Shown here: piece by piece, positions 1-8,947 of the stretch
How the letters are laid out: every line of letters begins with the position of its first letter
How positions within the stretch are numbered: the first letter of the stretch is position 1
Origin: a virus
Lineage: Duplodnaviria > Heunggongvirae > Uroviricota > Caudoviricetes
DNA: 8,947 bases
IMG/VR virus record: IMGVR_UViG_2698536443_000011
Location: 1-8,947 of that record
Reading direction: 5' to 3' (one strand)
Made by a program: the position numbers and the translations under genes
The notes under the pieces: model-generated
The model's input: the letters and a program-made list of their open reading frames with translations, nothing else
The model's database searches: none
Told to the model about the DNA's origin: nothing

Positions 1-28
1 TGACTAGTCTAAAAACTAGTATTAAGAC

Positions 29-48
29 TATCACTTATTTAAGTGATA
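29..48. promoter_or_regulatory. Perfect 8-bp inverted repeat with 4-bp spacer downstream of the fiber gene (operator-like or weak hairpin)
   Basis: tatcactt-attt-aagtgata at 29-48, 17 nt past the fiber stop. A second AT-rich palindrome lies nearby (actagt at 3-8 and 15-20). No U-tract. Confidence 0.3.
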
Positions 49-64
49 CTGGTTGTCTGGAGAT

Positions 65-1324
65 TCAGGGGGCCAGTCTAACCTGATCATATGCCGTAAC
101 GTTGTAACCATTACCACCATGAATACGGAAAAACACACTACGCCCGTTTTGTGGAATTGTTGCGGTTGCCAATTTGAAATATGCAGATACGTTTTCGCTA
201 GAATTGGGAACAGACATAACGACGTTTTTAACAAACATCTTATCAACTTCGGCTTTGGTGTATGCACCAATCTCGCCAGGAGTCGGCTTATCACCTTCGT
301 GATACATCTTATAGCTAAAGTTCTTCTGTCCTTCTCTATCAAAACCATAGGTTTCAACACGAGATCCACCAGACGCATAACGGAAAGTAAATCCGCGACC
401 GTGCGCTTTACCGGCAGAATGAGGAACGTTAAGAGTTAGATCCATGAGTCCATCTTGACCATTGGTACGGAAAGCACCAAAGTAGTTAAGATCTCTCGCT
501 GTCTGGTCTTCCAAATAGTTAGCTGTCTTGCTTAACAGATACCCACCATGCTTAGTATTGGTATTCTTCTTGATGTAAGCAGCATCGGCACTACCTTCAA
601 TAGAATCAATTCGCTGGTTAGCTGCGGCAATTGCGGCATCGGCACTGGCCTTGTTATTTGCAACAGTTCTTTCAATGGCTGTCTTATTCGCAGAGACCGT
701 ACTAGTAAGATTGGTGATCTTCGTGTCCGCATCTTTCTTATTATCCGCTACCGTCTTTTCTATTGCTGATTTATTTGCTGCGACAGTATTCGTTAAGTTG
801 GTAACGTTGGTATTAGTCTGATCAACTCGCGCATTAATATCTGTCTTGTTCTTGTTAATTGTCGCGTTGATAGTATCGCGGGTTGAAGTAATAGTCTGAT
901 TCAGTTCAGTCTTAGCAGCCGCCAGAGCGTTAGCAGCTTCGGTTTTATTGTTACCTACTGTGGTAGTCAAAGCATCAATTCGTTTGTTGGCTGCGGTATC
1001 GCCAGCAGTGATTGAAGCATTGAGGGTATCACGGGTAGAAGTGATAGTCTGATTAAGTTCAGCTTTAGCACTAGCCAGATTATCAGCAGCTTCTTTCTTA
1101 TTTGCTGCAATAACCTTATCTGTGTTGGCCTTGTTGGTGTCTACTTTCGTATTCAGTTCAGCGTGTTTTTCTGGAGAAACACTAATTTGGACTACGTTAT
1201 TATTTTTGTCTTTGGTGTAAATCACATGATCCGCCAGTTGTAAGGCGATCTCACCCTGTGATAATTGTTCCGGCGTTGGTTTTTTACCAGCCGTTTGTGT
1301 GCGTTTAAATTGGATCGACTGCAT
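65..1324 (-). CDS. Tail fiber-like protein with a degenerate-repeat shaft and a C-terminal globular (receptor-binding-like) domain
   Basis: 419-aa ORF with SD AGTGAGGTGATTCG-ATG. The central ~250 aa is built from short degenerate repeats with a T-V/I-x-x-N-K-x-x-A core, including two near-identical ~26-aa copies (SAKAELNQTITSTRDTLNASI / AAKTELNQTITSTRDTINATI) 51 aa apart. KPTPxEIGA-type motifs occur at the N-terminus (KKPTPEQLSQGEIA) and C-terminal domain (GDKPTPGEIGAYTKAE). The C-terminus is rich in Gly/Tyr/Phe/Asn, as in receptor-binding tips. Stop TGA at 65-67. Confidence 0.6.
   Translation of the reverse strand: MQSIQFKRTQTAGKKPTPEQLSQGEIALQLADHVIYTKDKNNNVVQISVSPEKHAELNTKVDTNKANTDKVIAANKKEAADNLASAKAELNQTITSTRDTLNASITAGDTAANKRIDALTTTVGNNKTEAANALAAAKTELNQTITSTRDTINATINKNKTDINARVDQTNTNVTNLTNTVAANKSAIEKTVADNKKDADTKITNLTSTVSANKTAIERTVANNKASADAAIAAANQRIDSIEGSADAAYIKKNTNTKHGGYLLSKTANYLEDQTARDLNYFGAFRTNGQDGLMDLTLNVPHSAGKAHGRGFTFRYASGGSRVETYGFDREGQKNFSYKMYHEGDKPTPGEIGAYTKAEVDKMFVKNVVMSVPNSSENVSAYFKLATATIPQNGRSVFFRIHGGNGYNVTAYDQVRLAP
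870..1095 (-). repeat. In-frame degenerate direct repeat inside the fiber gene (period 153 bp = 51 aa), within a wider field of shorter degenerate repeats (~600-1150)
   Basis: Plus-strand segments around 871-940 and 1024-1093 are near-identical (for example agtctgat at 893-900 and at 1046-1053), encoding the two ELNQTITSTRDT(L/I)NA(S/T)I copies. A second pair, TNLTNTVAANKSAIEKTV / TNLTSTVSANKTAIERTV, is spaced 29 aa apart. Confidence 0.6.
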
Positions 1325-1337
1325 CGAATCACCTCAC

Positions 1338-1371
1338 TATAAAACAGGAATAAGGGAGGCGTTAACCTCCC
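1338..1371 (-). terminator. Probable intrinsic terminator between the tube (V-like) and fiber genes
   Basis: Minus-strand RNA reads GGGAGGU-UAAC-GCCUCCC (7-bp stem including one G-U pair, same UAAC tetraloop as the capsid terminator) followed by the U-rich but interrupted tract UUAUUCCUGUUUUAUA. Confidence 0.45.
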
Positions 1372-1403
1372 AGCGTTCATGTTTTATTTAGGTAGGAGAA
1401 TCC

Positions 1404-2237
1404 TTAGTATTCGCCGAAATCGATCCGGTCAGTCTTAGCCACTGCGCCAATTTCGCTAGGTGTCGGTTTCTCATTGGTGGAATATACCTTGATCCATTCA
1501 GAGCGACCGTTTTCCTGAATATTTCGGACGCGTAAACGTGGTGCGCCAGAAGTATTACAGGTTAATTGCCATGCGCCATGCTCATTAGCTTGAAGGTGAA
1601 TTAATGATGTGTCGGCTGAATATGGATTACCGCTAGCAGTTCCCTTGTAAGTTACGAAACGGTTTCCGGCTAAAGCATCACTATCAATCGGACCTGTGAA
1701 TGGATGTACACCTGCACCTACGCCATAATCCCCGCGACGGAGAAGACGACCCTCCGTTGCAATACCGCGATCCAAAATCCCGCCATCTGGTTCAAGTTTA
1801 AATTCCAGTGTTACAGCTTTGTTATCACTACCACGGGTTTTGTGTGATGTGACGTAAGCATCATAGATGACATAGTAACCAGTGTTAGCAGCACTATAGC
1901 CAGAGTTCACAACATAGAACATACGGAAGCGTAAAGGTGTTTTATCCTCTACCGCTTTCATCAACATTGCTTGATGTTCGTCATCCAGAACACGGTTTAA
2001 CGTGAGTGTTGTCGGTTCCAGTCTACGATAACCAGCAAGTTTCCCCGTAGCGTCCTGATCGTACTCTTCCAGAGTTTCAATCTCTGTGGATTCTGTTAGC
2101 GTAGGGAATGCTGCGACGTTCTCAATAGAACTAAAGCTAGGATCGAAAAAGTCCGGCTGGCTATCGACCATAGTAGAAACGGAGACTTCAACATGCGACC
2201 CCGTAAAAATATCTAAGTTATCATGCGTAATATTCAT
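1404..2237 (-). CDS. Major tail tube protein (lambda gpV-like N-terminal domain) with a C-terminal fiber-like module in place of the usual Ig-like domain
   Basis: 277-aa ORF in the V position after the FII-like and U-like genes. The core EEYDQD...TLTLNRVLDDEHQAMLMKAVEDKTPLRFRMFYVV...VTLEFKLEPDG has the same layout as lambda gpV YDDSYLDDED...[33 protein letters not shown] (from memory). The C-terminal ~55 aa (...SGAPRLRVRNIQENGRSEWIKVYSTNEKPTPSEIGAVAKTD) is homologous to a module in the downstream fiber protein. SD TAAGGGGTAATA-ATG. An intrinsic terminator follows. Confidence 0.5.
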   Translation of the reverse strand: MNITHDNLDIFTGSHVEVSVSTMVDSQPDFFDPSFSSIENVAAFPTLTESTEIETLEEYDQDATGKLAGYRRLEPTTLTLNRVLDDEHQAMLMKAVEDKTPLRFRMFYVVNSGYSAANTGYYVIYDAYVTSHKTRGSDNKAVTLEFKLEPDGGILDRGIATEGRLLRRGDYGVGAGVHPFTGPIDSDALAGNRFVTYKGTASGNPYSADTSLIHLQANEHGAWQLTCNTSGAPRLRVRNIQENGRSEWIKVYSTNEKPTPSEIGAVAKTDRIDFGEY

Positions 2238-2246
2238 TATTACCCC

Positions 2247-2669
2247 TTAAAAACGCGCTAGATAAGAAAATTTAAGGCTAAGTGTCCCAACGATACCACC
2301 ATCACTAGAATCATCGTCATAATCGGTATTAGAGGCTACTGGAGTGATATCTGAAATTGAGAAGCCCAAATCTTTAAAACGTGGGTTATCCGGCTGAATC
2401 TGGATTATCTGGCAAATACCCTCATGGATTTTTGTTTCATGAATCTGAGAATATAATTGCATTTCGATAACGCATTCAGCTTGCATTGCATTACCACCAC
2501 GGACCCTAGTGTAAGTCTCATTCATGCCAGTAATCCAACAAACCACGTCATCACTAAAACCTTGCTGAGCTTGTTCTACGTTTAAAGCCAGACCTAAATC
2601 TTGTTCGATAATATCTTGCAAGGCGCGTTTGATTTTCAGTCTCGGCATATTATTAACGGTAGCGAGCAT
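2247..2669 (-). CDS. Tail terminator / head-tail connector protein, lambda gpU-like
   Basis: 140-aa ORF. The C-terminus NTDYDDDSSDGGIVGTLSLKFSYLARF resembles the lambda gpU C-terminus GYDYRRDDDAGLWSSADLTYVITYEM (from memory). SD AGGGGGTACAC-ATG. Its TAA stop is embedded in the SD of the next gene. Confidence 0.45.
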   Translation of the reverse strand: MLATVNNMPRLKIKRALQDIIEQDLGLALNVEQAQQGFSDDVVCWITGMNETYTRVRGGNAMQAECVIEMQLYSQIHETKIHEGICQIIQIQPDNPRFKDLGFSISDITPVASNTDYDDDSSDGGIVGTLSLKFSYLARF

Positions 2670-2943
2670 GTGTACCCCCTGCTAAAGTGATAAAGCAATC
2701 ACAAGTATTGTCACCATTGCGCTTAACGTATTGAACTTTGAAACGCTGGTTTTCTACTGTGACAATATCACCTTGCTTTAAGTCTCCCTCACGACAGAAT
2801 AGAAATTCTGTTTCTGTCATTACCCCCGATTCGTCGGTAGTAGTAATTTCATGATAAGCACGAATTGATTTACCACCTTCCACCGAAAATACAGGAGCAC
2901 TTCGGAACATTCTTGATAATTGTGATTCTGATAATTTGAACAT
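2653..2943 (-). CDS. Head-tail joining protein, lambda gpFII-like
   Basis: 96-aa ORF. LFCREGDLKQGDIVTVENQRFKVQYVKRNGDNTCDCFITL parallels lambda FII LFVRTDEVRQLRRGDTLTIGEENFWVDRVSPDDGGSCHLWL (from memory). SD TAAAGGGGGTAACT-ATG. Its 3' end overlaps the next gene by 17 nt. Confidence 0.55.
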   Translation of the reverse strand: MFKLSESQLSRMFRSAPVFSVEGGKSIRAYHEITTTDESGVMTETEFLFCREGDLKQGDIVTVENQRFKVQYVKRNGDNTCDCFITLAGGTHARYR

Positions 2944-2971
2944 AGTTACCCCCTTTATGGAGTATTTACAT

Positions 2972-3000
2972 ACAAAAAAGCCCCACCGTTAGGCAGGGCT
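2972..3000 (-). terminator. Rho-independent terminator downstream of the capsid gene
   Basis: Minus-strand RNA reads AGCCCUGCC-UAAC-GGUGGGGCU followed by UUUUUUGU: a 9-bp stem with two G-U pairs, a UAAC tetraloop and a U-tract. It lies directly after the TAA that closes the in-frame extension of the capsid ORF. Confidence 0.7.
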
Positions 3001-3091
3001 AATTATTATTCTTTAGTTTTACGCTGTTTTTTAGCTGTGGCTTTCGCCTTAACCGTCTGGGATTCTTCTTCCGGTTCAGGAATCAGATTTT

Positions 3092-3112
3092 CTTCCCCCA
3101 AATCGGGGGAAG
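3092..3112 (-). promoter_or_regulatory. Perfect GC-rich hairpin 23 nt downstream of the capsid UGA stop; no U-tract
   Basis: Plus strand cttccccc-aaatc-gggggaag: 8-bp perfect stem with a 5-nt loop. The flanks on both strands lack a U-tract, so it is not a canonical terminator. Confidence 0.4.
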
Positions 3113-3134
3113 GTTCAGATGGTTCTACAGGAGT

Positions 3135-5147
3135 TCATTCAGCGGAGATGTGAAGAACTTTCAGAGCTTCCGGCTGAGTAACAACATAATCCAGGTCTAC
3201 CCAGATTCGCGGAACGATAGCAGACTGTGCGCGGTAGGTAGTGTCGTCCATATCCAGTTCCAGACCGCCCCACTCACCAATGGTGATACCGTCGAACGCG
3301 CCCAGAACGATGTGGTCTGCCGGGATAACACCAGAAGTAACTACTTCGTAACCAGCCAGTTTGCCGTTTTCGATGATATAACCGGAAACGCCGTTATCTT
3401 TCAGGGTAGATTCCAGTTCAGCAGCAGTTGCACCGCTCATCGCAAACTTGATCGCCTGAGCAGGAACGCCAGCGTCGGTCAGTGCTGCAATTTCTTTCAG
3501 GAAGTCTTTGTAAGAGAAAGCGGCTTTCTTAGTAACGCGACCCGCGTCTACCAGTTGCTTAACCAGACCAGCCGGACCACGGTCGTTAGCTTTATCAGAC
3601 AGAATCAGTTGTTCCAGTTTGATGCGAACAGCTTTGTTAATGTGATCAGTGATCAGGGTAGCGATGCCGGGAACTTGCTTTATGCTAGCTCTGCTGATCG
3701 GATTCCCACCAGCGAACGTCTTAGGAGCCATTTTCACGTTTGCAAATTCAGCTTTACCTTCCGGTGCAGCACCGTTTTCATCAACGAAGCCGAAAGCGTC
3801 AACGCTGGAAGCGGTCATTTTTGGTACTGCGATCGGGGAAGTCAGGCCAGACAGAACGGTTACACCGAGGCGGCCTAAAACACTCTGAGGCAACAGCATT
3901 TCGATGTAGGATTCAGTCAGCAGTTTTTCATCAGTAACAGCGGTCAGAGTAGCTTTGGTGTTACCTTCGGAAGCAGCACGCAGAGCAGCAGCCGGAACGA
4001 ATACAGAGCCACCACGAGCAGCACGACCACGCTGCATAGTTGCAGTAGCAGCCATTGCGGAATATTCAGCTTCGTTAGCACCCAGAGCAGCACCATCTAC
4101 CAGAGAGCGAATTACGTTGTTCAGGTCAAAGATTTTTTCCATTTTAGAGTCCTTAATTTGTTGTTCGTTATTACGTTGAGCATTGGTAATGTTATTTAGT
4201 GCCTTAGTGCGGAATGCTTCCGGCGTAATTCCTTTATTTGCCAATGCGCGTTTAAATTCTTCATCGTCTTCGTTAATATTTAGCTCGCGTGCAATTTCGC
4301 GAATTTCTAATTCGTCTTCTTCGGAACGTTCAGCCACTTCTTCGATTTTTTCTTCTTCAACCGGAGCGGCTTCACGTTCTTCTTTTACTTCTTCTGTTTC
4401 CCGAACAGTTGAACTATCATCATCAACACTTTCAGGATGTTCAGCGTCTTTTCCGTCTTCGAGATTTTCATCTTCTTTATTCTCTTCAACTTGGCGCTCT
4501 TGAGTTTCTTCTACTTCCGATTCTTTATTTTCTTCTACCGGAGTTTCTTCAACCTGAGCGGCTTCTTGTTCTTCTTTGATTTCTTCGATTTGTTCTTTAG
4601 TCATATCGTGTTTAGCCTCCAAATTAACTGTGATAGTATTTAGAGAGCGATTTAAACCGACCGTATCGTCTGCGGGAACGGTGACAAATGAGAGTTCATA
4701 GGGTGCCCACTTAGTAACAATCAATTGTCCTTTGGTGTAGTCGATGTGATATTCTTTAATGTCATAACCGACAGAAATTTTTTCCATCGTACCTTCAATG
4801 ACTTTATTACGAATATCATTAGCCAAAGTGCCATGCTTAGAGAATTTAACCAGAGCACGGCCTACGTTATCCGCATCGATTCGAGCGTCGCAGACTACAC
4901 CTAAATGATTATCGAAATTATGATTGAACAGCAACGGAGCGTTATTATTCAGACGAGACAGATCAACCGCTTCCGGTGTATGTACCAGAATTTCATCTAA
5001 TACCACCATTTCTTGATTTTGCTCATCCCAGAATTGGCGCTGATAAGGCTGTTCACTGGAGAAAGCAATTTCAAATTCGTATTGATCGTTATGCCCTTCG
5101 TTAATAACTCCACCGTAACCGTTAAGTTCGCGGCGAAATTTAAGCAT
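3135..5147 (-). CDS. Tripartite head protein: N-terminal prohead serine protease domain (HK97 gp4/S78-like), Glu-rich scaffold-like linker, C-terminal HK97-fold major capsid protein
   Basis: Residues 1-170 carry protease-like motifs (NHNFDNHLGVV..., MEKISVGYD with a candidate catalytic Ser, ELSFVTVPADD resembling the HK97 protease C-terminal motif). Residues ~175-300 are extremely acidic (EEIKEEQEAAQVEETPVEENKESEVEE...). Residues ~330-670 are Ala/Gly/Thr-rich and capsid-like. SD AAGGTGATTAA-ATG at 5147. Stop TGA at 3135-3137, followed 135 nt later by a strong intrinsic terminator. Same architecture as the tripartite capsid gene described for Salmonella phage Gifsy-2. Confidence 0.8.
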   Translation of the reverse strand: MLKFRRELNGYGGVINEGHNDQYEFEIAFSSEQPYQRQFWDEQNQEMVVLDEILVHTPEAVDLSRLNNNAPLLFNHNFDNHLGVVCDARIDADNVGRALVKFSKHGTLANDIRNKVIEGTMEKISVGYDIKEYHIDYTKGQLIVTKWAPYELSFVTVPADDTVGLNRSLNTITVNLEAKHDMTKEQIEEIKEEQEAAQVEETPVEENKESEVEETQERQVEENKEDENLEDGKDAEHPESVDDDSSTVRETEEVKEEREAAPVEEEKIEEVAERSEEDELEIREIARELNINEDDEEFKRALANKGITPEAFRTKALNNITNAQRNNEQQIKDSKMEKIFDLNNVIRSLVDGAALGANEAEYSAMAATATMQRGRAARGGSVFVPAAALRAASEGNTKATLTAVTDEKLLTESYIEMLLPQSVLGRLGVTVLSGLTSPIAVPKMTASSVDAFGFVDENGAAPEGKAEFANVKMAPKTFAGGNPISRASIKQVPGIATLITDHINKAVRIKLEQLILSDKANDRGPAGLVKQLVDAGRVTKKAAFSYKDFLKEIAALTDAGVPAQAIKFAMSGATAAELESTLKDNGVSGYIIENGKLAGYEVVTSGVIPADHIVLGAFDGITIGEWGGLELDMDDTTYRAQSAIVPRIWVDLDYVVTQPEALKVLHISAE

Positions 5148-5167
5148 TTAATCACCTTTAATTGATT

Positions 5168-5184
5168 GGGGGCATTGCGCCCCC
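5168..5184 (-). promoter_or_regulatory. GC hairpin in the portal-capsid intergenic spacer, just upstream of the capsid SD
   Basis: Plus strand gggggc-attgc-gccccc: 6-bp GC stem with a 5-nt loop. It sits between the portal stop (5193) and the capsid SD (about 5152-5158). No U-tract follows on the minus strand. Confidence 0.35.
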
Positions 5185-5192
5185 GTTGGTTA

Positions 5193-6704
5193 TTAGGGAT
5201 CGGCTGGGGAATTTTTTTCTTCACCCTCACCATCAACGATAATATTTAGTGCGCTCTTTTCGGCTTGAATCTCTGAGAATACTTTTTCAGGATCGTCACC
5301 ACGTTCTAATATAACGGCAGTACGTGATTTAAGTCCTTTATCAATTAAAGCAATCTCGGCGTTTACGTCTTTAATTGGATCGACGGATTCAAAACGCGGA
5401 CGAATAATAGTAGTGTTCTCGATAATATGCGGAATTGCCGTAATACGAATCGGAACAATACCACGCGCGGAATAATGGCGTAGATACGCTTCGAAAATTG
5501 GCAATACCACTGTTTCAATTAATTTGTTTTGCAGTGCTTTAACGCGCGTTCTTTGAAGTAATTCGCCGTAGCGTGCAGCGCTGTAATTTATTTGGCTAGT
5601 ATCGCCAGTTAAGCCCTGATTGAACACGCCAAGACCCATTGCTATGCTAGTGAACATACCAGCGTTAAATGAATTGAAATCATCGCCGCTTTGCGTGGAT
5701 TGAATACTCTTGATCGTTGCCCCTTCCGGCAATTCCTGAATAGTACCCGGCGCGAAATCGTGAATAACTTCCGGCGCTTGATATTGTTCATCATCTTCAC
5801 CAGTATCAAAATCGTCACCAGAATCTTTCGGACGCTCGATGAACGCCATGCTACTAGCTGAAATTCGTTTCTGGACCAGTACAGCTTCGCGGAATGCGTC
5901 TTGATGTGCGATATCCTTAATCACTGGCAGGAAGTCAGTCACCCCACGCAGAGATTCAGCCGCAAGTGGTTGATAATAATGGCATACTTGCGAAGCATCT
6001 ACGCGATAGTTATCACCTGTGTAAGTCTGAGTCAGTAGGTTGATTTTACGAAACCAAAATGCAACAGGGCGCATTGTTTCTACGTCATACTCGATCCCCT
6101 GATAGATAGCACGTTCTTTGCTTACTTCACGGTTGAGCGTCCAGTCGCACTTATCAGCAGACAGGATAGAAACATTTAACTCATTGTTTTCTTTGGTTAA
6201 AACAATGAAGCACTCACCGCCCATTACGCGCTCACGTTCAGCCATTACCAGCAATTCACGGAAGTTAAAGCGACCGTTACGAGAGAAGCGTTTAGCATTC
6301 TGCGCCCACTTCCAGAAAGCATTCTCGATCTGCTTATTCAGTGCGCTATCAAGTTTGCCATTTGATTTAACGATTGATGGCTTCGGATCTAGGCCAGTAC
6401 CTACCACCATATCGGTTATGTATTGCGTGTAGCGACTGCCTACGGAAGTGTTTAAGGCCAGAGTACGACCCTGATCATAAAGGCGCTTACCGTTCGATTT
6501 GAGAGCCTTATTGAAGGTTCCTGTAATGGTGTCTTGTTGAAGTGATCCATCAATACGATCACCAACCAGTCCTAAACTCCGTTGAGATAGGTCTTTCTGG
6601 AATTTTTCTACTTGCTTATCGATGAAAATTTTTGGTTGTTGCTGGCGGTGATTAGTTTTAACTGGAGTTTCTACCGCCTTTTTGCGTCGAAAAAGATTAA
6701 ACAT
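5193..6704 (-). CDS. Portal protein, lambda gpB family
   Basis: 503-aa ORF immediately downstream of terminase and the W-like gene. The segment FTSIAMGLGVFNQGLTGDTSQINYSAARYGELLQ parallels lambda gpB IAAGLGVSYEQLSRNYAQMSYSTARASANE (recalled from memory). Acidic C-terminus. SD TAAGGGGTAAATC-ATG. Stop TAA at 5193-5195. Confidence 0.8.
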   Translation of the reverse strand: MFNLFRRKKAVETPVKTNHRQQQPKIFIDKQVEKFQKDLSQRSLGLVGDRIDGSLQQDTITGTFNKALKSNGKRLYDQGRTLALNTSVGSRYTQYITDMVVGTGLDPKPSIVKSNGKLDSALNKQIENAFWKWAQNAKRFSRNGRFNFRELLVMAERERVMGGECFIVLTKENNELNVSILSADKCDWTLNREVSKERAIYQGIEYDVETMRPVAFWFRKINLLTQTYTGDNYRVDASQVCHYYQPLAAESLRGVTDFLPVIKDIAHQDAFREAVLVQKRISASSMAFIERPKDSGDDFDTGEDDEQYQAPEVIHDFAPGTIQELPEGATIKSIQSTQSGDDFNSFNAGMFTSIAMGLGVFNQGLTGDTSQINYSAARYGELLQRTRVKALQNKLIETVVLPIFEAYLRHYSARGIVPIRITAIPHIIENTTIIRPRFESVDPIKDVNAEIALIDKGLKSRTAVILERGDDPEKVFSEIQAEKSALNIIVDGEGEEKNSPADP

Positions 6705-6714
6705 GATTTACCCC

Positions 6715-7212
6715 TTATCGCGTAAGACGTAATTTGATATTTTTAATCGGGCTAATTCCCTGTTTACGTCGTTCGGCTTGAATTAATTTAGATAACTGAC
6801 GTTCATAATCGACTTTTAGAGTCTGGAGAACACCCAATGACTCATAAACGAAAGTATTCCCTTTCACTGTCATTTGAGATAATGCGGCTTCGTCCCCAGA
6901 TAAACGGGCGAAAATAACTTGCTCGATTAAGGCGATAGTTTCCCGCAGATATTCTTTTTTGGATTGTTTGGCGAATACTGGTAAAACAGTTAATTCCTGC
7001 ATTGATATCAGTTCTTCTTCCAAAGTTATTACGATGGTATATTTACCTTCGGCAAAATCTAAGGTTTTAATCTCATGATTAGCCGGAGAATCATCAACCT
7101 GATAGATGATACCTTTATTATTATTTCCTACCTGAATTGTTACACCCTCTTCATTCGCCAGCGTGACTTTTTCGCCTTTACGAATTACTAAGGGAATTAG
7201 TTCTAAACTCAT
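6715..7212 (-). CDS. Hypothetical virion morphogenesis protein; C-terminal third weakly resembles lambda gpW (head completion), N-terminal ~90 aa unassigned
   Basis: 165-aa ORF filling the gap between terminase and portal genes, the position gpW occupies in lambda. Shine-Dalgarno TAAGGGGTAATT precedes the ATG. Its TAA stop is embedded in the portal gene's SD. The C-terminal LGVLQTLKVDYERQLSKLIQAERRKQG loosely resembles lambda gpW (SVSDLKKYIAELEVQTG...RRRG). The functional call is weak. Confidence 0.5.
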   Translation of the reverse strand: MSLELIPLVIRKGEKVTLANEEGVTIQVGNNNKGIIYQVDDSPANHEIKTLDFAEGKYTIVITLEEELISMQELTVLPVFAKQSKKEYLRETIALIEQVIFARLSGDEAALSQMTVKGNTFVYESLGVLQTLKVDYERQLSKLIQAERRKQGISPIKNIKLRLTR

Positions 7213-7284
7213 AATTACCCCTTATTTAATTGTTATTGGATTAACAATATTTAGGAGTAAGCCGCCCCGAAGGACGGCGAGTTA

Positions 7285-8947
7285 TTAGAACGATGTTACC
7301 CAGCTACGGCCTCTATTTGGGCGTCTGGCGATGTTTTGACGTTGTGGTCGTGTGATTGGCTTAGTTTCTTCGATTTGCTCGTTAGATTGCGTTTCAGGAG
7401 CTTTTACGGGTTCTTCGACAACACGGTTTAAGCTGTCTTTCATTGCAATGAGTTTATCCCATGACATTTTTGAAAGGACGTAGCGAGAAGCAGCATAGCT
7501 ATAAACCAGACAGTCGAGAGCCTCGTTTCGGGTACTACCTGGATTTTTCACCCAACGCACGCCAGTAGTAGTACGCTTGATGGATTCACTCAAAAGCTGA
7601 TCGAGATAATCATCAGGGACGGTGTCTGATATTTCTAAGGCAATATGAGGATTATCTTTCAGGTTTCTAACCAGCATTTCACGAACAGCAGATTTACCAA
7701 CGTTAACGCCCAGCATAAGCAATTCATGACCACCTGTGCGGGTAGGTTTAACCGGAATCACTGGAGCATTACCAGATGAACTACCTTTGATCGCGTGTAG
7801 ATTCTTCCACTTGCCGCAAATACGGTATCCGGCTTGAGTGAATCGACCGTTCGATGTATCAAGGAAGCTGGCGAGCATTGGTACACGTTCACCATTAACG
7901 TTATAGAATTTGGTTTTCTTGAAGTTAACCAGGCGATCCCAAACAGGTGATTCATATCGTTCACAGTTATGATCGTAAAAGCTGCGGTGATCCAGAATGT
8001 AAACCTTATCTTTCGCTACACCTAAGATGGTAGATTCTGCGCGGTCCAATTGCTGGTCAATTCCTGAACACAAGAAAATCACGTCATCAGGGATATTCTC
8101 GATAGAAACATCTGTTTTGAGTTGTTCCAGTTCATTTGCTTCTACTGCCGTGTCCTGATCGTCGTATACCTTGCCTAACACGGTGTTATAAAATGATTGT
8201 AGATCAAAGGATTGCCACGCATGACTAAAATCAACCACACAAGCGCGGATCGTGCTGAATGGTGAATACAGACGGCTGATCCAGAATCCGGCTACTTCAC
8301 TTTCACGGGTTACTCGCCATTCACCAGCAGCCACCGCCCTGATCCGCTCTCCTTCTGTCCATGCGTTCTTACAGTGGGGGCAAATATAACGAGCGGTATC
8401 AGGATCGGGTAAGTTCTTACCATCGATGTTACGCCATTCAAATTGAACGTTTTCCCACTCGATCACCTGGTGTTCCCCGCAATGAGGACACGGAACAAAA
8501 AACATACGCATATCACTTGATAACCATTGCTGGTTAATGCTTCCCAGCTTACTGGTCGGGGTACTGGATACGACTAATCGGCCTTCGTCGCCAAAGGTAG
8601 TTAAACGGTTAGCAGCCAGTGCCACCGGATCACCTTCTTCTGAGGCTGTAGCAGCATCGATTTCGTCTAGTAGTCCGACCTTTGCAGTCTTACCGCGCAG
8701 GGTCGATGGACTGGTTAGCGATACCATGTACAGGAAGTGATTCGTTTTTAGCTGTAGCTGGTTATTGTTGTTAACCGCATTGCGATCATTCTTGTCTGTA
8801 ACCACGTCTTTTAATGCATCACATGCTTCGATAGACGGTCGGTGAACCGCCCCGGGTTTCCTGGAGAGTGTTTTATCTGTGAACTCAGGCTGCCAGATCA
8901 TCGTTTCCGATGGAAGCATAATAAGCTTTTTCTGCTTCTGCCGGAGG
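7285..8947 (-). CDS. terL: Terminase large subunit, lambda gpA family; 5'-partial (reading frame stays open to the window edge at 8947, so the true start lies outside the window)
   Basis: Translation contains the paired Cys/His motifs [16 protein letters not shown] and [12 protein letters not shown], plus [17 protein letters not shown] and [15 protein letters not shown]. From memory these match lambda gpA (FHVACPHCGEEQ / ARYICE / AYSPFTTW / AGIDSQLDRYE / RRNEALDCFVYALAA). The VGLLDEIDA stretch resembles a Walker-B-like segment. The frame upstream of the first Met (8919) has no stop before 8947. Stop TAA at 7285-7287. Confidence 0.85.

Follow-up and report, generated by a model that had tools for sequence, protein, structure and literature searches.

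The locus analysed here raises the question of why a tail-fibre gene stands directly behind a gene for a tube-like protein at the end of a lambda-like head gene cluster, with no G/T chaperone or tape-measure gene found in the window by Pfam and PHROG scans. The window is the whole stretch of DNA that was analysed (8,947 bp) and corresponds to the entire draft contig CYFN01000100.1. The initial annotation offered three options: tail-assembly genes located elsewhere or beyond the window, a moron-like insertion of the fibre gene, or an unconventional tail. All genes of the window lie on the minus strand, and the ORF listing confirmed the previously given order terminase - W-like - portal - capsid - FII-like - U-like - V-like. 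The features are as follows:

1..80, minus strand: terminal 80 nt of IS2 (IS3 family), transposase-upstream end, 100% identity to IS2 ends
65..1324, minus strand: truncated long-fibre gene, native part 81-1324 (~414 codons)
1325..1403, minus strand: TTP1-fibre spacer, 79 nt, with hairpin, interrupted U-run, Shine-Dalgarno (SD) sequence and predicted outer helix
1404..2237, minus strand: TTP1, 277 aa, tube-protein paralog and putative fibre anchor, with tube fold and gp36-like segment
2247..2669, minus strand: tail terminator, lambda gpU / T5 p142 type, 140 aa
2653..2943, minus strand: FII-like head-tail attachment (stopper) protein, 96 aa; its Pfam Phage_attach match (E 4e-5, 24.6 bits) stays below the cut-off of 26, and the orthologue from relative L069 shows the same weak match
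2979..3000, minus strand: strong terminator-like hairpin 3' of the capsid gene, AGCCCTGCC-TAAC-GGTGGGGCT followed by T5
3135..5147, minus strand: prohead protease (S78)-HK97-fold major capsid fusion, 670 aa; Pfam Peptidase_S78 (E 4.5e-10) and Phage_capsid (E 5.9e-24), PHROG 617 (E 1.4e-91)
5193..6704, minus strand: portal protein, lambda family; Pfam Phage_portal_2, E 1.6e-63
6715..7212, minus strand: head-tail joining protein in the lambda W position, 165 aa; PHROG 5774 'head-tail joining', E 3.2e-8
7285..8842, minus strand: large terminase, gpA type, 5'-truncated by an insertion sequence; Pfam GpA_ATPase and GpA_nuclease
8843..8947, no strand assigned: terminal 105 nt of an IS1203-type (IS3 family) element, 100% identity; second contig break

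Both boundaries of the window are formed by insertion sequences. The stretch 1-85 has 20,757 matching places across 4,676 E. coli genomes, and the IS2 ends matched by window 1-80 flank genes annotated as 'IS3-like element IS2 family transposase'. Phage relatives align to the window only from base ~76-80 onward, which places the boundary at 80/81; the sequence is identical to the IS2 terminus, starts exactly at the element end and is multicopy in genomes. The IS2 end runs in the direction of the fibre gene and supplies the last residues (RLAP) and the stop codon of the fibre ORF; the contig breaks within the element, so that the other IS2 junction must be on another contig of assembly GCA_001283445.1. 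At the opposite end, 8843-8947 recurs at 24,846 places across 4,082 E. coli genomes, where the annotation reads 'IS3-like element IS1203 family transposase'. This element interrupts the terminase gene at 8842/8843, where collinearity with the relative L013 ends; about 518 of ~634 codons are left (TerL of relatives has 634 aa), and the ATG at 8919 chosen by the ORF finder sits within the insertion sequence.

Assembly of the draft stopped inside each of the two multicopy elements, and this accounts for the absence of tail-assembly genes from the window. The end of the window behind the fibre gene, read initially as a property of the genome, is an assembly break inside IS2. The window represents a remnant, riddled with insertion sequences, of a siphovirus-type prophage of ~35 kb whose head module is lambda-like. 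In this strain the prophage is defective, its terminase gene and its fibre gene both being interrupted.

The 419-aa ORF is indeed a fibre gene (PHROG 1699 'long tail fiber distal subunit', E 1.6e-27), but it is not complete, being cut by IS2 after ~414 native codons. Intact orthologues in E. coli-type loci have 1,121-1,207 aa, and that of the closest intact relative, L001, has 1,167 aa and includes Gp34_trimer and S74 chaperone domains. The gp37-like N-terminal ~60 aa (residues 1-62 against T4 gp37 4-65: 32% identity, E 2e-11) are followed by a repeat-rich helical shaft. No Stf-type N-terminal domain was found on the fibre in Pfam or PHROG scans, and the module contains no gp35-like or separate gp34-like gene, the Gp34_trimer domain occurring only inside the L001 fibre.

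Gene order in uninterrupted relatives

Loci long enough to judge came from E. coli, Salmonella, Proteus, Enterobacter/Klebsiella, Serratia and Leclercia-type prophages and from 56 IMG/VR contigs; in the phage collection the sole match was the DCP80 record, which is apparently chimeric. About 60 uninterrupted relatives share the order terminator, TTP1, fibre and a second short tube protein, TTP2, and all of them carry the chaperones G/T, a tape measure and tip genes. The full intact order is terminase, W-like, portal, protease-capsid, FII-like, terminator, TTP1, fibre gene(s), TTP2, G, T (-1 frame), tape measure (~720-840 aa), Dit, hub, DUF6950 and J-like tip, with a gp38-like gene, when present, on one or other side of TTP2. 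L001, with 96.6% identity over window 80-2400, carries the downstream tail genes; its T-like ORF is in the -1 frame relative to G, and a candidate slip site, G_GTA_AAG, immediately precedes the stop codon of G.

Inspection of the region beyond coordinate 1, proposed as a check in the initial annotation and made here in the uninterrupted relatives, recovered the G/T ORFs and the tape measure, with Dit and hub further on, and so the option of tail-assembly genes beyond the window proved right. A fibre gene between V and G was found to be general in the lineage, an arrangement which the initial annotation had named as the mark of a lineage norm. It is present in all loci long enough, and sporadic presence among close relatives was not seen. 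The position of the fibre gene is a lineage norm, neither a moron nor the sign of a tape-measure-less tail, and the TTP1-fibre arrangement is conserved across prophages of enteric bacteria.

A separately regulated, moron-like cassette recently inserted in the tube-chaperone junction was suggested by the hairpin upstream of the fibre gene, by its own strong SD, which does exist (GAGGTG at 1335-1330, 5 nt ahead of the fibre ATG at 1324), and by a sigma-70-like sequence; moreover, fibre genes are notoriously mosaic, and the relatives vary in fibre length and C-terminal domains. This origin is nevertheless very improbable, as a fibre with a gp37-like N-terminus is encoded at this site in all relatives examined (~60 loci, at least six genera) and, in other lineages, gene fusions tie the upstream gene functionally to the fibre. 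The GC content of the fibre region (0.42-0.43) is not deviant, lying inside the window range of 0.37-0.50. The weak promoter proposed earlier (TTAACG-18-TATAGT, a 9/12 match) does not stand out from chance: five matches of this type were found against 7.0 +/- 3.1 expected, which is below chance, and its sequence lacks conservation beyond the E. coli type. An unconventional tail lacking tape measure and chaperones, or a tail-less satellite borrowing tails, is hardly credible, even though no such genes lie in the window and Enterobacter/Klebsiella-type loci seemingly pass from TTP2 directly to DUF6950-J. The window stops inside IS2, the intact relatives encode G, T, the tape measure, Dit and hub, and in the Enterobacter/Klebsiella type G-T-tape measure has moved downstream of J (L073, L074). 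For the relatives, which encode tape measure and chaperones, such a tail was rejected; what does appear unusual is the second tube paralog dedicated to the fibre.

Two tube paralogs and the fibre junction

TTP1 residues ~14-163 adopt a tail-tube fold (beta-sandwich) collinear with TTP2. They are followed by a Gly-rich, low-confidence linker (residues 164-201) with the conserved sequence GDYGVGAG...GNRFVTY and by a gp36-like segment (residues ~202-277, W.KVYS..EKPTPSEIGAV); the AF2 model, made for the monomer only, has low to moderate confidence over residues 164-277. TTP1 of the window gave no Pfam or NCBIfam match among curated tube models and matched only PHROG 158 (E 1.4e-8), and PF06199 was matched by 7 of 29 TTP1 family members (best E 3.8e-4). 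The scores of TTP2 were better: PHROG 158 with E 1.6e-20, Phage_TTP_11/12 and NCBIfam tube_lmo2291. With 31% identity (E 1e-18) the two proteins are paralogs. In the NJ tree the split-type TTP1s formed one clade and all TTP2s another, with L069, the sole one-piece TTP1 sampled, branching next to the TTP2 clade; mean identities were 34% among TTP1s, 48% among TTP2s and 23% between them.

TTP2 occupies the V position in the relatives, the Enterobacter/Klebsiella type excepted. It lies directly upstream of G/T in Salmonella-, Proteus-, Serratia- and Leclercia-type loci and in part of the E. coli-type ones, and one gene (gp38-like) upstream in L001 and other E. coli-type loci. In no relative does TTP1 directly precede G/T; the fibre gene(s) and TTP2 intervene. 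The 277-aa protein, taken initially for the tube protein, does have the tube fold, but the canonical tube role would belong to TTP2, and TTP1 appears from these sequence comparisons to be an ancient tube paralog acting as a virion-proximal long-fibre anchor.

Could TTP1 instead be the major tube protein, a gpV analogue with a C-terminal surface decoration, with TTP2 as a minor ring such as a tube initiator and the fibre attached elsewhere? Its tube fold is complete and collinear with that of TTP2, its gene is the first after the terminator gene, and a hairpin lies 3' of it as 3' of the capsid gene. Decorated tube proteins are common, with Ig-like domains on lambda gpV and T5 pb6 (PMC10038345). 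We regard this assignment as improbable all the same. The TTP1 module is continuous with a fibre in 89 of the 150 top family representatives (proteins of 709-1,563 aa), and ~180 copies of such a protein per tail are implausible. TTP2 is the more conserved paralog, matches the curated tube families better, and lies at or one gene from G/T in all sampled lineages except Enterobacter/Klebsiella. The C-terminal extension of TTP1 is gp36-like, not Ig-like, and the strong hairpin of the capsid type belongs to TTP2 and not to TTP1: in L001 near-identical copies follow the capsid gene (16921-16900) and TTP2 (11084-11060).

The gene fusions came from an exhaustive profile search, which recovered 301 cluster representatives of the tube module family. 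The 89 one-piece proteins among the top 150 carry the tube module and middle domain at residues ~2-240 and run on into fibre shafts ending in S74 chaperone, gp37_trimer or Phage_tail_C_2. In L069 and L070 the gene for such a one-piece protein, of 1,349 aa, separates the terminator gene from a Phage_TTP_11 tube gene (147-151 aa), after which come G, T and the tape measure. Similarity to T4 gp36 was found for family member P0085 (32% identity over 166 aa, E 1e-15) and for the Serratia long form P0093, which is matched by the Pfam Phage_T4_gp36 model; that model matched no TTP1 member of alignment A1. The TTP1 family profile itself gave E 3.7e-5 against gp36 over a 35-column stretch (hhalign probability 71%), a short and weak match, and the likeness of the window protein itself to gp36 goes no further.

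As with T4 gp36 and gp37, the genes are adjacent and in the same order. The 'K[IV]YS..[NE]KP' segment known from the N-terminal region of gp36 recurs in TTP1, and full-length split-type TTP1s (275-1,209 aa) all end in D-[FLAE]-G-x-[FY] or a close variant, the window protein in DRIDFGEY-COOH and T4 gp36 in ...QDFGYY, which share the ending D-F-G-x-[YF]-COOH. In every locus the gene 3' of a split-type TTP1 begins with a gp37-like N-terminus (motif IQFKR...AG..P....L..GE[IL]A[IL]). One-piece forms lack both the D-F-G-x-[YF] tail and the internal FKR...GEL motif. In T4, gp36 binds as a trimer to gp37 at its N-terminal region (PMC3004832). By analogy, the TTP1 tube domain would lead through the flexible Gly-rich linker to the short gp36-like segment, whose conserved tail, [IVL]-D-[FLA]-G-x-[FY]-COOH, would dock the gp37-like N-terminus of the separate fibre; docking would take place as trimers, copying the T4 joint. 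Most related lineages would not need this joint, since they have tube domain, linker and fibre shaft in a single polypeptide. The tail and the N-terminus were seen to co-vary, VDFGYF occurring with MATISEIKFKRSKTAG...GELAINL (closest to T4), IDLGTF with MAKIKFKR... and LDAG[EV]F with MANNKV[KR]HYRT..., a pattern that could reflect mere linkage within lineages.

Proposed ring position and known fibre mounts

Taken as a whole, the data are likely to be best explained by an IS-broken prophage remnant in which TTP2 is the tube and TTP1 a fibre-anchoring paralog with a gp36-gp37-like joint. Through its tube domain TTP1 might form one in-line hexameric ring in the tail tube, and six arms of such a ring would serve two trimeric fibres. 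A ring next to Dit, like that of T5 p140, is tentatively favoured because a neck-anchored fibre of ~60-70 nm would not reach past a tail of ~120 nm. The fibre length was scaled for a ~1,170-aa fibre from the T4 distal half fibre (1,247 aa, ~70 nm), and the tail length was estimated from the 809-aa tape measure relative to lambda gpH, which has 853 aa, and from the lambda tube discs. The lambda tail contains 31 of these (PMC12617516). In a variant of the same explanation the TTP1 ring would sit directly under the tail terminator and the fibres would be neck fibres or whiskers instead of tip-proximal side fibres. Its gene comes right after the terminator gene and ahead of the tube gene, and the gene order of tail modules often mirrors position, as argued for T5 p140 (PMC10038345). 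This placement is less likely than one next to Dit, since the side fibres known from siphophages attach close to the tip (in T5 the collar on p140 by Dit, in lambda the Stf collar on gpV/gpM) and a ~65-nm fibre at the neck of a ~120-nm tail would miss the cell surface alongside the J-like tip.

The fibre-anchoring paralog preferred here differs from each known system. T4 gp36 is a free protein connected via gp35 to the gp34 half-fibre of a myovirus baseplate, whereas here the gp36-like piece is fused via a Gly-rich linker to a siphovirus tube-fold domain; the 277-aa TTP1 lacks most of the gp36 body, and no gp35 homologue was seen. T5, too, has an extra tube-protein paralog besides the main tube protein, but p140 is undecorated, and a separate Ig-like p132 dodecamer forms the collar that holds the L-shaped fibres pb1, while in the present lineage the paralog is itself extended by the fibre or by a gp36-like docking tail. 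Furthermore, p140 is a trimer with a duplicated domain, unlike the single tube domain of TTP1, and the p140/p132 genes belong to the baseplate cluster and do not adjoin the terminator gene. Family scans of annotated ORFs gave no collar-like match among the window genes or the L001 genes from fibre to J.

A small domain added outward at the C-terminus of a tube fold is also known from the lambda gpV Ig domain, SPP1 gp17.1* and T5 pb6, and SPP1 likewise has two tube-protein forms in one tail. The longer SPP1 form arises by frameshift. These decorations are, however, small, globular and placed on the major subunit, whereas here a fibre joint or a whole fibre is carried by a divergent paralog. In lambda Stf the N-terminal domain rings the tail and short flexible linkers to the trimeric shaft absorb the symmetry mismatch (PMC12617516), a likeness to the arrangement proposed here. 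The Stf N-terminal domains of Ur-lambda nevertheless form an external 12-mer collar round gpV/gpM with four fibres and no tube fold, in contrast to the tube-fold domain, expected in-line hexamer and two fibres of TTP1, and the stf gene lies downstream of J and not between the terminator and tube genes. No description of a tube-paralog fibre anchor was found in the literature searched. Enterobacterial siphoviruses with lambda-type heads may possess a third, undescribed side-fibre mount, to which we give slightly less than an even chance, in which an in-line tube-paralog ring of six subunits leads through linkers to two trimeric long fibres, either as one polypeptide or via a gp36-gp37 joint. 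If so, the transplanted T4 joint would permit fibre swapping with the tube ring untouched.

The spacer between TTP1 and the fibre gene

An intrinsic terminator had been proposed at 1338-1371. The hairpin is present, with a GC-rich 7-bp stem (1371-1366 / 1360-1354, five GC pairs) and a ~4-5-nt loop (TTAAC), as is the T-run at 1353-1339, UUAUUCCUGUUUUAU; however, the corresponding U-run is interrupted, and a generic terminator scan of the window gave 3 sites against 2.6 expected, which is no enrichment. The whole spacer folds with an MFE of -27.8 kcal/mol (z = -4.3 against shuffles), and a predicted outer helix pairs the fibre SD with CUCC just 3' of the TTP1 stop codon. A sequence-unrelated hairpin of canonical form (GCCGTCC-TTCG-GGGCGGC followed by T6, z = -5.5) stands at this point in Salmonella. 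The Proteus spacer, again with a non-homologous structure, has a weak scan-type hairpin and as a whole folds little better than shuffles (z = -1.7); its MFE fold is a different stem that pairs the SD. The Enterobacter type has a spacer of 12 nt and no hairpin at this junction.

The hairpin behind TTP1 probably acts as an attenuator or as an mRNA-end element and, together with the predicted occlusion of the fibre SD, could hold TTP1 and fibre expression below that of the flanking genes. A hairpin right behind TTP1 also matches the pattern behind the high-copy structural genes for capsid and TTP2, and TTP1 could be abundant.

Gene content of the window and its ends

The structural genes of the window lie in the order that the initial annotation had given, and the ORF calls placed all of them on the minus strand.

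Genes of the window, in the order in which they follow one another
7285-8919, minus strand, gpA-type terminase, apparent ATG at 8919 within an IS
After the terminase, minus strand, head-tail joining protein of 165 aa
After the 165-aa protein, minus strand, lambda-family portal
After the portal, minus strand, S78-protease/HK97-capsid fusion
After the capsid, minus strand, FII-like protein of 96 aa
Between the FII-like gene and the 277-aa ORF, minus strand, 140-aa protein
Stop codon at 1404-1406, minus strand, 277-aa ORF (TTP1)
ATG at 1324, minus strand, 'fibre' ORF of 419 aa

A search of 5,426 complete E. coli genomes placed bases 1-85 of the window at 20,757 sites in 4,676 of them, with identity up to 100 %, and in an annotated example the match directly adjoined an 'IS3-like element IS2 family transposase' on its outer side. 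Since the alignment of phage relatives to the window begins only at base ~76-80 and this end is identical to IS2, the fibre ORF is cut by IS2 at nt 80/81. This leaves approximately 414 native codons; IS2 supplies the stop codon and the final residues, RLAP. The target-site duplication that IS2 makes is short, 5 bp. The 419-aa fibre gene reported previously thus holds as an ORF and not as a complete gene, which encodes 1,167 aa in L001, the corresponding locus of E. coli 23CRST001 at ~3.017-3.048 Mb of NZ_AP045758.1.

At the other end, collinearity of the terminase with relatives stops at 8842. The last 105 nt (8843-8947) are the end of an IS1203-type element of the IS3 family, found with 100 % identity in 24,846 places in E. 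coli genomes, and the apparent ATG and first ~25 codons of the terminase ORF are IS1203-type sequence. The window is the entire 8,947-bp draft contig CYFN01000100.1 of assembly GCA_001283445.1, so that its end beyond the fibre gene marks the point where the assembler halted at a multicopy IS. The source element is a disrupted prophage remnant with IS ends on both sides, and the absence of tail genes has a trivial cause, the IS2 insertion combined with the contig break. The general lesson is that IS elements at contig ends can imitate gene absence.

Tail genes of the relatives and the position of the fibre gene

One of the earlier proposals was that the tail-assembly genes lie beyond the window, and this is what was found in L001, the closest uninterrupted relative (96.6 % identity over window positions 80-2400). 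There they stand downstream of an intact fibre gene, whose product has a Gp34_trimer domain and, at its C-terminus, an S74 intramolecular chaperone. Salmonella Newport/Virginia lysogens are further intact relatives.

Genes following the fibre gene in L001
Next after the fibre gene, TTP2 (the second, short tube protein), 157 aa; PHROG 158 with E 1.6e-20, Pfam Phage_TTP_11/12, NCBIfam tube_lmo2291
10534-11040, after TTP2, gp38-like adhesin of T2 type (Gp38_N)
9803-10491, minus strand, after the gp38-like gene, G-like chaperone and then T-like ORF
After T, tape measure, 809 aa
After the tape measure, Dit (pb9-like), hub, DUF6950 and a J-like tip protein of 1,258 aa

The T-like ORF lies in the -1 frame of G and opens six codons ahead of the G stop; with a candidate slip site, G_GTA_AAG, directly followed by TAA, this layout suits a -1 frameshift. 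L001 has both a gp38-like adhesin gene and the fibre-borne S74 chaperone.

The synteny comparison covered loci from Salmonella (L005/6), Proteus (L007), Enterobacter (L009/10) and Serratia (L068), Leclercia-type loci (L069/70) and 56 IMG/VR contigs (~35 kb), all annotated by comparison with the L001 proteins. In all sufficiently long loci the common order was FII-like gene, ~140-aa gene, TTP1, fibre gene(s) unless fused, and TTP2, where TTP1 (tube-like part plus extension) comprised 275-1,349 aa and TTP2 147-267 aa. The gp38-like gene, if there, lay either on the fibre side of TTP2 or on its G side; it is 3' of TTP2 in many E. coli relatives (L001, L050, L051, L053 and others) and before TTP2 in other lineages.

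The relatives uniformly place a fibre gene at this position, which makes it a lineage norm. The alternative reading as a moron-like inserted cassette is refuted by this conservation across lineages, by the unremarkable GC content of the fibre region and by the sigma-70 promoter proposed for it, which proved to be a chance-level match not conserved outside the E. coli type.

In the Enterobacter/Klebsiella-type loci (L009, L010, L052, L054, L056, L058-L064, L073, L074) DUF6950-J directly follows TTP2. A tail lacking a tape measure was considered for this type and rejected, since extended loci show G, T and the tape measure downstream of J. The rearranged module runs TTP1, fibre, TTP2, DUF6950, J, four small genes (including endonuclease VII), G, T, tape measure, the tube gene being split away from its chaperones and the tape measure. 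In L009, a chromosomal copy, a serine recombinase lies shortly 3' of J, and the tape-measure gene was not located.

TTP1 as a putative fibre anchor

TTP1 had been annotated as the tube protein. Its kinship to tube proteins stood, since it is a paralog of TTP2 (31 % identity across 156 aa, E 1e-18); a role as the tube subunit itself became improbable, in view of its fusion to fibres elsewhere. In a tree from 13 genomes the twelve split-type TTP1s, those with a separate fibre gene, formed one clade and all TTP2s another, and the sole one-piece TTP1 (L069) sat on a long branch beside the TTP2 clade. Mean identities were 48 % among TTP2s, 34 % among TTP1s and 23 % between the two, TTP2 being the better conserved. 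From these clades and identities the duplication appears to predate the divergence of the sampled lineages.

Searching 1.84 billion cluster representatives with a profile gave 301 relatives, and the top 150 were re-scanned locally. Among these, 89 were long forms (709-1,563 aa, median 971) in which a tube domain, linker and middle domain at residues ~2-240 are followed by a fibre without a chain break; 16 were of the split type with a D-x-G-x-F tail and 8 were short and tube-only. At their C-termini the long forms carry S74 chaperones, gp37_trimer or Phage_tail_C_2 domains. Their sources (Serratia, Rouxiella, Pantoea, Leclercia, Yersinia) label them 'pyocin knob domain-containing protein' or 'tail fiber protein', and they possess neither the D-F-G tail nor an internal FKR...GEL motif. 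In L069/70 a one-piece protein of 1,349 aa is encoded between the terminator gene and a Phage_TTP_11 tube gene (147-151 aa), with G, T, a tape measure of 726 aa, Dit, hub, DUF6950 and J coming after the tube gene. Since TTP1 is covalently joined to a fibre of ~1,000 aa in most lineages, it cannot reasonably be the tube subunit of ~180 copies. On this ground we conclude from sequence comparison that TTP2 would form the tube and TTP1 a virion-proximal anchor of the fibre.

The C-terminal extension of TTP1 is the putative fibre joint. Its length ranges from ~110 to more than 400 residues across the family alignment, and it always contains the motif W.K[VI]Y[ST]..[ED]KP[TQ]...[IV]GA[VI] and the terminus [IVL]-D-[FLA]-G-x-[FY]-COOH. 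It resembles T4 gp36 (NC_000866), which contains KIYSEYNKPQAADNDFVSK and ends in ...QDFGYY. No Pfam gp36 domain was detected in the 29 TTP1 members scanned, so a direct comparison with T4 was needed to see this link: P0085, a family member of 395 aa, matched gp36 residues 6-165 (32 % identity, E 1e-15), and the family profile matched gp36 over a short stretch (E 3.7e-5). Residues 1-62 of the fibre likewise matched T4 gp37 residues 4-65 (32 % identity, E 2e-11). In T4 the N-terminal region of gp37 is bound by trimeric gp36 (PMC3004832), and gene 36 directly precedes gene 37, just as TTP1 precedes the fibre gene. Across loci the variant of the TTP1 tail pairs with that of the next gene's N-terminus, for which shared ancestry could be an alternative cause.

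TTP1 tails and the N-termini encoded by the next gene
VDFGYF, with MATISEIKFKRSKTAG...GELAINL (pair closest to T4)
IDLGTF, with MAKIKFKR...
LDAG[EV]F, with MANNKV[KR]HYRT...

In Proteus L007 two consecutive genes, 10882-11478 (198 aa) and 11489-13516 (675 aa), both carry the gp37-like N-terminal docking motif, so that two fibre proteins, alternative or stacked, may compete for one TTP1 joint. The fibre shaft of the window contains imperfect ~51-aa repeats, NKxEAAxxLAxAKxELNQTITSTRDT.NA.I (858-949 and 1011-1102, residues ~75-180); this segment is probably a coiled coil and yields spurious Apolipoprotein and Filament matches in Pfam.

In the AF2 model of TTP1, built on 29 homologues, residues 14-163 were confident and the Gly-rich residues 164-201 were of low confidence, followed by a moderately confident beta region up to the C-terminus. 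The family's most invariant positions (G169, G172, G174, G176, G182, D185, G191-N192-R193 and T196) fall within residues 164-201, the part of lowest model confidence; this part is a conserved Gly-rich element beyond a passive linker.

To our knowledge, side-fibre anchoring in siphoviruses has been solved in two cases only, T5 and Ur-lambda. In T5 a single ring of the tube paralog p140 adjoins Dit, and the surrounding p132 collar carries the fibres; other siphoviruses, it was stated, must anchor theirs differently (PMC10038345). In Ur-lambda an external 12-mer collar is built from the Stf N-terminal domains and connected by flexible linkers to four trimeric fibres (PMC12617516). The TTP1 module would unite ring and fibre, either within a single chain or as two chains held by a gp36/gp37-type joint. 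The simplest fit for its tube-fold domain would be a single in-line hexameric ring, the six linkers of which would feed two trimeric fibres. Gene order suggests a ring under the terminator, whereas fibre length relative to tail length points to the Dit side, and a position next to Dit is slightly favoured.

A tube-protein paralog anchoring a T4-like fibre would be a lineage-wide, unannotated architecture of siphovirus side-fibre anchoring and, if true, a third solution to it, with the T4 fibre joint reused on a non-contractile tail. It would also account for a 'hypothetical protein' widespread in prophages of E. coli, Shigella, Salmonella, Klebsiella, Enterobacter, Proteus, Serratia and Yersinia. 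The literature searched contained no account of fibres anchored by a tube fold, a weak sign of novelty given incomplete coverage. The 'Two major tail proteins' of the JBD30 paper were rejected as a precedent, being two subunits of one protein. Automated pipelines as well as human readers will take the TTP1 gene for a tube gene or leave it hypothetical. With its DFGxY tail and gp37-like N-terminus, the split joint would be a natural plug-in point for exchange of receptor-binding fibres in host-range engineering.

No model in Pfam or NCBIfam covers TTP1, and the TTP1 and 140-aa-protein profiles gave no significant match when solved structures were searched by sequence. Judged by tblastn with TTP1, TTP2 and the one-piece N-terminus, no isolated phage in the collection appears to carry TTP1 except the DCP80 record; the other matches were distant Vibrio tube proteins (TTP2). 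DCP80 (Escherichia phage, PQ671644.1; L004/L077) is a 141-kb 'Straboviridae' record whose first ~25-30 kb are the siphovirus-type module of this lineage, with TTP1 as the N-terminal part of a 698-aa protein. After ~30 kb T4-type genes follow, including motA and two inverted rIIA copies. A T4-like phage and a co-induced prophage were probably assembled into one chimeric record, which for that reason was not taken as a phage reference.

Hairpins and expression signals

The hairpin and strong Shine-Dalgarno (SD) sequence noted earlier between TTP1 and the fibre ORF are both present in the 79-nt spacer, which comprises GGGAGG-TTAAC-GCCTCCC (1371-1354), an interrupted T-run and GAGGTG. The spacer (1325-1403) folds far better than its shuffles (z -4.3). 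The Salmonella spacer (L005, 10829-10905) holds a canonical terminator (z -5.5). In Proteus (L007, 10826-10884) the fold is barely better than that of shuffles (z -1.7), and the Enterobacter-type spacer leaves no space for a hairpin. The hairpin is plausibly an attenuator. For the spacers from E. coli, Salmonella and Proteus, folding predicts base pairing of the fibre SD with a CCUC-type anti-SD upstream of it, and such predicted occlusion could further tune fibre dosage. In E. coli the predicted anti-SD lies just 3' of the TTP1 stop codon, a position that hints at translational coupling.

The strongest hairpins of L001 follow the capsid gene, TTP2 and J. In the window a strong terminator-like hairpin, AGCCCTGCC...GGTGGGGCT with a T-run, stands after the capsid gene (2979-3000), and its L001 copies lie at 16921-16900 and, after TTP2, at 11084-11060. 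The capsid and TTP2 copies are nearly identical, which suggests a shared attenuator marking two high-copy structural genes.

Follow-up and report, generated by a model that had tools for sequence, protein, structure and literature searches.

A tail-tube paralog with a gp36-like C-terminus: a candidate anchor for long side fibres in Escherichia coli prophages

Introduction

What is a fibre-like C-terminus doing on a protein with a tail-tube fold, encoded directly upstream of a tail fibre gene? This is the question raised by an 8,947-nucleotide stretch of a tailed-phage genome (positions 1 to 8,947 of IMG/VR record IMGVR_UViG_2698536443_000011), the whole of which we call the window. A first-pass annotation described the 277-aa product of one gene as the tail tube protein and proposed that its C-terminus is homologous to the distal domain of the neighbouring fibre. 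On that proposal the module was gained by shuffling within the operon, and provides a receptor- or glycan-binding element or a docking site on the surface of the tube.

The mounting of side fibres on non-contractile tails has been structurally solved in few systems, notably T5/DT57C and Ur-lambda. In T5 the tube paralog p140 forms a ring under the p132 collar, which holds the side fibres (PMC10038345; PDB 7qg9), and the authors of that work stated that fibre anchoring must differ in lambdoid phages (PMC10038345). In Ur-lambda the N-terminal domain of Stf forms a collar at the gpV/gpM junction (PMC12617516).

Results

The prophage and its interrupted fibre gene

The window holds the late operon of an E. 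coli-type prophage, with every gene on the minus strand (open reading frame list, Pfam and PHROG scans). Among complete relatives, the closest are E. coli prophages (91-94% identity), and the prophage locus L001 of E. coli strain PSJ-22 served as the intact reference. The features of the window, in order of transcription, are as follows:

7285-8919, minus strand: gpA-type large terminase
6715-7212, minus strand: W-like joining protein
5193-6704, minus strand: lambda-family portal
3135-5147, minus strand: protease-capsid fusion
2653-2943, minus strand: FII-like protein
2247-2669, minus strand: 140-aa protein
1404-2237, minus strand: 277-aa ORF (ORF list), a tail-tube-protein paralog with a putative fibre-type, gp36-like C-terminal connector; stop codon at 1404-1406
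1354-1371, minus strand: terminator-like hairpin GGGAGG-TTAACG-CCTCCC with a T-rich tail, in the interval that separates the 277-aa gene from the fibre gene (consensus scan)
65-1324, minus strand: truncated tail fibre gene, of which 415 codons are authentic and a further 4 are read through into the insertion sequence (PHROG fibre matches)
1139-1324, minus strand: gp37-type N-terminal region of the fibre, residues 1-62, which includes a claimed third copy of the shared motif (1244-1285)
248-538, minus strand: internal fibre module, residues 263-359, ending in KPTPGEIGA (263-289)
1-79 (to about 96), strand not applicable: outer end of the IS3-family element by which the fibre gene is interrupted; among 5426 E. 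coli genomes, 4677 have it in multiple copies

The 670-aa protease-capsid fusion carries a very acidic, low-complexity, E/D-rich linker of ~120 residues (roughly residues 180-300) that joins the S78 protease to the capsid domain. A second terminator-like hairpin, at 2979-3000 on the minus strand, lies just after this gene. Terminator-like hairpin sites are no more numerous in the window than in shuffled sequence; the two hairpins may set expression ratios in the late operon, and the one at 1354-1371 may lower expression of the fibre relative to the upstream genes.

The fibre gene is cut by the IS3-family element after codon 415 of about 1180. Over residues 1-415 the window fibre is the 1179-aa fibre of PSJ-22, bar 11 scattered substitutions, after which it diverges into the element. 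Homology to the intact fibre begins at base 80, and the sequence of positions 1-79, which we take to resemble the left end of IS2, adjoins an IS3-family transposase in another locus (L002). It follows that, on the full-length fibre, the segment described as distal falls within the proximal third and outside the distal receptor-binding part. This prophage probably makes no functional long fibre and, since the gene is broken, the anchoring device proposed below is probably non-functional in this genome.

What is left of the fibre has relatives among the T4-like phages. Residues 1-62 are 32% identical to residues 4-65 of T4 gp37 (E 2e-11), with a match to PHROG 1699, 'long tail fiber distal subunit'. 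The internal module is 42-47% identical to residues 222-334 of an Aeromonas T4-like gp36(-37) protein and 64-95% identical to gp37 of the RB49/Phi1 type. A PDB sequence search with the fibre gave a marginal match to Mu fibre protein S (8ju3; E 0.0048), and a search for tandem DNA repeats in the fibre gene found none. In the codons that immediately precede the insertion-sequence junction (80-541), DNA identity is 98% with a gp37 segment of the T4-like phage ELT4 and 76-85% with RB49-like phages. At sequence level this points to a recent exchange of fibre modules between temperate siphophages and T-even-like myophages.

A tube-fold domain with a separate C-terminal region

The 277-aa protein consists of the following parts:

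1749-2213, minus strand: N-terminal tail-tube-fold domain, residues 9-163
1614-1748, minus strand: glycine-rich linker, residues 164-208 (RRGDYGVGAG...GNRF...NP), highly conserved, with pLDDT < 50
1476-1613, minus strand: beta-strand fibre module, residues 209-254, with invariant Q216, W223, R236, R238 and W248
1443-1469, minus strand: KPTPSEIGA motif, residues 257-265, whose counterpart is NKPQAADNDF near the N-terminus of T4 gp36 (sequence, hhalign)
1407-1430, minus strand: C-terminal tail DRIDFGEY, residues 270-277, similar to the end of gp36, VQDFGYY, and proposed to touch the N-terminus of the fibre

The N-terminal domain was found to have the beta-sandwich fold of tail-tube proteins, and its sequence makes the protein a paralog of the phage's own tube protein (31% identity to the 157-aa tube protein of PSJ-22, E 1e-18). 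It had been taken for the tail tube protein proper. It is probably not the major one, because intact relatives encode a canonical tube protein, of 157 aa, directly upstream of the chaperone and tape-measure genes, and this protein is the better match to PHROG 158, 'major tail protein' (E 1.6e-20 vs 1.4e-8 for the 277-aa protein). In 60+ related loci the slot before the chaperones and the tape measure is taken by a paralog of 156-267 aa, with the fibre gene intervening after the 277-aa family gene. The window ends at the insertion sequence, short of this region.

An AlphaFold model of the 277-aa protein, built from 34 homologs, has three parts. Residues 13-163 are mostly confident and residues 164-208 are of low confidence (pLDDT < 50). 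These are followed by a moderately confident beta module (predicted strands at 210-218, 221-228 and 234-240) and a short helix at SEIG, with pLDDT of 52-81 for the C-terminal module. When split into domains, the model sets the tube domain apart from the C-terminal region; a model of the C-terminal region alone is poor (pLDDT 48). The linker is among the most conserved parts of the family and is kept even in distant long-fibre members, with G172, G174, G176, G182, D185, G191, N192, R193, T196, N204 and P205 invariant in 34 sequences. It probably folds only within an oligomer or against a partner. P258 is likewise invariant in this alignment, together with W223, R236, R238 and W248.

As proposed, the C-terminal third is a separate region of the fibre type, and it stands where some homologs have an Ig-like domain. 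Support comes from this domain split and from the 252-aa homolog P0195, in which an Ig-like domain follows the tube domain at the same position. The C-terminal region matches the tail-fibre PHROGs 32072 and 4277. Pfam (E <= 0.1) and NCBIfam scans of the 277-aa protein gave no match, and Pfam found no Ig-, FN3- or BIG2-type domain after its tube domain. A PDB sequence search gave a weak match of the module to residues 221-279 of the XM1 collar spike gp40 (E 0.4), a part that is unmodelled in the gp40 structure.

The segment shared with the fibre

Positions 1404-1570 of the window comprise the stop codon and residues 223-277 of the 277-aa ORF, and the similar fibre segment is residues 307-359 of the fibre ORF (window 248-406). 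BLASTP aligns residues 230-270 with fibre residues 318-359 at 15 identities in 42 (36%; E 2e-4). With Smith-Waterman, residues 155-277 score 77 against the fibre, compared with 32.4 +/- 5.0 for shuffles (maximum 60; 0 of 2000 reach 77) and 24-36 for the remaining window proteins. Both proteins also match the same positions of PHROG 4277, the 277-aa protein at profile positions 536-571 and the fibre with a match that ends at 581. The homology that the first-pass annotation had claimed is thus above chance, and its coordinates and peptides were exact. However, the shared stretch is short and consists mostly of KPTPxEIGA, which holds 8 of the 15 BLASTP identities. Profile-profile comparisons are weak and confined to the motif, and hhalign of the family profile against the fibre gives a probability of 12% only.

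A third, shorter copy had been placed at the fibre N-terminus (residues 14-27, 1244-1285), and this we could not sustain. BLASTP gives it an E-value of 0.71. With a motif HMM the alignment is limited to TAGKKPTPE, at ~5-6 bits, and the N-terminus of T4 gp37 has no score; on this test and on shuffles the copy was rejected. The stretch belongs to the gp37-type N-terminal region.

As a fibre unit, the module is independently supported by its recurrence in long fibres. Positions ~190-268 of the family profile, a module of ~80 residues, recur 3-8 times in ~20 long fibre proteins (E-values of 1e-13 to 1e-19 over the whole library). No family that spans the module turned up when these long fibres were scanned against Pfam and NCBIfam. 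The module of the 277-aa protein is no closer to the neighbouring fibre than to unrelated ones. At the DNA level the motif (1443-1469 vs 263-289) shows 6 differences in 27 bases, and 5 of these fall at synonymous third positions, so it is not a recent copy. KPTPxEIGA is best explained as a generic module-end element of gp36/gp37-type fibres, and not as a product of local shuffling. We also compared the motif with the gp34/gp12 alpha-beta repeat (Granell et al.) and rejected that candidate, as the repeat reads G..R.AT..E...G.....[IV][TS]P..L. As a word-indexed search for homologs of the fibre segment gave no more than two partial proteins, phage genomes were searched by tblastn instead.

The relationship to gp36 and gp37

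A direct BLASTP comparison of the 277-aa protein with T4 gp36 gives an E-value of 0.62, and the protein itself has no match to PF03903 (gp36) at E <= 0.1. Its link to gp36 is therefore made by transitivity, via longer members of the family. One of these, P0085, aligns over residues 225-381 with residues 6-165 of T4 gp36 (E 1e-15), and another, P0095, scores above the PF03903 cut-off (28.8 vs 26 bits). When the family profile was compared with T4 gp36 by hhalign, the motif FKIYSEYNKPQAADNDF was matched over 34 columns (66% probability, E 5.7e-5).

T4 gp36 ends in VQDFGYY, and a DFGYY end is found in 114 of 118 gp36 homologs; the 277-aa protein ends in RIDFGEY, which has the gp36-type form D-F/Y-G-x-Y/F. 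With few exceptions, the full-length family members examined terminate in D-[FLAE]-G-x-[FYLE]. In T4, gp36 binds with its C-terminal end to the N-terminal end of gp37 (reviewed in PMC9603124). Gene 36 directly precedes gene 37 there, and the 277-aa gene likewise lies directly upstream of a gp37-type fibre gene. The tails and the starts of the adjacent fibres pair by lineage: DFGE[YF] with IQFKRT, DLGTF with IKFKR[ST], DLGYL with IQMRRT and DAG[EVT]F with VKHYRT. This co-variation suggests a contact, although it is confounded by shared descent. Natural fusions of a D-F-G-x-F family tail to a gp37-type start were searched for and none were found.

Distribution of the family and its gene order

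We found 86 close homologs of the 277-aa protein, named 'hypothetical protein'. An exhaustive profile search extended the family to 301 cluster representatives (~300 clusters at 50% identity), which include several architectures. About 17 of the 301 are of the connector type, with a gp36-like tail at the end, and about 8 are plain tube proteins of 151-165 aa. Roughly 100 are complete fibres of 700-1500 aa in which the first ~240 residues are the tube domain and linker, with an S74 chaperone end in those sampled. A further ~20 are the long fibres that carry the C-terminal module only, in 3-8 repeats. Among the best 25 sequenced-phage records listed, tblastn with a distant long family member matched only the C-terminal fibre part.

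The 277-residue architecture is kept in full from E. coli to Proteus. No family member, down to 38% identity, is without the module, which hundreds of distant clusters share as well. Longer relatives (342-698 aa, up to 1209 aa) have one to several extra fibre modules between the first motif and an unchanged D-[FLAE]-G-x-[FYLE] end. Each inserted module ends in '[VI]Y...KPTP..[IL]GA', often followed by G[DE]TMTG. Judged by these sequence comparisons, the tube domain is a widespread, general fibre anchor and the module is a common fibre unit, and this speaks against a local, recent shuffle.

The gene order in PSJ-22 and the 60+ loci is FII-like protein, ~140-aa protein, 277-aa family member, large fibre and 156-267-aa tube protein, usually followed by chaperones, tape measure, distal tail protein and a J-like tip. 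The gap between the family gene and the fibre is 10-83 nt, and the fibre (561-1302 aa) has a gp37-like start in every one of these loci, with the tube paralog next.

Some of the loci have features of their own. No tape-measure-sized gene is present in L005, L006, L051, L053, L057, L059, L061, L062, L064, L066 and L071. In these a J-like tip protein of 1226-1392 aa follows within about 500 nt of the tube paralog, and the loci may be short-tailed derivatives or defective elements. In L005 and L006, where gene calls are available, the chaperones are absent too and a small DUF6950 protein lies between the tube paralog and the tip gene. In PSJ-22 a 168-aa 'tail fiber adhesin' (PHROG 1121, E 2e-33; L001 8501-9007, minus strand) sits between the tube protein and the chaperone genes, which is an unusual place for an adhesin. 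A lambdoid-type head and tail module with a 698-aa family member opens (positions 1-21560) the 141-kb record of 'Escherichia phage DCP80' (GenBank PQ671644; our L007), filed under Straboviridae, which suggests that the record is a chimeric assembly or mislabelled.

Discussion

With modest confidence, we favour reading the 277-aa protein as a specialised tube-paralog ring with a mini-gp36 connector that docks the neighbouring fibre. The tube-fold domain (residues 9-163) would place the protein in the tail as a ring of the tube type, probably a single one near the neck or the tip. The C-terminal third would leave the tube surface via the conserved glycine-rich linker and form a minimal gp36 connector, made of one beta-strand fibre module, the KPTPxEIGA junction motif and the D-F-G-x-Y/F tail. 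A ring would thus have six C-terminal arms, each ending in a mini-gp36 plug, and the tail would dock the long fibre of the next gene at its gp37-type N-terminus, much as gp36 joins gp37 in T4. What the sequences and models show is the fold, the paralogy, the conserved architecture, the synteny and the kinship with gp36 and gp37; that a ring forms, where it lies, how many copies it has and that the tail touches the fibre are inferred. Of the functions suggested by the first-pass annotation, a docking site best fits the evidence, ahead of a receptor- or glycan-binding element. The mismatch in symmetry between a hexameric tube ring and a trimeric fibre counts against the anchor model.

Two other readings keep the protein in the tail and dispense with the docking of the fibre. 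It might be the major tube protein after all, with the fibre-like module exposed over the full tube length as a weak adhesin or a binder of glycans, in the manner of gpV's Ig-like domain. The tube fold, the separate C-terminal domain, the Ig-like domain of P0195 at the same position and the name of PHROG 158 are what one would expect of such a protein. We consider it unlikely, as in relatives the canonical position is occupied by a separate tube protein of 157 aa, which matches PHROG 158 far better, and family members of 446-1209 aa are implausibly bulky for a major tube subunit. Nor would a decoration role explain the invariant gp36-like tail or the strict adjacency to a gp37-type fibre. The tube-like domain might instead anchor an autonomous stub, such as a neck whisker or assembly sensor, that does not bind the neighbouring long fibre. 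Distant members of the family are complete fibres on their own, so the 277-aa form could be such a stub and not an adaptor: in ~100 clusters this N-terminal domain heads a fibre with its own S74 chaperone end, and the anchor needs no partner. The weak match to the neck collar spike of XM1 (PMC10457771) is in keeping with this. However, the connector subfamily has no receptor-binding or chaperone end, its gp36-type tail always comes last, and the next gene always opens with the kind of region that gp36 binds in T4, and we judge the stub, too, to be improbable.

The remaining two readings concern the origin of the shared motif. The adjacency of the two genes, and the KPTPxEIGA common to both, gave grounds for the idea that the tube gene recently copied a piece of the fibre gene. 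That idea now seems very improbable. The identity is only 36% over 42 residues and the motif DNA has diverged, mostly at synonymous positions, while the fibre module is nearer to T4-like gp37/gp36 proteins (42-95% identity) than to the 277-aa protein. The module, moreover, is shared by the whole family, Proteus members as well as those of E. coli, and by the longer forms. Coincidence, between short proline-rich peptides of unrelated origin, would fit with most identities lying within 9 residues and with the low hhalign probability against the fibre. We reject it as scarcely credible, given the shuffles, none of which reaches the observed score, and the profile searches, in which both proteins match the same tail-fibre PHROG positions and the ~80-residue module recurs in many fibres.

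The closest parallel to the anchor that we favour is the T4 gp36/gp37 joint (PF03903). The two share the order of connector gene then fibre gene, a connector end of the form D-F-G-x-Y/F and a fibre start of the form IQFKR..AG.KP....GE[IL]A as in gp37, and perhaps a 'K[IV]YSxxxKP...' motif near the start of the connector's gp36-like part; the longer family members align with gp36 over 160 residues. Unlike the 277-aa protein, gp36 is a free 221-aa trimer that binds gp35 through its N-terminal end, where a myovirus fibre has its knee. In the 277-aa protein the gp36-like part has shrunk to ~55 + 8 residues, covalently joined to a tail-tube domain in a lambdoid-type siphophage.

The other systems resemble the locus in part. 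T5 p140 is a fused double tube domain without decoration, whose collar is made by a separate Ig-like p132 dodecamer, whereas the 277-aa protein is a single tube domain that carries its connector; we detected no sequence relationship between p140 and the 277-aa protein. SPP1 gp17.1* is a tube protein decorated with an FN3 domain. Lambda gpV and T5 pb6 likewise have an extra C-terminal domain, of the Ig-like type, after the tube domain and on the tube surface (PMC12617516, PMC10038345). These decorations are dispensable Ig or FN3 domains on the major subunit, whereas here a fibre-type module is found on a minor paralog with a conserved terminal tail that is proposed to dock. Stf of Ur-lambda solves the same problem, that of holding trimeric side fibres on a six-fold siphophage tail near the tube. 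It does so with a collar domain of its own, 12 copies of which wrap the gpV/gpM junction from outside. In the 277-aa family a tube-fold domain, presumably one that stacks within the tube, would serve as the anchor, and the fibre is encoded as a polypeptide of its own.

The component parts are all of known kinds, namely tube paralogs, decorated tube proteins and gp36/gp37 modules. In the literature searched we found no description of a fusion of a tube paralog to a gp36-like part, nor of this mode of anchoring. Annotations of the family go no further than 'hypothetical protein' or 'phage tail protein', and neither Pfam nor NCBIfam has a model for it. Two cautions for annotators follow from this locus. 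A tube-fold match alone does not identify the major tube protein, and a proximal module can look distal in a fibre truncated by an insertion sequence.

A more general reading of these results can be offered only tentatively, and we hold it less firmly than the reading of the protein itself. Lambdoid-type siphophages, and recurrent relatives that have no tape measure, may mount their long side fibres via a tube-paralog ring with a built-in mini-gp36 connector. The gp36-gp37 joint would then be an old and portable plug-and-socket that is used across tail morphotypes, and the tube domain would head a large, unannotated superfamily (the ~300 clusters described above) of tube-anchored fibres. If true, this would be a third way of mounting trimeric fibres on a six-fold tail, beside the p132 collar of T5 and the Stf collar of lambda. 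It would also give a name to a large family of 'hypothetical proteins' that is common in E. coli, Shigella and Salmonella prophages, and would provide a defined junction, between the D-F-G-x-Y/F tail and the IQFKR start, for fibre swaps in host-range engineering.

Follow-up and report, generated by a model that had tools for sequence, protein, structure and literature searches.

Stop-codon readthrough is known as a source of extended virion proteins in RNA viruses, Q-beta and the luteovirids among them. To our knowledge, the recoding that gives tailed phages C-terminal extensions on capsid or tail proteins is known solely as frameshifting. In Q-beta, an E. coli phage, host Trp-tRNA decodes the single leaky UGA of the coat gene at a few per cent, and the extended coat protein A1 is a minor component of the virion. 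The base after the Q-beta coat UGA is A, as it is at the locus described here. Unlike this locus, Q-beta is a single-stranded RNA levivirus with an unrelated coat fold, and infection requires its extension, a folded domain of about 195 residues. The present candidate belongs to a tailed double-stranded DNA prophage with an HK97-fold capsid, would add 27-45 low-complexity residues, has a second copy of the cassette behind the tail-tube gene, and shares no homology with Q-beta. The luteovirid coat protein (CP-RTD) carries a proline-rich linker right after its stop codon, and downstream RNA elements promote the readthrough. Luteovirids and poleroviruses resemble the proposed system in that stop-codon readthrough yields a minor capsid species (PMC9553062). 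They are, however, plant RNA viruses that use eukaryotic termination machinery and a large functional readthrough domain, again with no homology to this locus.

Tailed phages supply a second group of parallels. The 10B extension of T7 is displayed on the capsid surface. T7 (10A/10B), T3, Lactobacillus A2 and Listeria A118 and A500 are all tailed double-stranded DNA phages with a recoded, minor, extended capsid protein, and the 10B extension is short and is not an Ig domain (PMC5009743). These phages rely on -1 frameshifting at slippery sites, whereas the extension considered here follows a stop codon with no change of frame. Listeria PSA recodes both its major capsid (Cps) and its tail (Tsh) genes to extended minor forms (PMC5009743), and the SPP1 tail-tube extension (gp17.1*) is sub-stoichiometric (3:1), exterior and dispensable (PMC8718954). 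The dual capsid-plus-tail pattern of our locus matches that of PSA. The routes differ: PSA uses a +1 frameshift and SPP1 a frameshift into a folded FN3 domain, whereas here one short charged tail would be attached to both proteins through UGA. In lambda gpV, residues 1-156 form the tube domain and the added C-terminal part lies outside the tube (PMC8718954), and the candidate extension of the 157-residue tail protein described below starts at the equivalent junction. The gpV addition is unlike it in being constitutive, folded, about 90 residues long and made without recoding.

The capsid gene and the gap behind it

The window is the whole stretch of DNA analysed, 8,947 nucleotides of a Caudoviricetes record in IMG/VR (IMGVR_UViG_2698536443_000011). 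The prophage to which it belongs is defective, its terminase and fibre genes being interrupted by IS elements, which lie at both ends. The capsid ORF, which with its stop spans 3135-5147 on the minus strand, ends in ...LHISAE-TGA (Table 1). Its 670-residue product matches Pfam PF04586 (Peptidase_S78) at residues 40-162 (E = 4.5e-10) and PF05065 (Phage_capsid) at residues 412-666 (E = 5.9e-24). Both domains lie on one polypeptide, as in an HK97-fold capsid with a fused protease and scaffold, and 24 E. coli loci carry the RefSeq label 'phage major capsid protein'.

Table 1. Features of the capsid gene, the stretch behind its stop codon and the next gene (window coordinates)
Feature	Position	Strand	Description
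Capsid gene	3138-5147	minus	670 codons; fusion of prohead protease, Glu-rich scaffold and HK97-fold major capsid protein
UGA stop, followed by A (3134)	3135-3137	minus	proposed leaky recoding site; TGA-A in 75/75 relatives
In-frame extension	3009-3134	minus	42 codons, TPVEPSEPSPDLGEENLIPEPEEESQTVKAKATAKKQRKTKE; acidic Pro/Glu-rich linker, then Ala/Lys/Arg-rich basic tail
HP1 hairpin	3092-3112	minus	8-bp stem CUUCCCCC-GAUUU-GGGGGAAG, 22 nt past the UGA; folds as predicted
HP2 hairpin	3064-3087	minus	inner stem UUCC-N6-GGAA and outer 3-bp helix; predicted in nearly all long variants
HP3 mini-hairpin	3039-3048	minus	GGC-GAAA-GCC with GNRA loop; encodes part of the conserved AKA motif
Tandem stops UAA-UAA	3003-3008	minus	TAA at 3006-3008, second TAA at 3003-3005; close the extension
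Intrinsic terminator	2973-3000	minus	9-bp stem and 4-nt loop (stem-loop 2979-3000), then T-run; from terminator scan
Downstream gene	2653-2943	minus	96 aa, gpW-like head-tail attachment protein; own Shine-Dalgarno; weak match to Pfam PF05354

A first-pass annotation, made from the window alone, had read this region as a candidate for programmed readthrough, and the features on which it drew are all present. The capsid ORF ends in UGA with A as the next base, and the same frame stays open for 42 more codons to a UAA. The two other sense frames, described as blocked within a few codons, stop at codons 4 and 7 (ELL*, NSCRTI*; read at locus L122, whose extension is identical to that of the window). 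The perfect 8-bp hairpin is there, and the terminator adjoins the second stop and not the first, beginning 2 nt after the tandem stop. The gap to the next gene (start at 2943), judged unusual for an operon, measures 191 nt and is the largest in the module, where the other junctions run from overlaps up to 79 nt. RefSeq relatives have no CDS annotation in this gap, and the 96-residue gene beyond it is a hypothetical CDS in every one of them. In none of the RefSeq genomes examined does PGAP annotate either of the post-UGA stretches, behind the capsid and the tail-tube gene, which it leaves as intergenic DNA.

The choice of stop codon sets the two genes apart. Six other complete genes in the window end in TAA. 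The complete relative L114 has TAA at 28 of its 34 genes, and within its 23-gene structural block the capsid and major tail genes are the only two that end in TGA, both reading TGA ACT.

Several other readings of the gap were rejected. A separate small gene would have no zero-frame ATG or GTG, and PGAP calls no CDS there; the one TTG falls within a hairpin, lacks a Shine-Dalgarno and is TCG or CTG instead in several variants. Reinitiation at the ATG that overlaps the stop (gaATGA) would enter a frame that stops after 7 codons, and capsid genes whose last codon is GAG or GAC lack this ATG. On the antisense strand, the codon-aligned frame is open in most haplotypes (30/32), as frames opposite coding DNA usually are, and has no start codon within about 3003-3150. 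A plus-strand ORF of 242 codons (3150-3878) appears to shadow the capsid frame. Selenocysteine insertion at a SECIS element finds no Rfam match, and the hairpin sequence, its loop (GAUUU versus GAAA) and its distance from the UGA (22 versus 10 nt) differ among variants. A reassigned code is set aside given that the standard code keeps every long ORF open, and a suppressor tRNA likewise: the window contains no tRNA, and the annotation of the complete prophage L114 lists none.

Conservation of the stop codon, the frame and the cassette

The chance that 42 codons stay open in a single sequence is (61/64)^42 = 0.13, in line with the 10-15 percent first quoted for it. The comparative data remove chance as an explanation, since TGA-A and the open zero frame are kept in 75 of 75 relatives, a set of 37 distinct nucleotide haplotypes in which many sequences are closely related and recombining and independent events number well below 75. 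All 37 haplotypes are open, at lengths of 27, 28, 33, 42, 43, 44 or 45 codons. The TGA-A itself is invariant and the codons flanking it vary (GAA, GAG or GAC before, ACT or AAT after). Length differences within the extension number at least six (48, 27, 3, 3, 3 and 3 nt) and are all multiples of three; in the 62-nt spacer past the second stop this is true of one of the seven, and indels of 1-2 nt occur (Fisher test, p ~0.004). About 67 substitution steps in the extension have created no stop, where 18 of the 378 possible single changes would do so (p ~0.04). The +1 and +2 frames are stopped in 32 of the 32 haplotypes tested. Frameshifting indels or stops scattered through the extension would have told against the first-pass annotation, and none occurs among the 75 sequences and 37 haplotypes.

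The end of the extension is equally constant. Every relative has a tandem stop, TAATAA or TGATAA, and throughout the extension-bearing clade it precedes the terminator stem by 2 nt. In relatives that lack an extension, stop and stem are 12-24 nt apart, and of 47 distant capsid relatives of this kind 46 end in TAA. The clade itself is diverse, with capsid genes down to about 76-80% nucleotide identity, and the arrangement is portable: two capsid types that are merely 38% identical have an identical UGA and extension.

Outside the window, the combination of UGA, linker, basic tail and terminator recurs behind the major tail-tube gene in 25 of 25 relatives. This gene encodes 157 residues (PHROG 158, E = 1e-20), is lambda-like by a match to Pfam Phage_TTP_11 that falls just under the curated cut-off, and ends in TGA-A. 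There follow in frame TNEELPLPEPEPLPEHEAVVIPEVEEVTAKATAKRGRKAKN, a stop and a terminator whose stem and T-run are near-identical to those of the capsid cassette, the loop alone differing. The tail cassette comprises 15 haplotypes, all of them open over 36, 39 or 41 codons, with the other two frames stopped in 15/15. Across both cassettes, a putatively leaky stop in a weak context is conserved at 75/75 capsid and 25/25 tail loci, a stop-free zero frame with in-frame indels is found in 37 and 15 haplotypes respectively, and nine of nine length differences are in frame. Both cassettes precede blocks of lower-copy genes.

Some related capsids reach a similar basic tail by other routes. Their constitutive C-termini include ...KAPAGRSK, ...KAAAARGK and ...GTPAEAKAAK; those of the loci that were followed to their ends show a TAA and then a terminator, with tandem TAA-TAA in L139 and L140. 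At four loci a slippery site (A_AAA_AAG, A_AAA_AAA or A_AAA_A) 2-4 codons before the stop precedes a tail encoded in the -1 frame, and sister-clade loci with such a slippery site include L180 (A_AAA_AAG) and L182 (A_AAA_AAA). The extension in the window is not of this frameshift type: it continues the capsid frame past the UGA, and stops close the +1 and +2 frames.

Tails held inside the ORF of relatives would also be expected if the extension were a decaying remnant, an ancestral longer capsid C-terminus cut by a nonsense mutation that has yet to accumulate disabling changes. The weakly constrained amino-acid sequence (see below) and the defective prophage of the window, with its IS elements at both ends, would suit such a history. 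We consider it very improbable, since the clade has diversified to the extent given above, exchange for a 38%-identical capsid type included, and the extension has taken up roughly 67 substitutions and at least six indels, none of them a stop or frameshift. The independent occurrence of the same arrangement behind the tail-tube gene is a further argument against decay.

Wider searches bounded the family. A scan of IMG/VR for the conserved spacer motif returned exactly 36 contigs, all already known through their capsids, with no hidden variant class there. The metagenome search for intermediate relatives gave same-clade members and distant, TAA-ending ones and no new intermediates, and isolated phages, searched with the region and both capsid types, gave distant relatives alone (<=37.5% identity). 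No fused form, with a sense codon replacing the UGA, was found in a set of 5.8 billion proteins queried with the capsid end, W and the extension; this negative is weak because the search returned few, mostly partial proteins.

RNA structure and peptide constraint

The stretch from UGA to terminator (146 nt) folds with z = -4.0, and that of the short variant with z = -5.5. The HP1 stem is invariant in 56 of 56 long-type sequences, changes being confined to the loop (GAUUU, GACUU or GAUUC), and in short variants HP1 is swapped for a different, stronger hairpin 10 nt past the UGA. The UGA is invariant; the hairpin first noted in the window does not occur in every variant. In two of the three cassette forms, a strong stem begins 10 nt past the UGA. 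The 6-nt loop of HP2 is a hot spot of variation (TGAACC, ATCTCA, TAAACC, TGAGCC, ACCACA) between unvarying stems. HP3 is found in both cassettes; in L022 a compensatory change has turned a C-G pair into A-U, and in L048 C-G has become U-G. Among the seven short-type sequences there are three double compensatory changes, some made at an amino-acid cost, and the capsid-cassette terminator is conserved in relatives with pair-preserving changes.

The signature of peptide selection is fainter. Substitutions in the extension fall 19/25/23 by codon position, against 35/26/80 in the adjacent capsid end and 56/45/87 in the next downstream gene, a comparison in which RNA pairing constraints confound the test for amino-acid selection. 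States that change the amino acid outnumber synonymous ones by 39 to 20, and the corresponding figures for the tail cassette are 12/9/15 by position and 17:12. The synonymous-biased substitution that had been proposed as a test of the extension frame is thus not seen. Peptide-level constraint on the extension appears weak, because its substitutions show no third-position bias, and the frame and the charge pattern alone seem to be kept. Some of the amino-acid changes are the price of compensatory base-pair changes in the hairpins, and selection on the RNA appears at least as visible as selection on the peptide. The Pro/Glu-rich linker and Lys/Arg-rich tail first noted in the window do recur among relatives as an acid-then-base charge pattern, which together with an AKATAK(K/R)-basic motif persists across nucleotide versions in both cassettes.

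Such data raise the question of whether the stretch codes for nothing and is a structured 3' module whose open frame is incidental, one that would stabilise the mRNA or give rise to a small RNA from the 3'UTR. This would account for the chain of hairpins that fills the whole stretch from UGA to terminator, the invariant stems beside variable loops, the double compensatory changes that alter amino acids and the flat distribution of substitutions over codon positions. It would also suit the position of the module, with its near-identical terminator, behind the capsid and tail-tube genes, the two most highly expressed late genes. Five observations would be left without an explanation: (i) RNA structure does not call for length differences that are multiples of three in nine cases out of nine; (ii) in both cassettes it is the zero frame of the upstream gene, alone, that is free of stops; (iii) both upstream genes have TGA-A against TAA elsewhere in the block; (iv) the stretch closes with in-frame tandem stops; (v) similar tails occur in relatives within the capsid ORF or in the -1 frame of a slippery site. 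Nor does the stretch match any Rfam family, even at E = 5. A non-coding role alone is, on this evidence, unlikely. The structured 3' element with its intrinsic terminator coexists with the coding signal and does not exclude coding.

Readthrough might instead serve regulation, the peptide being irrelevant: a ribosome that reaches UAA-UAA would mask the 5' arm of the terminator and let the polymerase enter the head-completion and tail genes. Short of a nearly absolute terminator, readthrough of a few per cent could make little difference to terminator escape, and the stable hairpins en route would be expected to hinder rather than help the coupling of ribosome and polymerase. The constitutive tails of relatives allow no such coupling, and the persistence of the charge pattern and basic motif over different nucleotide versions of both cassettes also tells against this reading. 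Its attraction lies in the fixed 2-nt distance from tandem stop to stem, set against the wider spacing in relatives without extensions, in a frame that is held while the amino-acid sequence drifts, and in the location of both cassettes ahead of lower-copy gene blocks. We rate this coupling as quite improbable.

A proposed model for UGA readthrough in head and tail

We propose that programmed readthrough of UGA produces minor, C-terminally extended forms of the capsid and tail-tube proteins, which are the most abundant two in the virion. The candidate put forward from the window is supported by the frame in relatives, by the second cassette and by the tails that relatives carry, and on these sequence comparisons we regard it as probably correct. 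Most ribosomes would stop at the weak UGA-A and release the normal capsid protein. A few per cent would insert an amino acid at the UGA, most likely Trp, as near-cognate Trp-tRNA competes with RF2, and would then run 42 codons to the tandem UAA-UAA. The resulting minor capsid protein would gain a flexible linker of acidic Pro/Glu sequence, followed by a Lys/Arg-rich tail. Its readthrough junction would read VLHISAE-X-TPVEPSEPSPDLGEENLIPEPEEESQTVK, and that of the tail-tube protein IFTAG-X-TNEELPLPEPEPLPEHEAVVIPEVEEVTAK (TNEELP...). The conserved hairpins may stimulate readthrough, and may also protect a 3' end that is rarely translated. Natural E. coli isolates may show less UGA readthrough than K-12. 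In K-12 the basal level, set by Trp-tRNA against RF2, is ~2% at 37 C and ~4% at 25 C, and UGA readthrough in E. coli shifts with temperature and growth state and between single cells (PMC10570021).

Because intact relatives have this cassette behind the tail-tube gene as well, one and the same tail would be displayed on a minority of both head and tail subunits, most likely outside the particle. In lambda-like tail-tube proteins, C-terminal additions project from the outside of the tube, and the gpV N-domain comprises residues 1-156 (PMC8718954). An exterior location is likely for the tail-tube extension, since the 157-residue tail protein matches the end of that domain. The role of the tail may be accessory and adhesive, like that of the frameshift-added Ig-like domains on the capsid and tail proteins of other phages.

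A broader proposal is made more tentatively. The portable cassette, made up of UGA-A, a 10-nt spacer, a stem-loop, an acidic linker, a basic tail, tandem stops and a terminator, could be the first case of stop-codon readthrough in a tailed double-stranded DNA phage, copied behind capsid and tail-tube genes. Its stem-loop could be a bacterial readthrough stimulator, and one capsid family could have three interchangeable routes to a tail (constitutive, -1 frameshifting and UGA readthrough). Outside SECIS, we know of no downstream stem-loop that is established as a stimulator of readthrough in bacteria.

If true, this would be a new recoding mode for tailed phages, with the two major virion proteins affected in a family of E. 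coli prophages, and would provide a natural and readily testable bacterial context in which to ask whether downstream RNA structure raises readthrough. One capsid family would tune the copy number of a surface peptide by three routes. The amount of tail displayed could depend on host physiology, because UGA readthrough varies with temperature, growth state and the individual cell.

The capsid extension and its relatives

The first-pass annotation proposed a leaky stop at the end of the capsid gene, and what it had described in the sequence is confirmed. The gene ends in UGA (3135-3137) followed by A, and the frame stays open for 42 further codons (3009-3134) to a UAA (3006-3008), which a second UAA directly follows to form a tandem stop. 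An 8-bp G+C hairpin (HP1) lies 22 nt past the UGA, the 9-bp stem of a terminator begins 2 nt past the tandem stop, and the remaining two sense frames meet stops within 4 and 7 codons. The chance of such an open frame in one sequence is ~13%, so relatives are needed to settle the question. A 242-codon plus-strand ORF (3150-3878) lies opposite the capsid gene. Of 32 haplotypes, 30 also keep the codon-aligned antisense frame open through the extension, where it lacks a start codon; the ORF most likely mirrors the sense frame.

We gathered 74 relatives: 24 loci from RefSeq E. coli genomes, 36 IMG/VR contigs and 14 metagenome contigs. In all 75 sequences, the window included, the capsid gene ends in TGA then A with the zero frame open beyond it, and the extension terminates in TAATAA or TGATAA. 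There are 37 distinct nucleotide haplotypes of 27, 28, 33, 42, 43, 44 or 45 codons. A search for frameshifting indels found length differences of 48, 27, 3, 3, 3 and 3 nt, every one a multiple of three, whereas the 62-nt terminator/spacer after the second stop differs by 1, 1, 1, 1, 2, 2 and 3 nt (in-frame indels 6/6 versus 1/7; one-sided Fisher test, ~0.004). Stops were also sought, and none of the ~67 substitution steps between haplotypes creates one; of the 378 single changes open to the window's extension, 18 would introduce a stop (chance of none ~0.04). Every haplotype tested has stops in its +1 and +2 frames. Two capsid types with just 38% identity between them have exactly the same UGA and extension, the mosaic junction falling a few bases upstream of the stop.

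The 62-nt stretch from terminator to next start codon (window 2944-3002 and relatives) is identical in 37 of 61 relatives. It is better conserved than the synonymous sites of the genes on either side, suggesting that recombination or gene conversion often passes through this junction.

TAA is the stop of all six other complete genes of the window (doubled to TAA-TAA in three) and of 28 of 34 genes in the complete prophage relative L114. Capsid relatives at 34-40% identity are without the extension and end in TAA in 46 of 47 IMG/VR loci; all distant capsid loci examined outside that set also end in TAA. Against this prevalence of TAA, the clade's most highly expressed late gene thus has the weakest stop, and the extension the strongest possible signal.

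The second cassette and selection on peptide and RNA

The only other structural gene of L114 with a TGA end lies beyond the window end. It encodes a 157-aa major tail protein (PHROG 158, E = 1e-20; lambda-like tail-tube Pfam family at borderline score) and reads TGA ACT like the capsid gene. The 174-nt 'gap' after it is an in-frame 41-codon extension, TNEELPLPEPEPLPEHEAVVIPEVEEVTAKATAKRGRKAKN, on the same plan as that of the capsid: an acidic Pro/Glu linker, then a basic tail, followed by a stop and a terminator whose stem and T-run are near-identical to the capsid ones. The cassette is thus duplicated, its motif occurring exactly twice in this prophage. At each of the 25 loci with this tail gene, TGA-A is followed by 36, 39 or 41 open codons; the 15 haplotypes show indels of 6, 18 and 3 nt, all in frame, and the other frames are stopped. 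One contig, whose tail protein is of another type (59% identity), has the capsid cassette, yet its tail gene stops at TAA-T and has no extension. The second cassette is hard to reconcile with chance or a purely non-coding element, because neither predicts a zero frame, in-frame indels and UGA at two different genes.

The main rival explanation is that the stretch functions only as RNA and has no coding role. Synonymous-biased change was looked for in the extension; the substitutions are equally spread over codon positions (19/25/23), a pattern that suits an RNA-only function, and 39 states change the amino acid against 20 that are synonymous. The corresponding counts are 35/26/80 for the final 42 codons of the capsid gene and 56/45/87 for the gene after it. 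The tail-gene cassette is slightly more constrained (12/9/15; 17 amino-acid-changing versus 12 synonymous). The capsid extension is also a chain of predicted RNA hairpins (HP1 to HP3); the invariant stems of HP1 and HP2 again favour the RNA-only explanation. The 28-codon variants have, in place of HP1 and HP2, an 11-bp hairpin with a GAAA loop that begins 10 nt past the UGA (z = -5.5), and in the tail-gene cassette a long stem likewise begins 10 nt past its UGA. Among seven short-type sequences, double compensatory changes are seen at three pairs, some at a cost in amino acids (L to S with V to I; A to E with A to S). Selection thus clearly acts on RNA structure, whereas on the peptide it is only loose apart from the frame, the acid-then-base order of charges and an AKATAK(K/R)-basic motif. 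A non-coding element leaves the frame, the in-frame indels and the paired UGAs unpredicted, and we read the extension as coding sequence that is seldom translated and has to fold as well. Folding may promote readthrough or protect a mostly ribosome-free 3' end.

Features of the window, hairpins of the capsid extension, and tails in relatives
Feature	Location	Strand	Remarks
Large terminase, gpA type	7285-8919	minus	
Head-tail joining protein		minus	165 aa
Portal, lambda-family	5193-6704	minus	
Capsid gene	3135-5147	minus	670-codon fusion: prohead protease, Glu-rich scaffold, HK97-fold capsid protein
HP1 (predicted)	3092-3112		stem invariant; changes inside hairpin confined to loop
HP2 (predicted)	3064-3087		stems invariant; 6-nt loop a variation hot spot
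HP3 (predicted)	3039-3048		GGC-GAAA-GCC
gpW-like protein	2653-2943	minus	96 aa
140-aa protein		minus	after gpW-like gene
277-aa protein	1404-2237	minus	after 140-aa gene
Tail-fibre gene, start of	65-1324 (fibre ORF)	minus	
Tail-tube gene with extension	L114 16003-16650	minus	also L187-L210
Constitutive C-terminus	Salmonella		...LRVMKAPAGRSK
Constitutive C-terminus	Salmonella		...VVEKAAAARGK
Constitutive C-termini	other outgroups		...GTPAEAKAAK(Q), ...GTPAEAPAEAKAGK, ...GEAEAGETRKAK
Slippery-type site	L180		A_AAA_AAG; -1-frame tail ...GAQAAPVRKPRALKVTK
Slippery-type site	L182		A_AAA_AAA; -1-frame tail ...RKAKAKAETAE
Slippery-type site	L115		A_AAA_A
Slippery-type site	L181		A_AAA_C

The prophage and its decay

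The genes on the minus strand of the window form the head module of a prophage from E. coli. Of 5,426 complete genomes of this species, 54 carry related prophages; the element of strain PI7 is ~35 kb, lies within hicB and has a serine recombinase. Among the isolated phages searched, the best capsid protein identity was 37.5%, none being closer. In its N-terminal part the 277-aa protein matches the major tail protein family PHROG 158 (E = 1e-8), and it is ~29% identical to the relatives' 157-aa tail-tube protein, which makes it a second tube-like paralogue, sited between the head-completion genes and the fibre.

The match to the relatives' 1,200-aa tail-fibre gene breaks off at ~75-80, and the fibre ORF runs 419 codons and then stops. 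Bases 1-80 form the terminus of a mobile element present in many copies (20,757 places in 4,676 E. coli genomes), which we take to resemble IS2 at its left end, so the fibre gene is interrupted. At 8842-8947, the listed terminase start (ATG at 8919) falls in sequence encoding an apparent transposase C-terminal end, presumably of the IS3 family (IS629-like), and the Pfam terminase match begins at profile position 56. The terminase is thus probably truncated by an IS and this prophage copy defective. Several relatives show decay: strain PI7 has only a frameshifted terminase pseudogene (L114 26253-28279), IS903B copies flank the capsid region of one locus (L013), and at L140/L141 (1-1851) the capsid gene is split into calls of 527 aa and 116 aa.

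Proposed readthrough and C-terminal tails

In closer capsid outgroups the normal C-terminus is a short Ala/Lys/Arg/Pro tail; those read to their ends have TAA then a terminator, often TAA-TAA. At four loci of the same sister clade (L180, L182, L115, L181; locus positions ~2290-2380) the capsid ORF ends early, at ...KTGA or ...KQA and then TAA, and a -1-frame ORF overlapping the stop encodes an Ala/Lys-rich basic tail ending just before the terminator. The A-rich, slippery-type sites 2-4 codons upstream of the stop are candidate -1 frameshift or slippage sites, that of L180 being the dnaX heptamer. These few sequences offer a lead: within one capsid family a short tail may be constitutive and a longer one gated by recoding, the gate being UGA in the E. 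coli branch and a frameshift in another. This pattern fits well with readthrough.

We consider UGA readthrough the best-supported explanation of the capsid extension, and a likely one on the comparative sequence evidence. That evidence shows UGA-A, the frame, the hairpins and a tandem stop beside the terminator to be conserved, and the cassette to be duplicated. In a few per cent of passes at the UGA, Trp-tRNA would win over RF2; UGA readthrough in K-12 reporters is ~2% at 37 C and 4% at 25 C (PMC10570021). With UGA in the A site, a stem 10 nt past the stop would lie close to the mRNA entrance, which makes it a candidate stimulator. The products would be minor capsid and tail-tube species ~4.7 kDa larger.

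Closest in function are Q-beta coat/A1 and luteovirid CP-RTD, in which readthrough yields a minor extended capsid protein. Closest biologically are T7 10A/10B, Listeria phage PSA, in which capsid and tail proteins are both extended, and SPP1 gp17.1*, all of which, unlike the window, use frameshifting. The window's extension is without the defining frameshift feature of the latter systems and has no homology to Q-beta, and is therefore not a member of those families. A full-text literature search of incomplete coverage yielded no account of a tailed-phage capsid or tail gene that uses readthrough.

The proposed tail would resemble the Ig-like/FN3 extensions that other phages add by frameshifting (PMC5009743; PMC8718954). 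In lambda-like tube proteins C-terminal additions stick out of the tube, the gpV tube domain ending at residue 156 (PMC8718954). Since such additions protrude and the same tail would be attached to the capsid protein, the tail is most likely external and would act as a weak charge-based adhesin or accessory feature.

Follow-up and report, generated by a model that had tools for sequence, protein, structure and literature searches.

A head module with a fused protease-capsid gene

The window, meaning the whole stretch of 8,947 nucleotides analysed here, carries a phage head module in which a gpA-type terminase is followed by a small connector gene, a lambda-type portal and an S78 protease-capsid fusion. 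Its features, by position in the window, are as follows.

2979..3000, minus strand: hairpin and subsequent T-run resembling a terminator, located downstream of the stop codon of the capsid
3135..5147, minus strand: fusion gene, a 670-aa ORF (73.7 kDa) with profile matches, S78 prohead protease, acidic linker and HK97-fold major capsid protein
3138..3947, minus strand: predicted mature HK97-fold capsid protein, about residues 401-670, 28.5 kDa, its N-terminus placed by homology
3948..4142, minus strand: N-terminal extension, residues 336-400, a conserved, helical, delta-like propeptide, presumably cut off at maturation; boundary from alignment to the chain start of PDB 8GTA
4248..4604, minus strand: linker, residues 182-300, acidic (44% Asp plus Glu) and predicted to be disordered
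4653..5087, minus strand: protease domain, residues 21-165, assemblin/T4 gp21 fold, from profile, conservation and fold
4668-4670, minus strand: Asp160 codon, near-invariant
4773-4775, minus strand: Ser125 codon, conserved catalytic position
4920-4922, minus strand: His76 codon, conserved catalytic position
5193..6704, minus strand: lambda-family portal gene, co-inherited with the fusion gene
6715..7212, minus strand: feature between the portal and terminase genes
7285..8842, minus strand: gpA-type large terminase gene, N-terminus truncated by an IS3-family element
8843-8947: end of that IS3-family (IS1203-like) element

The original prediction described a single ORF joining an S78 protease, an acidic linker and an HK97-fold capsid protein, and this architecture is borne out by PF04586, PF05065 and the predicted folds. 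The match to PF04586 (Peptidase S78) scores 40.3 bits (cut-off 21; E 4.5e-10), residues 1-181 alone score 43.5 bits, and the CLP_protease model gives no match. His76 and Ser125 are invariant in all 147 homologues compared. A sequence search of the PDB with the protease returned no match, even with a profile; a fold search then assigned the domain to the assemblin/T4 gp21-like fold. The equivalog model TIGR01543 (proheadase_HK97) is matched at 36.4 bits, below its curated cut-off of 59, and the fusion protease is a relative of that family, not an equivalog. Proteolysis of the capsid precursor by an S78-type serine protease is the predicted activity. Helices at residues 276-333 come after the acidic linker, and the capsid domain scores above the PF05065 gathering score and takes the HK97 fold. 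Among families of fused proteins, PHROG 617 (major head protein, fused type) gives an end-to-end profile match (E 1.4e-91), residues 21-665 aligning to positions 24-621 of 626. NCBIfam NF045541 ("prohead protease/major capsid protein fusion protein") reaches 133.6 bits against a curated 525, over the N-terminal half only, and is another named family with the same architecture.

The flanking genes are of lambda gpA/gpB type, as had been proposed, with PF05876, PF20454, PF05136 and TIGR01539 all above cut-off. Neither a gpC (S49) protease nor a gpE-family capsid protein was matched, the fusion protein matching only S78 and PF05065. No internal sigma-70 promoter was found between positions 2900 and 5300.

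This copy of the gene sits in an IS-disrupted, truncated prophage remnant and may not be expressed at all. The terminase gene is cut by the IS3-family end at 8843-8947, positions 1-79 are another multicopy repeat, and the tail-fibre ORF has 419 aa against 1180 aa in an intact relative, all of which would fit a decaying pseudogene in a defective, IS-flanked fragment with no current function. We consider this hardly credible as an account of the gene: the reading frame of 670 codons is undamaged, four contigs carry the identical protein, and both catalytic residues, like both internal methionines discussed below, are retained in more than 100 variants at 93-100% identity. Decay would in any case touch the state of one copy and not the coding content of the gene. 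Among E. coli lysogens, strain PSJ-22 has a prophage with an intact copy (NZ_AP027634, 1.18-1.21 Mb).

Distribution and inheritance of the fusion

A search for relatives of the fusion protein gave 6521 cluster representatives at E<=1e-3, of which 421 remain at E<=1e-30; almost all have 560-760 aa and match in both halves. The gene is a single ORF in 80 of 80 IMG/VR loci. Such fusions have families of their own (PHROG 617/4523, NCBIfam NF045541), and single-gene cases have been published for the MD8 group and for actinophage clusters EE/AN/AX/FE/CW/DM/EL (PMC8508860, PMC7302621). The original prediction regarded the fusion as uncommon; with 421 clusters at the stricter threshold, dedicated PHROGs and published cases, that description does not hold, and the protease-capsid fusion itself is an ordinary, already documented arrangement.

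The neighbouring genes bear on the suggestion that the head module is mosaic. Directly upstream of the fusion gene, 73 loci have a portal homologue and 53 a terminase homologue (22-48% identity), counts that represent essentially every locus with enough upstream DNA. Because portal and terminase homologues precede the fusion in essentially every relative, we read the module as old and co-inherited; its gpA-type terminase and lambda-type portal accompany the fusion family-wide. A recent mosaic would require an HK97-type protease-capsid cassette to have recombined into a lambda-type packaging module, with the jump in GC and codon usage near codon 335 as the joint. The composition does change there (GC from about 0.40 to about 0.50 and codon adaptation index, CAI, from 0.36 to 0.68 at about codon 332), and lambda itself has a protease of the S49 type and a capsid protein from another family. 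Even so, recent recombination is very improbable: the packaging homologues travel with the fusion throughout the family at 22-48% identity, PHROG 617 covers the protein from end to end, and the same compositional step recurs in relatives just 30-45% identical, a recurrence that fits selection and not a single recent recombination event.

Candidate internal starts

Besides Met1, two in-frame ATG codons within the fusion gene are preceded by Shine-Dalgarno (SD) sequences.

5151..5159, minus strand: SD site of start 1, AAAGGTGAT, 3 nt before the ATG at 5147-5145; SD dG -6.9, local RNA minimum free energy -5.8
4616..4621, minus strand: SD site 2, TGGAGG, 11 nt before the Met182 ATG; dG -9.3
4602..4604, minus strand: candidate start 2, Met182; product of 489 aa, 53.0 kDa (linker and capsid)
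4150..4154, minus strand: SD site 3, AAGGA, 7 nt before the Met336 ATG, encoded by Lys332(AAG)-Asp333(GAC)
4140..4142, minus strand: candidate start 3, Met336; product of 335 aa, 35.1 kDa (short propeptide and capsid)

At start 3, an in-frame ATG immediately ahead of the conserved helix is preceded at 7-13 nt by an SD sequence, which is AAGGA in 18 of 18 clade-A viral loci and occurs again in 16 of 16 further named Enterobacterales loci (15 AAGGA, one AAGGT), making about 14 lineages at <=60% identity; these are all 34 of the related enterobacterial loci. When alignment columns are scanned without bias, a single 18/18 peak appears, at positions 335-339, and the core SD pentamer precedes 17 of the 18 focal ATGs against 6 of 176 other internal in-frame ATGs. 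The lysine codon within this SD is always AAG, although AAG makes up 26% of lysine codons in these genes; in the window gene it is the sole AAG among 11 lysine codons preceding Asp or Glu. Met336 is invariant in 120 of 120 close E. coli/Shigella homologues, and the residues between SD and ATG vary. Where the sister lineage (L003/L006) has leucine in place of the methionine, the lysine codon is AAA, and an SD-ATG pair lies 12-16 codons further upstream. The clade-B methionine in the motif IG[LM]S was considered as a start codon and rejected, having no SD context and a leucine codon usage equal to background.

Start 2 is the local form of a broader pattern. A comparable SD-ATG follows the protease in 10 of 13 clade-A lineages, and in clade B in 79 of 113 loci against 22% of control windows. 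Over the first 60 codons past the protease, an SD context accompanies 58% of ATG codons and 19% of the other codons (odds ratio 5.8, p 2e-25). These figures, like those for start 3, should be read with the phylogenetic relatedness of the loci in mind, since it makes locus counts overstate independence. The pair is also present in phage R4C (GGAGGA, dG -9.5) and in E. coli phage ep3. Counting against start 2 are its long spacing of 11 nt at Met182 and its absence from the L007 lineage, of about nine loci.

RNA structure and codon usage point to the same positions. The least-structured local RNA among the 12 in-frame ATGs is found at Met1 (-5.8), Met182 (-3.6) and Met336 (-4.4), the mean being -10.1 kcal/mol. 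CAI is 0.32 over codons 1-181, 0.42 over 182-335 and 0.68 over 336-670, and the change point is best placed after codon 332, with positions 330-336 nearly as good. The corresponding steps of L003 and L006 lie at 179 and 187, next to their start-2 ATGs at 180 and 188, and that of ep3 follows codon 217, adjoining the SD-ATG at codon 216. Codon adaptation thus rises at candidate starts in E. coli-hosted members. Weaker N-terminal than C-terminal codon bias is found in almost all family members (effective codon number, Nc, drops in 17 of 17 clade-A and 90% of clade-B members). As a clade-A-specific test this asymmetry was rejected, Nc giving no significant difference between clades, and because Nc does not discriminate clades we used the asymmetry solely alongside change-point positions. 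A host-agnostic "self-CAI" change-point analysis of about 150 loci was likewise set aside as primary evidence, being noisy, with many steps non-significant or distant.

From these signals we consider it probable that the frame yields nested products of 74, 53 and 35 kDa. Translation from Met1 would give a 74-kDa polyprotein in which an acidic, disordered linker of about 120 aa and a conserved 65-aa helical extension connect an HK97 gp4-type serine protease to the HK97-fold capsid subunit. Initiation at Met182, just past the protease domain, would give a 53-kDa linker-capsid product, comparable to HK97 gp5 carrying its delta domain or to lambda Nu3 within gene C. Initiation at Met336, at the edge of the conserved helices, would give a capsid precursor of 35 kDa. 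These two shorter chains may supply most shell subunits, rarer full-length chains co-assembling through their capsid domain and carrying the protease into the procapsid. Conserved internal ribosome-binding sites with in-frame starts, as in nested head-assembly genes of the lambda C/Nu3 and Mu I/Z type, suggest that protease and capsid need not be made 1:1. The 1:1 stoichiometry at synthesis in the original prediction is therefore doubtful; with nested starts the protease-to-capsid ratio would be set by relative start-site strength. A literature search for nested starts in protease-capsid fusions found no published report.

Alternatively, Met1 could be the only start, each capsid subunit being made with its own protease and linker, both removed autocatalytically. 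The SD-ATG strings would then be by-products of Lys/Asp/Glu-rich coding, conserved protein motifs for cleavage or docking, or translational pause sites. The ORF is unbroken in 160 of 160 related loci examined, and no stand-alone capsid gene beginning at the Met336 position was found: P0139 (297 aa, protease only), considered as a natural split gene proving start 3, is truncated by an IS3-type element, and L093 and L100, with tblastn matches from residues 313 and 336, proved to be full-length fused ORFs. The codon-bias asymmetry is also present where start 3 is not conserved, acidic codons raise the SD-like background in linkers to 12-19%, and by our estimate a T=7 procapsid could hold 415 copies of a 40-kDa extension. 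We nevertheless find a single start rather unlikely. Selection acts at the synonymous level on the lysine codon (always AAG, against the 26% background); SD and ATG co-vary, the codon being AAA where the methionine is absent; the spacing is held at 7-13 nt while the codons between change; the candidate starts lie in the least-structured RNA; and the codon-adaptation steps match start 3 in some lineages and start 2 in others.

In our best reading the protease would cut the N-terminal extension off each product near residue 395-401, so that a capsid protein of about 28.5 kDa is left. In the homologue R4C the gene encodes 629 aa, and the capsid chain in PDB 8GTA has 268 aa, corresponding to residues 362-629. 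On this basis about 60% of the polypeptide would be lost, in line with the earlier estimate of about half. On this reading the window fusion encodes the head shell in a head module that is widespread among tailed phages.

It is the expression logic, not the fusion, that would matter. One protease per shell subunit is far above HK97 or lambda usage; tripartite capsid genes pose a problem of protease excess that internal initiation could solve. If so, annotations in thousands of genomes wrongly give such genes one product each, the dose of protease can be tuned through translation, and three precursor species would have to enter models of capsid assembly and of the bacterial-immunity sensors of phage capsid or protease. 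The family includes the cultivable E. coli phages ep3 and Bas97.

Comparison with known systems

HK97 gp4/gp5 share with the window fusion the S78 protease family (a weak match to TIGR01543) and the assemblin/gp21 fold, and gp5 shares PF05065; a profile built on the window protein matches gp5 at E 2e-7. In both, the protease removes, or is predicted to remove, an N-terminal extension, and the proposed Met182 and Met336 products would be gp5-like (extension plus capsid). In contrast to HK97, the window genes are fused in frame, so that the protease is covalently tethered and not docked on the delta domain; the extension combines a disordered acidic linker with a 65-aa helical segment, whereas the delta domain has 102 aa; and the packaging genes are lambda-type. 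In herpesvirus UL26/UL26.5, assemblin is fused to the scaffold and an abundant shorter in-frame product comes from the same reading frame; there, however, the nested product has a separate transcript and the capsid protein a separate gene.

The protease of lambda is S49/ClpP-like, and its capsid protein E is encoded by a separate gene and belongs to another Pfam family. Lambda resembles the window in its gpA-type terminase, its gpB-type portal and a protease gene within which a shorter assembly protein is started in frame, Nu3 nested within C (Shaw & Murialdo 1980, as cited in PMC8508860). It differs in that the window protease is S78 and the nested products would extend into the capsid domain.

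Roseophage vB_DshS-R4C gene 006 (PDB 8GTA) has the same gene order and an SD-ATG 25 codons past the protease motif. As a clade-B member it differs in lacking the start-3 signal, with an "IGLS..E" motif before the conserved helix, and in a linker that is Pro/Ala-rich and not acidic; the paper on its capsid does not discuss processing. By published description, actinophage clusters EE/AN/AX/FE/CW/DM/EL and the Pseudomonas MD8 group also combine the three functions in one gene (PMC7302621, PMC8508860), but in other hosts and, for MD8, with a ClpP-like protease; an internal-start analysis was not found in these two papers.

Gifsy-2 (NC_010393, 22471-24561) had been cited as the precedent for a tripartite capsid gene. 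According to its GenBank record and our Pfam scan, the likeness holds for the arrangement, one gene of about 700 codons in the order protease, middle domain and capsid, adjoining the portal gene, and with a strong SD-ATG (GAGGAG, dG -8.8) whose methionine, Met221, comes immediately past the protease domain. It does not extend to homology: the Gifsy-2 domains are ClpP (PF00574, CLP_protease) and a Phage_capsid_4/Mu gpT-like capsid, neither of which matches the window protein, and BLASTP between the two proteins gives E 0.41, no detectable sequence similarity. The Gifsy-2 gene is an independent, convergent fusion and an analogue of the window gene. On balance we lean towards a general rule, by which protease-capsid fusion genes of tailed phages would be nested in-frame gene sets: a ribosome-binding site after the protease would make the bulk of the capsid protein without protease, the enterobacterial clade adding a second site before the capsid N-terminal helices, and the protease would stay tethered to a minority of subunits; Gifsy-2, through Met221, may do likewise.

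Gene order and prophage setting

The phage genes form a single run across the window:

7285-8919, minus strand: gpA-type large terminase, first in the run
After the terminase, minus strand: 165-aa head-tail-joining-like gene
5193-6704, minus strand: lambda-family portal
3135-5147, minus strand: 670-aa fusion ORF, after the portal
Next after the fusion ORF, minus strand: small gpFII-like protein
After the gpFII-like gene, minus strand: 140-aa ORF and 277-aa ORF
Last in the run, minus strand: tail-fibre ORF

The window comes from a prophage of E. coli and Shigella, and at least 80% of its length is found, at 91-94% identity, in 28 complete E. coli genomes. Its counterpart in strain PSJ-22, a siphovirus-like prophage, is integrated within ycdX and followed by genes for the tail tube and the tape measure. 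The terminase lacks approximately 90 N-terminal codons, removed by an IS3-family (IS1203/IS629-like) element whose end occupies 8843-8947 and which occurs about 25,000 times across E. coli genomes; this prophage copy is therefore unable to package DNA alone. Next to the tail-fibre ORF, which has 419 aa versus 1180 aa in an intact relative, lies a second multicopy repeat (1-79), present 20,757 times across E. coli genomes and mostly unannotated there. The window appears to be a prophage fragment with IS elements at its borders, and its prophage copy is damaged.

Fibre segment 80-535 shares 98% identity with the tail-fibre gene of T4-like phage ELT4 and 76-85% with the gp37-type distal fibre genes that other T-even phages carry; these identities point to a putative exchange of receptor-binding modules between a temperate siphophage-like prophage and virulent myophages. 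The 277-aa protein (1404-2237, minus strand) has an N-terminus weakly similar to major tail proteins (phrog_158, 1.4e-8). In the enterobacterial clade its gene keeps a place directly behind the head-completion genes and ahead of a long fibre gene. A separate gene for the tail tube lies further downstream in the intact relative, so the 277-aa product might be a decoration protein, a head fibre or a neck fibre. The gap that follows the capsid stop codon holds a GC-rich hairpin and T-run (2979-3000, minus strand), which could act as a partial terminator ahead of the next gene, lifting capsid mRNA over the downstream genes.

Architecture and distribution of the fusion gene

The original prediction read the 670-aa ORF as protease, acidic linker and capsid, an assignment about which we have very little doubt. 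Profile searches identified Peptidase_S78 at residues 40-162 (Pfam, E 4.5e-10, above the curated cut-off) and Phage_capsid PF05065 at 412-666 (E 5.9e-24). The protease motifs quoted earlier lie at Ser125 and at residues 153-161, and His76 and Ser125 are invariant across 147 diverse homologues. Residues 182-300 are 44% Asp+Glu (pI 4.05). The AlphaFold model (mean pLDDT 73) is divided as follows:

21-165: confident beta-rich domain
169-272: disorder
276-333: helices
325-335: low-confidence hinge
338 to C-terminus: confident structure

The single-gene architecture is thus real, but ordinary and already catalogued: PHROG 617 ('major head protein') matches the protein end to end (E 1.4e-91) with a profile that itself covers both halves, and NCBI lists the exact protein under the name 'phage major capsid protein'.

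Nor is the fusion uncommon, as had been suggested. A phmmer scan of the full set of 1.84 billion cluster representatives returned 6521 relatives at E<=1e-3, of which 421 pass E<=1e-30; nearly all of the top 150 have 560-760 aa and match both halves. One uninterrupted fusion ORF was found in 80/80 viral contigs and in all 76 analysable bacterial genome loci (of 80). The isolated phages R4C, RcRhea/RcCronus, phiHAP-1, VP882, PPpW-3, the FoX phages, ep3, ECOO78 and Bas97 carry the same fused gene, and single-gene protease-scaffold-capsid fusions have been published for the Pseudomonas MD8 group (PMC8508860) and many small actinophages (PMC7302621). Homologues of the window's portal lie directly upstream of the fusion gene in 73 loci, and homologues of its gpA-type terminase come before the portal in 53 (22-48% identity), a pairing seen in essentially every locus with sufficient upstream sequence. 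Lambda-type packaging and the HK97-type protease/capsid therefore form an old, coherent module and not the mosaic first proposed.

One cluster representative, a 297-aa 'stand-alone S78 protease' (E. coli AP028561, locus positions 4001-6064), was rejected as a separate protease gene, being a fusion-gene copy cut by an IS3-type element; truncated fusions can masquerade in this way in databases. The closest 'phage' record, Escherichia phage DCP80 (PQ671644), bears the annotation of a T4-like Straboviridae genome of 141 kb, yet its positions 1-13786 hold this siphophage-type module, with gpA terminase, portal and fusion capsid each labelled hypothetical, which may reflect a chimeric assembly or an unusual acquisition.

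Internal start signals and codon adaptation

In the alignment of representatives the family falls into two subclades, A (the query's, with Enterobacterales hosts) and B (which includes R4C). Two internal in-frame ATGs of the fusion gene are preceded by SD motifs: Met182, just past the protease (TGGAGG at N11), and Met336 (TAAGGA at N7). Local RNA around Met1, Met182 and Met336 is the least structured of the twelve in-frame ATGs. Both internal Met residues are invariant in 120/120 E. coli population variants, though the residues between SD and ATG differ.

The Met336 signal is specific to clade A, where a Met follows Lys-Asp/Glu and directly precedes a conserved helix, in the query FDLNNVIRS. 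AAGGA lies 7-13 nt ahead of this ATG in 18/18 viral loci, and 16/16 further genomic loci have the SD (15 AAGGA, one AAGGT), together about 14 lineages at <=60% identity. An unbiased scan for SD plus start at every alignment column peaked once in clade A, at this position (18/18), and nowhere in clade B. The core SD pentamer precedes 17/18 focal ATGs versus 6/176 other internal ATGs. The SD Lys codon is always AAG, against an AAG share of only 26% among all Lys codons of these genes; the window's gene has eleven Lys-before-acidic codons, and this one is the sole AAG among them. The sister lineage formed by L003 (phage DCP80) and L006 has Leu for Met and AAA for Lys here, with an SD-ATG instead 12-16 codons further upstream.

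The post-protease SD-ATG occurs in 10/13 clade-A lineages. Within 60 codons past the protease motif, 79/113 clade-B loci have an ATG with SD dG <= -5, versus 22% of control windows (19% versus 2% at dG <= -9). Over these 60 codons, an SD context is found at 58% of ATG codons versus 19% of the others (odds ratio 5.8, p 2e-25). Examples are R4C (GGAGGA-N4-ATG, 25 codons past IPAD) and E. coli phage ep3 (GAGGA-N7-ATG at codon 216).

Codon adaptation index (CAI) with Sharp and Li's E. coli weights:

Codons 1-181: 0.32
Codons 182-335: 0.42
Codons 336-670: 0.68
Neighbouring genes: 0.25-0.34

The best single change point falls after codon 332 (near-optimal range 330-336). The N-versus-C asymmetry alone was rejected as evidence for the Met336 start, the same asymmetry being present in clade B; it is the position of the step that discriminates. 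The step lies at Met336 in the window's lineage and in L007, another enterobacterial lineage, and at the post-protease start in L003 and L006 (179 and 187 versus ATGs 180 and 188); in ep3 it follows codon 217, adjoining the SD-ATG. That disordered linkers are simply less biased fails to predict the highly adapted linker of L003/L006. A broader host-agnostic test was too noisy for use.

Maturation, proposed nested products and known systems

Removal of a large part of the polypeptide, as anticipated, is supported by R4C, with a gene of 629 codons versus the 268-residue capsid chain (residues 362-629) deposited for the virion structure, in a paper that does not discuss cleavage. By alignment, the mature N-terminus here would lie near residue 401 (28.5 kDa), with about 60% of the precursor removed.

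The proposed 1:1 protease-to-capsid stoichiometry is probably wrong, given the internal SD and ATG signals. With domain identities, folds and signal conservation established, the use of at least one internal start appears likely, and the products are most likely nested, a model that as a whole we favour somewhat less firmly and in which we infer start use, product ratios and cleavage site. The gene would yield three chains: protease-linker-capsid at full length (74 kDa), linker-capsid initiated at Met182 (53 kDa), and a 35-kDa product of Met336 whose sole extension is the conserved helical one of 65 residues. Most shell subunits would be short forms, and the full-length form would co-assemble, carrying inside the protease that trims all forms to about 28.5 kDa. 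We found no report of nested starts in such fusion genes in the literature; this signal is the only novel part of the finding, and the idea is cheap to check experimentally.

Gifsy-2, offered earlier as the precedent, is a convergent analogue: its tripartite gene pairs a ClpP-family protease with a Phage_capsid_4/Mu-like capsid domain, unlike the S78 and PF05065 domains here, and its protein has no sequence similarity to the 670-aa protein. Codon 221 of the Gifsy-2 gene (NC_010393, 22471-24561) is an ATG with a strong SD, placed just after the protease domain (GAGGAG-N9-ATG, dG -8.8) in the least-structured local RNA, which hints at nested-start logic there too, as with lambda Nu3. The short nested forms proposed here would have their analogue in HK97 gp5, which carries a delta domain; in HK97 gp4 docks non-covalently, whereas in our model a covalent protease-capsid chain takes its place. 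The proposed nesting parallels lambda C/Nu3 and herpesvirus UL26/UL26.5.
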